Source of the DNA: an archaeon
GTDB lineage: Archaea > Undinarchaeota > CAZHTU01 > JBDRCC01
Reading direction: 5' to 3'
DNA length: 64,000 bases
Assembly (NCBI GenBank): GCA_043822065.1
Contig: JBDRCC010000020.1
Location: 64,001 to 128,000, forward strand
A program made the translations under genes and the position numbers. The notes beneath the pieces were generated by a model that ran no database searches, had not been told where the DNA came from, and saw nothing but the letters and a program-made list of their open reading frames with translations. This document shows positions 1-64,000 of this stretch, piece after piece (within the stretch, counting starts at the first letter, position 1; the number at the start of each line of letters is the position of its first letter).

Positions 1-1229
1 GTCTCCCTTACTGCCGGCTTCCCGAAGACTGAAAGGAACCTCTTCGCAATCAGGTCGTACAGGCTCCTCAGCGGCTTGTCAAGCTCCGACGGCATTTCGC
101 CAGTCGGGTGGATTGGCGGGTGCGCAGGGTCCTTTCCCTTTCCAACAGTTGGAATCATCTTGTCCTTCAGGACCTCTGCTGCGAGAACCGAGTACACCGG
201 GTTCCTCTGGAGCGCCTGGACCACCTTACTCAGGTTTATCCCAGGCGGGAACTGCTGGGACGCAGTCCTCGGGTATGAAATGAGCGCCATCTCGTAAAGC
301 GTCTGCGCAAGCTTCTGGGTGTATGCTGGCTTGAACCCGAAGACGCGGTAAGCTTCGGTCTGGAGGGTGGTCAGGTCGAACGGCACAGGCGGGCTCTGGT
401 TCTGCCTCTTCCTGTCGACTGACTCAACCTTGCCGTCTTTCCCCCTGCACTTCGCTACTATCTTCTCTGCGTCCTCACGCTTGTCGAACTTTTCCTTCTC
501 GTGCCAGGCAGAGTACGGCGTATTGTCCGCCTTGAACTTTAGCTCCACCTGGAAATATGTCTGCGGGGCGAAGGCGCGTATGTCCCTCTCCCTATCGACG
601 AGTATCTTGAGTGCCGGGCCCTGGACTCTACCGGTTGACATGGTCAGGAAATTCCCTGACGCCTTCCGTATGGCGTGCGTCAGCGCCCTGCTGACGTTTA
701 TGCCGTAAAACCAGTCAAGCTTGTGCCTAGCCTCGCCAGATTCTGCGAGCTGGAAGTCAGGCTTTTCAAGGCTCTCAAATGTCCTTACTAGCTCCTCCTT
801 GGTCAGGGTCGAGAACTTCATCCGCTTGGACTTTTTCATCGAGCCAGGCGGGCATGCATGCTCTATTATGTTGTGGCCTATGAGCTCGCCCTCCAGGTCG
901 TAGTCAGTCGCGACGACGAATTTTGAAGCCCCAACTGCAAGGGACTTTATCCTCTGAAGGTATGGCTTAGAAAACTTCGCATTCTTGTCGACATCGGAAA
1001 TCGGAGCCCAGCTGATGCCGAAAACCGGGTACTCCCAGCCGCTCTCTGTCTGCTTGAGCCCGAAAATATGGCCCACCGACGAGACGACGACTATCTCCTC
1101 GCCCCCGTGGCTGAGAATGTAATTTGAGACCTGCCCCTTTTTCTCCTCCTTGACCGGGCCGTCTGCCAGCGAAGCCGCAATCCTCCTGGAAACGTTCGGC
1201 TTCTCAGTTATAACAAGCGTATAGGGCAT
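1..1229 (-). CDS. topA: DNA topoisomerase I (type IA), 3' end runs off window
   Basis: Manual translation of minus strand from ATG at 1229: MPYTLVITEKP (Toprim), SSVGH, ATDYDLEGELIG, STGRVQGPAL, PFDLTTLQ, LYEMALISYPRT (catalytic Tyr), AHPPIHPTG. Absent from ORF track because no stop lies in window. Confidence 0.95.
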   Translation of the reverse strand, partial: MPYTLVITEKPNVSRRIAASLADGPVKEEKKGQVSNYILSHGGEEIVVVSSVGHIFGLKQTESGWEYPVFGISWAPISDVDKNAKFSKPYLQRIKSLAVGASKFVVATDYDLEGELIGHNIIEHACPPGSMKKSKRMKFSTLTKEELVRTFESLEKPDFQLAESGEARHKLDWFYGINVSRALTHAIRKASGNFLTMSTGRVQGPALKILVDRERDIRAFAPQTYFQVELKFKADNTPYSAWHEKEKFDKREDAEKIVAKCRGKDGKVESVDRKRQNQSPPVPFDLTTLQTEAYRVFGFKPAYTQKLAQTLYEMALISYPRTASQQFPPGINLSKVVQALQRNPVYSVLAAEVLKDKMIPTVGKGKDPAHPPIHPTGEMPSELDKPLRSLYDLIAKRFLSVFGKPAVRE

Positions 1230-1267
1230 AGCATGGATGGATTTACTAAACCTTATAAATACTTTCC

Positions 1268-2056
1268 CTATCGGTGCAGGAATTCAAGCTTCTCATAGAA
1301 GCTTTCCCTGAACCTGACGATGTGCGCCTTCTCGTCCGACTTTTTTATCCTGATTTTCTCATGCCTGATGTTATGGCGCTCTATCCCGTCGGCAACTACC
1401 ATCATCTCGCCGGTCTCGATGGCAACGTCAATGACGCTGCTGTCCGGGATAACCAGGGACTTGGACGAGAGGGAGTGGGGGGAAAGGGGCGTTATTATTA
1501 TGACCTCTGCGAGCGGGTGCACTATGGGCCCGCCGGCCGAAAGCGAATAGGCAGTGGAGCCGGTCGGCGTTGCAAGAATCAACCCGTCGGACCTGAAGGT
1601 CTTGTACCCTTTATTGTCAACAACAACCTTCATCTGGCACAGTCTGCCCGGCTTATGGGTCATGATGACAATCTCATTCAGGACGGGATGCTGCCTCTTC
1701 TTGTTTATCCAGAAGTCTAGCTTGGCCCGCTCGACGATTCTGTAGTCCCCCGCAAGGACTCTCTTTATTGCAGACCTGTAGTCCCTCTCGGTCGCCTCGC
1801 AAAGGAAGCCGATGCCCCCCTTTTTTATGCCCAGAATCGGCGTCGAGTTCCTCTGCAGGTAGGCTGTTTTCAGCATTGTGCCGTCCCCGCCGATGGCAAT
1901 TATCATGTCGGCCTTGCCAGAATAGGGCTTGGCCTTCACGGCCTTTACAAGGTTTCCAGAATACTTGACATCGTGCCCCCTTAGCAGGGCTTTGACATTT
2001 TTGACAATCTCAAGGACCTTTGGGTCAGTTTTATGGGCGGTTATTACGAACTTCAT
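1268..2056 (-). CDS. nadK: NAD(+) kinase
   Basis: GGDGT, GFL, NE, DG..ATPTGSTAYSLSAGGP motifs; start placed at MKFVIT. Confidence 0.93.
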   Translation of the reverse strand: MKFVITAHKTDPKVLEIVKNVKALLRGHDVKYSGNLVKAVKAKPYSGKADMIIAIGGDGTMLKTAYLQRNSTPILGIKKGGIGFLCEATERDYRSAIKRVLAGDYRIVERAKLDFWINKKRQHPVLNEIVIMTHKPGRLCQMKVVVDNKGYKTFRSDGLILATPTGSTAYSLSAGGPIVHPLAEVIIITPLSPHSLSSKSLVIPDSSVIDVAIETGEMMVVADGIERHNIRHEKIRIKKSDEKAHIVRFRESFYEKLEFLHR

Positions 2057-2155
2057 TAAACTAATTATGAATGTTGGTAATATAAAGTTACCCAATGGGT
2101 TACTGGCATCTTACTCTCTCTAAACGTTTAAGGGTTAAAAATCCTAAATTATTTC

Positions 2156-2959
2156 ATGAAGTTTGATTTGTCGCAGGTTGAATTCTCCGAAACTGACATA
2201 GAGCGCGAAATAAAAATACCAAACAAATTAACCCCCGAATTGGCAGAAATAATTGGTTTGCATCTGGGCGACGGGAATATTTACAAGCAAGCTGGCCGTG
2301 GCTCTGTATTTTCGTATACTTGCTGTCTTGACCAAGAAAGAGCGTATTATGATCAATACTTCATTCCAAAATTGAAGGGTCTCTTCAATTTGAAGGTAAG
2401 ACCTCACATACCAAAAGAGAACGAATACCGCATTCGGATATACTCTAAAGCTCTTTTTACTTTTTTTACAAAGGTTCTCAAAATTCCAGCATGTAATAAA
2501 AATAGTATGCTAGCCGTCCCCCAATATATAAAAGAAAGCAGCCGTGAAGTTAACAATGCTTTTGTTCGAGGGTTTGCCGATACTGATTTTTGTCTAATTT
2601 TTAAAAAGCGGCACAAAAAATTCCATTACTACCCTTCAATAACCGGCATGTTGTCCTCAGCCACTATACTACAGTATATCGAAGACTATCTCCAAGCAAT
2701 GGGCTTCGAACTATCTCATTGCTACAACCGCAGACAATACGACCGTAGAACCGGTAAGTTCTACACAAAGAATGAAATCGCGCTCTACGGTTCGGATAAT
2801 CTTGGAAAGTGGATGCGGGAAATAGGATTCTCGAATCCAAAGAATATTACTAGATACGCGATTTGGAAACAATACGGCATCTGCCCACCGCAGATAACTC
2901 AGGAAGAACGGAACCGAATCCTAAGTGGAGAGCGGTCACCCTACTCCCATTATGAGTAA
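2156..2959 (+). CDS. Free-standing double-motif LAGLIDADG homing endonuclease-like protein
   Basis: Motif 1 LAEIIGLHLGDGN, motif 2 FVRGFADTDFC, IGFSNPK tail; no intein splicing motifs; AT-rich relative to neighbours. Confidence 0.85.
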   Translation: MKFDLSQVEFSETDIEREIKIPNKLTPELAEIIGLHLGDGNIYKQAGRGSVFSYTCCLDQERAYYDQYFIPKLKGLFNLKVRPHIPKENEYRIRIYSKALFTFFTKVLKIPACNKNSMLAVPQYIKESSREVNNAFVRGFADTDFCLIFKKRHKKFHYYPSITGMLSSATILQYIEDYLQAMGFELSHCYNRRQYDRRTGKFYTKNEIALYGSDNLGKWMREIGFSNPKNITRYAIWKQYGICPPQITQEERNRILSGERSPYSHYE

Positions 2960-3060
2960 TGGGCCTGGAGAGATTTGAACTCTCGACTTCCAGCTATCCT
3001 AGGATGTACAGAGTACAGCCATATAAGACTGGCACTCTAACCAAGCTGAGTTACAAGCCC
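2960..3060 (-). tRNA. tRNA-Ile(UAU) with 26-nt intron at 37/38 (intron 2996-3021)
   Basis: Reverse complement folds: acceptor GGGCTTG/CAGGCCC, A73, D arm ACTC/GAGT, anticodon stem CCAGT/GCTGG with loop CT-TAT-A^A, T arm GAGAG-TTCAAAT-CTCTC; BHB helix CUUA/UAGG. Confidence 0.92.
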
Positions 3061-3087
3061 GTAACGATAGCTTAGAAAACTGTTATA

Positions 3088-3097
3088 TTTATATATA
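3088..3097. promoter_or_regulatory. TATA box region between divergent tRNA-Ile(UAU) and HTH regulator
   Basis: TTTATATATA about 24 nt before ATG 3120 and about 28 nt before the tRNA 5' end on the other strand. Confidence 0.6.
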
Positions 3098-3119
3098 TCC
3101 CTCTTAGCTAGTATCAAAC

Positions 3120-4007
3120 ATGGAAACGAAGCATGAAGTGAGGGCAGTTCTGGAAGAAGCCGGCTTTGACATCTTCGAGACCAGCCGCGGCTACTCATAC
3201 GACTTTATCGCCAGGAAGGAATCCAGGCTCATCTTCATCAAGACCCTCTCCAACCTGGAGTCGTTTTCGCTCGAGCACGCAAAGGACCTTTCCTCCCTTT
3301 CAAATGAGCTGAGGGCGAGCGTCCTCATCGTCGCGGACGGCTCGGCAGCAGGGAAGCTGAAGGATGACACAGTCTACGAGCGGTTTGAAATTCCCGCAAT
3401 CACCGTCGGCACCCTCAGGCACATACTCGAGGGGGAGGACCCCCTGGTCCGCGCCGGAAGGGGCGGATTTTACGTCCAGATTGACGGAGACCGGCTGCGG
3501 GAGATTAGGGAGCAGTCAGGAATGTCGCTCGAGCACCTGGCAAGGCGCGCCGGAGTGTCTAGGAAGTCAGTCCGCGAATACGAATCATCCGGAAGCGCGA
3601 CAATCAAGACCGCGATCCACCTTGAGCAGATAATCCAGGAGTCGGTCGCCAAGCCGATAAACGTATTCGAAATCGAGACAACGCTTATCGAGCGCAAAAT
3701 CCATGCGTTCGAGAACTCCGTCGTCCAGAAGCTGAACGTCCTTGGCTTCGACGTCGCATACGCGAAAAAGTCCCCGTTCAACATAGTGGCGCGCGAGGCG
3801 AAGGAGGACATAATCTCGGGGCTTACCAACGAGAACTTAAGGGAAAAGGCGACAGTCCTCAGGCGCGTCGGAGACCTCCTTGAAGCTGAGCCGCTCTTCA
3901 TACTCAAGAAGTCCAGGACAACTGAAATCGAGGGAATCCCGGTAATCGACGAGAAGCTCCTCAAGAAGATACGCGACCTTGACGAGTTTATTGAAGCGTG
4001 CAGGTAA
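3120..4007 (+). CDS. Archaeal XRE/Cro-C1 HTH transcriptional regulator (COG1395-like)
   Basis: YDFIARK..IFIKTLSNLES N-domain, VYERFEIP, RGGFYVQIDGDRLREIRE..SLEHLARRAGVSRKSVREYE HTH, PFNIVA. Confidence 0.85.
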   Translation: METKHEVRAVLEEAGFDIFETSRGYSYDFIARKESRLIFIKTLSNLESFSLEHAKDLSSLSNELRASVLIVADGSAAGKLKDDTVYERFEIPAITVGTLRHILEGEDPLVRAGRGGFYVQIDGDRLREIREQSGMSLEHLARRAGVSRKSVREYESSGSATIKTAIHLEQIIQESVAKPINVFEIETTLIERKIHAFENSVVQKLNVLGFDVAYAKKSPFNIVAREAKEDIISGLTNENLREKATVLRRVGDLLEAEPLFILKKSRTTEIEGIPVIDEKLLKKIRDLDEFIEACR

Positions 4008-4011
4008 CCAA

Positions 4012-4797
4012 ATGGACAGAGTACTCTTCATGGGCACCGGCGGAGGAAGGTGGAACTGCATCTACCAGACGCGCTCGACGGCAGGCTTCAGGCTCGAGCT
4101 CGGGCAGAAAAAAATCCACATCGACCCTGGTCCCGGCACGATTTCCAGGTACAAGGCGCTCAGGATAAATCCGCGGACGAACAGCTGTATAATTGTCACA
4201 CACTGCCACCTCGACCACTACGACGACGCAGAGGTGCTTATCGAGGCGATGAGTATGGGAAAAAAGGGCGGCGTCCTACTCGCAGGAAAGAACGTTCTTG
4301 AAGGCACCGGCAACTTCCAGTCGCCAGTCAACACCTTCCACCGCGCCCTGCTTGCTGAGTCCAAAGTGCTCTCAGACGGCGGGGAGTACCTCCTTGACAA
4401 AATAAGGATAGAGGCGGTCGGCTTGAAGCACTCTGAGCCGGAGAACATCGGCGTCATCTTCCATTCCAGCTCAAAAATCGGGTACGTGTCGGACACAGAA
4501 TACTTTCCCGCACTCGCCCGCAGGTTCAAGGGAATGGACCTGCTTATACTCAACCTCCTGCGCCCGGCAAACTTCAGGATTCCGGGGCACATGTGCACCG
4601 AAGACGCAATCACGCTCATAAACGAGGCAAAGCCGCGCAGGTGCGCCATAACCCACTTCGGGCTCAAGATGGTCCGCGCAAACCCGGCCGCCCACGCCGC
4701 GAAGATATCCTCCTCAACAGGAATCGAATGCATAGCCGCAGAGGACGGGATGCGCCTCGATGTGGCGAAGCAGACCAATTTACAGTCTTTCAGCTAA
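4012..4797 (+). CDS. MBL-fold metallo-hydrolase
   Basis: FMGTGGGR, IDPGPG, THCHLDH, YVSDT, GHM, THFG motifs. Confidence 0.9.
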   Translation: MDRVLFMGTGGGRWNCIYQTRSTAGFRLELGQKKIHIDPGPGTISRYKALRINPRTNSCIIVTHCHLDHYDDAEVLIEAMSMGKKGGVLLAGKNVLEGTGNFQSPVNTFHRALLAESKVLSDGGEYLLDKIRIEAVGLKHSEPENIGVIFHSSSKIGYVSDTEYFPALARRFKGMDLLILNLLRPANFRIPGHMCTEDAITLINEAKPRRCAITHFGLKMVRANPAAHAAKISSSTGIECIAAEDGMRLDVAKQTNLQSFS

Positions 4798-4828
4798 AAA
4801 TATAAACCTTGGCGGGATTAGTCTTCAC

Positions 4829-5551
4829 ATGCGGATGTCCTACATATTTACAATCGCCCTTGCAGTGGCAGCAATCATACTCCTCTACGCCTCAATAGGG
4901 TTTTACGTCGACCGCTCCGAAGCCGAGGCCTGCACCCAGACGCAGGAGCGGCTTGAACAGGCAACCCCAACGCTTCTTGGGGGGCAGCTCAAGTATGTTC
5001 TCTCAGAATTCGGCATGCCCGAGGTGCAAACCCCGGCGCCGGCTGATTACACGGCGTCAATTGCCTCCCTGCGGGCGCGCGGAACCGAAGACCCAGCCAA
5101 GCTGATAGACCTGACAACATTTGAAACAAGCCACTTCCTAATGTCGGGCTATCTGAAGACATCCGAGTGCAACCTCTTCACGAACCTTGCGCGCGTAAAT
5201 CTCGGCCGCTCCTCCCTTTTCCTCGGAGAGCTTCTCAAGGGCACGGATGTCTCCCTTCTTGAAGGCGAGCTATCGGACGTAGACTCAAGCTACCTAGTGA
5301 TAATACATTCCGCAGTCCCTGACAAATGCGGCTACGAGCCTGAGAACCTCTTCCTGACAATCTTGGAGGAGAAATACTGCGCAGGCCTGCACGAGCAGGC
5401 ATTCCTTCTAGCGCAGTACCTCAAGGCAAGCTTGGACGACGTCCAGGACGCGCCATCCAAAACCTACCGCGCAGTTATGCTCAACTGCATGGCAGACTGC
5501 GTAAATAGGGACGCCTGCCTGGATAACTGTTTAAATGAGAAAATAGCTTAG
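4829..5551 (+). CDS. Hypothetical membrane-anchored/secreted protein, Cys-rich C-terminus
   Basis: N-terminal hydrophobic helix; C-terminal CMADCVNRDACLDNC; host-like codon usage. Confidence 0.65.
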   Translation: MRMSYIFTIALAVAAIILLYASIGFYVDRSEAEACTQTQERLEQATPTLLGGQLKYVLSEFGMPEVQTPAPADYTASIASLRARGTEDPAKLIDLTTFETSHFLMSGYLKTSECNLFTNLARVNLGRSSLFLGELLKGTDVSLLEGELSDVDSSYLVIIHSAVPDKCGYEPENLFLTILEEKYCAGLHEQAFLLAQYLKASLDDVQDAPSKTYRAVMLNCMADCVNRDACLDNCLNEKIA

Positions 5552-5560
5552 TTCAGCCAC

Positions 5561-5668
5561 GGGCTCGTGGCGAAATGGTATCGCGCCGCCTTCGCATAAC
5601 ATTTTCTTTTAGAAAAGGAAAGCGTTAGGAAAAGGCGGAGGCTGCGGGTTCAAATCCCGCCGAGTCCA
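5561..5668 (+). tRNA. tRNA-Ala(CGC) with 36-nt intron (5597-5632)
   Basis: Acceptor GGGCTCG/CGAGTCC with G3:U70 Ala identity pair, A73, anticodon stem CCGCC/GGCGG with loop TT-CGC-A^A, T arm GCGGG-TTCAAAT-CCCGC. Confidence 0.92.
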
Positions 5669-5707
5669 CTAATAATTATTATATAGGCCACTTTCAATAT
5701 CTCGCTT

Positions 5708-6775
5708 ATGTTTGGATTTTTCAAGGAAAAGACCAACTTTTACAAGCTGGAGGAGAAAATCTCTGGTTACTCCAAACAGGGCTGGCATTCCTACCTGCTG
5801 TCCACCTACGCCCACAATGCCGCAGTCAAGTCGCTGGCAAAGCGCGGCAAGGCTATATCTGCAGCCTTTTACATCGAGTCAAAGCTCGATGCGGCGGAGC
5901 TGTCGGAAGTCCTTGCGCGGCGCATCGGGGACTTCACAATAGCCGAGTCAAAGCTTTCCCAGCTCAAGCTCAGCGAAATCGAGCAGCTGTACCTAACGGA
6001 TTATCTCTCCGGGGAGCTGTCTGACAAGGAAATCTACCCTCTAAAGATGCGCATGCCGGACTTCGAGAAAATGCTCAAGAAGGCGCTTACTGGCGGGAAG
6101 AACTATCTGCTGGACATAGGCTGCTGGAACGAGGAGTTCTTAGACGCACTCGAGGACAAATTCTTCTCAAAAAACAAGTACGACCACCTGCTAATCGGCA
6201 CGGACTCTGGTGACGTAACCTGCGGGCGGGTTGACAGCCCAGACAAGGAGGATGAGCATGACAGGTTATACGACCCTAGTGACGCCGAGGACGAGCCGGA
6301 TACTCCTTTCAGGGAGTTCTACCAGTTTGAAGTGGAGAGCAAGCACGATATTGCCGATGCCTATTACGAAGCCTGGGAGAAGACGGGAATCCTCAATGAG
6401 CTGCCGGACGGCTTCAAGCGCGACGACATACTCCGCTTCAGGTACGAAAAAAACATACTCACACTGCACGGCTTCCTTGGGGACTACCTTTCAACCAAGC
6501 GGCTTTTCAAGAAGGACTTCCTGGAAAAAACAAAATTCGACGTAATCTTCCTCCGCAGGATGTTCCCCTATGTCGACTACAAAGATGTTTTTGAGGAGAC
6601 TAATACGTTCACAAAGAGCTACTTCATAGTCTCCTACAGCCTTCCCTACACGAAGGACGACAAGCCAAACCCCTCGCCAGCTGAACTTTTGTCAGAGCTG
6701 AAGAAATACGGATTCAAAAAGGCGGACCTGTACGAGACCGAGACCTTCTTCTGGCTCCTTGCCAAAAAGAAATAA
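5708..6775 (+). CDS. Class I SAM-dependent methyltransferase-like protein with acidic insertion
   Basis: LLDIGC motif I, LIGTD, FDVIFLRRMFPYVD, ELKKYGF end motif. Confidence 0.6.
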   Translation: MFGFFKEKTNFYKLEEKISGYSKQGWHSYLLSTYAHNAAVKSLAKRGKAISAAFYIESKLDAAELSEVLARRIGDFTIAESKLSQLKLSEIEQLYLTDYLSGELSDKEIYPLKMRMPDFEKMLKKALTGGKNYLLDIGCWNEEFLDALEDKFFSKNKYDHLLIGTDSGDVTCGRVDSPDKEDEHDRLYDPSDAEDEPDTPFREFYQFEVESKHDIADAYYEAWEKTGILNELPDGFKRDDILRFRYEKNILTLHGFLGDYLSTKRLFKKDFLEKTKFDVIFLRRMFPYVDYKDVFEETNTFTKSYFIVSYSLPYTKDDKPNPSPAELLSELKKYGFKKADLYETETFFWLLAKKK

Positions 6776-6785
6776 GGGCGGCAAA

Positions 6786-7991
6786 TCAGAACGTTTCCAA
6801 TTTGCCCTTGACCACCAGGTCTGTTATCTGCGTTATGTTCTCGAGCCAGTAGTCAGTCAGCTTCTCGACCTTGCTCTTGGCGTCAGAGAACTTCTTGCCC
6901 TTCTCCATCGTCACGTGGACGTTCGCGGCAAGCGGGTTGTCAATCGGCCTTCCAATCTGGCTGAGCAGCTTTACCTGGACCTCTCCGACGCCCTCAACCT
7001 GCTCGGCAATCTCGTCCGCTATCTTGTTTGACAGCAGGTTGTAGAGTTTTCCGACATGGTTTATCGGGTTCTTGCCCGAGGTCGCCTCAAGGCTCATTGG
7101 CCTGTAAGGCGTGATAAGGCCGTTGCACCTGTTCCCCCTTCCGGTCGAGCCGTCGTCCCCCATCTCGGCGGACGTCCCGGTAACCGTCAGGAAGTAGCAG
7201 TTGGACTCGTAGTTGTCACCCGTGTTGACACAAACGTTCACTTTCCTGTCGGTGACGCTTTTTGACATCTCCTCGATGTCCTTCTTGATTGTGCCGACTA
7301 CCGCCCTATAGTGGTCTATGTTCTCAGTCTTTCCAGAGACTATCGCGGCTGCAATCGTCAGGTCGATGGTGTCGTTCCTCCTGAGCCCCATGACCTTTAT
7401 GTCCTCCCCAACCTGGGGGCACTTGTTCTTGAACTCCCTTGAGTTCAGCCGCTTCTCGGTCCCGAAGACAAGCCTTTCGACGTCGCTGTACGGGGCAAAG
7501 CCTACGCCAAAGGAGGTATCGTTTGAGTTTGGCATGCTCTTTCCCCTTGAGAAGACGTCAACAAGGTCCGCAGACCCGCTTCCCATCCTGGAGTCTATGA
7601 CGACGTGCCTGTCAACGTCGAGGTTCGGGAGGATCTCCTTGAGGTAGGTCTTTGCGGCTTCAATCCCGACCGTGTGGATTCCGACGTACTCGTCCCCGAC
7701 CTTCTCGGTCGCCCTTCCTGAAAGGAGGATGTAAATCGGCTTGAGGACCTCTCCCCCGCCGAACTTAGGATTTGCATACCCGCCCACAATCTCCACCTGG
7801 TCGGTGTTGTGGTGCATGTACCTGTCAAACTTTTTGGCATACTCCCTGCACAGCGCCCTGGAAACCGCCTCTGCGATTCCATCTGCCATGCTGTCCGGGT
7901 GCCCTATACCCTTCCTTTCGACAATCTCGAGGGGCATTTCGTCCATAAGCGGGGAATTTAGCTCCCCAACAAATATATTTCTGCCAGCCAT
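6786..7991 (-). CDS. mat: Archaeal S-adenosylmethionine synthetase
   Basis: VERKGIGHPD, HHNTDQ, NDTSFGVG, GEDIKVMG, GDDGSTGRGNR, GKNPINHVGKLYN; GGAGGT SD upstream. Confidence 0.96.
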   Translation of the reverse strand: MAGRNIFVGELNSPLMDEMPLEIVERKGIGHPDSMADGIAEAVSRALCREYAKKFDRYMHHNTDQVEIVGGYANPKFGGGEVLKPIYILLSGRATEKVGDEYVGIHTVGIEAAKTYLKEILPNLDVDRHVVIDSRMGSGSADLVDVFSRGKSMPNSNDTSFGVGFAPYSDVERLVFGTEKRLNSREFKNKCPQVGEDIKVMGLRRNDTIDLTIAAAIVSGKTENIDHYRAVVGTIKKDIEEMSKSVTDRKVNVCVNTGDNYESNCYFLTVTGTSAEMGDDGSTGRGNRCNGLITPYRPMSLEATSGKNPINHVGKLYNLLSNKIADEIAEQVEGVGEVQVKLLSQIGRPIDNPLAANVHVTMEKGKKFSDAKSKVEKLTDYWLENITQITDLVVKGKLETF

Positions 7992-8021
7992 ATTGATACC
8001 TCCGCTTGCCTTCAAATTATC

Positions 8022-8066
8022 AGTAATAATTTATATAGTTTCTTATTACTAATGGTAATAATTTAT
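8022..8066. promoter_or_regulatory. mat promoter with palindromic operator-like sites
   Basis: AGTAATAA-N13-TTATTACT brackets the TATA box; TTATTAC-N5-GTAATAA at 8043-8061. Confidence 0.45.
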
Positions 8067-8100
8067 TCAATTTCCAGCCGACTGCCTAGTATTATACAAA

Positions 8101-8190
8101 TGGTGGACTGATCATGCCCCTTTCTTTTAGAAAAAGAGAGTGGCAAGGTATTCCAAAGAAAACTACTTTAGTCCTCGCTCCGCTCGGAGC
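8101..8190. repeat. Structured intergenic element (REP-like or tRNA-like)
   Basis: GGACTGA/TTAGTCC closing stem, long TGCC..CTTTCTTTT-AGA-AAAAGAGAG..GGCA hairpin, GCTCC-GCTC-GGAGC hairpin; 8121-8140 is 18/20 identical to tRNA-Ala intron 5603-5622. Confidence 0.5.
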
Positions 8191-8201
8191 ATTAAAATTA
8201 A

Positions 8202-8318
8202 TGGGCCTGACCGGATTTGAACCGGTGACCACCTGATTTCCACCCCTTTTCATTTTGCTTCCGGCTTTCTGAAAAGGCGATATCAGTCAGGCACTCCACC
8301 AGGCTGAGCTACAGGCCC
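8202..8318 (-). tRNA. tRNA-Ile(GAU) with 43-nt intron (8238-8280)
   Basis: Acceptor GGGCCTG/CAGGCCC, A73, anticodon stem CCTGA/TCAGG with loop CT-GAT-A^A, T arm ACCGG-TTCAAAT-CCGGT. Confidence 0.93.
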
Positions 8319-8395
8319 GTGCGGATAATAATGCCTGCTGCAGATTTTAAAGATTTCCCTTCGACAGGTTTATCAATTGCGCAAACAAAGCTTAA

Positions 8396-8460
8396 TGGGC
8401 GATGAAGATGCTGCCCCAGGCTGATACCAGATGATGACCGGATGGTAGCTACAGAGCCCA
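8396..8460 (+). ncRNA. Box C/D guide sRNA, predicted to direct 23S rRNA Gm2251 (E. coli numbering)
   Basis: Terminal stem TGGGC/GCCCA; C ATGAAGA 8402-8408; guide TGCTGCCCCAGG; D' CTGA 8421-8424; C' ATGATGA 8431-8437; guide CCGGATGGTAGCTA; D CAGA 8452-8455; TTTATCAA TATA-like box upstream. Confidence 0.85.
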
Positions 8461-8486
8461 CAAACTCAAAATTTAGAATCCTGCCA

Positions 8487-8873
8487 TTAGCAGTGCGTTA
8501 TCCTCTTCTTTTCGCAGATCACGTTGGTTATTGCAGTTAGGAGCGGGCTTATTACTAAGTGCTCCAGCTTGGCGTACTCCTTGCGGTCAGCTGATATCAT
8601 GGCTGTTCGCTTCACCTTTGCAAATACGAACGTCGACGCACACATAATTGCATCTGCATAGCACCTGAGGTATGCGTACGCGCCTATGTCCTCCTCAACC
8701 TCCTTCTCGTGAGAAATGACCTTTATAGTATTCTCCGCAATTGTGCTGAAGCCAAAAAACTTGTCTACCCAGGCTTCTGCTTCCTCCCACTTGACCTTAT
8801 GGTCCTTCTCCACGGCCGCCTTTAGCCCCTTCTTCAGCTCCTCAACTATCTTTGCTGACTCATACTTTGCCAT
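8487..8873 (-). CDS. Hypothetical protein
   Basis: 128-aa ORF with TTTAAAT box upstream on the minus strand; no family recognised. Confidence 0.6.
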   Translation of the reverse strand: MAKYESAKIVEELKKGLKAAVEKDHKVKWEEAEAWVDKFFGFSTIAENTIKVISHEKEVEEDIGAYAYLRCYADAIMCASTFVFAKVKRTAMISADRKEYAKLEHLVISPLLTAITNVICEKKRITHC

Positions 8874-8908
8874 GGCTAGATTATCTACTGTTGACGATTT
8901 AAACCTTT

Positions 8909-9937
8909 CTAATTCAGCGGCGCCCTTTCCGCCTCAAGCCTTCCGAAGGTCGGGTACTCCTCGACAATGAAGGCTTTCTCCGCAATCTTCCCTGCAAGCC
9001 GCCTTGCTATCGTTTCAGACGCCTCAATCTGCCCCTTCTCCGAATCAAAGACAAAATACTCCGGCGACAGCGAGAACTTTTTCAGGAGCCGCCGGTGCGC
9101 GGCAGCATCCCCCTCAATTACGCCCTTTAGCAGGAGGCCTTCGCTGGTTTCCTTTTCATACTTCCGCCTGACGTTCTTTGCTGTCCTCTTCAGCCTGTTT
9201 CTGAACTGGATGTGGTCCTTCAGCTCAGACGGGCACAGGTGCGCAGGGACCTTGCCATCAGCGTACTCCAGGATTTTCATTCCGAGCTCAATCGAGCCCT
9301 TGATGCCGTACGAGAGGTCGTTCTTCTGCTCAAACCCCCTCGCCATCATCGCGTCCGAATTCGAGTCTGAATACTCCAGCTCGTTAAGGTTCAGGAAGTC
9401 AGCCCTTCCAGCTATCCTATCCACAGCCGCGAGTAGCTCCTTGTCGGTCCCAGGAATCAGCGGCACCTCGACGCCGACCGACATCGAATACTCCTTTCTG
9501 TCCGGCAGGTTCTCCGCCTTGTGGAACCTTATCTCGTCAAGCTCGGCGCGGTCAAGCTTCCTAAGCCTCTCAGGCGAAGCCAGGCCTCCGTAGGTGTAAA
9601 GGTGGAGGTGGAACTTGTGGCCGAAGTTATCCTTGAACAGCCTGACGCTTTCAAGAAGCCGGTCAAACCGCAGGAAAGGCTCGCCACCGGTTATCGACGC
9701 GCCTTCGGCTGACTGGCGCTTAGCCTCCTCGAAAATGTCCTCGTCCGACCTAACCTCCCTTTCATTCGCCCAGGTGATATCCTTTCCCTTCCTCTTTTCG
9801 GATATTGGGCAGTACCAGCACTCAGACTGGCAAATTCCCGTCAGAAACAGGACGAGCTTCGAGCCGCGGATGCAGAGCTCGCAGCCGCGCGCAAGCTTTC
9901 CGCTTGCAAAAGAGTTTCCCATTGTCTCCTTTATCAT
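8909..9937 (-). CDS. Radical SAM protein (COG2108-like)
   Basis: GCELCIRGSKLVLFLTGICQSECWYCP (CxxxCxxC), ITGGEP, HLHLYT, LDEIRFH, FLNLNELE; ATGA overlap with upstream gene. Confidence 0.9.
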   Translation of the reverse strand: MIKETMGNSFASGKLARGCELCIRGSKLVLFLTGICQSECWYCPISEKRKGKDITWANEREVRSDEDIFEEAKRQSAEGASITGGEPFLRFDRLLESVRLFKDNFGHKFHLHLYTYGGLASPERLRKLDRAELDEIRFHKAENLPDRKEYSMSVGVEVPLIPGTDKELLAAVDRIAGRADFLNLNELEYSDSNSDAMMARGFEQKNDLSYGIKGSIELGMKILEYADGKVPAHLCPSELKDHIQFRNRLKRTAKNVRRKYEKETSEGLLLKGVIEGDAAAHRRLLKKFSLSPEYFVFDSEKGQIEASETIARRLAGKIAEKAFIVEEYPTFGRLEAERAPLN

Positions 9938-10959
9938 TTGGGAACGCTTTCGAGTGCCCTTGCAACGAGCTTCGCCGCGTCCTCGACGTCCTTCATGGAC
10001 ACGACCTCGACCGGCCCGTGCAGGTACCTCTCCGGCACGCTTACGACGGCAGTCCGCACCCCGCACTTTGTTAGCTGGATCATGGTTCCGTCGGTCGCGC
10101 CGCCGTCCCCGACCTCAAGCTGATATTTTATCTTGTTCCTCTTTGCGACTCCGATAAGCCAGTCGACCAGCTTCCTGTCTGCTACGGTCCCCCTGCCGCC
10201 TGCCTCGACGTAGGTGAATGAAGGCCCGCCGTTCAGCTTTACAGGCACATCCTCGCCCTTGACATACGGGTAGTCCCCTGCGGTTGTCGTGTCGAGGACA
10301 ATCGCTATGTCCGGATCAATGCCAAATGCGGATGTCCTCGCGCCCTTTGAGCCGATTTCCTCCTGCACGCTTGCTACGGCGTATATCTCGTTCTTGCTCT
10401 TCGTCATCTGCATCGCTTTTATCATGACTGCAAGCCCGGCGCGGTTGTCGAGCGACCTCCCTGTGACAAAATCATTGTGCATCTCTGCGAACTCCATGTC
10501 AAAGACTGCGTAGTCCCCGATTGAAACGAACTTCTCAGCCTCCTTCTTGTCCTTGAAACCGGCGTCGATGTACATCTCCTTTGCCTTCATGACCTTCTTC
10601 TGTTCGTCCTCCTCAAGGAGATGTGGTGGTTTCGCGCCGATTACTCCTACCATAGTCGTCTTCCCGAGGATTTTCACCCTCTGGCTCACGAGCGTCCTGT
10701 CGTCTATTCCGCCCATCTTGACGAACTTCAGGAATCCGTCGTCGGTTATGCTTTTTATTACCAGCCCTATCTGGTCCATGTGGGCGTCAAGCATTACTGC
10801 GGGCTTGGAGCCCTTCCTGTGGCATATTATGTTCCCGAGGACATCCTCCTTGATGTCGTCGCAGCAGCCCTTGAGCTCCTTTCTGACTATTTCGCCTACC
10901 TCATTCTCGCTTCCGGAAGGTCCGTTTGCATTTGAAATCTTTCGAAGAAGGTCTTTCAT
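9934..10959 (-). CDS. M42 family aminopeptidase (TET-like)
   Basis: GPSGSE, DAHMDQIG, LDNRAG, VQEEIG, TDG, RYLHGPVE. Confidence 0.93.
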   Translation of the reverse strand: MKDLLRKISNANGPSGSENEVGEIVRKELKGCCDDIKEDVLGNIICHRKGSKPAVMLDAHMDQIGLVIKSITDDGFLKFVKMGGIDDRTLVSQRVKILGKTTMVGVIGAKPPHLLEEDEQKKVMKAKEMYIDAGFKDKKEAEKFVSIGDYAVFDMEFAEMHNDFVTGRSLDNRAGLAVMIKAMQMTKSKNEIYAVASVQEEIGSKGARTSAFGIDPDIAIVLDTTTAGDYPYVKGEDVPVKLNGGPSFTYVEAGGRGTVADRKLVDWLIGVAKRNKIKYQLEVGDGGATDGTMIQLTKCGVRTAVVSVPERYLHGPVEVVSMKDVEDAAKLVARALESVPK

Positions 10960-10998
10960 CTAAACCACCGAAAAGTGAAAGGGGGAGGTAGATTTAAA

Positions 10999-11529
10999 CT
11001 ATTTGGTCAGCACTATTATGTCAAGAGTCTTTGCCGGCGCCCTGTTTTTTATGAGGACATAAAAATTATCGTGGAGCCTGACGTATTCCTCCACCGTGAA
11101 CCCGGACAGCTCAGCCATCTTGCGCGCAGTCCGCATCAGGTCTGCCTCTTTCCAGCCATATGCATCGACGCACAGAAGTATCCTCGCGTCCTTCTTGAGG
11201 TAGGGCTTGAGCGGGACTACCATCGCAACCGCGCCGTCAACATTGAGCGGGACTGTCGTCACGACCGCACTGAGGCTGTCGTCCTTGAATACTGCCGGAT
11301 CTATCCGCCTTATGTTTTGCGGGGTTATCCTCAGATTCGGGTTATCCTTCTCGAGCGCCCTGACTGCCGCAGGAATTTTCTGCTCTATGTCTATGAGGTA
11401 AACAGTCGCGCACTTGTCGATGCAGTACTCAACAAAGTTTATGTCCGCCCCTATCACGGCTGCCCGGGGTAGGTCTTTGAAAATTCCAAACCTCTTGTCA
11501 AGGTCCGCTATTGATTCAAATTCTGCCAT
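10999..11529 (-). CDS. Degenerate class I methyltransferase-fold (fibrillarin-like) protein
   Basis: AAVIGAD, VYLIDI, PYLKKDARILL, SGFTVEE pattern; TAATG coupling to tfe stop. Confidence 0.55.
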   Translation of the reverse strand: MAEFESIADLDKRFGIFKDLPRAAVIGADINFVEYCIDKCATVYLIDIEQKIPAAVRALEKDNPNLRITPQNIRRIDPAVFKDDSLSAVVTTVPLNVDGAVAMVVPLKPYLKKDARILLCVDAYGWKEADLMRTARKMAELSGFTVEEYVRLHDNFYVLIKNRAPAKTLDIIVLTK

Positions 11530-12005
11530 TAGATGAGGGTCTTTATCTGCTTCCTTATCTGCTTGATGTCCTTTATGTTGTCGTAATGCACGAGCTGCTT
11601 CTGGCACATCGGGCACTTGAACTGGGACTCAAGCGCGGAGGTGTATTCCGTCCTGACGCAGCCGTCGATGCACTGGAAGAAGTGGTTCTTCTCCTCGAAC
11701 TGGAGCCTTTCGTTCAGGGTGTCAAAGGTCCTTGAGCCCTCCATTCCGATGAACTTGTCCACCATCTCCGGGTTTATCCTCCAGATGTAGTTGTACCAGC
11801 CCGACCTCTCCTTTTCCTTGCGGTAGGTGATAATCCCCTTGGTGTGCATCTCGTTGAGCACGCGCCTTATGGTGTTCGGCCGTATCCGCATCTTCTCGGC
11901 AATCTTCTGGTCGGTTATCTCGCCCTTTGTAAGTATCTTGAGGATTTTTATTGAGTCCTCGTCGAGAATCGTATTTAGCTTTGTGAACTGAACTCGTGAT
12001 ATCAT
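11529..12005 (-). CDS. tfe: Transcription factor E (TFIIE alpha)
   Basis: Winged helix ITDQKIAE..IRRVLNEM..SGWYNYIW; Zn ribbon FQCIDGC..FKCPMC. Confidence 0.92.
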   Translation of the reverse strand: MISRVQFTKLNTILDEDSIKILKILTKGEITDQKIAEKMRIRPNTIRRVLNEMHTKGIITYRKEKERSGWYNYIWRINPEMVDKFIGMEGSRTFDTLNERLQFEEKNHFFQCIDGCVRTEYTSALESQFKCPMCQKQLVHYDNIKDIKQIRKQIKTLI

Positions 12006-12223
12006 TACTATCTCTTGCAATTTTGAAGCATATAAACTTAACGATTCATATCCTGAAAATTCACTTCTTAGCAGTGGTAACGGATTTTTTCTATGTTCGG
12101 AATTCAAACTTTTTACAAAAGCCCCCAAATAGAAACCTTTTTATAGTAGTTCTGTTGTATCTTACTCCACTTTCGGGGTTTTCAAATCCTGATGAATTAG
12201 TTTAAACTAGAGGTGATTAGACA

Positions 12224-13879
12224 ATGGTAGCACAAACAGGCGGTCAGCCGGTTTATGTTCTTCCGGAGGGCGGGCAGAGGATACTCGGCCGTGACGCCCA
12301 GAGGATGAACATCCTGGCTGGCAAAATAGTTGCAGAGACTGTTCGTTCGACTCTTGGCCCTAAAGGGATGGACAAGATGCTCGTCGACAGCCTAGGTGAC
12401 GTCGTAATAACGAACGACGGAGTGACAATTCTCCAAGAGATGGACATCGCCCACCCGGCCGCAAAGATGCTGGTCGAGGTTGCGAAGGCGCAGGATGAGG
12501 AGGTCGGCGACGGAACGACCACCGCAGTCATCTTCGCAGGCGAGCTCCTGAAAAAGGCAGAAGAGCTCCTCGAGCAGAACATCCACCCGTCCGTGATAAC
12601 GAAGGGGTACAGGGTGGCGAACGACGAGGCGCAGAGGCTCCTTCAGGGCATAGCCCAGAAGATAAACCCAAGCGACAAGGGGATTCTCGAGAAAATCGCG
12701 ATGACAGCGATGACCGGGAAGAACGCGGAGCGGGCGAAAGATTCACTCGCAAAGCTCGCAGTGTCTGCGGTCCTGCAGGTCGCGGAGACTTCCGATGGAA
12801 AAATCGAGGTTGACGTCGACAATATAAAGCTCGAGAAGAAGGGGGGCGGAAGCATTGACGACTCCGAACTCATTCAGGGAATCGTCATAGACAAGGAGCG
12901 CGTCCACCCGGCAATGCTGAAGAAGGTCGAGAACGCAAAAGTTGCCCTTATCGACACGGCAATCGAGATAAAGGAAACCGAGACCGACGCCGAGATAAGG
13001 ATAACTGACCCGGAGCAGCTCAAGGCATTCCTCGCAGAAGAGGAGAACATGCTTAAGCGGATGGTCGACAAGGTCAAGGCATCCGGCGCAAACGTTGTCT
13101 TCTGCCAGAAGGGCATTGACGACATGGCGCAGCACTTCCTGTACAAGGCAGGAATCTTCGCGGCAAGGCGCGTCAAGAAGTCCGACATGGAGAAGCTTGC
13201 CCGTGCGACAACCGCGAAAGTCGTAAGCAACCTCGACGACCTGGAGGCAAAAGACCTAGGCTACGCAGGCCTCATCCAGGAGAAGAAGATAGGCGGAGAC
13301 GCCATGATCTTCGTCGAGAAATGCAAGGACCCGAAGGCCGTAACGCTGTTCATACGCGGCGGCACCGAGCACGTGGTTGACGAGGTCGAGAGGGCAATGG
13401 AAGACGCAGTCGGCGGTGTTGCCTCCGCAATTGAACTAGGGCTGGTAGTCGCAGGCGGCGGAGCAGTCGAGATTGAGGTAGCCAAGAAGCTCAAGCAGTT
13501 CTCAGAGAAGTCAAAGGGAAGGGAACAGCTTGCGATTATGGCCTTTGCCGAGGCGCTTGAAGTCGTGCCGAGGACACTGGCTGAGAACGCTGGGCTCGAC
13601 CCGATTGACAAGCTGGTCGCCCTAAGGAGCGCCCACGAGAAGCCAGAGAACAAGTGGTACGGGCTTGACGTCTTCACAGGCGAAGTCGTTGACATGTACA
13701 AGGCAGGCGTCATCGAGCCGCTGAAAATAAAGACCCAGGCGGTCAAGTGTGCCTCAGAAGCGGCTGAAATGATTTTGAGGATAGACGACGTTATTTCCGC
13801 AAGGGAGCTCGGCAAGAGGGACGCCGGCGGCGGAATGCCCAGAATGCCCGGTGGAATGGGCGACATGGGGGACATGTAA
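12224..13879 (+). CDS. ths: Thermosome (group II chaperonin) subunit
   Basis: [30 protein letters not shown] tail; SD GAGGTGA at 12210-12216. Confidence 0.97.
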
Positions 13880-13888
13880 ATTTACAGT

Positions 13889-13921
13889 GAGGGGGCTCAC
13901 GCCCCCTCTCCCACTTTTTTT
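13889..13921 (+). terminator. Hairpin plus T-tract terminator
   Basis: GAGGGGGC-TCAC-GCCCCCTC followed by T7. Confidence 0.7.
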
Positions 13922-13959
13922 ATAGGAAAGGTTTTATAGCCAGGAATTATTCCTGTTGC

Positions 13960-15240
13960 ATGGTTTACTTCAACCAGCTAAAAGGTTGCCCTATCCTAGA
14001 TGCGAAAGGGAAAAAGCTTGGCACTGTAAAGGACTTCATCTTCCTTGACGGCAAAAATTATGCCGAGGTGACCCACATAGTCTACACTGACGAGGAAAAG
14101 GTCGCAAAGAAAATACCATGGCGCCTTGTCGGGGGGCTTGTTGATGAGGCACACCCTAAGCGGGTCAGCATAGCAATCAATCTCACCCTCTCTGCGGAGG
14201 ACATAACGCCGTTTCTCCCGAAAAAAGGCGACCTATTCGTGAGCGCAATCATAGACAAGCAGGTCGTCGACGTCGACGGCGTCAAGGTTGTCCGCGTCAA
14301 TGACATAGTCCTGGGCAAGGTAGACTACAAGTTCTGCGTAGTCGCGGTCGCCGTAGGGATGGCAAGCCTTGCCATGCGGCTCGGGCTCCAGACAAGCTCA
14401 GACTCAAACTTTCCGAGCAAGACTGAGCGGATAATACCCTGGAAATCAGTCCAGCGGCTTGAGCCGGACCTGCACGACCTCCATTTGAGCGTCCAGAAGT
14501 CCAAGATTGAGCACCTCCACCCCGAGGACATCGCAGACCTTATGGAGGACCTGACCCCGAACCAGAGGATACTTGTCTTCTCAACCTTGGATGAAAAAAA
14601 GGCGGCAAAGACGCTATTGGGCGCGGAGGATAACGTCCGTGACACCGTACTGAAGAGCCTTAAGCGGGACAGGATACTTGACATTTTAGAATCGATATCC
14701 GAGGACAAGTCAGCTGACGTCCTAAGCCTGATGACTAAATCAGAGCGCGGCCGCATGCTTAATGCAATGAAGCCTACTATAAGGAAAAAAGTAATGGATA
14801 TCCTGAAGTACCCCGAAGAGTCAGCCGCGGCGATAATGACGACCGAGTTCATTTCAGTCCCCGAGAGCTACACCGTGATGCAGACGCTCCAGCTTTTGAG
14901 AAAGAGGCAGCCGAAGTTCAAGTTCTATTATGTTTACGTCCTCAACAAGTCAGGCCAGCTCGTCGGCGTCCTCGGGCTGAGAAACCTCCTCCTTGCCAGG
15001 CCGTCTGTGCCGATAGCCTCCATTATGAACAAGCAGGTGATACACGTCAAGCTCGACACTCCGAAGGAGAGCATAGCAAAGGCGATTTCTAGGTATGAGC
15101 TTTCCTCGGTCCCTGTTGTCGACAACTCAAACGTCCTCAACGGCGTCGTAAGGGCGTATATGGTCGTTGAGAGCATAATCCCAAAGAAGTGGAAACGGGA
15201 GCGGTATCATCCCCACACCCTGAAGCACAAAGCCGCATAA
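13960..15240 (+). CDS. PRC-barrel / MgtE-N / CBS soluble protein (no TM domain)
   Basis: GKKLGTVKD and IDKQVVDVDG.KVVRVND PRC repeats, LHPEDIADLME, YPEESAAAIMTTEF, CBS pair. Confidence 0.85.
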   Translation: MVYFNQLKGCPILDAKGKKLGTVKDFIFLDGKNYAEVTHIVYTDEEKVAKKIPWRLVGGLVDEAHPKRVSIAINLTLSAEDITPFLPKKGDLFVSAIIDKQVVDVDGVKVVRVNDIVLGKVDYKFCVVAVAVGMASLAMRLGLQTSSDSNFPSKTERIIPWKSVQRLEPDLHDLHLSVQKSKIEHLHPEDIADLMEDLTPNQRILVFSTLDEKKAAKTLLGAEDNVRDTVLKSLKRDRILDILESISEDKSADVLSLMTKSERGRMLNAMKPTIRKKVMDILKYPEESAAAIMTTEFISVPESYTVMQTLQLLRKRQPKFKFYYVYVLNKSGQLVGVLGLRNLLLARPSVPIASIMNKQVIHVKLDTPKESIAKAISRYELSSVPVVDNSNVLNGVVRAYMVVESIIPKKWKRERYHPHTLKHKAA

Positions 15241-15241
15241 A

Positions 15242-16495
15242 ATGAGCTTTATCCAAAAAATAAACATAAAGAATATAGTCTTTATGCTAGGCATCATCGG
15301 GCCTGGCATAATCACCGCGACGGTCGACAACGACGCCGGCGGAATCACGACCTACTCAATCGCCGGCGCGCATTTCGGCTATTCCCTTCTCTGGACACTG
15401 ATTCCGATAACAATCCTCCTTATAATAGTCCAGGAGATGTGCGCAAGGATGGGTGTCGTCACAGGCAAGGGGCTTTCAGACCTCATACGCGAGAACTTCG
15501 GCGTCAGGATAACGATGTTCATTATGGCAGGGCTGATCTTTGCAAACGTGTTCGTCACAGTCGCCGAGTTTGCCGGCATGGCTGCAGTCGGGGAGATGGT
15601 CGGGATAAGCCGGTACGTCATAGTGCCGCTGGCGGCATTCGCAGTGCTCCTGCTTACGGTCAAGCTCAATTACCGGGCGCTCGAGAAGATATTCCTGGTG
15701 ATGACAGTATTCTATGTCTCCTACATCATCTCCGGCATCATGTCCAAGCCTGACTGGGGATTTGTAATACAGCAGACCTTTGTCCCGTCATTCAGCTTCG
15801 AGCCAGCCTACCTCATTCTCCTCGTCGGCGTAATCGGCACAACAATCACCCCGTGGATGCAGTTTTACCTACAGTCCTCGATAGTTGAGAAGGGAGTAAA
15901 AGTCAGGGACTACAAGTACTGCAAGTGGGACGTTATCCTTGGATGCATCTCTACCGACGTCGTCTCATTTTTCATAATCGTCGCCTGCGCGACAGTCCTT
16001 TTCCCGCAGGGGATAAGAATCGACAGCGCGGTCGAGGCTGCAAAGGCGCTCCAGCCGCTCGCCGGCGAGTACGCCTACCTCCTGTTTGCGCTCGGCTTTT
16101 TCGCTGCGGCGTTCTTCGGGGCATTCATCCTGCCCATCTCCACTTCCTTCTACGTCTGCGAGGCGTTCGGCTGGGAGTCAGGGGTTAACAAGAAGTTCCG
16201 CCAGGCAAGCGGCTTTTACACCCTCCTTGCCCTCATCATAGGCATTGGCGCAGGCGTGATACTCATCCCAGGCATGCCTCTGATTACGATAATGCTCATG
16301 GCCCAGGTAATCAACGGCGTCATACTCCCGTTCGTCCTCCTCGCAATACTGAAGCTGGCGAGCAATCCAGCTATAATGGGCGAGTATACCAACCCGCCCT
16401 GGCTGAACGCGGTCGCCTGGGCAAGCTGCATTATAATAATGATAATCAGCATACTGATGGTGCTCACAACCCTGAACCCGGCACTCCTCTGGTGA
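15242..16495 (+). CDS. Nramp-family divalent metal (likely Mg2+) transporter
   Basis: GPGIITATVDNDAGGITTYS, QEMCARMG, GTTITPWMQFY. Confidence 0.9.
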   Translation: MSFIQKINIKNIVFMLGIIGPGIITATVDNDAGGITTYSIAGAHFGYSLLWTLIPITILLIIVQEMCARMGVVTGKGLSDLIRENFGVRITMFIMAGLIFANVFVTVAEFAGMAAVGEMVGISRYVIVPLAAFAVLLLTVKLNYRALEKIFLVMTVFYVSYIISGIMSKPDWGFVIQQTFVPSFSFEPAYLILLVGVIGTTITPWMQFYLQSSIVEKGVKVRDYKYCKWDVILGCISTDVVSFFIIVACATVLFPQGIRIDSAVEAAKALQPLAGEYAYLLFALGFFAAAFFGAFILPISTSFYVCEAFGWESGVNKKFRQASGFYTLLALIIGIGAGVILIPGMPLITIMLMAQVINGVILPFVLLAILKLASNPAIMGEYTNPPWLNAVAWASCIIIMIISILMVLTTLNPALLW

Positions 16496-16535
16496 TTTAG
16501 AAAGGTTTAAATAAACGGGTGGCTTTGATTACTTC

Positions 16536-17162
16536 ATGATACAAGAAGACGAGGAGATATACGAATTAGTCGCAACCGATCCCCTCGAAAAGCTGAAGGC
16601 AAAGGGCGGCGAACTCGAGAAAGAGATTGACGCAATCAAAGAAATTCTAAAGGACACAGTTACCATATCAAAACTCAACGCCAGCGCGGAGGAGCTTGTC
16701 AGCAAGCTCATCGACATGGTGAAGCTCAGCCAGGACATGACGCGGAGCGTCTCAAAGAGCAACGAGGACGTGTCCCGCCAGATAAACAAGAGCATCCAGG
16801 AGATGCGGGACAGCAACAGGGAGCTCAGCCAGAAGCTTGACGCCCTCCTTGAATTCTTCGCCGAGGCAGGCGAGAAGGAGGAGATTGAGCGGAGCGAGAT
16901 TGAGTCCGACATGCAGAAAGTATTATCACAGGTCTCCAGCAAGATAGACAACCTAGTCAGGAGCAACCAGGAAATCAGCAGCAAGACTAAGGAGCTTGAG
17001 TTTAAGATGGAGGACCTTTCAAAGAAAAAGCACGTGCTAAGGCCAGCGCCGTTGCCTTCCGTGATGGAGCAGCCGGCGTTCCCAAAGCCGGAGCGGCCAA
17101 TGCCGCCGCCCCTTTCCAAGGGAGGCATCCCAGCCCCAAAGCCGTTCAAGCTTGAGGATTAA
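16536..17162 (+). CDS. Coiled-coil protein with Pro-rich C-terminus, first gene of pilus locus
   Basis: Heptad-like E/K/L composition; own BRE/TATA at 16506. Confidence 0.7.
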   Translation: MIQEDEEIYELVATDPLEKLKAKGGELEKEIDAIKEILKDTVTISKLNASAEELVSKLIDMVKLSQDMTRSVSKSNEDVSRQINKSIQEMRDSNRELSQKLDALLEFFAEAGEKEEIERSEIESDMQKVLSQVSSKIDNLVRSNQEISSKTKELEFKMEDLSKKKHVLRPAPLPSVMEQPAFPKPERPMPPPLSKGGIPAPKPFKLED

Positions 17163-17168
17163 TCAAAA

Positions 17169-17873
17169 ATGGAGTCCAGGCAAATAGCAACCCATGCGAT
17201 AGTTTTCTGTTCGCTACTTCTTGCGATTGTTATAGTGATAGTCGGCTCTAATTTTCCAGGGCTTGCCTACCTGAACCTAATACTGCAGGCTGTCCTAGTC
17301 TGCCTCCTGGCGGGAGTGATATTCATTCTAGACCGGATTCTCACAAAACTGGGCAAACGGGCAATAACGCCGGTCATCTCCGTCGTCCTGCTCCTCATGA
17401 TGACTGTTGCCATCGCTGGCATAGCATGGTTCTGGCTCCAGGGCATGACCCAGCAGATACTCAACGCGACAGAGCAGACTGCAGACACCCAGCTCGGCAG
17501 GCTCACGTTCGACCTCGACTTTGGAAGCGCGAAGGTCTACTGCAGCGGCCCGAACCCGTCTGACTCAGTAACCGCAGTCTCGGTCTTCGTTGCGGTAAAC
17601 GCCGGCGCCAATAACATCCTGCAGGGCGTAATCCTCAACGGCAACGTCGTCGAGGAGGCAGACTTCGAGATAGTCAAAGTCGGGGACAGCCTCGGCAACG
17701 GTGAATACAAGGAGATAAAGATACTCAACGGCGGCAACAAGTACACTGCCGGAGTCCTTGAGAAGGCTGACGATTCTGCCGACCTGGAAGTCGTCGTGAG
17801 GACGAACATCGACAAGGAAAAGGCGATAATGACCTTCGACGCCGACGCGCCATCCTCGACGACCTGCAACTAA
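17169..17873 (+). CDS. Archaeal type IV pilin with long hydrophobic leader
   Basis: Class III signal KRA^ITPVISVVLLLMMTVAIAGIAWFWL after residue 65. Confidence 0.8.
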   Translation: MESRQIATHAIVFCSLLLAIVIVIVGSNFPGLAYLNLILQAVLVCLLAGVIFILDRILTKLGKRAITPVISVVLLLMMTVAIAGIAWFWLQGMTQQILNATEQTADTQLGRLTFDLDFGSAKVYCSGPNPSDSVTAVSVFVAVNAGANNILQGVILNGNVVEEADFEIVKVGDSLGNGEYKEIKILNGGNKYTAGVLEKADDSADLEVVVRTNIDKEKAIMTFDADAPSSTTCN

Positions 17874-18469
17874 TGAGAGGCCAGTTCACACCGATAGGAG
17901 CAATACTAATTGTAGCAATCCTAATAGCCCTGATAAGCTGGACCTATCTCTGGGCAATCCCCGTCATAGAAAAGCAGAAGACCGCAGTCCTTTACGAATA
18001 CTCAAAAAGCGAGCTTGAGGAAATGCGCGACGCGGTCAGGTCCGTCGCAGGCGCGGAGGGCGCCCAGCGGACCGTCAATGTAAACCTCAAAAGCCTCGAG
18101 TTCCGCCTCAACGAGCGCGGAGGCGAATTCTCAAACTCAATTGACATGAAGATAGGCTCGGACGTAAAGCTGCTCTCGGACAGCTGGTCTGTTGTTGACT
18201 CCTCCGAGGACGACAAGGAGGCCGTCGGCGTGCTTGGCGAGGACAATGCAGGCGTCATAATAGGCAAGCAGGAAAAAGGGATACTATTCCTCCGCCTCTG
18301 GTACCGCGACCTTTACGACAGCCAGACAAAAAATTATTACAGGATAAACCTCGTCCGCAGTACCCCGTGGATAGTTGAGTCCGGGCGCCAGGAATTCGTC
18401 CTGAAGAATACTGCCCAGTACAAAGAGGGCGGCTACATAACAACCAACATAACGGTGTCGGTGAAGTAA
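17873..18469 (+). CDS. Class III signal peptide (pilin-like) protein
   Basis: MRG^QFTPIGAILIVAILIALI. Confidence 0.75.
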   Translation: MRGQFTPIGAILIVAILIALISWTYLWAIPVIEKQKTAVLYEYSKSELEEMRDAVRSVAGAEGAQRTVNVNLKSLEFRLNERGGEFSNSIDMKIGSDVKLLSDSWSVVDSSEDDKEAVGVLGEDNAGVIIGKQEKGILFLRLWYRDLYDSQTKNYYRINLVRSTPWIVESGRQEFVLKNTAQYKEGGYITTNITVSVK

Positions 18470-18868
18470 ATGCGCGCGCAGGCGACCATCATTGAGCAAT
18501 TCATCCTCTTCGCAGCAGGCTTTGTCCTTTTTATCTACATCGCCGTAGGATTTGGCGGGATACAGGGCAAGTTCTTTTTTGAGGCGCAGGAGGGGGACCT
18601 CCACTACGTCTCCGAATACGTTGCCCTAGAAATCGAGCGCGCCTGGAGCCTGATGGAGATCGGGCACGATGCCGAAGTCGAGATTACAATTGGCATTCCG
18701 GCGCCGAGGAACACCCTCCTCGAGCTTGACGGCAGCAGCGTCTGCGCGTCCGCCGACGAAAACCGGGTTTGCACGAAGGCAAACGTTCCCGCATCCCTGA
18801 AAGGAAAGACTTATAGTTTAGAAAGATTTAGCATATTCGGCTCCGGGCAGGAGATCAGGATAGAATGA
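18470..18868 (+). CDS. Class III signal peptide (pilin-like) protein
   Basis: MRA^QATIIEQFILFAAGFVLF. Confidence 0.72.
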   Translation: MRAQATIIEQFILFAAGFVLFIYIAVGFGGIQGKFFFEAQEGDLHYVSEYVALEIERAWSLMEIGHDAEVEITIGIPAPRNTLLELDGSSVCASADENRVCTKANVPASLKGKTYSLERFSIFGSGQEIRIE

Positions 18869-20406
18869 AGGAAATATCGAGAAAGCACATGGGCGAGTGG
18901 ATGCCGGAAGACAGGAGCAAGGTCGACGAGACTTACGACCTGATAAAAGTTGGCTCAAAGGCATTTGCCAAGGCGCGCATACACTGGGATGGGAAGACAA
19001 ACTCCCTCAAGTACGAAGTCATCGAGCCGAAGATAGACGACAGGCTCAAGGGCATACTCAAGCAGATTGAGAGCATACTGATAGACCGGCTCGAGATTAA
19101 GTACGACAAGTTCGACATAAAGAAGAGCGAGGACTTCATAGGGCGCGAGATGGACGTCATCGCATCAGAGTACAACTTCACGCTTTCCGAGGCAGACAAG
19201 ACCGCCCTTAGCTATTATCTCCAGCGCGATTTCATCGGGCTCGAGCGGGTTGAGCCGCTCTTCCAGGACATCAAGCTTGAGGACATATCCTGCGACGGGA
19301 CGAACGTGCCAGTCTTCGTCTTCCACAGGAACCCCTCGTACGGCTCCATCCAGACAAACACAATCTTCAGCACTCAGGACGAAATAGACTCCTTCGTGAT
19401 GAAGCTCGCCCAGAGGTGCGACCGGGCGATAAGCGTCGCAGAGCCTCTCCTCGACGGGACCCTCCCAGACGGCTCAAGGGTCCAGGCAACGTTCGGCACT
19501 GACGTCTCAAGGCGCGGCTCGACATTTACCATTCGTAAGTTCACGCCGGAGCCGCTTACGCCGGTGGACCTCCTAAAATTCGGCACGACTGATACTAGGA
19601 CTCTCGCTTACCTCTGGCTCCTCATCGAGCACGGCTACTCCATCCTTGTCGCCGGCGCCTCAGCCACCGGCAAGACTGCCCTCCTGAACGCGCTTTCGCT
19701 CTTCATCCAGCCGGACGCAAAGATAGTCAGCATAGAGGACACTGCCGAGCTCAGGCTTCCGCACGAGAACTGGATACCGCAGGTCGCAAGGATAGGCTTC
19801 GGGCCGAGGGACGAGACCGGGGACAAGCTCGGCGAGGTAAGCATGTTCGACCTGCTCAAGGCAAGCATGAGGCAGAGGCCGGACTACATAATAGTCGGCG
19901 AGGTCAGGGGGCAGGAGACCTACGTCCTCTTCCAGGAGATGGCATCCGGCCACCCCGGGCTCAGCACCATGCACGCGGACTCCATAGACGCGGTCATGGA
20001 CAGGCTCGTAACCGAGCCGATATCCCTCCCGCCGAGCCTGATAGAGAACCTCGACGTCCTGATAGTCATAGTCCGCGAAAAGATCAAGGGCAAATACGTC
20101 AGGCGGATAAAGCGGATTGTCGAGGTCACCGGCTTCGACGCCAGAAACAACAAGCCGATAATAAACGAGGTCTTCAGGTGGGACCACGCAAAGGACAGCT
20201 TCCTGACCGTCTCCGAGAGCAAGCTCCTCAAGGACATAATGAACGAGCGCGGGGCAAACAGGGAGAGCCTCAATGAGGAGCTCCACCGGAGGGCGCAGAT
20301 ACTCGAGTGGTTTGTCAAGAAGAAGATTACAAACTACCGCGACGTTCACAAGTACATAGACATGTACTACACTGACCCTGCCGCGCTCCTTGACACACTA
20401 GGATGA
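18865..20406 (+). CDS. Type II/IV secretion (pilus assembly) ATPase, FlaI/PilB-like
   Basis: EDISCDG, LPDGSRVQ, TIRKF, Walker A GASATGKT, SIEDTAEL, RQRPDYIIVGEVRG, STMHA. Confidence 0.95.
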   Translation: MKEISRKHMGEWMPEDRSKVDETYDLIKVGSKAFAKARIHWDGKTNSLKYEVIEPKIDDRLKGILKQIESILIDRLEIKYDKFDIKKSEDFIGREMDVIASEYNFTLSEADKTALSYYLQRDFIGLERVEPLFQDIKLEDISCDGTNVPVFVFHRNPSYGSIQTNTIFSTQDEIDSFVMKLAQRCDRAISVAEPLLDGTLPDGSRVQATFGTDVSRRGSTFTIRKFTPEPLTPVDLLKFGTTDTRTLAYLWLLIEHGYSILVAGASATGKTALLNALSLFIQPDAKIVSIEDTAELRLPHENWIPQVARIGFGPRDETGDKLGEVSMFDLLKASMRQRPDYIIVGEVRGQETYVLFQEMASGHPGLSTMHADSIDAVMDRLVTEPISLPPSLIENLDVLIVIVREKIKGKYVRRIKRIVEVTGFDARNNKPIINEVFRWDHAKDSFLTVSESKLLKDIMNERGANRESLNEELHRRAQILEWFVKKKITNYRDVHKYIDMYYTDPAALLDTLG

Positions 20407-21275
20407 GCAAATACAACGAGCTGGCGCACAGGCTGTTCAAGAGGCAGGCGGACAGCTACAAGCATTATTTTGACAACCTCCGGATAGACCTCAAGAAGGC
20501 CAACATGGCAATCACGATTGAGGAATACCTGTCCACTGCCATGCTTTCTTCAGTCATCTCTTTTGTCTTCATCTCGCTAATCTGCCTCCCAGTCCTTTCG
20601 CTCCTTATCAAGGAAATCAACCCGATATTCCTCGTTCCGCTGTCCCTGGTCCTAGGCGTTTCTACCGGCTCGGCGGTTTTTGTCGCCTACCTCATGTACC
20701 CAACTTCCCAGGAGACAAGAATTAGCAAGCAGATAGACATGAACCTCCCGTTTGCTTCCATATACATGGCGACGGTCTCAGGCGCAGGGATACCTGCCCA
20801 CCAGATGTTCAAGCTCCTCTCCCAGTTCAAGGAATACGGCGTGGTCTCAAGGGAGGCAGGCACAATCTCCACAGAAACCGAGCTCTTCGGAAAGGACATC
20901 CAGGAGGCCATAAAGCGCGCAGCGGAGCGGACGCCAAACGAGGACTTCAAGGAGATGCTCTGGGGGATACACACCATAGTCTCCAGCGGCGGGAGCCTTA
21001 GGAATTTCCTGAGCAGCACGAGCAAGAACCTCATGCGCCAGTACAACATGAGGATAGAGCAGTTCGGGAAGAAGCTCTCCATGTTCCTTGAGCTTTACCT
21101 GACGCTGATATTCGTCGGGGCGATATTCTTCCTCATACTCAGCACCATCTTCGGGGCGATAGGCGCCGCGACCTCAACTGTGCTTTTCATGAACAAGCTG
21201 ATAGTCTACTTCGCCCTCCCAGTCATCACAATCTTCTTCATAGCAATAATAAAGAACATTTCACCAGGCGGATGA
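20403..21275 (+). CDS. Type II secretion system F (TadC/PilC-like) membrane platform protein
   Basis: LKKANM, IDMNLPFASIYMA, GKDIQEAI..RTP, TM helices. Confidence 0.88.
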   Translation: MSKYNELAHRLFKRQADSYKHYFDNLRIDLKKANMAITIEEYLSTAMLSSVISFVFISLICLPVLSLLIKEINPIFLVPLSLVLGVSTGSAVFVAYLMYPTSQETRISKQIDMNLPFASIYMATVSGAGIPAHQMFKLLSQFKEYGVVSREAGTISTETELFGKDIQEAIKRAAERTPNEDFKEMLWGIHTIVSSGGSLRNFLSSTSKNLMRQYNMRIEQFGKKLSMFLELYLTLIFVGAIFFLILSTIFGAIGAATSTVLFMNKLIVYFALPVITIFFIAIIKNISPGG

Positions 21276-22189
21276 TAGACCTAAAAGAGATGGCACCGGA
21301 AAAGAAGGTCCTTGTGTTCAGCGGAGCGAGTGCAGTTGTTCTCCTGCTCATCCCGTTCCTCTTCTACGGCAAGCCGGTTTTCCTGAAGCTGATAGGCGGC
21401 TTTACCTTTGGTGCCATCCTAATCGCGGCGATACCCTACCTTGCGATACTCTACATCCGGAAGCGGCGCGTGGTCGTCCTTGAGGACCAGTTCCCGAACT
21501 TCCTGCGGGACATTGGCGAGACTAAGAAGTCCGGCATGACACTCCCGCTTGCCATCCAGACAGCGACAAAGATAGACTACGGCGGGCTGAACGACGACAT
21601 AAAGCTGATGGCAAACCAGATTTCCTGGGGCGTGCCGTTCCCAGACGTAATCGAAAGGTTCTCCAAGCGGGCAAACTCCCCGTTTATCTCCAGGGCCGTA
21701 AGAATCATACTTGAGGCTGAGCGGAGCGGCGGGAACATCGCCGACGTGCTGGAATCCGTTGCTGAGGACGCAAGGATGATAAAGGAGGCTGAAATCCAGA
21801 GGGAGGTCTCCATGAGCGAATACCTCGCGACAGTCTACACTATATTCTTTATCTTCCTTGGCATAATCGTTGCGCTCAACCGCATCCTCCTCCCGCTCGC
21901 GTCAATCCCGGCAATCTCCGGATTCGGCGTAACCATGGCTGGCGGGACATACATCTTCAACGTGTCGTTCAAGATACTTTTCCTGCACATGACCCTGATA
22001 CAGGGGTTCCTCAGCGGCCTCCTTGCAGGGGAGATAAGCAAGTCCTCGCTGGTCGCAGGGCTCAAGCACTCCCTTATTTTCGTGCTTGCGGCATTCTTCG
22101 TGTTTATGGTCGCAGTCTATGACTTCCAGATCCAGTGCATGTTTGCGCCCACAGTGTCCATGTTCGAGGCGATGGGCTGCATCGGCTAA
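21272..22189 (+). CDS. Type II secretion system F (TadC/PilC-like) membrane platform protein
   Basis: FPNFLRDIGE..KSGMTL, DYGGL, QISWGVPF, SGGNIADVL. Confidence 0.88.
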   Translation: MIDLKEMAPEKKVLVFSGASAVVLLLIPFLFYGKPVFLKLIGGFTFGAILIAAIPYLAILYIRKRRVVVLEDQFPNFLRDIGETKKSGMTLPLAIQTATKIDYGGLNDDIKLMANQISWGVPFPDVIERFSKRANSPFISRAVRIILEAERSGGNIADVLESVAEDARMIKEAEIQREVSMSEYLATVYTIFFIFLGIIVALNRILLPLASIPAISGFGVTMAGGTYIFNVSFKILFLHMTLIQGFLSGLLAGEISKSSLVAGLKHSLIFVLAAFFVFMVAVYDFQIQCMFAPTVSMFEAMGCIG

Positions 22190-22190
22190 G

Positions 22191-22655
22191 ATGAGGGGAC
22201 AAAACTATCTGGGCTTCTTAGTGTCATCCGTAGTCCTCCTGATTGTTGTTGCCTATGCCGCATCATCCATGGTCGACATCGTTGTCCCTGCGCTGGAGGA
22301 CAGGCAGGAAATGCTGATGGAGGTCCGCGCCTACTCTATCTTCCACCAGCTAGTGTCTTCGCCAGGCTACAAGGCGTCCTGGGAGGCAAGCCCCGGCTCG
22401 GTTGAGTTCATAGGGCTTGCAGAGGAATACGGCACCCTCTCATCGGCAAAGCTGCAGGCGCTGAAAAAGGCAAGCCCGGAAAAAATAAAGCAGTCTTTCG
22501 GCGATGAATACGACTATCAGATATGCCTTGGCGGATGCGGCGCGTACAGCGTCTCGACATCCTCTGTTGTCGAATCCCAAAGCGAGGTGTTTGTCCAATT
22601 CCCGGTAGCGATTGACGACGGGACTTACTCAACCTTGCGGGTGGTTGTCAGATGA
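22191..22655 (+). CDS. Class III signal peptide (pilin-like) protein
   Basis: MRG^QNYLGFLVSSVVLLIVV; SPG..WE..IGLA pattern. Confidence 0.72.
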   Translation: MRGQNYLGFLVSSVVLLIVVAYAASSMVDIVVPALEDRQEMLMEVRAYSIFHQLVSSPGYKASWEASPGSVEFIGLAEEYGTLSSAKLQALKKASPEKIKQSFGDEYDYQICLGGCGAYSVSTSSVVESQSEVFVQFPVAIDDGTYSTLRVVVR

Positions 22656-23053
22656 GGGCGTGGCTTAGGATTATCGAGGTCGTGATGGCAGCAATCCTGC
22701 TTATATCCTTCCTGCACCTTGCGCAGTCCCTTGCCTTTTACGAGCCTGACGTCAACCGCAAGCTGGCTGACCTGAACGTCCTCTCCCAGCAGGTCCTGCT
22801 TACGCTTGATAGCACCCCCATTGGCGAGAGCTACCTTCAGGAGGCAGTGCGCGCATCCGATTATGCAATGCTTAACGAGAAGACTGCGGAGATAGTCCCG
22901 CCGACCTACTTATTTGCTTACTCTACCGATGCAGTCTCAGCTAAGCTCCCTGCAGAGCCAGACATAGGCCACAGCTCTTATCTTGTTTCTTATCTCTCAG
23001 GCGGGGAAGTCAAGACAAAAAAAGTCGTGCTGTATGTCTGGAGGGCGATATGA
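22652..23053 (+). CDS. Class III signal peptide (pilin-like) protein
   Basis: MRA^WLRIIEVVMAAILLISFL; C-terminal VVLYVW. Confidence 0.72.
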   Translation: MRAWLRIIEVVMAAILLISFLHLAQSLAFYEPDVNRKLADLNVLSQQVLLTLDSTPIGESYLQEAVRASDYAMLNEKTAEIVPPTYLFAYSTDAVSAKLPAEPDIGHSSYLVSYLSGGEVKTKKVVLYVWRAI

Positions 23054-23427
23054 GGGGGCAGTTCTTCATCCTCAGTGCAGTGATAATAATCGCGGCCATA
23101 GCTGGCATCGTCGTGCTCCTTTCCGGCGAGACAGTCTCACTCTACGCCAATGTAAACGATGACACGGACTTCAGGCTTTACAACCTCGAGTCGCAGGCCG
23201 AGACTGTGCTCCGGCTTTCAGTCCAGGCCGGGCTCTCGCTAAGCCAGATTGAGGACGCGTTCTCAGGTTACGCCGAATACTCGGAGCGCGAGCTTGCAAA
23301 GGAGAGGATTTCCGCAACTTGGGAGTATGAGCTGTCCGGCAGCCAGTCAAGCCCAACCCTCACCTACACGCTAACCCTGAAAAACGGAAAAACCGTCGTG
23401 CGGGACTCAGCAGCCGTTTCTCCATAG
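23050..23427 (+). CDS. Class III signal peptide (pilin-like) protein
   Basis: MRG^QFFILSAVIIIAAIAGIVV. Confidence 0.72.
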   Translation: MRGQFFILSAVIIIAAIAGIVVLLSGETVSLYANVNDDTDFRLYNLESQAETVLRLSVQAGLSLSQIEDAFSGYAEYSERELAKERISATWEYELSGSQSSPTLTYTLTLKNGKTVVRDSAAVSP

Positions 23428-23463
23428 GAAAAGATTTATACTATCCACCCATTAAAATGCACC

Positions 23464-24078
23464 ATGATTGAGGAGCTTCTAGGGGAGGTTGGAGCCGTCA
23501 AATTCGGCGAATTTACCTGGAAATCCGGAAAACAGGCGCCTTATTATGTCGACCTCAGGATACTGCCAAGCTTTCCGGAGGCGTTCAAGATAGTCGCGTC
23601 ACAGATGGCGGAAGCCGTGAAAAAAATCCCAGACTACCAGTCGCGCAGGCTGGTTGGCGTCCCGCTGTCCGGCATATCCTTTGCGACCGCTGTCGGCCTG
23701 GAGCTGAACATGCCGGTGCTCTTTGCCAGGAAAGAGGCAAAGGGGCACGGCACCAAGAAGCTGCTTGAGGGGATTTTCAAGGCAGGTGACAGGGTAATTC
23801 TCATAGAAGACGTAATCTCGACAGGCGTCAGCTCATCAGAGACGATAAGCAAGCTAAAAGAGGGGGGCCTTGCCGTCGAGGACATAGTCGCCGTGCTTGA
23901 GCACGGGATTGGCGGCAGGGAGAACCTGCACGCGCTCGGCCTTAGGGTCCACACCCTCACCAACATGACAAAGATTGTCAAGAGGCTTTCTTCCGGCGGA
24001 AAGGTCCCAAAGGAAAAGGTGAAAACAGTTGAGGAGTTTGTCAAAGCCGCCCTTACGGAACGAAATGCTAAGAACTAA
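23464..24078 (+). CDS. pyrE: Orotate phosphoribosyltransferase
   Basis: KFGEFTWKSG, YVDLR, RKEAKGHGT, LIEDVISTG. Confidence 0.93.
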   Translation: MIEELLGEVGAVKFGEFTWKSGKQAPYYVDLRILPSFPEAFKIVASQMAEAVKKIPDYQSRRLVGVPLSGISFATAVGLELNMPVLFARKEAKGHGTKKLLEGIFKAGDRVILIEDVISTGVSSSETISKLKEGGLAVEDIVAVLEHGIGGRENLHALGLRVHTLTNMTKIVKRLSSGGKVPKEKVKTVEEFVKAALTERNAKN

Positions 24079-24952
24079 GCTCGCAGGCGTCGAATTAAGG
24101 AACCCGCTTATACTTGCCTCAGGCATACTTGGGGACACAGGGCCCTCCCTCAAGCGGGCTTATGAGGCTGGCGCAGGCGCGGTCACGACAAAGTCGATAA
24201 ACGCAACAGAGCGCGAAGGCCACCCCAACCCGATAATAGTCGAGTACGAGCACGGCCTCCTGAATGCGGTGGGGCTTTCCTCCCAGCCGGCCGAGAAGTT
24301 CCTAAATGAGATAGACGCGTACTCCTTCCCGATCATAGTCAGCGTCCAGGGGCGCAAGCCGGAGGACTACGTGTCCGTCATCAAGCGGCTTGAGCAGAAG
24401 GCTGCAATTTTTGAGCTTAACCTTTCCTGCCCCAACATAGAGGGCATCATGCCGGCCGGCGACCCTGGCGAGGTGAAAAAAATAGTCTCCCTGGCATCAG
24501 CCTCAACCCAAAAGCCGGTTTTCGTCAAGCTAAGCCCTAACGTCCCTGACATTGCATCAATCGCAATGGCTGCCGAGCGCGCAGGTGCGGACGGAATAAC
24601 CGCGATAAATACAGTCGGCCCTGGGATGGTTATCGACATAGAGACAAAACAGCCAATACTCTCCTTCAAGAAGGGCGGCGTCTCCGGGCCCGCCATACGC
24701 CCGGTCGCGGTAAGGTGTATCTACGATATCTACGAAGCAGTGGAAATACCAATCATCGGCGTCGGCGGGGTTTTAACATGGGCGGATGCAGTCGAATTTG
24801 TCCTTGCGGGCGCAGTAGGCATCGGCGTCGGCACTGCGATAATGTACAGCGGCCTCCCAATCTTCAAGGAAATAGAGCAGGGGCTTTCTGCCTACCTCAA
24901 AAAGAACAAATTCAGCTCGCTTGATGAGCTCAGGGGGCTTGCCCATGAATAG
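24065..24952 (+). CDS. pyrD: Dihydroorotate dehydrogenase, catalytic subunit (class 1B)
   Basis: NPLILASG, TTKS, ELNLSCPN, VKLSPN, INT, GGVSGPAIRP. Confidence 0.95.
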   Translation: MLRTKLAGVELRNPLILASGILGDTGPSLKRAYEAGAGAVTTKSINATEREGHPNPIIVEYEHGLLNAVGLSSQPAEKFLNEIDAYSFPIIVSVQGRKPEDYVSVIKRLEQKAAIFELNLSCPNIEGIMPAGDPGEVKKIVSLASASTQKPVFVKLSPNVPDIASIAMAAERAGADGITAINTVGPGMVIDIETKQPILSFKKGGVSGPAIRPVAVRCIYDIYEAVEIPIIGVGGVLTWADAVEFVLAGAVGIGVGTAIMYSGLPIFKEIEQGLSAYLKKNKFSSLDELRGLAHE

Positions 24953-25694
24953 GCCGGAGGTAGTCTCAATAACAAAGGTCGTCCAGCACGCCCCTGACAT
25001 ACGGACGTTCATCCTCTCAAAAAGCTTCTCCCCGCGCGCCGGGCAGTTCTGCATGGTTTGGGTGCCTGGCACGGGCGAGATACCAATGTCCTTCTCACAT
25101 GAGAACGGATTCACCGTCAGGAAGGTCGGCAAGGTCAGCTCTGCCCTTTTCAAAATGAAGCCGGGCGACAAGCTTGGAATCCGCGGCCCGTACGGGAACG
25201 GGTTCAAGCTCAAGGGGAAGAGCGCGCTCATCGTCGCGGGCGGCTGCGGCGTTGCTCCGCTCCTTTTGCTTAACAAGCAGCTAAAGGCGAAAAAGGCAGT
25301 CATACAGGGCGGCTCAACCAAGCGCGACCTCGTCTTCAAGGGGGAGCTCGGCAGCATAAAATGCACCGACGACGGCTCGGAAGGCTACAAGGGGTTCCCT
25401 ACATCCAAGGTCGAGGAGCTCCTGAATAAAACGAAGTTCGACCAGATTTACACCTGCGGCCCGGAAGCCATGATGGCAAAGGTAGTTGAAATCGGGGCGC
25501 GGCACAGGATTCCTGTCCAAGCCAGCCTTGAGCGGTACATGAAGTGCGCGTGCGGCATCTGCGGCTCGTGCGTCCTTGACCCGAGCGGCCTTCTGGTCTG
25601 CAAGGACGGCCCAGTATTTACCGGGCGGCAGCTGCGCGGGACAAGCTTTGGAAAGACAAGGAGGTCGAAATCAGGTAAAAAATGCACGATTTAG
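24945..25694 (+). CDS. pyrK: Dihydroorotate dehydrogenase electron transfer subunit
   Basis: GQFCMVW, RGPYGNGF, GGCGVAP, CGPE, MKCACGICGSC..CKDGPVF. Confidence 0.93.
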   Translation: MNRPEVVSITKVVQHAPDIRTFILSKSFSPRAGQFCMVWVPGTGEIPMSFSHENGFTVRKVGKVSSALFKMKPGDKLGIRGPYGNGFKLKGKSALIVAGGCGVAPLLLLNKQLKAKKAVIQGGSTKRDLVFKGELGSIKCTDDGSEGYKGFPTSKVEELLNKTKFDQIYTCGPEAMMAKVVEIGARHRIPVQASLERYMKCACGICGSCVLDPSGLLVCKDGPVFTGRQLRGTSFGKTRRSKSGKKCTI

Positions 25695-26959
25695 TCATCC
25701 TCAACGCAAAGGTCATGCGCCCAAAGGGGCTGGACGGGGTAAACATTGGAATCGACGGCGGCAAGATAACTGCCTTTGCAAAAAGCAAAATCCGCGCCGA
25801 GCGCACAATAGATGCGACCAGCTTCATAGTGCTTCCTGGGCTGATAGACATCCACGCCCATTTCCGCGACCCAGGCGAGACAAAAAAGGAGGACTTCTTC
25901 ACAGGCACCTGTGCGGCGGCGCACTCCGGCGTGACTACTGTCTTTGACATGCCGAATAATGACCCTCCAATCAAGAGCATGTCCGACCTGAGGCGGAAGG
26001 ACAAGATAGTCTCAGGCAAGGCGGTTATTGACTATGCGCTCTACCTTGGGGCAAAAAACCCCTACGAGGTTAAGGAGTCCCCGCTCACCAAATTCTACAC
26101 CGGCGGCTCCCAGCAGCTCTCAGTCTCCGAAAGGGAGTTTGAATCGTGCTATGCCGAAGCCAAGCACGCAGTCGTCCACGCAGAGGACTCGCAGGTCGTC
26201 GAGGCGAACCGGGCCAAAATAAAGAACCCGACAATCAAGGACCAATGCAGGATACAGGACGCCGAGTCTGCAGTCAAGGGGATAGAATTTGTCGGCAGGA
26301 TGTACCGGACCCACCAGCGCCAGACGCACGTAACCCACATTTCGACTCCAGCAGAAATATCCGCGCTCCTTCCGGGGATAAGCTGCGACATGACGCCGCA
26401 CCACCTCCTCCTCAGCAGGGACGATGCGGTCAACAACTTCTACAAGGTCGACCCGCCCCTCAGGCCGAAGGAGGACCAGAAAAAGCTCTGGCAGGAGCTC
26501 GAGGCAAGGGTCACAATGCTCTCCACCGACCACGCGCCGCACCTTAAGTCTGAAAAGGAGAAGGACTTTGAGGAAGCGCCGTCCGGCCTGCCAGAACTGG
26601 ACACTTACCTCCCCCTAATGCTAACAAAGGTAAACCAGGGCCTTCTCTCGCTGACTACATTTGTCAAGATGGCGTCTTCAAATCCCGCAGCGATATTCGG
26701 CTTAGAGTCAAAGGGCGCGATAGACATCGGCAAGGACGCCGACTTTGCGATAATAAACCTAAAAGAGGAAGGAGCTATACGGTCTGACAGCCTTTTCACC
26801 AAATGCGGCTGGACGCCGTACGAGGGCTGGAAAACTATAGGAAGCCTGAAAACGACGATAGTCCGCGGAGAAATTGTTTTTGATAACGGCGAGGTGACAA
26901 AGAAAAAATGGGGCAAGAATCTCCTATTGTCCTCGCGCTCGACACAACAGACAGAGTAA
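25682..26959 (+). CDS. pyrC: Dihydroorotase
   Basis: PGLIDIHAHFRDPG, DMPN, HAED, HIST, PPLR, TDHAPH. Confidence 0.93.
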   Translation: MHDLVILNAKVMRPKGLDGVNIGIDGGKITAFAKSKIRAERTIDATSFIVLPGLIDIHAHFRDPGETKKEDFFTGTCAAAHSGVTTVFDMPNNDPPIKSMSDLRRKDKIVSGKAVIDYALYLGAKNPYEVKESPLTKFYTGGSQQLSVSEREFESCYAEAKHAVVHAEDSQVVEANRAKIKNPTIKDQCRIQDAESAVKGIEFVGRMYRTHQRQTHVTHISTPAEISALLPGISCDMTPHHLLLSRDDAVNNFYKVDPPLRPKEDQKKLWQELEARVTMLSTDHAPHLKSEKEKDFEEAPSGLPELDTYLPLMLTKVNQGLLSLTTFVKMASSNPAAIFGLESKGAIDIGKDADFAIINLKEEGAIRSDSLFTKCGWTPYEGWKTIGSLKTTIVRGEIVFDNGEVTKKKWGKNLLLSSRSTQQTE

Positions 26960-27537
26960 GGGCGCTCGAGGTTGTTGAGAAGACAAGGGACCATTTGGCT
27001 GCGGTTAAGATAGGGTGGCCTGCACTTCTCAGCCTTGGCAAGGGCTTCATAACGGAAATCCGCAGAATGGGCATTCCTGTAATCGCAGACCTCAAGCTGG
27101 CTGACATTGACAACACAATAAAGCTCATAGTGGACCAGGTGCTCGCCGCCGGTGCGGAATACGTCATCGGCCAGCCGTTTGTCGGGAAGCAGTCCTACGG
27201 GCTTGTAAACCCGAAGAAGCTGATTCTCGTCGTTGAGATGAGCCACCCAGGCGCGCTTGAGTACATCCAGGGGCACACGGAGGCGTTCTGCAAAATGGCA
27301 AAGGAGCTTGGTGTGCATGGGATAGTCGCCCCCGCGACCAGGCCTGAGCGGGTCAGGCAGATACGCGAGTGGGTCGGCCCTGACATAAAGATATACTCCC
27401 CTGGGGTCGGAGCCCAGGGCGGAAGTGGAAAAGACGTGCTTGCCGCAGGCGCGAACTACATCATCGTCGGAAGGACGATATACGGCGACAAGGAGCCGGG
27501 AAAGGCAGTAAAAAAAGTTTTAGATTCCCTGAAGTAA
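26908..27537 (+). CDS. pyrF: Orotidine-5'-phosphate decarboxylase
   Basis: LALD, KIG, DLKLADIDNT, PATRPER, SPGVGAQGG, VGRTI. Confidence 0.95.
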   Translation: MGQESPIVLALDTTDRVRALEVVEKTRDHLAAVKIGWPALLSLGKGFITEIRRMGIPVIADLKLADIDNTIKLIVDQVLAAGAEYVIGQPFVGKQSYGLVNPKKLILVVEMSHPGALEYIQGHTEAFCKMAKELGVHGIVAPATRPERVRQIREWVGPDIKIYSPGVGAQGGSGKDVLAAGANYIIVGRTIYGDKEPGKAVKKVLDSLK

Positions 27538-28617
27538 CTAATCCATCTTGTATCTCAGGAAGGCGGCAAACCCGCCAATCCTGAAAAGCTGTTCGCCCTC
27601 AGGCGTCTCACGCGATATAAGCATGACCTTCGTCCCGAACTCCTGGGACCTCTTGACTATGCCATCGGCAACCGCCTTGTCCGCGCCCTCTGATACCAGT
27701 ATGGTGTCCGCAGCCCCCTGCTCAAGCGCCTTTAAGACATAGTCCTTGCCGTACGTCACAGCGCCGTCTTTTGCAATCTCGTCCAGAAGCCTCCGTATCA
27801 CCTGCTTCTCTTTCGTTATCTCCGCATCCTTGAGGAGGTCCTCTGACCTCTGGACAAGCTCCTCCAGCCCGTAGGATCCTGTATACCCGATGTCGACGAC
27901 GCCAAGTATCTTGCTGGTGAGGCTCGGCGGTATATTGTCTAAAAATTCGTTCTTGCTATGGCCAGGTCCGCCGACTATTATCCCCTTAACTTCAGCATCC
28001 TTGAGTATCTCTATCGAGGACTCTACAATCTGCTTGTACCAGTCCTTTGCGAGGTTCTCTATGACGCGCTCGAACCTTGCCGCGGACTGCCCCCCTGCCC
28101 TGAATTTTCCGGGAACCATGCTTGACATGTGCTTTACCGGGACAATCCTCTTGCCCTTCAGGAATGCGATGTCAGCCTCCCGCCTGTCGACTACTATCAG
28201 CGCATAAACGTCCTTTTCCTTGACCATCTCGAGCAGCGGGTCGAGGACGAACTCCTGCGAGCACCGGTAAAGCGCAATCTTCAGCGGGTCCGGCGGGATT
28301 AGGGAATGCAGCTGGATGTCCTCCCTGCCCTCCGTCTGCGAGACGTTCCCGCAGAAAACGGCCAGCCCGTTTTTCGGCGTCTGCTTGAAGAGCTTGAGGT
28401 GCTGGATTATCCGCTCAAGGGCGGCTGTGACGTTTTTCCTTGTCGTCTTGGACTTGATGTTCTGGCTCGTCCCCTGCTCGTCGTAAAGCTTGCCTATGAC
28501 CTTGTTGATGTCGTAGCCGTCAGGTATGTAGACCGTAATCAGTTCGGTGTGCCTCCCGCGCTGGTTGGTGAGCTCTTCAATCTCCCGCTTAAACCTGTAT
28601 GCTTCAATATCCGTCAT
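27538..28617 (-). CDS. prf1: Peptide chain release factor aRF1
   Basis: RGRHTELITVYIP, NIKS, YRC, GGQSAARF, GGFAAFLRY. Confidence 0.96.
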   Translation of the reverse strand: MTDIEAYRFKREIEELTNQRGRHTELITVYIPDGYDINKVIGKLYDEQGTSQNIKSKTTRKNVTAALERIIQHLKLFKQTPKNGLAVFCGNVSQTEGREDIQLHSLIPPDPLKIALYRCSQEFVLDPLLEMVKEKDVYALIVVDRREADIAFLKGKRIVPVKHMSSMVPGKFRAGGQSAARFERVIENLAKDWYKQIVESSIEILKDAEVKGIIVGGPGHSKNEFLDNIPPSLTSKILGVVDIGYTGSYGLEELVQRSEDLLKDAEITKEKQVIRRLLDEIAKDGAVTYGKDYVLKALEQGAADTILVSEGADKAVADGIVKRSQEFGTKVMLISRETPEGEQLFRIGGFAAFLRYKMD

Positions 28618-28627
28618 ATAAAGAGGA

Positions 28628-31036
28628 CTAATCTTCTACTTTTATAAATATTCTCTCAGAAACCTTGTCGCCGCCTTTTTTGTCAGAATACTCGATTTCG
28701 CCTATTTTCATGGTCGCCTTAATCGTGGATTCCATCCCCCTCAAGTCTTCCTCCGAGCTGATGACCACCTTGCCGAGCGCGGCATTCATTGACATGTTCC
28801 GCTCCGTCTTGTACTTCCTTAGGTAGGCGATTGCCTCTATCGCCTGCGAGACAAGCCCTTCCGCTCCCTTGTCGGCTTCTTCAGCCTCAGGCCATTTCGC
28901 GAATGAGATGCTGGTCTCCTTTTTCCCTGGAAGGCATGAGTATATTTCCTCGCAGAAGAACGGGGCTACTGGCGAGAGCAGGGTGGCAGTTGTCTTCAGG
29001 ACGGTGTACAGCGTGTACTGCGCAGCTTCCCTGGTCGCCTTCCCGTACTTCTCCGGCTCGTACAGCCTGTGCTTTACCATCTCAAGGTAGTTGTCGCAGA
29101 AGTCCTTCCAGATGAACTGCTGGACCGGCTGGACCGCATTTATGAACTCAAACTTCTCGAACGCATCCGTGACCGAGGCGGCAAGCGCTGACAGCTTTGA
29201 GAGTATCCACCTGTCTTCGGCTTCAAGCTTTGGCGCATTCCCTCCCTTGTAGTCCTCAAGGTGCATCATGGCGAACCTAGCGGCGTTCCAGAACTTCGTA
29301 AGGAACTTGTGGGAGTACTCGACGTCCTTCCAGGAGAATGGCAGGTCTGAGCCCGGAACGGAGTATGACGCCCACATCCTAAGCGAGTCTGCGCCGTACT
29401 TCCTTATCGCCTCGTCCGGCGCGACGTAGTTGTTGAAGCTCTTGCTCATCTTCCTCCCGTCCTCGCCGTGGACCATACCGTTTACCATTACCTCCTTGAA
29501 CGGGACCTTCCCTGTCAGCTCAAGGCACCTGAAAGTCGTATAGAACAGCCAGGTCCGTATTATCTCGTAGCCCTGCGGCCTGTTGCTCACGGGGTATGCC
29601 ATCTTGAAGACGTCGTCTTTCTTTTTCCATCCGCTCGCGACAAGCGGGCTTATTGACGAGTCAACCCAGCAGTCGCACACTTCGGGCGGCGCGTCCATTT
29701 TATCAGAGCCGCACTTGGGGCACTTCTTAATCGGCGGCTTCTGCGTCGTCGGGTCTACGGGCAGGTCATCCTCCCTGGCAGGTATTATCTCCCCGCACTG
29801 GCAGTACCAGAAGGGTATCGGCGTGCCGAAGACCCTCTGCCGGGATATTACCCAGTCCCAGTCAAGGCCGTACGCCCAGTCCGTAAGCCTCCTAAGCATG
29901 TACTCCGGGAACCACTTCATCTGCTTCCCGCCCTCTGCAATCATCTCGCTCTTATCCCTGAGCTTTATGAACCACTGGAAGGTCGGTATCATCTCGACCG
30001 GCTGCCTGCAAGCGCCCCTCTCTGCGTGGACGAGGACGTTGTGCCTGAACTTTTCGGTCTTCTTCAGCGCACCCTCCTTCTCAAGGTCCTTGAGGAACTG
30101 CTCTCTCGCCCCCTTCGCAGTCAGGCCGGCATACTTGCCTGCCGCCTCAGTCATCTTTCCGTCCCTTCCTATGGCGCTTATGACCGGCAATTTGTATTTC
30201 GCCTGCCACTTGAAGTCCATCTCGTCGCCGTAGGTGCAGACGTACACTGCGCCTGTCCCGAACTCCCGGTCAACGTCAGAGTCTGCAAGTATCGGCACCT
30301 GCCTGTTGAAGACCGGCAGGGTCGCCTTCTTGTTGTGAAACGCCTTGTACCTCTCGTCGTCCGGGTGGACGAGAACGGCAACGCACGCCGGGCTTAGCTC
30401 CGGCCGCGTGGTCGCAATCTGTATCGGCTTTCCTGCGTCAGTCTTGAACTCGATGTAATGGAGCGTGCCGTCCATCTCGGAATATCCGAGCTCGGCGTTC
30501 GCTATCGCAGTGCCGCACTTCGTGCACCAGTGGGTCGGGTGCTCCTTGCGGTATATCATTCCTTTCCTGAAAAATTCAAGAAGCGACGACTGGACCCGCG
30601 CCTTGTAGTCCGCATCCATCGTCCTGTACTCATAATCCCAGTCCGCAGAGTAGCCCATCTCGTCAAACTGCCGCTTCATACCGGTTATGCACTTCTCTGT
30701 CCACTCTATGCACTTCTTCCTGAACTCATCCCGGTTCTCCTTTGGTATCTTGTACTCAGTCTCGACCCTGAGCTCTGTAGGCAGGCCGTGGCAGTCGAAC
30801 CCCTGCGGGAGGAGGACGTTGTGCCCGGTGAGCCTCTTGTACCTGGCAACAAAGTCTATCCATGAGTGGTTGAGCGAATGCCCCATGTGGAGGGTGCCGG
30901 AGGTGAACGGCGGCGGCGTGTCAAAGGAGTAGACCGGCTTCTTTGACTTCCTGTCAAAGGCGAAAATCTTCTCCTTCTTCCAGAGGTCAGTCCACTTCTT
31001 CTGGAGCTCAAGATGGTCATACCTCTTGCCTAGCAT
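28628..31036 (-). CDS. valS: Valine--tRNA ligase
   Basis: DTPPPFTSGTLHMGH, TTRPEL, WDWVISRQR, KMSKS. Confidence 0.96.
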   Translation of the reverse strand: MLGKRYDHLELQKKWTDLWKKEKIFAFDRKSKKPVYSFDTPPPFTSGTLHMGHSLNHSWIDFVARYKRLTGHNVLLPQGFDCHGLPTELRVETEYKIPKENRDEFRKKCIEWTEKCITGMKRQFDEMGYSADWDYEYRTMDADYKARVQSSLLEFFRKGMIYRKEHPTHWCTKCGTAIANAELGYSEMDGTLHYIEFKTDAGKPIQIATTRPELSPACVAVLVHPDDERYKAFHNKKATLPVFNRQVPILADSDVDREFGTGAVYVCTYGDEMDFKWQAKYKLPVISAIGRDGKMTEAAGKYAGLTAKGAREQFLKDLEKEGALKKTEKFRHNVLVHAERGACRQPVEMIPTFQWFIKLRDKSEMIAEGGKQMKWFPEYMLRRLTDWAYGLDWDWVISRQRVFGTPIPFWYCQCGEIIPAREDDLPVDPTTQKPPIKKCPKCGSDKMDAPPEVCDCWVDSSISPLVASGWKKKDDVFKMAYPVSNRPQGYEIIRTWLFYTTFRCLELTGKVPFKEVMVNGMVHGEDGRKMSKSFNNYVAPDEAIRKYGADSLRMWASYSVPGSDLPFSWKDVEYSHKFLTKFWNAARFAMMHLEDYKGGNAPKLEAEDRWILSKLSALAASVTDAFEKFEFINAVQPVQQFIWKDFCDNYLEMVKHRLYEPEKYGKATREAAQYTLYTVLKTTATLLSPVAPFFCEEIYSCLPGKKETSISFAKWPEAEEADKGAEGLVSQAIEAIAYLRKYKTERNMSMNAALGKVVISSEEDLRGMESTIKATMKIGEIEYSDKKGGDKVSERIFIKVED

Positions 31037-31072
31037 AGCAACAAAATAGGGGGAGTATATTATAAGCGTTAC

Positions 31073-31678
31073 CTAAACTGCTATCATCCCGACCAGCTGC
31101 GCCCCGAAAATCCAGAAGAACCACATGTGCCAGATGGTGTTGAAGAGGGCGTACTGCAGCTGGAAGAACGGCGGCCTTTCCCCCAGGACAATCCTGAGCG
31201 GCGTCGTGACGATGTACTGCGGTATTATGAACTGGAGGATGTACAGCACCATGCTGCCGCCTGCGTACGGGTACATGCTCGGCAGAACCACGCAGAAGAC
31301 AATCCTCGTAAGGAACGTCACAGGCGTCTGCTGTGGGAACTCAAAGCACGCCAGCGCCTCTATTATCACTGTGACTATCGAAAATATCAGCCCGTAAAAT
31401 ACCCCGCCATAAATCGTCACTAGTATAGTCAGCCCCATCCCGACCTTGAACGACAGCGCCGGCCTGAACCTGTCCGGGAACCTCGTGAAGACGCTTATCG
31501 CCATGAATGTAATCAGCGCAAAATAGAACCCGCCTGGCTTCTCAAGCCCGTACTTAAGGGCGAGGAAGTAAAAGGCAAAAAGGAATGCCGAGCCAAGGGC
31601 GAGTATGCTGGCTATGCCTGAGCTAGTTGGGACCATGTCTATAACTACATCCGTGATACCGCGCTTTCCCCCGTACAT
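31073..31678 (-). CDS. Multi-pass membrane protein, hypothetical
   Basis: About 6-7 hydrophobic helices; TATA upstream. Confidence 0.65.
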   Translation of the reverse strand: MYGGKRGITDVVIDMVPTSSGIASILALGSAFLFAFYFLALKYGLEKPGGFYFALITFMAISVFTRFPDRFRPALSFKVGMGLTILVTIYGGVFYGLIFSIVTVIIEALACFEFPQQTPVTFLTRIVFCVVLPSMYPYAGGSMVLYILQFIIPQYIVTTPLRIVLGERPPFFQLQYALFNTIWHMWFFWIFGAQLVGMIAV

Positions 31679-31751
31679 GCCTCTATATACTAGTGCTCTG
31701 CCTGCTTAATATAAACCTTTCGCTGATACCGTATATACTATCAGCTTATAA

Positions 31752-32138
31752 TCAGCCAGACGCAGGGGGCTGCTCTTCGCGCGTGAGTATCCGCCTCTCT
31801 ATGTCCCGCTTAAGCGCGTCAATGTCAAGCTGAACCTTCTCAAGCCCCTTCAGCAGCCTTTCCTTCTCTGCGTCGAGCTCGTCAGCAATCTGGTACCTCT
31901 TTATCGCCTCGTTGAAGTCGTCCAGGTCAAGGGTAGAATAGCGTGATTTGCCCATTCTCTTAGCCACGTTTTTTGAAATCTCGCCAAGCCAGAAATTCAT
32001 AGCATTTTTTACCCTCCAGGATATTATGTGGTCCGGGGCGTTAGCCCTGATTATCCTGACAATCTGCGCCCTAGGGAACGGGCCGTTCGGAACCTCTTTT
32101 GGCTTTAGTTTATCACTCTTCGTGGCTTTTTTGGACAT
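31752..32138 (-). CDS. Histone-fold protein with basic N-tail and C-terminal coiled coil
   Basis: FPRAQIVRIIR (alpha1), ISWRVKNAM (L1/alpha2), RYSTLDLDDFNEAI (L2/alpha3), then heptad helix. Confidence 0.75.
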   Translation of the reverse strand: MSKKATKSDKLKPKEVPNGPFPRAQIVRIIRANAPDHIISWRVKNAMNFWLGEISKNVAKRMGKSRYSTLDLDDFNEAIKRYQIADELDAEKERLLKGLEKVQLDIDALKRDIERRILTREEQPPASG

Positions 32139-32219
32139 AAAAATCACCGTATAAGCTAATGCACCAATAGTAAATAAACTTATCCTTGGCAACCTATTTA
32201 AGCAATTTTGCCGATATAA

Positions 32220-32765
32220 ATGGGCATGGCAAAGGTTGAAAAAAAGGGCAAGGGGCGTGCCCCTCCGCAGCTTTACAAGCCAAAGAAAAGGCTGAGGGAG
32301 CGGTTTTCCCCGGTCTTAATCGTTTCGATAGTTGGGCTGATCATTATGATTGGCTCAGTCGTAGCCTCATCTTTCAGCAACTACTTCAGCGAGACGCAGA
32401 CAGCATCCAACACAGAAAATGAAACGGAATCCCCCCAGTTCACGGAAAATCTCATCCGCGCCCAGATAATGTCTGACAGCGAAATCCAGCGGCTGAACTC
32501 CGAGGGGAAAACAGTCCTGCGTGCTGTTGACTTTCCGACATCGCCTTCCTCAAAGGAGCTCTCAAACCTCAACGTCCAGAACCTGGTAATCGAGCGGATA
32601 AACTACAACGACGAGTGCTTCGGAAAGGTGCGCGCCGAATTCACGAATATCTGCCCTCCGGATGCGACGAAGCTCCCAGTCTACATAATCCTCAGCCCAG
32701 ACGGTAGCCAGTCCGTCGTCTACGGCTACAAGACAATACCCGAGCTTGTTGCGCTCCTAAGCTGA
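32220..32765 (+). CDS. Membrane-anchored thioredoxin-like protein lacking CxxC
   Basis: One TM helix; VDFPTSPSSKEL; KLPVYIILSPDG..YGYKTIPEL. Confidence 0.55.
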   Translation: MGMAKVEKKGKGRAPPQLYKPKKRLRERFSPVLIVSIVGLIIMIGSVVASSFSNYFSETQTASNTENETESPQFTENLIRAQIMSDSEIQRLNSEGKTVLRAVDFPTSPSSKELSNLNVQNLVIERINYNDECFGKVRAEFTNICPPDATKLPVYIILSPDGSQSVVYGYKTIPELVALLS

Positions 32766-34532
32766 AGTCTCTTCTATCCTTACCTCAGCCTCAGACCGCA
32801 GGATTCTCTTTCCTTCCTTGGATCTCTTCCTCACCTTTATCTCGCCCTTTGAGCCAACGAGCGCGGAGAGGACAAGCCCCCGCCCGGCATAGACGTTCGC
32901 CCTCTTTCCGGCGAGTCCCTTGCCTACGGATATCACCAGGTTTCCAGAAGTCTCCTTAACATCATACTCGACGGATTTCTCAGCCGAGGTCACGGGCTTC
33001 AGGTTTATCCGTATCCCGAATTTTTTCTCAATCCGGCTTATGTTCGAGCCCTCCCTGCCTATTATCTGCGCCATCACGTGCTCTGGCACGTACACTTCCG
33101 CAAGCGAAGGCGAAACCGCGTCCACCCTGAAGTTCCGGGTGTAGCCCCGTATCTCGTCCGCAAGCTTCTCCTCGACAATCTTCTGGACGCCGCCCTTCTC
33201 CCTCTTTTCGACAGGCATCACTACGACCTCTTCGCCATACGAGTATATCTCGTACTCGACCTTGCCGGTGCCGAAATCCGAAACCTCTATCACAGGCCTA
33301 GCCAAGTCCTGCTCAGTCATGCCGTTCGGGACCTTGACTGTGAATTTCAGGCTGAGCACTTTGCCGGCTGCGCCTTTTTCTATGTGTATTATAGTGTCCA
33401 CAAGCTGTGGAATTACGCCGAGCTCCACCCTGCCGATGAGCCGCTGTATAGCGTCTATCGGCTTTCGGGCGTGGACGACCCCGACCATCCCGACGCCAGC
33501 AAGGCGCAGGTCTGCGTAGGTCTCGAAGTCTGCGGTTTTCCTCAGCTCGTCGAATACCGTGTAGTCGGGTCTTACTAGAAGGAGGATGTCCGCAGTCTTT
33601 GCCATGTTGCCCTCAAGCGCGGAATACTGCGTTATGTCCGGCGATACCTGGAGGTCGCGCGGGTGCTCCATCGTCTTGACTATTTTTCCCATCCCAAGGT
33701 ACATCTCTGCAACCGCCTGGACGAACGTAGACTTACCAGAGCCCGGCGGGCCTGCGACGAGCACGCCCTCTGCAGCTTTGAGCCGCTCCAACAGCCCCTT
33801 GTCGAGCTTGTAGTCTTCTATCGCGAGCTTTTTTACAGGCCTCACTGCGGTTATCTCGGTCCTCTCAGAGAACGGCGGCTGGGTCACGGCTATCCTGTAC
33901 TCGCCGAGCTGGTATATTGAGGCGCCGTACATTTTCATCTCCGTGCCTCCTGAAACCCTTGCGTGGTCGTTTATGTTTTTGACAATTTTGTTTATCTCAT
34001 CCTTTGGTATCTCATTGCCGCTGATTTCGACAAGCTTTGTTTCGCCTGGCAGACCGACTTTTGCCTTAGGCGTCCTCCCCTCTTTTAGGTGGACGCTCTG
34101 GGCTCCCTCAGAAAAATAATTCGAGACAAGAAGCTTTTCTATGTACGGCTCCACATAATCGCATGAAATCCCCTTTGCGTTTGCGACCTCTGCCTGGACT
34201 ATGTCAGCCGTCAGCAAAACAGCGCCCTGCTTCTGGGCGGTGTCCCTTATGATTGCGTCAAGCGAGCCGGCTTTTGCAAGGCGTATCTCCTCTGCCGTCG
34301 GCCTTTCACCGATGTACTCTAATTTTATTTTCCCTTCCGCCTCAAGCCCCCGCAGCTTTTTTATCTCTTCAAGCCCCTCAAATCCAATCTGCCTGCCCCG
34401 GTTTGCCTGGCCCTCAAGCTCGGAGAGGACAATCTCCGGGATTATTATCGTCGCGCCATCATACTTGCCGCTTGAGATAAGCTCTGAAAGCTTTTTTTCA
34501 ATTATGACTGATGTATCTGGAACTACTTTCAT
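32757..34532 (-). CDS. PIN-domain ATPase with KH domain (PINA)
   Basis: VPDTSVII PIN, ELEGQAN, Walker A GPPGSGKST, LVRPDYTVFDELR, IIGREG KH. Confidence 0.93.
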   Translation of the reverse strand: MKVVPDTSVIIEKKLSELISSGKYDGATIIIPEIVLSELEGQANRGRQIGFEGLEEIKKLRGLEAEGKIKLEYIGERPTAEEIRLAKAGSLDAIIRDTAQKQGAVLLTADIVQAEVANAKGISCDYVEPYIEKLLVSNYFSEGAQSVHLKEGRTPKAKVGLPGETKLVEISGNEIPKDEINKIVKNINDHARVSGGTEMKMYGASIYQLGEYRIAVTQPPFSERTEITAVRPVKKLAIEDYKLDKGLLERLKAAEGVLVAGPPGSGKSTFVQAVAEMYLGMGKIVKTMEHPRDLQVSPDITQYSALEGNMAKTADILLLVRPDYTVFDELRKTADFETYADLRLAGVGMVGVVHARKPIDAIQRLIGRVELGVIPQLVDTIIHIEKGAAGKVLSLKFTVKVPNGMTEQDLARPVIEVSDFGTGKVEYEIYSYGEEVVVMPVEKREKGGVQKIVEEKLADEIRGYTRNFRVDAVSPSLAEVYVPEHVMAQIIGREGSNISRIEKKFGIRINLKPVTSAEKSVEYDVKETSGNLVISVGKGLAGKRANVYAGRGLVLSALVGSKGEIKVRKRSKEGKRILRSEAEVRIEETSA

Positions 34533-34639
34533 CTGGAGCCGCATTTCAGAAATAGCCGGATACATCCCATTTATCCGCTAGCTTTTTATCCTTTTTGCAG
34601 GGGGCAAGGGTTAAATACCAATCAAAATTTACCCATCGC

Positions 34640-35077
34640 ATGCTCTCTGAAAAAAACCTCAAGACGCTTCTGCTCGCGCTCATGCCAAAGCAGTTCCCTG
34701 GCTACACCTTCGCCCAGGATGTAAAGGCCGGCGCATGGAAGATACCCCTACTTGGGACTGCCCAGACGCCGGAAAGGATTCTGCGCCAGGCCTTCATCCA
34801 GGTCGAGACCGAGACGAACTTTGTCAAGGAGAATATCGAGGCCCACACCTTCATCCTTGGGAACCTTGCGAAAAAGGGCTTCCTAAAAAAAGGGGACGCT
34901 TACTGGGTAGTCCACGGCGGCGAAGTCCTCCCTGAAGTAGAGCAGTATGCAAAGGACAGCGGCATAACCATCAAGGACAGGAAATGGCTCATCGCTATGG
35001 TCACTAAGCACAAGGCAGACAAGGCAGTCAAGTACGTTATTCAGACGCTTGAGGCAGCCAATTCCTGGAACCCCTGA
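34640..35077 (+). CDS. Mrr-like restriction endonuclease-fold protein, catalytically degenerate
   Basis: GYTFAQDV..KIPLLG..FIQVE..YAKDSGITIKDRKWL pattern. Confidence 0.5.
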   Translation: MLSEKNLKTLLLALMPKQFPGYTFAQDVKAGAWKIPLLGTAQTPERILRQAFIQVETETNFVKENIEAHTFILGNLAKKGFLKKGDAYWVVHGGEVLPEVEQYAKDSGITIKDRKWLIAMVTKHKADKAVKYVIQTLEAANSWNP

Positions 35078-36045
35078 AGGGCTCCGTTTTCCATAAGCAC
35101 AAACCCGCTCTCAAAGCTTATCGTCGGGTTTTTTATCACCATGTCTATGTGCAGCGGCACGCTGACGCCGCCGCCGAAACCTGTGTTGTTCCCGAGCGCA
35201 ACATGGCACGTCCCAAGTATCTTCTCCCCTTCGAGCGCGGTCTCAAATCCCACTGCCTGCTTGTTCGTCCCGATTCCGAGCTCGGCAATATTGTACACCT
35301 TGTCCCCGAGCTTCTCCGGCATGAGTATCCTTTTTAGTTCATCCGCCCTGGAGCCTGATAGCGACTTAACCATCCCGCCCTCGACCTCAATTGTCAGCGG
35401 CTCCTTCAGCTTTCCCATTTGGCTTATGCCGCCGTCGACGACTATCTTTCCGTACGACTTTCCCTCGTTCGGCGCAAAGAAGGCCTCGCCCGCAGGCAGG
35501 TTTCCGCCTGACCCCTTGCCAGTGTAGATTCCATTGTCCTCGTGGACAGTCCGCCCGGTCCGGTATACTGTGAAGTCAGTCCCAGCCGCCGTCCTTATCT
35601 TTACCCTTTCGGCGTGCCGAACCTTCCTTGCCACGTAGTTCGTCACGGGCACAACCTCTGCCCGGTAGTCAAGCGAAAGCGTCCTCAGGAACATGTCCTT
35701 GGTAATGTGCGGCATCGACGCCCAGCGCACCCCCATCCCGCTCGCAGCCTTTCTCGCGGCAGTGTGTGAGAGGGAGTATGTAGTCGGCATAAGGAGGATG
35801 TCCGCGTCAAGCATGTTGTGGCTTATCTCCTCAGGCGGCTCCGTCCCGTCCCCGCCGGTTTCAGGCATTACTTCCATGAAAGAGTCCGAAGCGATTTCTT
35901 TTGACGCCTTGAGCAGCGCCTTTGCAATCGCAGCCCTCTGGCGGCTTCCCCTGTCGGTTATTATGTAAGCCCGCTCATTGTAGTAGAGCCCCATGTTTTC
36001 CTTTACCACCTTCCGGGCAACTTCAAGGAGCTTCTTTCCAATCAT
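35041..36045 (-). CDS. M29 family leucyl aminopeptidase
   Basis: SLSHT, GNLPAGEAFFAP, IAELGIGTN, EKILGTCHVALG, HID. Confidence 0.9.
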   Translation of the reverse strand: MIGKKLLEVARKVVKENMGLYYNERAYIITDRGSRQRAAIAKALLKASKEIASDSFMEVMPETGGDGTEPPEEISHNMLDADILLMPTTYSLSHTAARKAASGMGVRWASMPHITKDMFLRTLSLDYRAEVVPVTNYVARKVRHAERVKIRTAAGTDFTVYRTGRTVHEDNGIYTGKGSGGNLPAGEAFFAPNEGKSYGKIVVDGGISQMGKLKEPLTIEVEGGMVKSLSGSRADELKRILMPEKLGDKVYNIAELGIGTNKQAVGFETALEGEKILGTCHVALGNNTGFGGGVSVPLHIDMVIKNPTISFESGFVLMENGALQGFQELAASSV

Positions 36046-37289
36046 GCGAAGAACTCTGCTATTTTTTTCAGCTCGACCTTTTTCTCATCGCCAGTCTCCA
36101 TGTTCCTGACCGTCACTTTCTTTTCCTCAAGGTCGCGCTTTCCGACTATTATGCAGTATGAAACCGAATTCGAGTTTGCCCACTCAAGGTTTTTAGAAAG
36201 CTTCCTGCCTGCGATGTCATACGACGCGCTAAGCCCCGTTTCCCTAAGTGCTGATGCTATCCCTATCGCCTCGCCAAGGACGTCCGGCCCTACCGGCACT
36301 ACGAAAATGCTTTTCTCGCCTTTGAAGTCTGGAACCTTTTTCTGGCTTTCAAGCGCCATGAGCGCCCTTTCTATCCCGCCGGCGCACCCAGTCGCTGGCA
36401 TGTCCTTTCCGGAGAAAATCTTGACTAGAGAGTCGTACCTTCCGCCGCCGAAGAGCGCGCCAAGGTTCGGGTTACCATTCTCATAAGCCTCAAACACAAC
36501 CCCAGTGTAGTACCCTATCCCCCTGACCACTGTCAGGTCAAGCTCAGCCTTCTTGCCAAGCTTTCCAAGGTATTCGAAAACCTTTTCGAGGCTTTCAACG
36601 CCTTTTACTTTTTCTTTCTTCAGCCCAGCAAGGTTCTTCGCCCTAAGCTTTTCCAGGACGGAGTCTGCAGTCTTCTTGTCTACGCCATACTTCCCGAACT
36701 CCCTGTACAGCTCCTCCTTTGATACCTTCTTTATCTTGTCTATCGTCCTGAGCGCCCCGTCAATCTGCTTCACGCCTGCCTTCTGGAGGATGTCCTCCGC
36801 AATCTCCCTGTTTCCGACAAGAACCTCGCAGCCCTTCAGCCCGAGCTCGTCCAGGATGTCAATCGAGAGGGCTATGACCTCGGCATCGGCCTCAGCGCCG
36901 TCTACTCCGAAGACTTCTACGTTCCACTGGTAGAACCACCGCTTCCGCCCGTATCCCGGGCGGTCGTACCTCCACATTGAGGAGATGCAGGCGAGCTTTA
37001 CAGGCTTCTGCCAGTTCGGGTTTGCCGCGACCATCCTCGAGCACCCGACCGTCAGGTCGAACCTCAGCCCGAGCTCCCTGCCTGACTTGTCCTTGAAGTC
37101 ATAAATCTCATTCCTTATCTCTTCCCCGGACTTTGCCGAAAGGGTTTCGAACTCCTCAACAAAGCTCGGCTCGACCAGCCTGAAGCCGTACCTCTTGAAG
37201 ACCGACTTTATCCTGGAGTAAACCCACTCCCTCGTGAGCATCTCTTCCGGTCCAATGTCTGCCATGCCTCGCGGCGGCTGGAATCCCAT
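36042..37289 (-). CDS. hisS: Histidine--tRNA ligase
   Basis: PRGMAD, LRFDLT, WRYDRP..R.FYQ, RGIGYYTG, GGGRYD. Confidence 0.96.
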   Translation of the reverse strand: MGFQPPRGMADIGPEEMLTREWVYSRIKSVFKRYGFRLVEPSFVEEFETLSAKSGEEIRNEIYDFKDKSGRELGLRFDLTVGCSRMVAANPNWQKPVKLACISSMWRYDRPGYGRKRWFYQWNVEVFGVDGAEADAEVIALSIDILDELGLKGCEVLVGNREIAEDILQKAGVKQIDGALRTIDKIKKVSKEELYREFGKYGVDKKTADSVLEKLRAKNLAGLKKEKVKGVESLEKVFEYLGKLGKKAELDLTVVRGIGYYTGVVFEAYENGNPNLGALFGGGRYDSLVKIFSGKDMPATGCAGGIERALMALESQKKVPDFKGEKSIFVVPVGPDVLGEAIGIASALRETGLSASYDIAGRKLSKNLEWANSNSVSYCIIVGKRDLEEKKVTVRNMETGDEKKVELKKIAEFFA

Positions 37290-37342
37290 GCCCACTATAA
37301 TGAAATAATAAGTTTTTAATACTTAGGTTCCTTAGTGTTTTC

Positions 37343-38110
37343 ATGCTATCTATACGGAAGGCAGTTTCGCAGGGTGTCGAGGTGATAAGCTCGAACACAA
37401 TAATAATTTTCCCGATACTGCTTTACTCAATATTCGTCTCTCTCGTCGTGGCATTTAGCTTCATGCCCATCCTGGGGACGAGCCAGGTTGACCTCATGGC
37501 AATAGACCTTTCCCTTCTTGCCCGAAACACCGACGCCCTCTTCGGCGCCTTAATCATCGACGCGCTTTTCCTCCTCATCCTCGGAGCCTTCTTCAACTCG
37601 ATAACCCTCTCAATGATAAAGGAGGGCTGGAAGCGGGGCATAACCGGCTTCGCGCTTTCCTTTGGCTCAACATATTTCGCCCCAATCCTGGGGGTAACAC
37701 TCGCCAAGGGGCTGATAACCGGATGCCTCCTTTCCCTTGCAGCACTCCCCTTATTCATCGGCCCTTCCGTGCCGGCGGTTATAATTTCCGCCACGTCCGT
37801 TTTCCTTCTTGTAATCGTCCTGTTGGGGCTCTTTTGGGTCAAAGAGAGCGTGGTTGCCGAGAACAAGGGCGTCGCTGCCGCCTTGCGGAACTCCTGGAAC
37901 TTTACGCGGCTCAACCTCTATGGCACAATCATGATAATAGCTGCCGTCGCAGCCCTTGAAATGATGGCATTTGCTTCCCGCCAGAGCGTGCCCCAGGCAG
38001 CCACCCCAATCACTCCATTAATCGGGGTAATAGCACTTTTCCTTGAGCTTTTCCTGTCTGCCACGGCCAAGTCAGTCAAGCTCGCCGCATACCTAGAAAC
38101 ACACAAATAG
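37343..38110 (+). CDS. Multi-pass membrane protein, hypothetical
   Basis: About 6 TM helices; ENKGVAAALRNSW motif. Confidence 0.7.
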   Translation: MLSIRKAVSQGVEVISSNTIIIFPILLYSIFVSLVVAFSFMPILGTSQVDLMAIDLSLLARNTDALFGALIIDALFLLILGAFFNSITLSMIKEGWKRGITGFALSFGSTYFAPILGVTLAKGLITGCLLSLAALPLFIGPSVPAVIISATSVFLLVIVLLGLFWVKESVVAENKGVAAALRNSWNFTRLNLYGTIMIIAAVAALEMMAFASRQSVPQAATPITPLIGVIALFLELFLSATAKSVKLAAYLETHK

Positions 38111-38194
38111 AAAAATTATAAAAGGCAGTTTTCCTTAAAGTTGGAACTTCAAGGGACGCATTCTGTTCCTTACAGTTATAAAGGATAAACAAAA

Positions 38195-40000
38195 ATGGCC
38201 AAATCTAAAACTTCGAAAAAGAAAACTGGCAAGGTCATGACCCTTGCCAAAGAAAAGGGAATGAAACATAGCTACTATGTTGTCGAGAAGCACCTCGAGA
38301 ATTTCCCTGCGAAACCAAATATGCCTAGCTACGAGAAAGCCAGGAAGACCTTCAAGTGGAAAGACCTCAAGAAGGAAATTGACTGGTTTGACGGCGGCAA
38401 GCTGAACGTCGCGTACAATGCTATCGACAGGCACACAACGACCTGGAGAAAGAACAAGGTAGCGCTCTATTGGGTCGGCGACGACGACAGGCTCGAGAAA
38501 TACACTTTCCTCGAGATGTCAAAGCTTACCAACAAATTCGCCAATGTCCTGAAAAAGCTTGGCGTGAAGAAGGGAGACCGTGTCTTCATATTCATGCAGA
38601 GGACGCCGGAGATATACGTCGCATTCCTCGGAGCCCTCAAGATAGGGGCTATCGCGGGAACACTGTTCCCTGCGTTCGGAAGCGACGCACTCAAGGACAG
38701 GCTCGGGGACTGCGGTGCAAGCGTGCTTGTAACCGACTCTGTGCTTGCAAAGCGGGTATACCCGGTAAAGAGCGAACTTCCAAACCTCAAGAACATAGTC
38801 CTTGTGGACAAGGAGACAGAGCTCAACCCGGGCGAGTGCAGCTACAAGGCGCTCATGAAAGAGGCGTCCGACAAATTTGATGTCGTAGAGATGGACCCGG
38901 AGGACTACATGTACATGCTCTACACTTCCGGCACGACCGGCAAGTCGAAGGGCGTAGTCCATGCCTCTGCTGGGGTCATCCAGCAGATGATTACCTCCCG
39001 GTGGGTTCTTGACCTCCAGGAAGACGACGTCTACTGGTGCACCGCAGACCCAGGCTGGGTCACGGGCATTGTCTACGGCATTATCGGGCCGTGGGTCAAT
39101 GGCGTGTCTTCTGTCGTCCATGGTGGAAGGTTCAGCCCCGACGTCTGGTACAAGATAATCCAGGACTTCAAGGTGACCGTCTGGTATTCCGCACCGACAG
39201 CGGTAAGGATGCTGATGTCCGCAGGCGCTGACGTCGTCAAGAAGTACGACATGTCAAGCCTGAGATACCTCAACAGCGTCGGCGAGCCGCTGAACCCAGA
39301 GGCAATCAAGTGGAGCTATGACGTCTTCGGCCTTGTTTTCCACGACAACTGGTGGCAGACCGAAACCGGCTCAATCCTGATTGCGAACTACCCGTCAATG
39401 AAGATAAAGCTCGGCTCCATGGGCAGGCCATTCCCAGGAATCGAGGCTGCAATCATTGACGACAGCGGGAAGAGGCTCAAGGCCGGCGAAGAGGGCCACC
39501 TTGCAATAAAGCCGGGCTGGCCCGCAATGATGCGGACCATCTGGAAGAACCAGCCGAAGTACGACTCGTGCTTCAAGAACGGCTGGTACTACTCCGGTGA
39601 CAAGGCCTGGATGGACAAGGAAGGCTACTTCTGGTTCATCGGCAGGGCTGACGACGTCATAAAGACGTCGGGCGAAAGGGTAGGCCCTTTCGAGGTCGAG
39701 TCCGCCCTTGTCTCCCACCCGGCGGTTGCCGAGGCAGGAGTCATAGGCAAGCCAGACCCGCTCAGGGGAGAGATAATAAAGGCTTTCATCACCCTGAGGA
39801 AGGGCTACACCTGGTCGGATGCTCTCAAGGACGAGATAGTAAAGCACACCAAGAAGCACCTGGCAGGCCACGCCTACCCGCGGGAAATTGAGGTCGTGGA
39901 CAAGCTCCCGAAGACAAGGTCCGGCAAAATCATGCGCCGCGTCCTTAAGGCGAAGGAGCTCGGCCTCCCGATAGGCGACACCGCAACCCTCGAAGATTAG
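38195..40000 (+). CDS. acs: Acetate--CoA ligase (AMP-forming)
   Basis: YTSGTTGKSKG, CTADPGWVTG, VGEPLNPE, WWQTETG, GRADD, PKTRSGKIMRR. Confidence 0.95.
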   Translation: MAKSKTSKKKTGKVMTLAKEKGMKHSYYVVEKHLENFPAKPNMPSYEKARKTFKWKDLKKEIDWFDGGKLNVAYNAIDRHTTTWRKNKVALYWVGDDDRLEKYTFLEMSKLTNKFANVLKKLGVKKGDRVFIFMQRTPEIYVAFLGALKIGAIAGTLFPAFGSDALKDRLGDCGASVLVTDSVLAKRVYPVKSELPNLKNIVLVDKETELNPGECSYKALMKEASDKFDVVEMDPEDYMYMLYTSGTTGKSKGVVHASAGVIQQMITSRWVLDLQEDDVYWCTADPGWVTGIVYGIIGPWVNGVSSVVHGGRFSPDVWYKIIQDFKVTVWYSAPTAVRMLMSAGADVVKKYDMSSLRYLNSVGEPLNPEAIKWSYDVFGLVFHDNWWQTETGSILIANYPSMKIKLGSMGRPFPGIEAAIIDDSGKRLKAGEEGHLAIKPGWPAMMRTIWKNQPKYDSCFKNGWYYSGDKAWMDKEGYFWFIGRADDVIKTSGERVGPFEVESALVSHPAVAEAGVIGKPDPLRGEIIKAFITLRKGYTWSDALKDEIVKHTKKHLAGHAYPREIEVVDKLPKTRSGKIMRRVLKAKELGLPIGDTATLED

Positions 40001-40009
40001 AGATTCATC

Positions 40010-40044
40010 AGGGAGGGGCAGTCCCCTCCCCTTTCTATTTTTTT
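40010..40044 (+). terminator. Hairpin plus T-tract terminator
   Basis: AGGGAGGGG-CAGT-CCCCTCCCT followed by TTTCTATTTTTTT. Confidence 0.72.
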
Positions 40045-40062
40045 AGCAGCCCAGCACCAGCT

Positions 40063-40527
40063 TCAGTAGAAAATCGACAGCCCTGCGAAAAGTATTATGG
40101 CGAACAGGATTTTCTCCGTCAGCGAGCCGGTCCTTATCGGCCCGGAAATCTTTTTGTTCCAGAATGGGTAGAAAAGTGCGACGCCCTCTTTGGTCATGGC
40201 ATCAAGGGCAAGGTGGCTCATGTACCCTGCGAAAAACGGCAGGAAAATCCTTTCCGCAAACGCCAGCGAGAGCATCCCTACAATAACCATCGCAACAGCA
40301 AATCCGCTGAACGAGTGTATCCATCCCCTGTGCCCCGCAAGCCAGCTTATTATGTCGGAAAGCGGCCTTACCTTCCGCCCCAGCTTAGACTTCGGGGTGT
40401 CAATGTCCGGCAGGAGCGCGCCCAGCGCGAGGAATATGACAAAGAGGAGCCCCGGCTCAAAATAGCCCTTCTGCGCCCCGTAGACTCCTACCACGATTGC
40501 AAAAAGTATGTGGGTTTCCCAAAGCAT
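40063..40527 (-). CDS. Membrane metal-dependent hydrolase (YdjM-like)
   Basis: TH, GALLPDID, HRGWIHS, SHLALDAMT..GV. Confidence 0.88.
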   Translation of the reverse strand: MLWETHILFAIVVGVYGAQKGYFEPGLLFVIFLALGALLPDIDTPKSKLGRKVRPLSDIISWLAGHRGWIHSFSGFAVAMVIVGMLSLAFAERIFLPFFAGYMSHLALDAMTKEGVALFYPFWNKKISGPIRTGSLTEKILFAIILFAGLSIFY

Positions 40528-40552
40528 GCCTTCACTATAAAAGAAGTCTTAT

Positions 40553-41035
40553 TTAATCTTTCTTGAGCCTTGCAATGTCTCCGAGCGTTAGCGGCTGGTC
40601 GGACGGCTTTTTCTGCCCGATGACGTCCTTTATCTGCTGCCGCAGGCTTACCCTGAAAAGCCTTTCTATTTTCCTTACAGTCTCGTCATTGGGCCGTATT
40701 GCCTCGTGCTCCATGCTCTTGACAACAGACTCTTTCTCATTTAGCTTCAATCCCAGCTCCTTCAGGGACCAGCCATTCTTCTCGCGCTCGTGCCTTATCA
40801 TCTCGCCATACCCTGAAATCAGGTAATCCTCTGCATCTATCTCGCCCGGGTCAAGCCTGGCTTCAAGCCTTGATTTGTGCACTATCCTGCCGTCGTCAGC
40901 CGGCACAGGCCTTGGCTGCGCCACCTGCCCGACAACACTCCCGAATTTCGAGCAAGCCTTGCAGACCTTCAGCTTGGTGCCTGAAACCTCGGCAATTACC
41001 AGCTCCCCAGCCCTGCCGCAAATTTCGCAGTCCAT
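40553..41035 (-). CDS. Multiprotein bridging factor aMBF1
   Basis: CEICG..VCKAC Zn ribbon plus HTH, TLGD C-terminus. Confidence 0.9.
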   Translation of the reverse strand: MDCEICGRAGELVIAEVSGTKLKVCKACSKFGSVVGQVAQPRPVPADDGRIVHKSRLEARLDPGEIDAEDYLISGYGEMIRHEREKNGWSLKELGLKLNEKESVVKSMEHEAIRPNDETVRKIERLFRVSLRQQIKDVIGQKKPSDQPLTLGDIARLKKD

Positions 41036-41086
41036 CGCCTATCTTATCTCCATAAAAGATTTAACTGTGCCGGTCATAGGAACTGC

Positions 41087-42001
41087 ATGGTTTCCAAAGC
41101 ATCGGCTCCTGGCAAGCTGATACTCTTCGGCGAGCACGCAGTCGTCTACGGCGTTCCGTCAATCGTCTGCGCCATAGGCAAGCGGATATTCGCGACGGTG
41201 GAGCCAGCCAAAAAAAGCTCCCTCGAGTTCGACTCAATCAGCATCAGCTCCCCGCTTGACGGAGAGCTTGAGCTGCTCAAGTTCTTCAAGCGCGGGGTAG
41301 GCCTCATAGGCAAAGAGGCGAAAATAAGGATTGACTCCCAGATCCCAATTGGCGCGGGCCTTGGCTCGTCCGCGGCTATGGCATGCTCCTTCCTGAAAGC
41401 CGCCTCTGCAGAGTTCGGCTTGAACCTTGGCACCGCGCAGATAGCTGAATACGCCCTGGAGATGGAAAAAATCGTCCATGGGACCCCATCCGGCGTCGAC
41501 CCGGCAGTTTCTGCCAATGGGGGGTTCATCGAATTCCAGAAGGGGGTTATAACTCCGCTGAAGCCCACTAACCTGCCTTTAATCATCGGCTACACCGGCA
41601 AGGAGCGCAGCACAAAGCAGACAGTCTCCCACGTCGCCGAGCTCCATAGGGAAAAGCCGGAGATGACTGGCAAAATCTTCTCACAGATACACGAAATTGT
41701 CCGCAAGGCAAAGGCTGAAATACAGCAAGCCAGCCCAGACCTTGGCAAGATTGGAAAGCTCATGACAAGAAACCACGAGCTCCTCCAAAAGCTTGAAGTC
41801 AGCTCTGCCGAGCTTGATAAGCTAGTCGGGGCGGCGCTCGAAGCCGGCGCCCACGGCGCAAAGCTTACTGGTGCCGGAGGCGGGGGCTGCATGGTCGCCC
41901 TTGGCGGCCCGGAAGTTTCCGAAGCAATTAAAAATTCAGGGGGCATAGTAATAGAGTCGGGAATCTCAAAGGAGGGAGTCAGAGATGAGAGACTTTCTTA
42001 A
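41087..42001 (+). CDS. mvk: Mevalonate kinase
   Basis: APGKLILFGEHAVVYG, PIGAGLGSSAA, PSGVD, KLTGAGGGG. Confidence 0.95.
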   Translation: MVSKASAPGKLILFGEHAVVYGVPSIVCAIGKRIFATVEPAKKSSLEFDSISISSPLDGELELLKFFKRGVGLIGKEAKIRIDSQIPIGAGLGSSAAMACSFLKAASAEFGLNLGTAQIAEYALEMEKIVHGTPSGVDPAVSANGGFIEFQKGVITPLKPTNLPLIIGYTGKERSTKQTVSHVAELHREKPEMTGKIFSQIHEIVRKAKAEIQQASPDLGKIGKLMTRNHELLQKLEVSSAELDKLVGAALEAGAHGAKLTGAGGGGCMVALGGPEVSEAIKNSGGIVIESGISKEGVRDERLS

Positions 42002-43208
42002 CCTGCTCAGGGAAAGCAAGCTCCTGCGCGAAGAGGAGGCTACGCTTAAGTCTGTCCCCGAAATCCTCAAGAAAAACCCAGAGGACGCGTTCCTTTTCGA
42101 CGTCGGCAAGGAATTCAAAGTCGTGTCTGGCATCCTTGCGACCCGCCACAAGTTTGCACTCGGGCTCGGGGTGAAGGAATCCAGGCTTTTGGACGAAATC
42201 TCAAAGTCCTATGCTTCGAAGGGAAAAATATCAAAAGCCAAAACCGCACCGTTCTTTGAGAACTCCGCAAGGGACCTGAAAAAAATACCCATCCCAATCC
42301 AGTACAAGGGGATGCCTAAGTACTTCACATCATCAATCGTCGCCGCAAAGGACCCGGAATACGGGCTTAACCTCTCCTACCACAGGATGCAGATAAAGGA
42401 CGGAAAAACCCTCCATGCCCGCGTCGTCAGACGGCACCTCTTCGAGTTCATCCAGCGCAACGGCGAGATGGACATAGCAATAATACTCGGCGCAGACCCG
42501 TCGATACTCCTCTCTGCCGCGGCGACGGTCGAAATCGGAAAGAGCGAGTATGAAATCGCCTCCTACTTCAAAGACCTCAAGCTCGTCGAGCTTGACAACG
42601 GTATCCCTGTCCCGCAGAACGCCGAGATTGTGATTGAGGCAAGGATAACCAAAGAGCGCGCCTACGAAGGCCCGTTCGTCGACCTGACCGGAACCTGGGA
42701 CATAATCCGAAAGGAGCCGGTAATCAAGGTCAAGAAGGTGCACTACCGGAACGACCCGATATTTTACACTATAATGACCGGGCTGAGGGAGCACGCCCTC
42801 CTGATGGGTATGCCCAGGGAGCCGGCGATATACAACGCGGTAAACAAGGTGTCAAAGTGCATAGGCGTCGTTCTGCCTGTTCCTGGGTGCTCCTGGCTGC
42901 ACGGCGTAGTCTCAATCGACAAGAAATCAGACGACGAGATCCCGAAAGTTGTGGAAGCCGCGTTCGGCGCCCACTCGAGCATGAAGCACCTGTTCATTGT
43001 CGACTCTGACATCGATGTCAAAAACGCAGCCCAGGTCGAATGGGCGCTTGCCACAAGGTTCCAGGCGGACAAGCACCTGACCGTTTTCCCGCGGCAGTAC
43101 GGCTCCTCGCTAGACCCCTCGATTAAAGAAGGGCTGACCGCAAAGGCGGCATTCGACTGCACGATACCGGTAAAAAAAGACAGGTCCAAATTCAAGCGGC
43201 AGATATGA
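41985..43208 (+). CDS. UbiD-family decarboxylase, probable anhydromevalonate phosphate decarboxylase
   Basis: NLSYHRM, EGPFVDLTGTWD, EHALLMG, VEWALATRFQAD, SSLDPS; mevalonate operon context. Confidence 0.88.
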   Translation: MRDFLNLLRESKLLREEEATLKSVPEILKKNPEDAFLFDVGKEFKVVSGILATRHKFALGLGVKESRLLDEISKSYASKGKISKAKTAPFFENSARDLKKIPIPIQYKGMPKYFTSSIVAAKDPEYGLNLSYHRMQIKDGKTLHARVVRRHLFEFIQRNGEMDIAIILGADPSILLSAAATVEIGKSEYEIASYFKDLKLVELDNGIPVPQNAEIVIEARITKERAYEGPFVDLTGTWDIIRKEPVIKVKKVHYRNDPIFYTIMTGLREHALLMGMPREPAIYNAVNKVSKCIGVVLPVPGCSWLHGVVSIDKKSDDEIPKVVEAAFGAHSSMKHLFIVDSDIDVKNAAQVEWALATRFQADKHLTVFPRQYGSSLDPSIKEGLTAKAAFDCTIPVKKDRSKFKRQI

Positions 43209-43861
43209 GATTCGCAATTTTCGACCTTGACGGCACATTAGTTGACACTCTGAAGCCACATGTCGACTCCTTCATAGCGATAGCCGAAAAGTACGGGGTC
43301 GAAACCAACCGCCGGGAGATTGAGGACCTCTTCGGGGTCAGGGCAAAGGAGATATACCAGCTCCTTATCGCCCGCCAGAAGCTTGACCTCGATGCAGGAA
43401 AGCTTGCGGAGGAAAAATACGCCTACATGCAGGCGCACCTCAAGCCGTTTGAGCTTCTGCCCGGCGTGAAGGCGCTGCTTGAGCACATGCAGTCAAGAAA
43501 AATCAAGATGGCGGTGGCGACCGGGACGAGCAAGCCAGTCCTTGTGAAAAATGTATTGGGCATGGCAGGCATCCTGCAGTATTTCGACAAAATAATCACT
43601 GCCGAAGAGGTTTCATTCACAAAGCCTGACCCGGAGATATACCTCAAGGCAATCTCCGCCCTCGACCCGGAACAAAAATACCCAAAATCCGAATTCCTCG
43701 CTTTTGAGGACTCAACCTACGGCGTCCAGGCAGCTCACGGCGCCGGCTTGCGCTGCGTCGCGGTTGCAACTGGCAGGGCAAAAAAAGTGGACCTGACAAA
43801 GGAAAAGCCATACCTTCTTCTCGACACATTAGAGGATGCCGCCCTAAAGCAAATACTATAG
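43205..43861 (+). CDS. HAD-superfamily phosphatase
   Basis: FDLDGTLVD, VATGT, KPDPEIY, FEDSTYG. Confidence 0.9.
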   Translation: MRFAIFDLDGTLVDTLKPHVDSFIAIAEKYGVETNRREIEDLFGVRAKEIYQLLIARQKLDLDAGKLAEEKYAYMQAHLKPFELLPGVKALLEHMQSRKIKMAVATGTSKPVLVKNVLGMAGILQYFDKIITAEEVSFTKPDPEIYLKAISALDPEQKYPKSEFLAFEDSTYGVQAAHGAGLRCVAVATGRAKKVDLTKEKPYLLLDTLEDAALKQIL

Positions 43862-43905
43862 CCTCAAGGATAGCTTTTTAACTGCCTCACCTTATTCCTT
43901 TATAG

Positions 43906-45060
43906 ATGCACATTACAAAATCCGAGGAGAAAATACTCAGCGGCGAGGAAGGCCCTGTTAAGCAGAAGGCATTGGAGCTCCTTGTCGGCCTTGGAAAGAT
44001 ATTCGGCGCAGAGAGGCTCATCCCTGTCAAGTCCGTCCAGGTTGCCGGGGTCTCTTACCAGAACATTGGCGATGCCGGGCTGGACTTCCTGAACGACTGG
44101 GCTGCAGAGGCAAAGGTCGTCGTCCCAACAACCCTTAACCCCGCAGGCATGGACCTCGAGAACTGGGAGCCGTTTGTCGGTCACGAATTCGCTGAAAAGC
44201 AGCTTGAAATCATAGACGCCTACCGCAGGATGGGGATTCAGATAACCTGCACCTGCACGCCGTACTACGTCGGCAACGTCCCGAACGCCGGCGACCACAT
44301 CGCCTGGTCGGAGTCGTCAGCCGTCGTTTATGCAAACTCAGTGCTTGGCGCATACACAAACCGCGAAGGCGGTCCGTCCGCCCTTGCGGCGGCAATCATC
44401 GGAAAAACCGCATGCTATGGCTACCACATTGACGAAAACCGCGTCCCTGTGGTCCAGGTAACCGTCCCGGAAACGATGTTCGACTACTCAGACTACTCTG
44501 CCGCAGGCTACTGGATAGGGAAAAATACAGACGGCGTGCCAATCGTAGACTTTGGCCAGGCGCCAAAGAACGAATACCTCCGCGGGTTTTCCGCAGGCCT
44601 CGCTGCAAGCGGGGACAAGGCCATGTTCCACCTTGGCAGGCGCGAAGGCCTGCCCGAAGTCGTCATGCACGAGGAAGACCTGATTGGCGTCTATGCCAGC
44701 TTCACCTCGGAGTCCGAATTTGATGCGGTCTACCTTGGCTGCCCCCACCTGTCCTTCCAGGAGGTTGGCAGGGTGGCAAGGACTGTCTCGAACAAGAAGC
44801 TCAGGTATCCACTCCTTCTCTTCTGCTCGCGGGAAATCTACCGCCAGGCATTTTACAAGGGCTACCTCGACATCCTAAAGCGCGCCGGCGCATACCTCAT
44901 CGCTGACACCTGCATGGTCGTTTCACCCCTAAAATACAAGTCCGTACTCACAAACTCTGCCAAGGCTGCGCACTACCTCAAGAGCTTCGGCGTCAAGGTC
45001 GAGCTGGCTTACACAGACGACTGCATAAAATACGCCCTCGGAGGAAAGTATGAAGGCTGA
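43906..45060 (+). CDS. Aconitase X large subunit (phosphomevalonate dehydratase large subunit)
   Basis: GVSYQNIGDAG, TCTCTPY, SESSAVVYANSVLGA.TNREGG, GCPH, DTCMVVSP. Confidence 0.9.
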   Translation: MHITKSEEKILSGEEGPVKQKALELLVGLGKIFGAERLIPVKSVQVAGVSYQNIGDAGLDFLNDWAAEAKVVVPTTLNPAGMDLENWEPFVGHEFAEKQLEIIDAYRRMGIQITCTCTPYYVGNVPNAGDHIAWSESSAVVYANSVLGAYTNREGGPSALAAAIIGKTACYGYHIDENRVPVVQVTVPETMFDYSDYSAAGYWIGKNTDGVPIVDFGQAPKNEYLRGFSAGLAASGDKAMFHLGRREGLPEVVMHEEDLIGVYASFTSESEFDAVYLGCPHLSFQEVGRVARTVSNKKLRYPLLLFCSREIYRQAFYKGYLDILKRAGAYLIADTCMVVSPLKYKSVLTNSAKAAHYLKSFGVKVELAYTDDCIKYALGGKYEG

Positions 45061-45463
45061 GAAAGAGGTCAGGGGGCGCATCGTCTACCATGGCATAGCC
45101 AAGGGCAAGGCGCTTGTCTCAAAAAAGCGGCTGAGCTTTTACGGCTCAATAGACTTCAAGACCGGAAAAATCCAGGAGAAGGACTCCGACATATATGGCA
45201 AATCAATCAAGGACACAATCCTTGTCTTCCCAGGCGGCAAGGGCTCGACCGTCGGGAGCTTCGCCCTCTACAGGCTCCACAAGTCCGGGCTTGGCCCGAA
45301 GGCGATAATAAACTCCGAAACCGAGCCGATAATTGCGGCAGGCGCAATCCTCTCCGGAATCCCGCTAATCGACAAGCTCGAGAAAGACCCTGCCAAGTTT
45401 ATAAAAACCGGGGACATTGTCTTAGTAGACTGCAATAACGGGGTTGTTTCAGTAGAAAAATGA
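45050..45463 (+). CDS. Aconitase X small subunit (DUF126; phosphomevalonate dehydratase small subunit)
   Basis: [30 protein letters not shown]. Confidence 0.9.
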
Positions 45464-45981
45464 AAATTTTGGTTGGCGTCACCGGTGCTTCAGGAGCGAT
45501 ATACGCAAAGCGCCTTATAGAAGAGCTGAACGGCAGTGAGGTCATAATAAGCGAGTCCGGGAAAAAGGTCGCAGAGCTCGAGGGCGTAGAGCTTCCCGAA
45601 GGGGACTATGGCTATAAGGACATGGCCGCCCCGCCAGCTTCCGGCTCGGCAGGCTACACCCACATGGTAATCATACCTTGCTCTATGAAAACCCTTGCCT
45701 GTGTCGCGAACGGCATCTCTGACAACCTGATAACCCGTGCGGCTGACGTCATCCTGAAGCAGAGGGGAAAGCTTGTCGTCGTCCCGCGCGAGACCCCGCT
45801 AAGCCTCATCCACATCAAGAACATGGAGCGCATAACCCTCGCCGGCGGGATAGTCCTCCCCGCCATGCCTGGGTTCTACCACAAGCCTAAAACAATAGGC
45901 GACCAGGTTGATTTTGTCGTTGGAAAGGTATTAGAAACTCTCGGTATTAATCATAACCTGTACAAAAAATGGGGAAAATAA
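45460..45981 (+). CDS. ubiX: Flavin prenyltransferase
   Basis: [37 protein letters not shown]. Confidence 0.93.
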
Positions 45982-46784
45982 ATAGACTCAGAAAGCCGAA
46001 GCAGAAGCGCAGCCTTACGGTCCTCAAGCTCGGCGGCAGCGTCGTCACAAAGAAGGCGAACGCATTCACGCTTTCCGACCACCTCCCTCGGTTGGCCAAG
46101 GAAATCAAGGGCTCGGGGGTGCGAAACCTGATAATCGTCCACGGCGGCGGCTCGTTCGGCCACTATCCTGCGCACAAGCACGAAATAAACAAGGGGTTCA
46201 AGCACGAGTCCCAGATTTTCGGCTTTGCAGAGACCCAGAAGGCGATGGAAGTGCTGAACAACCACGTCGTAGAAGCCCTTCAGGCGGAGGGCATACCCGC
46301 CTTTCCAATACAGCCCTCCGCAATAACCATAATGGAGAACGGTAAAATCAAGATATTGTACTCCGGAATAGTCAAGCGCGCCCTGCATATAGGGCTGGTC
46401 CCAGTCCTCTACGGCGTCCCGGCACTTGACCTGAAAATGGGCTTCTGCATACTTTCCGGCGACGAAATCGTAAACAACCTCGCAAACAACCTCAAGGCGA
46501 CGCGCGTCCTCCTTGCCTCCGACGTCACCGGTGTCATGACTGCCGACCCGAAAACTGCAAAAACCAAGCCAAAGCTCATAAAAACTGTCACAGAGAAGAA
46601 CTATAAGCGGCTCAGGCTTTCACTCCCTGGCGTCACTGACGTCACAGGGGGAATGTGGAAAAAGGTGAACGAGCTGCTGAATCTTGCAAAGTTTGGCATC
46701 CAGAGCGAGATAATCGATGCCACCCTCCCTGGAAACCTGAAGCGCGCGCTTCGCGGGGAAAAAATAGGGACTACGATAAAATGA
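45969..46784 (+). CDS. ipk: Isopentenyl phosphate kinase
   Basis: [28 protein letters not shown]. Confidence 0.92.
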
Positions 46785-47779
46785 CTGCGATAAAGAAACG
46801 AAAAGCGGACCACATAAACATCTGCATGGAGATGGGAGTCGAGTCCGGGTTCACCGGGTTTGAAAGCTTGAACTTTGCCCACAGGATTCCCACGATAAGC
46901 AAGAAGGACATTTCAACAAAAGTCAAGTTCCTCAAGTGGGAGTTTGACCTTCCTTTCCTGATATCCTCAATGACCGGCGGATGCAAGGAGGCAATTGACA
47001 TAAACCGCAACCTTGCGGGCGCGGCGCAGTCCATGAACGTCCCGATTGCCCTCGGCTCCGGCAGGGCCGCGCTTGACGACAAGTCACTGGCAAAAAGCTA
47101 CTCTGTCGCCAGGAAGGCAGCGCCAAACGCAGTCATATTCTCAAACATCGGCGCCCACCAGCTTAAGGAGTACTCCCCCTCGCAGATAAGCGAGCTGGTA
47201 AAAATGGTAGACGCAGACGGAATTTTTGTCCACTTCAACCCGCTTCAGGAGGCAATCCAGCCGGAGGGCGAGACAGACTTTAGAAACGTGTTTTCTGACG
47301 TCAAAAAGCTTGCGTCGTCAGCGAAAGTGCCGGTAATCGCAAAGGAAACCGGCTGCGGATTCTCAGGCGAGGACGCCAAGAAGCTCGAAAAGGCAGGCGT
47401 CGCGGCAATAGAGATAGCCGGATGGGGCGGAACAAACTTCTCGCTTGTAGAAGCATACCGCAGAAAGGATGAAATCGGCAGGACTTTCAGTGCCTGGGGG
47501 ATACCAACCCTCCAAAGCCTGATGGAATGCGTCGACGCAGTCAAGATACCCATCATATGCTCCGGCGGGATGCGCACCGGAATAGACGCTGCCAAGGCAA
47601 TTGCCGTCGGGGCGTCCCTTATCGGCTTTGCCAAGCCCCTGCTCGGGCCTGCAGTGACAAGCAAGGCGGCAGTAGAGCAAAAGCTCCAGCACATAGCTTC
47701 AGAGCTGAAAATATCCATGTTCCTTACCAACTCCAAGAACCTTCCTGAGCTAAGGAAAGCAAAACTCTACGTGATATAA
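46781..47779 (+). CDS. fni: Type 2 isopentenyl-diphosphate delta-isomerase
   Basis: RKADHI, SMTGG, GSGR, NPLQEAIQPEG, KETGCG, GGTNF, WGIPT. Confidence 0.95.
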   Translation: MTAIKKRKADHINICMEMGVESGFTGFESLNFAHRIPTISKKDISTKVKFLKWEFDLPFLISSMTGGCKEAIDINRNLAGAAQSMNVPIALGSGRAALDDKSLAKSYSVARKAAPNAVIFSNIGAHQLKEYSPSQISELVKMVDADGIFVHFNPLQEAIQPEGETDFRNVFSDVKKLASSAKVPVIAKETGCGFSGEDAKKLEKAGVAAIEIAGWGGTNFSLVEAYRRKDEIGRTFSAWGIPTLQSLMECVDAVKIPIICSGGMRTGIDAAKAIAVGASLIGFAKPLLGPAVTSKAAVEQKLQHIASELKISMFLTNSKNLPELRKAKLYVI

Positions 47780-48763
47780 ATGCCGATTGTAGGACTACTG
47801 CTATACGTAATACAACTCCTTTCCGAGCTTATAATCGGGATGCTGCAGGCGGTTGTCATAATCATTGCCACAATCATCTCCCAGCTGTTCGAGATGAAGC
47901 GGATTAAAACATACCTTGAGCTCTCCAGGGCAGGGAACAGCATCCTCACCGCGCTTTTTGTCATCGTTGTCTGCCTCATGAGCGGCCTGAACCGCTACGA
48001 TCTCATGTTTTCCGCAGCCGCAGCCGCCACACTAGTAACTGCCGCAGGAAACTCGATAAACGACTACTTTGACCGAGGGATAGACAAGATAAACAAGCCC
48101 AAGCGCCCGATACCATCTAGGCGGGTTTCGGCAAAATACGCATACCATTACTCCCTGCTGCTGTTTGCGGCTGGAATTGTGATAGCGGTCTTCATCAATG
48201 TCCCGACCGCGTTCATAGCAATCGTCAACGCATTCGTGCTCTATGCCTACGCCGCTAGGTGGAAGCGCAGCGGGTACTTTGGGAACATAGTCGTCAGCTA
48301 TCTTGCCGCAAGCGTGTTCATCTTCGCCGCCGGAGTCGCCAGCACCCTTTTCAGCTGGCTCATAGGTTTCACAATCGCGGTTTTCGCATTCCTCGTAACT
48401 ATGGGGCGGGAAATATCAAAGGACATGGAGGACTTCGTCGGGGACAGCTCGGTCAACGCGAAGACCCTGCCAGTAATCAGGGGAATGCCTTTTTCAGGCA
48501 AGGTCGCAAGCAGCTACCTCGGGGTTGCAATCTGCTTCAGCTGGGTACCCTACCTGCTTGGCGTCTTCACTTCATTTTACCTGATAATAATCTGCCTCGC
48601 AGATATCATCCTGCTGTCTGCGATATACCTGCTTGTAGAGAAGCCAAGTGAGGAGTCCGGCGCCAACGTCCAGAAGGCGCTCAAGGCTGCCATGTTCGTC
48701 GCCCTGATAGCCTTTATTGTCGGCTCTCCGAATATTTATGAACTAGTAGCCAGTTTACTATAA
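47780..48763 (+). CDS. UbiA-family digeranylgeranylglyceryl phosphate synthase
   Basis: AGNSINDYFDRGIDKINKPKRPIPS, GNIVVS, REISKDMEDFVGD; possible alternative start at MKRIK. Confidence 0.88.
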   Translation: MPIVGLLLYVIQLLSELIIGMLQAVVIIIATIISQLFEMKRIKTYLELSRAGNSILTALFVIVVCLMSGLNRYDLMFSAAAAATLVTAAGNSINDYFDRGIDKINKPKRPIPSRRVSAKYAYHYSLLLFAAGIVIAVFINVPTAFIAIVNAFVLYAYAARWKRSGYFGNIVVSYLAASVFIFAAGVASTLFSWLIGFTIAVFAFLVTMGREISKDMEDFVGDSSVNAKTLPVIRGMPFSGKVASSYLGVAICFSWVPYLLGVFTSFYLIIICLADIILLSAIYLLVEKPSEESGANVQKALKAAMFVALIAFIVGSPNIYELVASLL

Positions 48764-48765
48764 CC

Positions 48766-49524
48766 ATGATTCCAGGAAAAATAGAGAACTACCTCAATAA
48801 AAGAAAAGCAGAAGAAGGGTGCCTCTTCTTTGGCGTAATCGACCCAGTCGACCACCTCAGCATAGAGTCTGCGGTAAAGGCCGCGGTGCAGACCTACAAG
48901 GACGGTGCGGACGCGATTGTCGTAGGTGGCTCAATCGGGGCGCAGGGATTCATACTCAACCGGACAATCAAGGGAATCAAGGAGCAGACTGACGCACCGG
49001 TCATCCTCTTCCCGGGAAACATCGCGACAATAAGCCCGTATGCCGACGCGATATACTTCATGTCAATGTACAACTCAAGGAACCCGTACTGGATATTCGG
49101 CGCCCAGCTGATGGCTGCGCCGGTCATAGAGAGCATGAAGCTCGAATCCATCCCAACTGCTTACCTCATGGTCGAGCCGGGCGGGACTGCCGGCTGGGTT
49201 GCTGACTGCAAGCTCATACCAAGGGACAAGCCGAACTTCGCGGCTTATTCCGCACTGGCGGCTGACTTGATGGGTTCAAGGTTCGTGATAACTGATGTCG
49301 GCTCTGCGGCGCCAGCCCCTGTGCCAGCCAAGATTGTTGAAGCGGTCCGCAAGTCAATATCCGGCTTCTACATCGTCGCTGGCGGCATAAGGTCGCCGAA
49401 GCAGGTCAAGGACATAGTGTGCGCCGGCGCTGATGCGATACACGTCGGCACTGCGATTGAGAAGAAGGGCAGCGTCTCAAACCTCATCAGGGCCTGCAAG
49501 TCAGAGGCAAAAAAGCGCCTATAA
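48766..49524 (+). CDS. Geranylgeranylglyceryl phosphate synthase
   Basis: IDP, GGSIG, PVILFPG, SRNPYWI, GSAA, VAGGIR. Confidence 0.9.
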   Translation: MIPGKIENYLNKRKAEEGCLFFGVIDPVDHLSIESAVKAAVQTYKDGADAIVVGGSIGAQGFILNRTIKGIKEQTDAPVILFPGNIATISPYADAIYFMSMYNSRNPYWIFGAQLMAAPVIESMKLESIPTAYLMVEPGGTAGWVADCKLIPRDKPNFAAYSALAADLMGSRFVITDVGSAAPAPVPAKIVEAVRKSISGFYIVAGGIRSPKQVKDIVCAGADAIHVGTAIEKKGSVSNLIRACKSEAKKRL

Positions 49525-50238
49525 CAGCGCAACTGCGACAGCTATCGGAATTGTGAAATTGTCGTCTATGGGCAGGTTCAGCCAGTCCATAAGCATTCCT
49601 ATCACCGCAGCTATCAGCGCCATGTTCGGCGCGATAACTGTCTTGCATATCATGAACGCGGCTATCAGCCCTGCAAAGCTGCCTTCCGCTGTCCTGTTCT
49701 CCGCAATTTTCATCGTCCCGAACGCCATCCCGAACGCGGTCGAAAACGAATCGCCGAATGCGAGCACGAGCACGGCAGCCATTACGGCACTCTCATGCGG
49801 CGCAAGCCCGAGGAGCGGCGGCAGGACTCCGAAGAGGAAAATAGTCAAAAAGACCCCAATCGAGTAGAAAATTGCGCCCTTGAACGGTCTGACATCAGCC
49901 CTCTCAAAATGGCGGAGTGAATGCGACGCAAAAGGCACCTTAACCCCTCTGCCCACTAGCTGGGATACGGTAGCAAATACAAGCATCACAGCAGATGCGA
50001 TTGCCAATGCTTCGAGCATGCCCCAGAGCATTATAGAGTAAACTATGAGTATCCCATACGACAGGTGGACTATCTGCCTGCCTTTCTCCCTGTACTTTGT
50101 GTGCGGGAGCATCTTTACCACAAAAAGAACAGCTATTGACGCGATGCAGGTCAGGAAGAAGTCGTCAATTCCGTGGAGGCTGCCTAGCAGCAATGTCATA
50201 ATTGTAGCGCCAGTGGCGGTTATAACAACTTTTCTCAT
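49519..50238 (-). CDS. Dolichol/phytol kinase-family (SEC59-like) membrane protein
   Basis: EKGRQIVH, LAFGDSFSTAFG, RTAEGS, IDDNFTIP. Confidence 0.85.
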   Translation of the reverse strand: MRKVVITATGATIMTLLLGSLHGIDDFFLTCIASIAVLFVVKMLPHTKYREKGRQIVHLSYGILIVYSIMLWGMLEALAIASAVMLVFATVSQLVGRGVKVPFASHSLRHFERADVRPFKGAIFYSIGVFLTIFLFGVLPPLLGLAPHESAVMAAVLVLAFGDSFSTAFGMAFGTMKIAENRTAEGSFAGLIAAFMICKTVIAPNMALIAAVIGMLMDWLNLPIDDNFTIPIAVAVALL

Positions 50239-51509
50239 TTTTTTCTCCCCTTCATGTAGAAGTATATCGGCATCCCGCTGATGACTAGCCCGCCCCCTAT
50301 CGATAGGTACACCCAGCTGGTTTGGCTAAGGAGGAATAGGGATAGCCCGACAGCGATTGCAACGACGACATGCACAAGCGGGACTTTATATGGTATGTTC
50401 TTCAGCCGCTTCCTTTCGACCAGGACGGAAAGAAATACTGGTATGTACATAAACATTGCGACAACAACCAAAATACCGATTATCTCCTCAAATCCGCCCA
50501 GCAGGATTGCAAGCGATGCAAATGCCATCTGGAACAAAAGGGACTTGTACGGCGTGCCAAGCTTCCCGTGGACTGCGCACAGGAAGTTGGGGAAGAGGCC
50601 GTCCCTTGCAAGTGCAAATGGAAGCCTGGCAGTCCCGGCAACCCATGAGTTCAGGCACCCCAGGAGAACCGCAACCGCGCCGCCCGCGATTACCAAAGCG
50701 CCCTTTTTCCCAAGGAACACCTCTGATGCAACCGCAAGCGGGTACTTTGACGCCGCTATGGACGACTGGTCTATCAGCCCAAGGGTGACGAATATCACTG
50801 CGCAGTAAATCAGGGTTACAAAGACGCTGGAGTAAACCACCGCCCTAGGAACGTCCCTCGTCGGGTTTTTGGCGTCCTCTGCAAAATATGTTATTGTCTC
50901 CCACCCCATAAACGGCTCTACCACCCATACTGCCGCCGCAAGCAGAATTGGCAAAGTAACTACTTGGGTGGGCCTGAAATTTGAGATGTCAATCCAGTAT
51001 ACTCCCCACGTCACGAACATCCACAGCACCAGGATGGAGATTGTGGTAAGGATGTACTGTGCCTTCAGCCCCCACTTCATCCCGAAGATGTTTATCGCAG
51101 TTATCAGCACGAGGATTGCGATTGCGAGGGCAATTTCCATCCCGTGCCCCATCGGAACGAAATACGATATGTAGAAGCTTGTCGCAATCGCGAGCGAAGC
51201 TATCGTAACCCAGCTGACCAGCCAGGCAGACCATCCGGAGACAAACCCTGCGAACTCCCCGAAAGCCTCCTTTACGAATATGTAAGGTCCGCCCGCGTTT
51301 GGGTGGATGCTTGAGAGCTCGGCAAAGCAGAGCGCCATGAATATCGTCAGGACTCCGAGCTCAAGCCATACGAAAAATGATGCGACCCCTGCGATGTTCG
51401 TAACTATCGCCGGGATTACGAATATGCCGGTCCCGACTATCGCGCCTATCCCAAAAAAGACAAGCTCCACAAGCCCTAGGTTTTTTGATAGACGCCCGGC
51501 TTTTTCCAT
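50235..51509 (-). CDS. APC family amino acid permease
   Basis: GAIVGTGIF, FAELSS..P.AGGPY, GWE, KNP.RDVP, ARDGLFP. Confidence 0.92.
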   Translation of the reverse strand: MEKAGRLSKNLGLVELVFFGIGAIVGTGIFVIPAIVTNIAGVASFFVWLELGVLTIFMALCFAELSSIHPNAGGPYIFVKEAFGEFAGFVSGWSAWLVSWVTIASLAIATSFYISYFVPMGHGMEIALAIAILVLITAINIFGMKWGLKAQYILTTISILVLWMFVTWGVYWIDISNFRPTQVVTLPILLAAAVWVVEPFMGWETITYFAEDAKNPTRDVPRAVVYSSVFVTLIYCAVIFVTLGLIDQSSIAASKYPLAVASEVFLGKKGALVIAGGAVAVLLGCLNSWVAGTARLPFALARDGLFPNFLCAVHGKLGTPYKSLLFQMAFASLAILLGGFEEIIGILVVVAMFMYIPVFLSVLVERKRLKNIPYKVPLVHVVVAIAVGLSLFLLSQTSWVYLSIGGGLVISGMPIYFYMKGRKK

Positions 51510-51550
51510 CGCTCTCTTTAAATATTACCATATTATATAAATCCTTACAA

Positions 51551-53095
51551 ATGGACACGATTCTTGTTGTTGATTTTGGCTCTCAGGTAGCCCATTTGAT
51601 ATCGCGGAGGGTGCGCGAATTGGGCGTCTATTCCGAGATAATCCCCTACGACACCAGCATCATTTCGCTAAATAAGAAGATAAAAAAGCTCAGCGTCCGA
51701 GGCATAATACTTTCAGGCGGGCCTGACTCAGTCAGGGGTGGGCCAAAGGTCCCGAAGCAGATGTTCTTCCTTGGAGTCCCGGTGCTCGGAATATGCTACG
51801 GCCACCAGCTAATCGCCCACATGCTCGGCGGAAAGGTAGTGCCATCCAAGCAGAGGGAGTACGGCTTTTCAGTCCTAAGGCACAAGCCAGGCTCCACGCT
51901 GCTCAAGGGCCTCAAGCCAGAGGAGCGGATATGGATGAGCCACGGGGACACCGTCTCCGAACTGCCGCCTGGATTTAAGGGGATAGCGTCGACGCCCAAA
52001 ATAAAAATAGCAGCATTCGAGGGCCCGAACGGAATCTACGGCGTCCAGTTCCACCCAGAGGTCAGGCACACAGTCTCGGGCATGAAAATCCTGCGGAACT
52101 TCCTTACAATCTGCAAGGCAAAACGCGACTGGGCAATGGGCGATTTCATAAAAACCCAGGTCGCTGGGCTGAGGCGGCAGATAGGCTCCGGGCGCGTAAT
52201 CCTCGGGTTAAGCGGCGGCGTCGATTCCTCCGTTGCGGCAGTCCTTCTGGACAAGGCAGTCCACGAAAACCTCCACTGCGTTTTTGTCGACAACGGGCTG
52301 GTCCGCCTTGGGGAGCCGGAATATGTCGCATCCACTTTCAAGAAGCACTTGGGGTTCACACACTTCCATTCCATCGATGCAAGCAAGGAGTTCCTTTCCA
52401 AGCTTGCCGGGGTCACAGACCCTGAAAAAAAGAGAAAGATAATAGGGGAGACATTCATCCGCGTCTTCGAGCGGAAGGCGCGCGAGCTTGAGAAGAAGCA
52501 CGGAACGTTTGACTTCCTTGCCCAGGGCACGATATACCCTGACCGCATAGAGTCCGCAAAGGCAAGCAGGGCTTCCACCAGGATTAAGAGCCACCACAAT
52601 GTCGTCCTCCCCAAAAAGATGAGGCTCAAAGTCGTCGAGCCGCTCAAGGACTTGTACAAGGACGAAGTCCGCGTCGTGGGCAAAAAGCTCGGCCTCCAGA
52701 AGGGGATACTCTGGCGCTGGCCGTTCCCTGGCCCAGGGCTTGGGGTCAGGTGCCTTGGAGAGGTTACAAAAGAAAAGCTCGAGATACTCAAGAAGGCAGA
52801 CAAAATCGTCGACTACGAGCTGAAGAAGGCAGGCCTTGAGGGCCGCATCTGGCAGGCGTTCCCAGTAATCCTCCCTGTAAAATCGGTCGGCGTCATGGGG
52901 GACTCGCGCACATACTCCTTCATCGTCGCCATACGCTCGGTCGAGAGCGTCGACGCGATGACCGCGAACTTTTCAAAGCTCGACTGGGCGCTTCTCGAGC
53001 ACATAGCCTCAAGGATAGTCAACGAGGTCAAAGGGGTAAACCGAGTACTATACGACATAACCAACAAGCCGCCGGCGACCGTCGAGTTCGAATAG
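51551..53095 (+). CDS. guaA: GMP synthase (glutamine-hydrolysing), fused two-domain form
   Basis: DFGSQ, LGICYGHQ, SHGD, QFHPEV, SGGVDSS, QGTIYPD, KSHHNV, PFPGPGL, KPPATVEFE. Confidence 0.96.
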   Translation: MDTILVVDFGSQVAHLISRRVRELGVYSEIIPYDTSIISLNKKIKKLSVRGIILSGGPDSVRGGPKVPKQMFFLGVPVLGICYGHQLIAHMLGGKVVPSKQREYGFSVLRHKPGSTLLKGLKPEERIWMSHGDTVSELPPGFKGIASTPKIKIAAFEGPNGIYGVQFHPEVRHTVSGMKILRNFLTICKAKRDWAMGDFIKTQVAGLRRQIGSGRVILGLSGGVDSSVAAVLLDKAVHENLHCVFVDNGLVRLGEPEYVASTFKKHLGFTHFHSIDASKEFLSKLAGVTDPEKKRKIIGETFIRVFERKARELEKKHGTFDFLAQGTIYPDRIESAKASRASTRIKSHHNVVLPKKMRLKVVEPLKDLYKDEVRVVGKKLGLQKGILWRWPFPGPGLGVRCLGEVTKEKLEILKKADKIVDYELKKAGLEGRIWQAFPVILPVKSVGVMGDSRTYSFIVAIRSVESVDAMTANFSKLDWALLEHIASRIVNEVKGVNRVLYDITNKPPATVEFE

Positions 53096-54046
53096 TCAGA
53101 TAAAAAGATACAGCATATTCCCGAATATCAGCGTCGCGAATATCGCTATAAGGAAGACTGGCACAAACGGCAAGCCCCACTTCACTATAAAACCATCCTG
53201 CAACTTCCCGCTTTCCACGAGCTTGTTTATCTCCGCAACCTGGTCCTTCGTCAGCCCGTTCGGGTCTGAGGAGTCATAGACTACCTTTGCCGCACGCTTC
53301 CTCCGAGCCTTTGTGCTTTCCTTTTCAGGCACCTTAAGCAGCTTCTTTCCCTCCTGCAGTATGTCGACCGTGAGGAGGTCGAACTCCACGAGCTGCTTTG
53401 CCCTCGCCGGAAGCCTGAAGCAGACATCCTCAACGACCTTGACGAACTTCACCAGCACCCAAAACATCGGAACGAGCGCAGCCAGTGCCAGCAGGGGGTA
53501 CATCAGCATAAGCGCAGCCGCGCCCCACACCCCAAGGCTGTAGTTTATGTACAGCCCGGCTGCAAGCAGCATCCCAGCCACGAGGGCGAGCAGCCCAGCA
53601 ATCTCCTTTGCGCCAGCCGAGACCGAAAGCCTGAACCTGCTCTTGACATCCTTGTTCCCAAGCGAAATCCCGACCGAGTAGGCTATCGAGTAAAAAAACG
53701 CCACTATGAAGACGTTGATGAAATAGTCGAGCAAAAAGTACTGCCCTCCCCAGGTAAGCCCGCCGAACATTATGCCAAGCGCGGCAAGTATCTTGACGTC
53801 CGCCCCGCCCCACTGCCCCATCATGAACATTATGTAGCCGAAAATAAAAAGCGCCACCCCCGCAACTGCGGCGTAGACTGCTATGTGCATGTCCCCGTAG
53901 TAAAATCCTGCAGCTAGCTGGTAGACAAATGCGGCTATTATGAACCCGTCAGTGACCTTGTCGTCAACCTCCCGCGTCTTGATGTCGAGCCAGCTTGTGT
54001 AGGCAAGGTATATTGTCGCCGCAAGCACCGGCAAAAGAAAATTCAT
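53096..54046 (-). CDS. A24 family prepilin/preflagellin peptidase
   Basis: DIKTREVDD, GGADVK (GxGD-type), LPFVPVF. Confidence 0.88.
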   Translation of the reverse strand: MNFLLPVLAATIYLAYTSWLDIKTREVDDKVTDGFIIAAFVYQLAAGFYYGDMHIAVYAAVAGVALFIFGYIMFMMGQWGGADVKILAALGIMFGGLTWGGQYFLLDYFINVFIVAFFYSIAYSVGISLGNKDVKSRFRLSVSAGAKEIAGLLALVAGMLLAAGLYINYSLGVWGAAALMLMYPLLALAALVPMFWVLVKFVKVVEDVCFRLPARAKQLVEFDLLTVDILQEGKKLLKVPEKESTKARRKRAAKVVYDSSDPNGLTKDQVAEINKLVESGKLQDGFIVKWGLPFVPVFLIAIFATLIFGNMLYLFI

Positions 54047-54531
54047 ACGACTTTCCCGCCCTGGTACCTTCCCGAGTATGCCTTCGTCCTGCCTTCAACA
54101 GTCTCAAAGACAATCTGGCATATCCTCGCGCCCCTCTCAAGGGCAAGGTTGTAGTGGCCGTCATTCTTCAGGCCGACCGTGAGCTTCCCCTTGTAACCTG
54201 GGTCGACGACCGCGTGCCTCAGGCTTCCGCCCATCCTGAAGAGCGAGCTCCTTGGGAGAAGCCTCGCAAGCAGGTCGTCCGGCATGTTGACTTTCTCCAT
54301 TGTGTCGACCAGGACGTACTCGTTTGGCTTTATTATGAACTTCTCGCCGCCAACCTTCTCTACCTCGGGCATCACCCTCTCATCCTTGCCGAGCTTACCC
54401 TCACCCGTTGCGCGGTATACGGAATCCAGCCTCAGGTCGACTCCGGCGCCGCCGACGTTCGCATGCTCAGAATTCTCTAACAGCATCTCCTTCTCAACTC
54501 GTTTTACAATCTCTTCGTATCCAAGTATCAT
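54043..54531 (-). CDS. dCTP deaminase/dUTPase family (archaeal dUTPase-like)
   Basis: GVDLRL, PRSSLFRMG, VVDPGYKG, RICQIVF, YSGRYQG. Confidence 0.88.
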   Translation of the reverse strand: MILGYEEIVKRVEKEMLLENSEHANVGGAGVDLRLDSVYRATGEGKLGKDERVMPEVEKVGGEKFIIKPNEYVLVDTMEKVNMPDDLLARLLPRSSLFRMGGSLRHAVVDPGYKGKLTVGLKNDGHYNLALERGARICQIVFETVEGRTKAYSGRYQGGKVV

Positions 54532-54562
54532 ACGACCCCAATGGAGCCGAGAAATAAAAACC

Positions 54563-55903
54563 TTAGCATAAGCCGTCAAGCGTTGAAAGGAACTCGCCGA
54601 CGCGGTCTGTAGGCACATATGCCCCGCATGCAACAGTGTGCCCGCCGCCTATGCCACCGGATGACTTCGCAGCACTCCTGAACCTTTCGCCAAGGTCGAA
54701 CCCGTCCAATACCAGGAGCCTGGAGCACCTCCCGCTTATCTTTGCTGTCCCGTTGCCCGAAGAGGAAATGCCGACTATCGGCTTGTACGGGTCGGACATC
54801 TGCGAGCCCAGCAGCATGCCGGCTACCGTCCCGACAATTGTCTCGCTTATCTGGTCCCGCGCGTCAAAGTACTGTATCCTGTCCTTTTTCTGGACGCCAT
54901 CCGCTTCGATGAACTCCATCCCCCTTGCGAGGTTCTGCCGGTGCCTCTTGAGCAGCTTAAGCATTTCTGAATACGCGCCTTTCCTGTCCCCCTTGCATAC
55001 CTCCAGCGCAATCTCCGGCTTGCCGTTCCTGCCGCAGGCATTAAGGCACGTCGTGTACTCATCAATGTCCCTCAGCTCGGTCCGCGGCTCCTCGTCCGCT
55101 AGCTGGTACGTCTCCCCGACTATGAGGCTGCCCACGTACCTCCTAAGCTTTTCAGGGGCGTGGTACAGCGCCCTTTTCGTAAGCGCGGTCCCTAGCTTCT
55201 GCTTTTCTTCAAGCGTAAAATCGGCAATGGCCCTCCATTTGCCTTCGGACTTCTGCTCTATGCCCAAGTCCTTTAGGAGCATGTGGCTCCCTGCCTGGGA
55301 GTTGCTGACGTTTGGTATGTACGGGTCTGTGAAGTACTGCAGCGCCATAAACGCCGGTCTGGTCTGCCTGCCGTATATCTGCAGGTCATTCTGGACAAGC
55401 ACCTTTCCGCTGGCGACTGCCTCCTTTAGTATTTTGCTGTTCGCGCCATCAAGCCTGCCCCAAAAGTTCTGCACGTCCCCGACTGCGCCGATGACTGCAA
55501 GGTGCGCGAGGTCGGAATTCTCCCTGCTCATATGCCTTGCAAAAAGGTAAGCCATTCCGGCGCCGCTTATCTCCGTGGCTCCGTTGTGCCCGAGGTTGTG
55601 CGCGTTGAGATGGATTATTCCCTCCGGCTTTTCCTGCGCCGGCTTGTGGTGGTCCAGTACAATCCCCTCTGTTCCCATAAGGAGCTCCAACTGCCCAGAG
55701 CCCAGGTCGGAGAAAATGTAGAAGCCGTCCCCTGGCGCCTCTACCAGCTGTTTTACGAAGCTGACTTTGTGGTCTATCCCTGCCCTCCCCAATGCGGTGC
55801 TGAGGATAGCCGCTGCTGATATGCCGTCTGCGTCTATGTGGCTTATCAGCTCGACAGAACTTTCCTGCTTCAGCCTGTCGATAGCCTTGCTGAATCCTTC
55901 CAT
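54563..55903 (-). CDS. RecJ-like DHH family phosphoesterase
   Basis: SHIDADG, DLGSG, LDHH, GAVGD, LNACGR, GGGH. Confidence 0.9.
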   Translation of the reverse strand: MEGFSKAIDRLKQESSVELISHIDADGISAAAILSTALGRAGIDHKVSFVKQLVEAPGDGFYIFSDLGSGQLELLMGTEGIVLDHHKPAQEKPEGIIHLNAHNLGHNGATEISGAGMAYLFARHMSRENSDLAHLAVIGAVGDVQNFWGRLDGANSKILKEAVASGKVLVQNDLQIYGRQTRPAFMALQYFTDPYIPNVSNSQAGSHMLLKDLGIEQKSEGKWRAIADFTLEEKQKLGTALTKRALYHAPEKLRRYVGSLIVGETYQLADEEPRTELRDIDEYTTCLNACGRNGKPEIALEVCKGDRKGAYSEMLKLLKRHRQNLARGMEFIEADGVQKKDRIQYFDARDQISETIVGTVAGMLLGSQMSDPYKPIVGISSSGNGTAKISGRCSRLLVLDGFDLGERFRSAAKSSGGIGGGHTVACGAYVPTDRVGEFLSTLDGLC

Positions 55904-56247
55904 TCCAGAGTATCTCCTTCAGAAAAGCCGGAGTTGGTGTTTAACTCAAGCACGTACCTTACTGCAGTCTTAGGATAATAAACTTTCCATGTCTTTGGGT
56001 CGGACGTAATCGGCCTTGCGGACTGAACAGTAACTACGCGCCGCTTCTCATCCACAAAGACTATGTCCAGCGGGAACAGCATCTTCCACATCCATATGCC
56101 GTGCCGCCTGCTGTAGCCGAAGTCCATTAGTATCCCGGCGTCATCCGCAAGCGAGCCCCGCCGGCTAAGCCCCAGGGTGCGCTCCCTCAAAGTCTTTTTT
56201 ACCTCAACCTTGTACTTCCCCCCAGTCCTTATGTTCTTCACTATCAC
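55870..56247 (-). CDS. DUF192 family protein
   Basis: R.LGL..R, WMWKMLFPLDIVFVD, RYVLEL. Confidence 0.85.
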   Translation of the reverse strand: MIVKNIRTGGKYKVEVKKTLRERTLGLSRRGSLADDAGILMDFGYSRRHGIWMWKMLFPLDIVFVDEKRRVVTVQSARPITSDPKTWKVYYPKTAVRYVLELNTNSGFSEGDTLEWKDSARLSTG

Positions 56248-56289
56248 CCATGAAGAATGGTTAAAAACAATAAAAACCTATGCTTCTCA

Positions 56290-56805
56290 ATGAAGACAGC
56301 CCTTTTGGTCGGCAGGTTCCAGCCTTTTCACAACGGCCACCTTTTCCTGATAACGCACATACTCTCCTGCGAGGACAAGCTCACAATCGTTGTCGGCAGC
56401 TCGCAGGAATCAAGGACCGAGCGAAACCCATTCACCGCCGCAGAGCGCATCTGCATGATACACCGTGCGCTTGAGAATGAGGCCATCCTTGAAAGCAGGT
56501 TTAACCTGATAGCCGTTCCGGACCAAAAGGACGACGCTGCGTGGCTGGACCGCCTCTTGCATGCCTCCCCTCCCTTCCAAACGGTCTACGCAAATGACGA
56601 CTGGGTCAGGGGAATATTCAAGTCAACCGGGTTTAAGGTTGTTAAGCCGCCATTCTTCGGCAGGGACGTCCACAAGAGCAAAGAGATCCGGAACAGGATG
56701 AAAATGGACCTCCCTTGGAAGGAATTCGTCCCTGAGAAGGTGGCGCACTACCTTGAGGAGATAAACTGGCACCAGATTTTTGAGCAAATAGGCGGCAGCT
56801 CATGA
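56290..56805 (+). CDS. nadM: Nicotinamide-nucleotide adenylyltransferase
   Basis: GRFQPFHNGH, GSSQ, NPFT..ER, WKEFVP. Confidence 0.92.
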   Translation: MKTALLVGRFQPFHNGHLFLITHILSCEDKLTIVVGSSQESRTERNPFTAAERICMIHRALENEAILESRFNLIAVPDQKDDAAWLDRLLHASPPFQTVYANDDWVRGIFKSTGFKVVKPPFFGRDVHKSKEIRNRMKMDLPWKEFVPEKVAHYLEEINWHQIFEQIGGSS

Positions 56806-57186
56806 GGCGACTGCTGAAAATGATTTTCCGCTTTTCTCAGCCGCCGCCCTGCTTACTTTGTACTTCTGCCCTTCGGTCCTCTCCAGCCCTTCTGGCGGCA
56901 GAAACCTCCAGTCCTCATAATTGAACCTGACTCCGATAAGCGCCTGTGCCCCGAACTTTTTCGAGAACTCTAAAAGGCCCTCCACCTGCTCCGGTTCTAT
57001 ATACACTGTCGAGCTCTTGGACGCCTTGCACTCAACCGCGAGTATTTTCTTCCCGTTCCCCACAATAATGTCCGGTGCCGGGTACCTGCTTACCCCGGAG
57101 CCGGCAGACCTCACCACACCGTAGCCAGCGTCATAAAACATCTGCATAAGCTCCCTTTCAAGCCTTGAGCCCTTTTTTGACGACAT
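56800..57186 (-). CDS. hjc: Holliday junction resolvase
   Basis: KGSRLEREL, RSAGSG, PDIIVG, VECK. Confidence 0.94.
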   Translation of the reverse strand: MSSKKGSRLERELMQMFYDAGYGVVRSAGSGVSRYPAPDIIVGNGKKILAVECKASKSSTVYIEPEQVEGLLEFSKKFGAQALIGVRFNYEDWRFLPPEGLERTEGQKYKVSRAAAEKSGKSFSAVAS

Positions 57187-57243
57187 TTTTGCGTTTTGAA
57201 GCTAAAGTATTTATAGCTCCTTGGATTTTATAACGTAGGGGAC

Positions 57244-57792
57244 ATGGATAATAGAATAATTACTGTCAAAGAGGCTATGACGCCCGAGGTTAAGACGGTC
57301 AGCCCTTCTGACAGCCTTGAAAAAATATCGAAGTTTATGGTTGACCACCACATCGGCTGTGTTGTTGTTTCAGATAAAAAGCCGGTTGGGATAGTAACCG
57401 AGGCAGACGTAGTAATGGCTGTTTCGCAGGGGATGGACCCAAAGAAGCTGAAGGCCCAGGAGATAATGACCTCGCCGGTTATTTCTGTTAATCCACACGA
57501 AGATGTCATAGAGGTTTCGAAGAAGCTCTCAAAATACAACATACGCAGGATTCCAGTTATGGACGGGGACAAGCTTTTGGGGATAGTGACCTCCCACGAC
57601 CTGCTCAGGGTTGCGTCCGAAGAGGAAGCCATCCTGTCGGAGATTGTCGACGTCCGCCTTGGCCACATTTTCGGCTCAAAGAAGCACAGGTACTTCACAG
57701 GCAGGTGCGAGGTCTGCACCGAATATTCTGACTTCCTGAGGGAAATAAACGGCAAGCTTGTCTGCCAAGAATGCGTTGATTCCGAAGCATGA
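57244..57792 (+). CDS. CBS pair plus C-terminal Zn ribbon protein
   Basis: Two CBS repeats; GRCEVC..LVCQEC. Confidence 0.88.
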   Translation: MDNRIITVKEAMTPEVKTVSPSDSLEKISKFMVDHHIGCVVVSDKKPVGIVTEADVVMAVSQGMDPKKLKAQEIMTSPVISVNPHEDVIEVSKKLSKYNIRRIPVMDGDKLLGIVTSHDLLRVASEEEAILSEIVDVRLGHIFGSKKHRYFTGRCEVCTEYSDFLREINGKLVCQECVDSEA

Positions 57793-58517
57793 TACTAAAA
57801 GACATACTGGTTAAGCCAGTCACAATCGACTGTGCACAGTTAGCGACGAAGGCGCGCGCCATCCTCAAGAAAAAAAAGGCTAATTACCTGATTGCCACTG
57901 AAAAAGGGAGGCCTTCAGGGATAATCGACCTCAAGCACGTCATCCGGCTGAAGGACAAAAAGTCAAACCTCCTCTGCAAGAGCCTGGCTGAGCCGGTAAG
58001 GGCGATATTCTCGCCTGACCTGCCGCTGCTTGATGCCGCAAAGCTCCTGCTCACATCAAAGTCAGAAGTTGGGATTGTCCTTGAAGCCGGGAAAATGCGC
58101 GGCGTTGTCGACTACCCTGCTCTGCTTGATGGCTTTATAAAAGCAAGATACGCTCCGAAAAAAATGGCAGTCTCCGACCTAAAGCCTTCGATGCTTTCAA
58201 TCAGCTCAAAGTCCTCAGTCAGTGCGGCGCTGAAGCTGCTGTCTGATGCGCCGGCTGTTGCAGTCCTCCAAGGCAGCAAGGTAGTAGGCGTTGTCTCAAG
58301 GCACGACTTCCTCCGCCACAGCGAAATGCGGCAGGGCGGCAGGCACATTAGCGGGGCTACAAATTCCCCTGCCGTAACCGTGGTGCCGGGCTCAACGGTA
58401 GCCGGTGCGGCAAAGATGATGGTGTCGAAAGGGCTTTCCCTTCTCCCTGTGGTCGAAGGGGATTCATTCGCAGGATCAATTACGGCTGCAGACCTCGTGT
58501 CTGCTTACGTGGGGTGA
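57789..58517 (+). CDS. CBS domain protein (4 repeats, degenerate)
   Basis: GIID, GVVD, GVVSRHD, GSITAADL. Confidence 0.8.
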   Translation: MILKDILVKPVTIDCAQLATKARAILKKKKANYLIATEKGRPSGIIDLKHVIRLKDKKSNLLCKSLAEPVRAIFSPDLPLLDAAKLLLTSKSEVGIVLEAGKMRGVVDYPALLDGFIKARYAPKKMAVSDLKPSMLSISSKSSVSAALKLLSDAPAVAVLQGSKVVGVVSRHDFLRHSEMRQGGRHISGATNSPAVTVVPGSTVAGAAKMMVSKGLSLLPVVEGDSFAGSITAADLVSAYVG

Positions 58518-58520
58518 AAC

Positions 58521-59405
58521 ATGCAAAACAGGATACGGGATTCGTTAAGGAAAACATTCAACAGAAGGATTTCTGACTACGGCCCGGTTGACTTCGGCAC
58601 GCACAGAGCAGAGAAGCCCTCGCAGATACTCCCAATCGCCTCAAAGAAGGTCGTCAGCGTTACCAAGACCACCCCGATAAAAAAGGCAACCCAGGTGATG
58701 GCTGAGATGGGCGTTAGGAGAATACCCGTCGTGGACCCGGGGACAAACCGGCTTGTCGGCATATTCACGTCCACTGACGTAATGGACTTTTTGGGCGGAG
58801 GGCAGAAATCGAAGCTTGCCGACAACATAAGCAAGGCGCTGAACTATCCAGTCGGCCGCCTCATGGAGGAAAAGGTAAGAACACTCTCCGAGAGCTCAAC
58901 AATTACTGATGCGGTTGATACATTCCTCTCCGTCGGCGTAGGGGGCGTTCCGGTAGTCGGCAAAAAAGGCGAGCTTATCGCAGTTCTGACAATACGCGAC
59001 TTAATGCACCTTATCGCTGGCAGGGATACCGGCGTAAAAGTGCGCGACGTCATGTCCAAGCCAGTGGTCGCAAGCCCCAACATGGGGGTCACAGACGTCA
59101 CAAAGGTCATGGTCCGGAACAACTACTTCCGGCTCCCAGTTGTGGAGAATGACACCGTTGTCGGGATGATAACTTCCATGGACCTTGTAAGGGCGGTTGC
59201 GAGCTCGGAGATATTCAGCCCGAGCATTCTGGTCAAGGACGTCATGACAAAGAAGGTCACGGCAACTAGGCCTGAAACAGACATAGGGCAGATAGCCCAG
59301 ATAACGTACGAGCGCGGAACCGGGGCATTCCCAGTGATATCCCAAAACAAGCTCGTAGGCATAATAACCGAGTACGACGTAATGCGGGGTGCATTTAAAA
59401 AATGA
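58521..59405 (+). CDS. CBS domain protein (4 repeats)
   Basis: RRIPVVD..LVGIFTSTDVMDFLGGG, GGVPVV, RLPVV, GIITEYD. Confidence 0.9.
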   Translation: MQNRIRDSLRKTFNRRISDYGPVDFGTHRAEKPSQILPIASKKVVSVTKTTPIKKATQVMAEMGVRRIPVVDPGTNRLVGIFTSTDVMDFLGGGQKSKLADNISKALNYPVGRLMEEKVRTLSESSTITDAVDTFLSVGVGGVPVVGKKGELIAVLTIRDLMHLIAGRDTGVKVRDVMSKPVVASPNMGVTDVTKVMVRNNYFRLPVVENDTVVGMITSMDLVRAVASSEIFSPSILVKDVMTKKVTATRPETDIGQIAQITYERGTGAFPVISQNKLVGIITEYDVMRGAFKK

Positions 59406-60157
59406 TAGCCAAGGACTACCTAGAGCAGACCTTCTCCGTAGAGGCGAACGACACACTCTCCCATGTAAAGAAAATGATGCTGCGGCACAAGTCCACTTTT
59501 GCCCTCGTCTTTGACAACGGGGCGTTCTCAGGGCTCATAACTGCCAAGAGCATGCTCCAGAAAAACAAGACAGGCGCAAAATGGAAGCGGCGCAACGTCG
59601 AGCTTCTCCTTGCGAGAAACGCAACCCTGCCAAACGTCCCAGTTATAACTCCGGACTACTCCGCTGCGAATGTCGCAAAGCTTCTGGTGCGGGATTCGCT
59701 TCCAGCGGTTCCAGTCAGCGACGGCAAAAAAATAATAGGCGTCGTCACAAGGTACTCACTCCTTGAGCACTTCAACAAGAATTACAAGAACGCGTACAAG
59801 GTCTCAGACCTCATGCACAAGGACATAGTCACCGTCAACAAAATGCACTCGGTAAAGCATGCGCACCAGCTCCTCTTCAAGAGGGACCTGACCAAGATTG
59901 TGGTAGAAGATGAGCGGATGCCAATTGGCGTCGTTACGGACCGGGACCTGCTGTTCAAGTCCGAGGACGGCGCGCAGGTAAAGGACATCATGTCCAAGGG
60001 CGTCTATACTGTGAAGCCGACCGATGACGCAGCCGCAGCAGGCGCGCTGATGCTGAAATACCGGGTTTCAAGCCTTCCAGTGGTGGGGGCGGCCCTAATG
60101 GGCGTGCTTACCCGCTCAGACCTAATAAAGAAGATCAAGGAGCCGCAGGGCAGATAG
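59402..60157 (+). CDS. CBS domain protein (4 repeats)
   Basis: GLIT, GVVT, GVVTDRD, GVLTRSD. Confidence 0.87.
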   Translation: MIAKDYLEQTFSVEANDTLSHVKKMMLRHKSTFALVFDNGAFSGLITAKSMLQKNKTGAKWKRRNVELLLARNATLPNVPVITPDYSAANVAKLLVRDSLPAVPVSDGKKIIGVVTRYSLLEHFNKNYKNAYKVSDLMHKDIVTVNKMHSVKHAHQLLFKRDLTKIVVEDERMPIGVVTDRDLLFKSEDGAQVKDIMSKGVYTVKPTDDAAAAGALMLKYRVSSLPVVGAALMGVLTRSDLIKKIKEPQGR

Positions 60158-60169
60158 GATGGAGGAAAA

Positions 60170-60940
60170 ATGAAGATATCAAGCATTATGCAAAAAGACG
60201 TTACGACGATTGACAAGGACGAGACGGTCCACAACGCCATCTCAAAAATGTCAAAGGCATCCGTTTCCAAGCTTCCGGTCTTGAACAACGGGAAACTAGT
60301 TGGCATAGTCACCTATTCCGACCTGCTAAAGGTCCTTGGCTCGTCAAGGCAGCAGGCAGTGCCGACCCACATTCACGTCAGCAATGCGATGCAGCGTGAC
60401 GTCAAAATTGCGAGTGAGGATCACGAGCTTTCCCATGCCGCCAGCCTTATGGTCACCTACGGCATATCCTCGCTTCCGGTCATGCGCGGCGACTCCATAG
60501 TCGGCATAGTGACAAAGACTGACCTCGTTGGAACTTTCACGGACAAGGCCGCCAAGGTAAAAAGTTTGATGATCCATCCGGTAACGATCTCTCCGACCGA
60601 CCGGATAGTGCATGCGCGCGAGATAATGTTCAAAAAGGGCATCTCAATGCTGCCTGTTGTCGACGATGGGGAAGTTCTCGGGACAATAAATGAGGGGCAC
60701 ATAGCTGAGACGCTGGACGTCTTCAGGCGGAAAACAGAAAAGCACCAGGCGAAGCGCGTTGCAGAGATACTCGTTGAGGACATCATGTCCAGGGAAATCC
60801 CGTCAACTACCCAAGATACCTCGGTCGTCGACGCAATAAAAGCCATGAAGCAAAAGGGGACGACATCGCTTCTCGTCATGGACAAAGGCAAAGTAGTGGG
60901 CGTCTTTTCTAAGACAGATATACTCCCTCTTCTGAGGTAA
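60170..60940 (+). CDS. CBS domain protein (4 repeats)
   Basis: GIVTYSD, GIVTKTD, LPVVD, GVFSKTD; GGAGG SD upstream. Confidence 0.9.
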   Translation: MKISSIMQKDVTTIDKDETVHNAISKMSKASVSKLPVLNNGKLVGIVTYSDLLKVLGSSRQQAVPTHIHVSNAMQRDVKIASEDHELSHAASLMVTYGISSLPVMRGDSIVGIVTKTDLVGTFTDKAAKVKSLMIHPVTISPTDRIVHAREIMFKKGISMLPVVDDGEVLGTINEGHIAETLDVFRRKTEKHQAKRVAEILVEDIMSREIPSTTQDTSVVDAIKAMKQKGTTSLLVMDKGKVVGVFSKTDILPLLR

Positions 60941-60962
60941 CCTATATAAAGCATGTCCAAGA

Positions 60963-61289
60963 ATGAGTAAGTACATCCTAAATCCTACTGATTCTGGGTG
61001 CGAATTGCGCATCCAGGTATCGGCAAATTCCAAAGATTTCAAGATTACAGGATTAACATTTGATAATGTCGTAAAAATCAAGTGTACCCAGCCCCCTTTA
61101 GAGGGCCGCGCCAACCGCGAGATCGAGTCTCGCCTGGCTGAATTCTTTGGAGCTAAGACACAAATAAAGCAAGGCAGTGAAAAAAGCACTAAAAAGTGGG
61201 CTGTTATTGACCTCCCAATTGGCGAGGCCAAGGCAAAGCTCGACAAAGTGCTCGCTGCAACGGAGGAAAAATGGCAAAAATCGCGTTAG
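60963..61289 (+). CDS. DUF167 (YggU-like) protein
   Basis: PPLEGRAN.EI..LA..FG, IKQG..S..K. Confidence 0.8.
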   Translation: MSKYILNPTDSGCELRIQVSANSKDFKITGLTFDNVVKIKCTQPPLEGRANREIESRLAEFFGAKTQIKQGSEKSTKKWAVIDLPIGEAKAKLDKVLAATEEKWQKSR

Positions 61290-62587
61290 CGACTGAAAAG
61301 TACATCATATATGCAAAGTTCGAGGCGGCAGGAATCGTTGAGAAGCCTGACATTATCGGAGCAGTTTTCGGGCAGACCGAGGGGCTCCTCGGCGACGAGC
61401 TCGAGCTAAGGGAGCTGCAGAAGAGCGGAAGGATAGGGCGGATTGACGTCGACCTGTCGACCAGGGACGGAAGGTCGGAGGGCGTCATAAAAATCCCATC
61501 GTCCCTCTCCAAGGAGGAGACCGCACTCGTCGCAGCTGCAGTTGAGACCATCGACAGGGTTGGCCCCTGCGAGGCAAAGCTGAAAATCGACAAGGTCGAA
61601 GACGTCAGGATGGAAAAGCGCCAGTACATCATGGGCCAGGCTAAGAAAATACTGGACGGCATGATTGTCTCAAGCGTCGGGTCATCCGAAATGTCCCGGA
61701 CTGTCAAGAGCGATTACCGCATCTCAAAAATTGGGAGCTACGGCTCCGACGCGCTTCCGGCGGGGCCGGAGGCAGAGTCCTCAAGCGAGATAGTGCTCGT
61801 TGAGGGCAGGGCTGACGTCCTGAACCTCCTGAAGGCAGGGATAAAGAACTGCGTTTCAATAGAGGGCACGGCAATACCCCCGTCCGTCGTTCAGCTGTCA
61901 AAAGACAAAAGCGGAACAATTTTTGTCGACGGCGACCGCGGCGGAGACCTAATAATCAAGGAGCTTATGCAGAAGGCAAGGGTTGACTTCTTTGCGAAGG
62001 CGCCGGATGGAAAGGAGGTCGAGGAGCTTACCCAGAAGGAGATTCTCCAGTGCCTCCGGAACCGGAAGCCAATTGCGGAGTTTTCGACATATCCGACAAG
62101 GCAGCCCGCAAGGGACTACTCTGACCGGCCCTCTCGGGGCTACTCTGAGCGGCCCAGGCGGGAATACTCAAGCAGGTCTTCGAGCAGCCGGGATGGCAAG
62201 CCCCGTGTGCGGCGCGATTCCCACAGTGATGTGCCTTACAGGTCCTCGCACGACACAGACGAGCCGCGCGAAAGGGCGCCATTCGCGCCCTCGCGGAAGT
62301 TCCCAGAGTTCCAGCCATTCATGAGGCGGGCTATGCAGTACAGCTCAGCAATACTCCTCGGGCCTTCGAACGCCGAAATCGGCGAGGTTCCCGCGAAGGA
62401 GCTTTCGAAGGTTCTTGACGACCTTGGCAATGACTCCAAAGTCGAGGCAGTGGTCGTTGGCAGCACCGTGACACAGGAAATAGTCGACGCAGCCCAGCGG
62501 AAAGGCGTGAAATACCTTGCTGGCGCGCGCAGGATGTATTCCAAAAAGTCGCGGGACCTGACCGTCTTGGGGCTTTCAGACCTGTAG
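61271..62587 (+). CDS. dnaG: Archaeal DnaG (exosome-associated Toprim protein)
   Basis: GIVEKPDIIGAVFGQTEGLLG, RELQKSGRIGRI, VEGRADV, DGDRGG, GKEVEEL. Confidence 0.95.
   Translation: MAKIALATEKYIIYAKFEAAGIVEKPDIIGAVFGQTEGLLGDELELRELQKSGRIGRIDVDLSTRDGRSEGVIKIPSSLSKEETALVAAAVETIDRVGPCEAKLKIDKVEDVRMEKRQYIMGQAKKILDGMIVSSVGSSEMSRTVKSDYRISKIGSYGSDALPAGPEAESSSEIVLVEGRADVLNLLKAGIKNCVSIEGTAIPPSVVQLSKDKSGTIFVDGDRGGDLIIKELMQKARVDFFAKAPDGKEVEELTQKEILQCLRNRKPIAEFSTYPTRQPARDYSDRPSRGYSERPRREYSSRSSSSRDGKPRVRRDSHSDVPYRSSHDTDEPRERAPFAPSRKFPEFQPFMRRAMQYSSAILLGPSNAEIGEVPAKELSKVLDDLGNDSKVEAVVVGSTVTQEIVDAAQRKGVKYLAGARRMYSKKSRDLTVLGLSDL
62111..62182 (+). repeat. Degenerate 24-nt tandem repeat (x3) in dnaG
   Basis: Encodes RDYSDRPS / RGYSERPR / REYSSRSS. 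Confidence 0.7.
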
Positions 62588-62677
62588 CCAGCTTTTTCCA
62601 AACTGGCCCAAGAACAACCGCCGGCTTAGCAAGCCGGTCAGAACTATCTCCGAGCCAGGCAGCCGCCTGGCCGGCTA
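62585..62677. repeat. Triple GC-rich hairpin between convergent genes
   Basis: CCAG-CTTTTTCCAAA-CTGG; CCGGCTT-AGC-AAGCCGG; CCAGGC-AGCC-GCCTGG. Confidence 0.55.
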
Positions 62678-62890
62678 GATTAGGTTCATCTTTTTGGAAA
62701 CGTCCAGAAGCGTGTCGACGTCCTTCACGTCCATCGGGCCCACTATCCCGAACATCCATGGCTCTACGTCAGCGCCTATCTCCGCAATAGTATTTCCCCT
62801 GTAGTTTATCTTGACGTTGTAGCCGTTGTCCGCAAGCTCTTCGCACAACCCCTTTATCTTCGAGTATTTCCCGATAATCGAGTCTATCAC
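62675..62890 (-). CDS. Small hypothetical protein
   Basis: 71 aa, GTG start overlapping upstream stop (GTGA). Confidence 0.6.
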   Translation of the reverse strand: MIDSIIGKYSKIKGLCEELADNGYNVKINYRGNTIAEIGADVEPWMFGIVGPMDVKDVDTLLDVSKKMNLI

Positions 62891-63045
62891 TTCTCCCCCT
62901 TGAAAATCTCGCCTATTAAGTTTGGCTTCAGAATGTCGACGCTTATGTTTTTGCCGTCGCCAGTTATCCTGACTGCGACGTGGCCTTTTATCTTGATGTC
63001 CACCTCAGCCCCGGACTTCAGAAGCGCATCAACAATCTCATTCAT
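62887..63045 (-). CDS. Small hypothetical protein (52 aa)
   Basis: Manual translation MNEIVDALLKSGAEVDIKIKGHVAVRITGDGKNISVDILKPNLIGEIFKGEK; below ORF-track cutoff. Confidence 0.55.
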   Translation of the reverse strand: MNEIVDALLKSGAEVDIKIKGHVAVRITGDGKNISVDILKPNLIGEIFKGEK

Positions 63046-63123
63046 GCCATCTAAGAAAGCGCGTTACTTAATAACCTTTTTCAATGCAACACCCTAAAAA
63101 ACAAGCCCGCACTCTTATCCGGC

Positions 63124-63744
63124 ATGGGAATTGCCAGGCTCGCAAGTGACCTGCGGAAGCTTCCAATAGCGCAGGAGGTGGCTGACAGGGTATCCGAGTT
63201 CCGGCTTCTTGGAAAGAAGGGCAGCCAGGCGTGGTTCTCCGAGCTTAGCTTCTGCGTCCTGACTGCAAACGCGACCGCCCAGAAGGGGATTGAGCTCCAG
63301 GAAAAAATTGGGCACGGCTTTCTTACCCTGGTAGAAACGCAGCTCCAGGCAAAGCTGAAGTGCCACGGCTACCGCTTCCACACCAGGGCGGGCTTCATCG
63401 TATACAACCGCAGGTTCTCTAACCTCAAGGACATCATACTCCGGTTCCGGACGTCTGCCGAAGCCCGCGAATGGCTTGCCAAAAACGTAATGGGCGTAGG
63501 CTACAAGGAGGCGAGCCACTTCCTCAGGAACGTCGGCTTCATGGACGTTGCCATCCTCGACAGGCACATATTAAATGTCATGAAGGAGTACGGCGTCATA
63601 ATGGAAATTCCGAAGGCGCTGACGCCAAAAAAATACCTCGAGATTGAAAAAGCCCTTCTCCCGCTCTCAAGAACAACCAAGCTGTCCCTGGGGGAGCTCG
63701 ACCTCTACCTTTGGTACATGAAAACCAGCAAGGTGCTGAAATAG
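63124..63744 (+). CDS. ogg: 8-oxoguanine DNA glycosylase/AP lyase
   Basis: ELSFCVLTAN, GYRF, GVGYKEASHFLRNVG, AILDRHI, LDLYLWY. Confidence 0.94.
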   Translation: MGIARLASDLRKLPIAQEVADRVSEFRLLGKKGSQAWFSELSFCVLTANATAQKGIELQEKIGHGFLTLVETQLQAKLKCHGYRFHTRAGFIVYNRRFSNLKDIILRFRTSAEAREWLAKNVMGVGYKEASHFLRNVGFMDVAILDRHILNVMKEYGVIMEIPKALTPKKYLEIEKALLPLSRTTKLSLGELDLYLWYMKTSKVLK

Positions 63745-63776
63745 AGAACGGGTTTTGCGTCAAAACTGGCACGGTC

Positions 63777-64000
63777 CTAAAGTACGAAGTTGAAGACGTA
63801 TCCGAGCAAAAGTATCTGCGGCACGGTTATTACAGGCAGCCAAAGCGCCGTCCTCCTTCCAATGTTCGACCACAGCACGCCTATTTCGGTGTAATCAGTT
63901 GCAACGCCCGCCATGAGGAAGACAAAGCTGTTTCCGAATGCCCCAGTCTGCCTGAAAATCTCGAACGCCATTGGCGAGCTGCCCTCTGAGCAAATCTCAA
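63777..64000 (-). CDS. Permease (ArsP/DUF318-like), 5' end outside window
   Basis: EICSEGSSP, FLMAGVATDYTEIG. Confidence 0.78.
   Translation of the reverse strand, partial: EICSEGSSPMAFEIFRQTGAFGNSFVFLMAGVATDYTEIGVLWSNIGRRTALWLPVITVPQILLLGYVFNFVL

What the first reader, a model, noticed from the sequence alone, without database searches (positions are those of the whole stretch)
2156..3060. Free-standing LAGLIDADG nuclease docked tail-to-tail on a tRNA 3' end: candidate tRNA-targeting mobile gene
Seen: the TAA stop (2957-2959) abuts the discriminator base of tRNA-Ile(UAU) (2960) with no gap. The gene is AT-rich: two hand-counted 60-nt lines (2401, 2461) gave 23 and 20 GC, against 39 for line 3421 in the next gene. 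It has its own TATA-like box and no intein motifs, host intron or integrase. Known: LAGLIDADG enzymes usually sit in introns or inteins and home to conserved sites. Motif 2 reads DTDF rather than the usual D-G. Inference: a host-intron-free homing element that uses the tRNA 3' junction as a safe target, possibly spreading the intron-bearing Ile(UAU) allele with it.
Basis: partly seen in the sequence, partly recalled or inferred. Interest (0 to 1): 0.75.

Follow-up and report, generated by a model that had tools for sequence, protein, structure and literature searches.

The report
Homing nuclease genes docked on tRNAs
This gene belongs to a large family of stand-alone DNA-cutting "homing" nuclease genes in tiny DPANN archaea that sit flush against the end of one particular tRNA gene, each branch of the family keeping to its own tRNA.

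Summary
ORF 2156-2959 (+) is a free-standing, two-domain LAGLIDADG protein. Its TAA stop touches the discriminator base of an intron-bearing tRNA-Ile(UAU) at 2960-3060 (-). It is the lowest-GC stretch of the 64 kb window.

The docking is family-wide. Of 68 evaluable homologous loci, 33 have an Rfam tRNA at the ORF's 3' end, against 0.86 expected. A looser scan plus inspection raises this to 58 of 70 loci, including the genome's own paralog. Most are convergent and some tandem, and the ORF's 3' end faces the tRNA.

Nuclease clades follow tRNA identity: 10 changes on the tree, 9 being the minimum, against 27-35 in shuffles. Both catalytic aspartates are conserved and dN/dS is 0.09-0.16. The gene is patchily distributed. 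Two same-order relatives keep the same tRNA-Ile/HTH synteny without it.

Best reading (0.55): selfish free-standing homing endonuclease genes that target or dock on specific tRNA genes, an archaeal LAGLIDADG counterpart of phage T4 SegB. Cleavage is untested.

I found no published description. I rate it a new variant of a known kind.

The parts
2156..2959 (+). Free-standing single-chain LAGLIDADG endonuclease gene, 267 aa. The catalytic Asp codons are D39 at 2270-2272 and D144 at 2585-2587.
   Evidence: ORF. phmmer to I-DmoI gives E 1.9e-7. AF2 model has pLDDT 96.8. Foldseek top hits are LAGLIDADG enzymes. D39 is invariant and D144 invariant or nearly so in the family alignments.
2960..3060 (-). 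tRNA-Ile(UAU). Its discriminator base at 2960 touches the nuclease stop codon. The anticodon lies at 3023-3025.
   Evidence: Rfam RF00005 at 56.2 bits. ARAGORN with introns allowed. It is the single match to a tRNA-Ile(UAU) 5'-half pattern in the genome.
2996..3021 (-). 26-nt intron at the canonical 37/38 position of the tRNA.
   Evidence: ARAGORN i(40,26), and reading of the sequence. Introns at the same position occur in nuclease-less relatives.
2057..2155 (.). AT-rich (29% GC) divergent spacer between nadK and the nuclease gene, with a TATA-like tract 18-25 nt before the ATG. It is the left end of the low-GC insert.
   Evidence: The promoter role is inferred and was not tested.
1268..2056 (-). 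NAD kinase gene, the host flank on the far side of the insert.
   Evidence: Pfam NAD_kinase_C 1.7e-32. In relative G002 nadK lies two genes beyond the tRNA, with no nuclease gene between.
3120..4007 (+). HTH_3-domain protein gene, divergent from the tRNA. It is the conserved host flank used to find the empty sites.
   Evidence: Pfam. Synteny with tRNA-Ile(UAU) holds in G001 and G002.

Best explanation
ORF 2156-2959 is a free-standing LAGLIDADG homing endonuclease gene of a large DPANN-archaeal family whose members live docked on tRNA genes. Each clade of the family is tied to one tRNA species; this copy belongs to the tRNA-Ile(UAU) clade. The proposed mechanism has four steps. (1) The monomeric two-domain enzyme recognises DNA of, or at the edge of, its cognate tRNA gene in a genome that lacks the nuclease gene. 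(2) It makes a double-strand break. (3) Repair copies the nuclease gene from the occupied allele into the spot just outside the tRNA transcription unit. (4) That spot is flush with the tRNA 3' end in the convergent case, and with the 5' end or promoter in the tandem case. A tRNA gene would offer a target conserved across lineages and a harmless landing site tightly linked to an essential gene. Shown here: the fold, the conserved catalytic residues, the docking, the clade-to-tRNA specificity, the patchy distribution, an empty syntenic site in relatives, foreign composition, and purifying selection. Inferred: DNA cleavage, where the target lies, and homing itself.
For: Fold and active site: phmmer hits I-DmoI at E 1.9e-7. 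The AF2 model has pLDDT 96.8 and pTM 0.93, with two helix-then-strand LAGLIDADG units ending in D39 and D144. Foldseek top hits are the TliVMA intein endonuclease, I-Tsp061I and I-DmoI, at E 8e-11 to 1e-8. D39 is invariant and D144 invariant or at least 90% conserved in alignments of 22 and 89 members. 62 of those 89 members hit Pfam LAGLIDADG_3.

Docking: 33 of 68 evaluable loci have an Rfam tRNA edge within -130 to +70 nt of the stop, against 0.86 expected; 31 are convergent and 2 tandem. My own acceptor-plus-T-loop scan finds 53 of 70, against about 7 expected. Five more were seen by eye. The genome's own paralog overlaps a tRNA 5' end by 25 nt. ORFs without their own stop codon read into the antisense tRNA and stop in its T-loop, which gives the recurring 19-nt overlap.

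Specificity: on a 68-row tree, 47 typed rows with 10 tRNA types need 10 changes, where 9 is the minimum. 300 label shuffles needed 27-35.

Mobility signs: free-standing-size hits at E<=1e-18 occur in 8 of 41 related genomes (G000 included). The same-order relatives G001 and G002 have none, although they keep tRNA-Ile(UAU) next to the HTH gene. The ORF has the lowest GC in the 64 kb window. Its closest homologues, at 38-43% identity, are from other phyla. G045 (0.8 Mb) has 10 hits and G042 has 8, lying on different tRNAs. Broken copies exist (L004 and L042; L104). One distant member sits inside an LSU rRNA intron (L066).

Precedent: phage T4 SegB, a free-standing endonuclease encoded in a tRNA gene cluster, recognises the T-psi-C motif of tRNA genes (PMC2330249, abstract read).
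Against: No cleavage, target site or presence/absence polymorphism within a population was observed. The one sequencing run found held only a 184-nt nadK piece and no joint across the nuclease gene. The closest pairs of copies are only 82-84% identical, diverge about as much as their flanking genes, and share synteny on both sides. No recent transfer is therefore documented, and vertical inheritance dominates at short range. dN/dS of 0.09-0.16 at dS around 1 fits a long-kept host function as well as sustained homing. How the occupied allele would escape self-cleavage is unknown if the target lies wholly inside the intact tRNA. The 69 loci were retrieved with a pattern built on the D-T-D-F motif, so they sample one part of the family. 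Kin are not independent, so the enrichment figures overstate the number of independent events.
Confidence: 0.55

Rival explanations
1. The gene is a domesticated, tRNA-linked host factor. In this reading a LAGLIDADG-derived protein is kept because it serves its neighbouring tRNA. It might act as a maturase- or chaperone-like helper for intron-rich pre-tRNA, or as a WhiA-like DNA-binding regulator of that tRNA gene.
For: Purifying selection is strong (dN/dS 0.09-0.16). Close genome pairs show vertical co-inheritance with the flanks. One clade goes with one tRNA species, as intron maturases are specific for one intron. Docked tRNAs are unusually intron-rich: 25 of 33 are longer than 90 nt, against 10 of 36 other tRNAs in the same loci. 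The protein has a C-terminal helical extension of about 55 residues, and WhiA appears among the Foldseek hits at rank 41, E 1.2e-6.
Against: Both catalytic aspartates are kept family-wide. From memory, WhiA and many maturases have lost them. Distribution is patchy: 8 of 41 related genomes, and none in the two same-order relatives, which have the same intron-bearing tRNA-Ile(UAU). Composition is foreign. Copy number ranges from 0 to about 8 per genome. Broken copies exist. Intronless tRNAs are docked too: 7 of the 33 Rfam-adjacent tRNAs are 72-75 nt long.
Confidence: 0.2
2. tRNA flanks are a passive safe haven. The genes move or are reshuffled by some unrelated route and simply survive best beside tRNA genes in very compact genomes. 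The clade-to-tRNA match would then reflect old vertical inheritance of a few ancient dockings, not target recognition.
For: Synteny is conserved on both sides in several same-clade pairs (L022/L023/L028/L035, L010/L015, L029/L038). The nuclease and tRNA stay together through an en-bloc inversion between L031 and L039. Flush abutment could come from deletion pressure in compact genomes.
Against: Chance or tolerance alone does not explain a roughly 38-fold excess at tRNAs over other intergenic sites. Within single clades (Ile-UAU, Asn) the same tRNA species is docked at either end; orientation changes at least 6 times on the tree. Many same-clade loci share no flanking genes. This window's copy is absent from same-order relatives and has GC3 of 0.43 against 0.71-0.74.
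Confidence: 0.15
3. Collaborative intron homing. The nuclease would cut the intron-less form of the neighbouring tRNA gene, the tRNA intron would protect the occupied allele, and intron and nuclease gene would spread together, as proposed for F-CphI and the psbA intron of cyanophages.
For: The docked tRNA carries an intron, and docked tRNAs in general are intron-rich (25 of 33 against 10 of 36; Fisher p about 1e-4, kin not independent). Several carry two introns, including introns at the T-stem/T-loop border.
Against: Four of four nuclease-less tRNA-Ile(UAU) genes in the same phylum (G001, G002, G005, G012) also have an intron after position 37. The enrichment is therefore confounded by tRNA type and lineage. 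The whole Cys clade (3 of 3) and some Thr, Asn and Phe members dock on intronless tRNAs.
Confidence: 0.07
4. The gene is cargo or a remnant of an integrase-type element that inserted into the tRNA 3' end.
For: tRNA 3' ends are classical attachment sites for archaeal viruses and plasmids (review PMC4090602, passages read).
Against: The low-GC insert is only about 0.9 kb and holds nothing but this ORF and its spacer. No integrase gene is present. No direct repeat of the tRNA end flanks it. The same single-gene arrangement recurs in dozens of loci.
Confidence: 0.03

Closest known systems
Phage T4 SegB (free-standing GIY-YIG homing endonuclease in the T4 tRNA gene cluster)
   Same: It is a stand-alone endonuclease gene lying among tRNA genes. 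Its recognition site contains the conserved T-psi-C stem-loop motif of tRNA genes, and it spreads its own gene with neighbouring tRNA genes (PMC2330249, abstract). This is the nearest functional analogue.
   Different: SegB has a different nuclease fold and sits in a phage rather than a cellular genome. One SegB enzyme cuts several tRNA genes, whereas here each clade keeps to one tRNA species and sits flush on its end. Activity is shown for SegB and untested here.
I-DmoI and I-Tsp061I (archaeal rRNA-intron-encoded single-chain LAGLIDADG endonucleases) and the TliVMA intein endonuclease
   Same: They share the fold and the two-motif architecture with an acidic residue at the end of each LAGLIDADG helix. 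A distant family member (L066) is itself inside an LSU rRNA intron.
   Different: The window's gene is in no intron or intein. It has a conserved N-terminal extension of about 25 residues and about 55 extra C-terminal helical residues. Its motif 2 ends D-T-D-F instead of D-G. Identity to the solved structures is only 16-21%.
F-CphI next to the psbA group I intron of cyanophage S-PM2 ('collaborative homing')
   Same: It is a free-standing endonuclease gene beside an intron-bearing gene. The concept comes from search listings and abstract starts; the original 2009 papers are recalled, not read.
   Different: Here the intron is also present where the nuclease gene is absent, and intronless tRNAs are docked too. 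The defining dependence on the intron is not met.
tRNA-targeting integrative elements of archaea (for example SSV-type viruses)
   Same: They use the conserved tRNA gene as a landing site (PMC4090602, passages).
   Different: No integrase and no att duplication are present, and the insert is a single gene of 0.9 kb.
WhiA (LAGLIDADG-derived transcription factor)
   Same: It has a two-domain LAGLIDADG scaffold plus a C-terminal helical DNA-binding extension. It is Foldseek rank 41.
   Different: The catalytic aspartates are retained in this family. That WhiA lacks them is recalled, not tested here.

Membership tests
LAGLIDADG endonucleases (single-chain, two-motif) | Two LAGLIDADG helices, each ending in a conserved acidic residue | tested here: met
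   D39 follows helix 27-39 and D144 follows helix 130-144. D39 is invariant and D144 invariant or at least 90% conserved.
LAGLIDADG endonucleases (single-chain, two-motif) | Duplicated alpha-beta-beta-alpha-beta-beta-alpha fold resembling solved enzymes | tested here: met
   AF2 pLDDT 96.8. Foldseek gives 76 hits at E<=0.001; the top hits are the TliVMA intein endonuclease, I-Tsp061I and I-DmoI.
LAGLIDADG endonucleases (single-chain, two-motif) | Match to a curated family model (Pfam LAGLIDADG_1/2/3) | tested here: inconclusive
   The window's protein scores 15.3 bits against a 22.5 cut-off, E 0.025. 62 of 89 family members match LAGLIDADG_3 at E<=0.001.
LAGLIDADG endonucleases (single-chain, two-motif) | Site-specific DNA cleavage | not testable with these tools
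   This needs purified protein and substrates.
Free-standing homing endonuclease genes (intronless homing, T4 seg/mob type) | The gene lies between host genes, not in an intron or intein | tested here: met
   The N-terminus is conserved from M1 across the family.
Free-standing homing endonuclease genes (intronless homing, T4 seg/mob type) | Sporadic presence among relatives, with an empty site at the same locus | tested here: met
   Free-standing-size hits occur in 8 of 41 genomes. G001 and G002 keep tRNA-Ile(UAU) next to the HTH gene without the nuclease gene. These relatives are only at order level.
Free-standing homing endonuclease genes (intronless homing, T4 seg/mob type) | The enzyme cuts the unoccupied allele near the insertion point, and flanking markers are co-converted | tested here: inconclusive
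   Cleavage is not testable here. There is a hint only: the own tRNA's variable loop and T-arm are 23/23 identical to those of the docked tRNA in L004, against 17/23 for same-order G001. The sequences are too short to decide.
Collaborative homing (free-standing nuclease plus protective intron) | The intron is present only with the nuclease, and intron-less alleles are the target | tested here: not met
   Four of four nuclease-less tRNA-Ile(UAU) genes carry the intron. Seven of 33 docked tRNAs are intronless.
Integrase-type elements inserted in tRNA genes | An integrase gene and a direct repeat of the tRNA end at the far border | tested here: not met
   No integrase is found in 1-7000. No repeat of the tRNA end lies in 1200-3200.
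Intron- or intein-encoded homing endonucleases | The ORF lies inside a self-removing element | tested here: not met
   The ORF lies wholly outside the tRNA and on the opposite strand. Intein-type relatives exist elsewhere in the genome, in open frames of 937-1185 aa.

The most novel reading that the evidence does not exclude
These enzymes read the end of their cognate tRNA gene, chiefly the acceptor-stem sequence. The two strands of the acceptor stem are complementary, so a tRNA gene shows nearly the same 7 bp to anything approaching from either outside end. That would let one nuclease lineage dock on either end, with the 3' end of its ORF facing the tRNA, as in all 53 oriented cases. The heavy, multi-site intron load of DPANN tRNA genes would then be partly an arms race with this family. 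That would put a nuclease, rather than integrating viruses, behind the 'disrupted tRNA genes as protection' idea. It would also yield a natural panel of meganucleases whose targets can be read off their neighbours.
Probability: 0.25. Interest if true: 0.85.

Novelty: new variant of a known kind. Interest (0 to 1): 0.72.

Why it matters
Free-standing LAGLIDADG genes are usually treated as strays from introns or inteins. This one belongs to a large family: 126 clusters at 50% identity with E<=1e-30 and 678 with E<=1e-10. The family has a rule-like genomic habit, with one clade per tRNA species, docked flush on the gene's end.

If the enzymes cut tRNA-gene DNA, three things follow. It would be the first cellular, archaeal counterpart of phage SegB. 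It would make the question of why archaeal tRNA genes are so disrupted directly testable. And it would offer dozens of natural meganucleases with predictable targets.

There is also a practical point for annotation. These ORFs often run into antisense or sense tRNA sequence, and the docked, multi-intron tRNAs are missed by default tRNA finders.

Tried and rejected
Default ARAGORN found no tRNA in the window. This was an artefact of its no-intron mode, and I replaced it with Rfam and ARAGORN with introns allowed.

At first I read the genome's paralog (contig C7) as not tRNA-adjacent, because Rfam at gathering threshold saw only a tRNA 766 nt upstream. That reading was wrong. A relaxed ARAGORN run and my own scan show a class II tRNA with an intron starting 25 nt before its stop.

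The intron-enrichment lead (25 of 33 against 10 of 36) was followed and then down-weighted, because nuclease-less tRNA-Ile(UAU) genes also have introns.

I looked for co-conversion of tRNA sequence with the nuclease gene. The hints (36/39 and 23/23 identities to docked tRNAs of other phyla) rest on sequences too short to count.

I searched 1200-3200 for att-like or target-site repeats. Only short, chance-level repeats turned up, plus a 27-nt, 74% inverted repeat spanning the two divergent start codons.

I looked for closer relatives of the locus in metagenome contigs using the HTH protein. Only two distant fragments came back and neither helped.

Public reads gave nothing usable. One run had a 0.06 share of words. 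When laid, it covered 1700-1883 at 99% or better plus short tRNA-like pieces, with no joint across the nuclease gene. It gives no evidence either way on presence/absence polymorphism.

PHROGs gave no match, and NCBIfam gave only weak hits to intein-containing proteins.

The sigma-70 promoter scanner was not used, because archaeal promoters are outside its scope. Complex prediction was not used because no protein-protein claim is made.

Literature searches found no paper describing LAGLIDADG genes docked on tRNA genes in DPANN archaea. Six papers hold both 'LAGLIDADG' and 'DPANN', and by title and abstract start none is on this. Subscription journals and supplementary files were not visible.
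Full report
WHAT IS THERE. The window is part of a 1.03-Mb, 22-contig, 82%-complete genome. By size and by the labels of the homologues' hosts it is a DPANN-type archaeon. ORF 2156-2959 (+) encodes 267 residues. Its TAA at 2957-2959 is followed at 2960 by the complement of the discriminator base of a tRNA on the minus strand. That tRNA spans 2960-3060: Rfam gives 56.2 bits over the full model, and ARAGORN with introns allowed gives tRNA-Ile(tat) with a 26-nt intron. The default tRNA tool reports nothing in the window because it does not search for introns. All three tRNAs in the 64 kb carry introns. The neighbours are a topoisomerase (3-1229, -), NAD kinase (1268-2056, -) and an HTH_3 protein (3120-4007, +). 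The ORF has 40.5% GC and GC3 of 0.43, against 53-56% and 0.71-0.74 in the flanking genes. It is the lowest of 632 sliding 804-nt windows (mean 0.536, sd 0.030).

WHAT THE PROTEIN IS. Pfam misses it at its own threshold (LAGLIDADG_3, 15.3 bits against 22.5). phmmer against solved structures finds I-DmoI at E 1.9e-7, aligning the G-D-G of motif 1. An AlphaFold2 model built on 89 family members is very confident (pLDDT 96.8, pTM 0.93). It shows two helix-then-strand units, with the helices ending at D39 and D144, plus about 55 extra C-terminal helical residues. Foldseek gives 76 PDB hits at E<=0.001, led by the TliVMA intein endonuclease, I-Tsp061I and I-DmoI. D39 is invariant, and D144 is invariant in 22 sequences and at least 90% conserved in 89. 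The odd D-T-D-F ending of motif 2 is the family consensus. The protein is therefore a single-chain LAGLIDADG enzyme with an intact-looking active site. It stands alone, inside no intron or intein.

THE FAMILY. The word-indexed search found 43 relatives, none above 42% identity. The exhaustive search of 50%-identity representatives found 1786 at E<=0.001, 678 at E<=1e-10 and 126 at E<=1e-30. A scan of species-representative genomes, using a pattern built on the D-T-D-F motif, returned 69 loci. Almost all carry Woesearchaeota, Nanoarchaeota, Pacearchaeota, Aenigmatarchaeota or Micrarchaeota labels, or evidently mislabelled bin names. That pattern restricts the sample to one part of the family.

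THE DOCKING IS FAMILY-WIDE. ARAGORN with introns allowed first showed tRNAs at the 3' end of most of these ORFs. By the stricter Rfam gathering threshold, 33 of 68 evaluable loci have a tRNA edge within -130 to +70 nt of the stop (L061 is cut by its contig end). Of these, 31 are convergent and 2 tandem. The density of the other 36 Rfam tRNAs in the same loci predicts 0.86.

Rfam misses multi-intron tRNAs. I therefore wrote a scan requiring a T-loop, a closed 7-bp acceptor stem, U8 and A14. It finds a tRNA edge at -140 to +120 nt in 53 of 70 loci, the two own copies included. Its background of 216 hits in 568 kb predicts about 7. One of the 53, L054, is doubtful. Inspection adds L010 and L046 (tandem) and L038, L040 and L050 (convergent initiator tRNAs with an intron in the T-loop). 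Twelve loci show no tRNA at the 3' end. Five of those have a tRNA 41-109 nt upstream of the start (L025, L036, L065, L067, L072). One, the Freyarchaeota locus L066, lies inside an LSU rRNA intron.

The genome's own paralog on contig C7 is 33% identical. I first scored it as not docked. In fact its last eight codons overlap the 5' end of a class II tRNA with a roughly 54-nt intron.

Among ten free-standing hits in related genomes, five have an Rfam tRNA in tandem at the stop (L100, L102, L115, L117, L118). Two more have one by ARAGORN only (L106, L116). One has an antisense-tRNA-like tail (L099). Two have none.

ANATOMY OF THE JUNCTION. In convergent cases the stop lies within a few nucleotides of the discriminator base. 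Alternatively the ORF has no stop of its own, reads into the antisense tRNA and ends at a TGA supplied by the T-loop, which gives the recurring 19-nt overlap. A-runs just before several tRNA 3' ends are the tRNA's own oligo-T tract seen on the other strand; that this is the terminator is my inference. Tandem cases fall into two groups. Some are flush or overlapping (+4 to -25 nt). Others are spaced by 26-43 nt, a distance that holds a TATA-like tract for the tRNA; I read that tract by eye. In all 53 oriented cases it is the ORF's 3' end that faces the tRNA.

ONE CLADE, ONE tRNA. I read the anticodons by eye from the sequences. On a maximum-likelihood tree of 68 free-standing homologues (quick IQ-TREE; broken or truncated copies left out) the clades correspond to single tRNA species: Ile(UAU), Asn(GUU), Thr(UGU), Cys(GCA), Tyr(GUA), Phe(GAA), initiator Met, Arg(UCU) and Ile(GAU). 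The 47 typed rows, with 10 types, need 10 changes, where 9 is the minimum. 300 label shuffles needed 27-35. The window's protein sits in the Ile(UAU) clade with L007, L010, L015, L031, L033 and L039. L004 and L063, which are broken, are also on tRNA-Ile(UAU). Orientation (40 convergent, 13 tandem) changes at least six times on the tree, including inside the Ile(UAU) and Asn clades. The association is therefore with the tRNA gene, not with one junction.

MOBILE OR RESIDENT? Signs of mobility are several.
- A profile search of 41 related genomes (G000 included) finds free-standing-size hits at E<=1e-18 in 8.
- The two same-order relatives have none. G001 has only intein-size frames and G002 has nothing.
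- Both relatives keep an intron-bearing tRNA-Ile(UAU) divergent from the HTH gene, with other small genes where the nuclease gene lies here. G002 has nadK two genes further on, and G001 has the topoisomerase.
- Composition is foreign, and the nearest homologues come from other phyla.
- Copy number varies from 0 to 10 hits per genome. G045 (0.8 Mb) has 10 and G042 has 8, a few of them intein-size. Extra copies in those genomes sit on other tRNAs: at least 6 of 14 fetched have a tRNA within 40 nt of the stop.
- Broken copies occur (L004, L042, L104).

Signs against fast turnover also exist.
- The closest pairs are only 82-84% identical.
- They share flanking genes on both sides at similar divergence (L028/L035, L010/L015, L029/L038, L022/L023).
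- dN/dS is 0.09-0.16 in the six pairs where dS could be estimated. Three further pairs were saturated.
- Between L031 and L039 the nuclease-tRNA pair is inverted en bloc within otherwise collinear flanks. The two genes therefore stay linked through rearrangement.

THE INTRON QUESTION. Docked tRNAs are intron-rich: 25 of 33 exceed 90 nt, against 10 of 36 other Rfam tRNAs in the same loci (Fisher p about 1e-4). But kin are not independent and tRNA type is confounded. Moreover, the nuclease-less tRNA-Ile(UAU) genes of G001, G002, G005 and G012 all carry an intron after position 37, one of them about 105 nt long. The three Cys-clade tRNAs and several others are intronless. An arms-race link remains possible but unshown.

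MECHANISM PROPOSED. The best reading (0.55) is a selfish, free-standing homing endonuclease family that uses specific tRNA genes as target and dock. The closest functional precedent is phage T4 SegB. It is a free-standing GIY-YIG enzyme encoded in a tRNA cluster, its 27-bp site contains the T-psi-C motif of tRNA genes, and it drives inheritance of its gene and the neighbouring tRNA genes (PMC2330249, abstract).

One speculative refinement follows from the geometry. The acceptor-stem strands are complementary, so both outside ends of a tRNA gene present nearly the same 7 bp to the ORF's 3' end. That would explain docking at either end in a constant relative orientation, and also the clade-to-tRNA specificity.

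The rivals, in order of weight, are these.
- A domesticated tRNA-linked factor (0.2). Purifying selection and vertical persistence favour it. Retained catalytic residues, patchiness and foreign composition disfavour it.
- Passive survival in a safe haven, with old vertical dockings (0.15).
- Collaborative intron homing (0.07).
- Integrase cargo (0.03). There is no integrase and no att repeat.

NOVELTY. Full-text searches found no description of tRNA-docked LAGLIDADG genes in DPANN archaea. The review PMC4090602, read in passages, discusses tRNA introns as protection against integrating viruses, citing Randau and Soll 2008, which I did not read. It does not use the word 'homing'. I rate the finding a new variant of a known kind: it combines a known enzyme superfamily and the known concept of free-standing homing with a new, rule-like habit of docking on a specific tRNA.

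Noticed in passing
G000 contig C7, locus L002 1486-2280 (ORF) and about 2256-2398 (tRNA): A second free-standing LAGLIDADG gene in the same genome (33% identical, motif 2 D-T-D-G, 40-44% GC against about 52% around it). Its last 8 codons overlap the 5' end of a class II tRNA with a roughly 54-nt intron. That tRNA is missed by Rfam at gathering threshold and by ARAGORN at default stringency.
   Followed up: partly
window 5561-5668 (+), 8202-8318 (-), 2960-3060 (-): All three tRNA genes in the 64 kb carry introns, with Rfam insertions of 39 and 44 nt in the other two. The default tRNA tool reports zero tRNAs for the window.
   Followed up: partly
L011, L023, L028, L030, L031, L035, L041, L070 (docked tRNAs); L038, L040, L050 (initiator tRNAs): There are recurrent non-canonical introns. 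Several docked tRNAs have an intron ending just before the T-loop with a similar 3' end (...CGAA then TTC...). Three initiator tRNAs have an intron inside the T-loop. Many docked tRNAs are 130-205 nt long and seem to hold two or more introns.
   Followed up: partly
L031 2928-3768 versus L039 4977-5829: The nuclease-plus-tRNA-Ile(UAU) pair is inverted as a block between two genomes whose flanking genes are collinear (8 shared ORFs, 34-74% identity).
   Followed up: partly
L066 334-1056 within LSU rRNA matches 1-207 and 1063-2750: A distant family member (28% identity) in a Freyarchaeota contig sits inside an LSU rRNA intron. This links the free-standing family to classical intron-encoded enzymes.
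   Followed up: no
G045 (0.8 Mb) and G042 (1.3 Mb), loci L138-L150: These two genomes have 10 and 8 profile hits at E<=1e-15, mostly free-standing size, on different tRNAs (Gly, class II, Cys and others). This is an unusually high load for such small genomes.
   Followed up: partly
L023 (record titled Candidatus Nomurabacteria) and many records titled 'uncultured Methanosarcinales archaeon': Contigs with this archaeal nuclease gene and intron-bearing archaeal-type tRNAs carry bacterial (CPR) or Methanosarcinales labels. The likely causes are mis-binning or mislabelling.
   Followed up: no
window 2049-2075 and 2137-2163: A 27-nt, 74% complementary inverted repeat spans the divergent start codons of nadK and the nuclease gene. 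Both proteins begin M-K-F.
   Followed up: no
G000 contigs C19:36737-37321, C21:6036-6620, C22:61925-62443: There are three further LAGLIDADG matches in open frames of 937, 1107 and 1185 aa. By their size these are probably inteins in large host proteins.
   Followed up: no
window 2960-3060 versus L004 4844-4975 and L010 5810-5924: The own tRNA-Ile(UAU) is 23/23 identical in variable loop plus T-arm to the docked tRNA of L004, and 36/39 identical in the 5' half to that of L010, both from other phyla. The figures for same-order G001 are 17/23 and 34/39. This may hint at co-conversion, but the sequences are too short to judge.
   Followed up: partly
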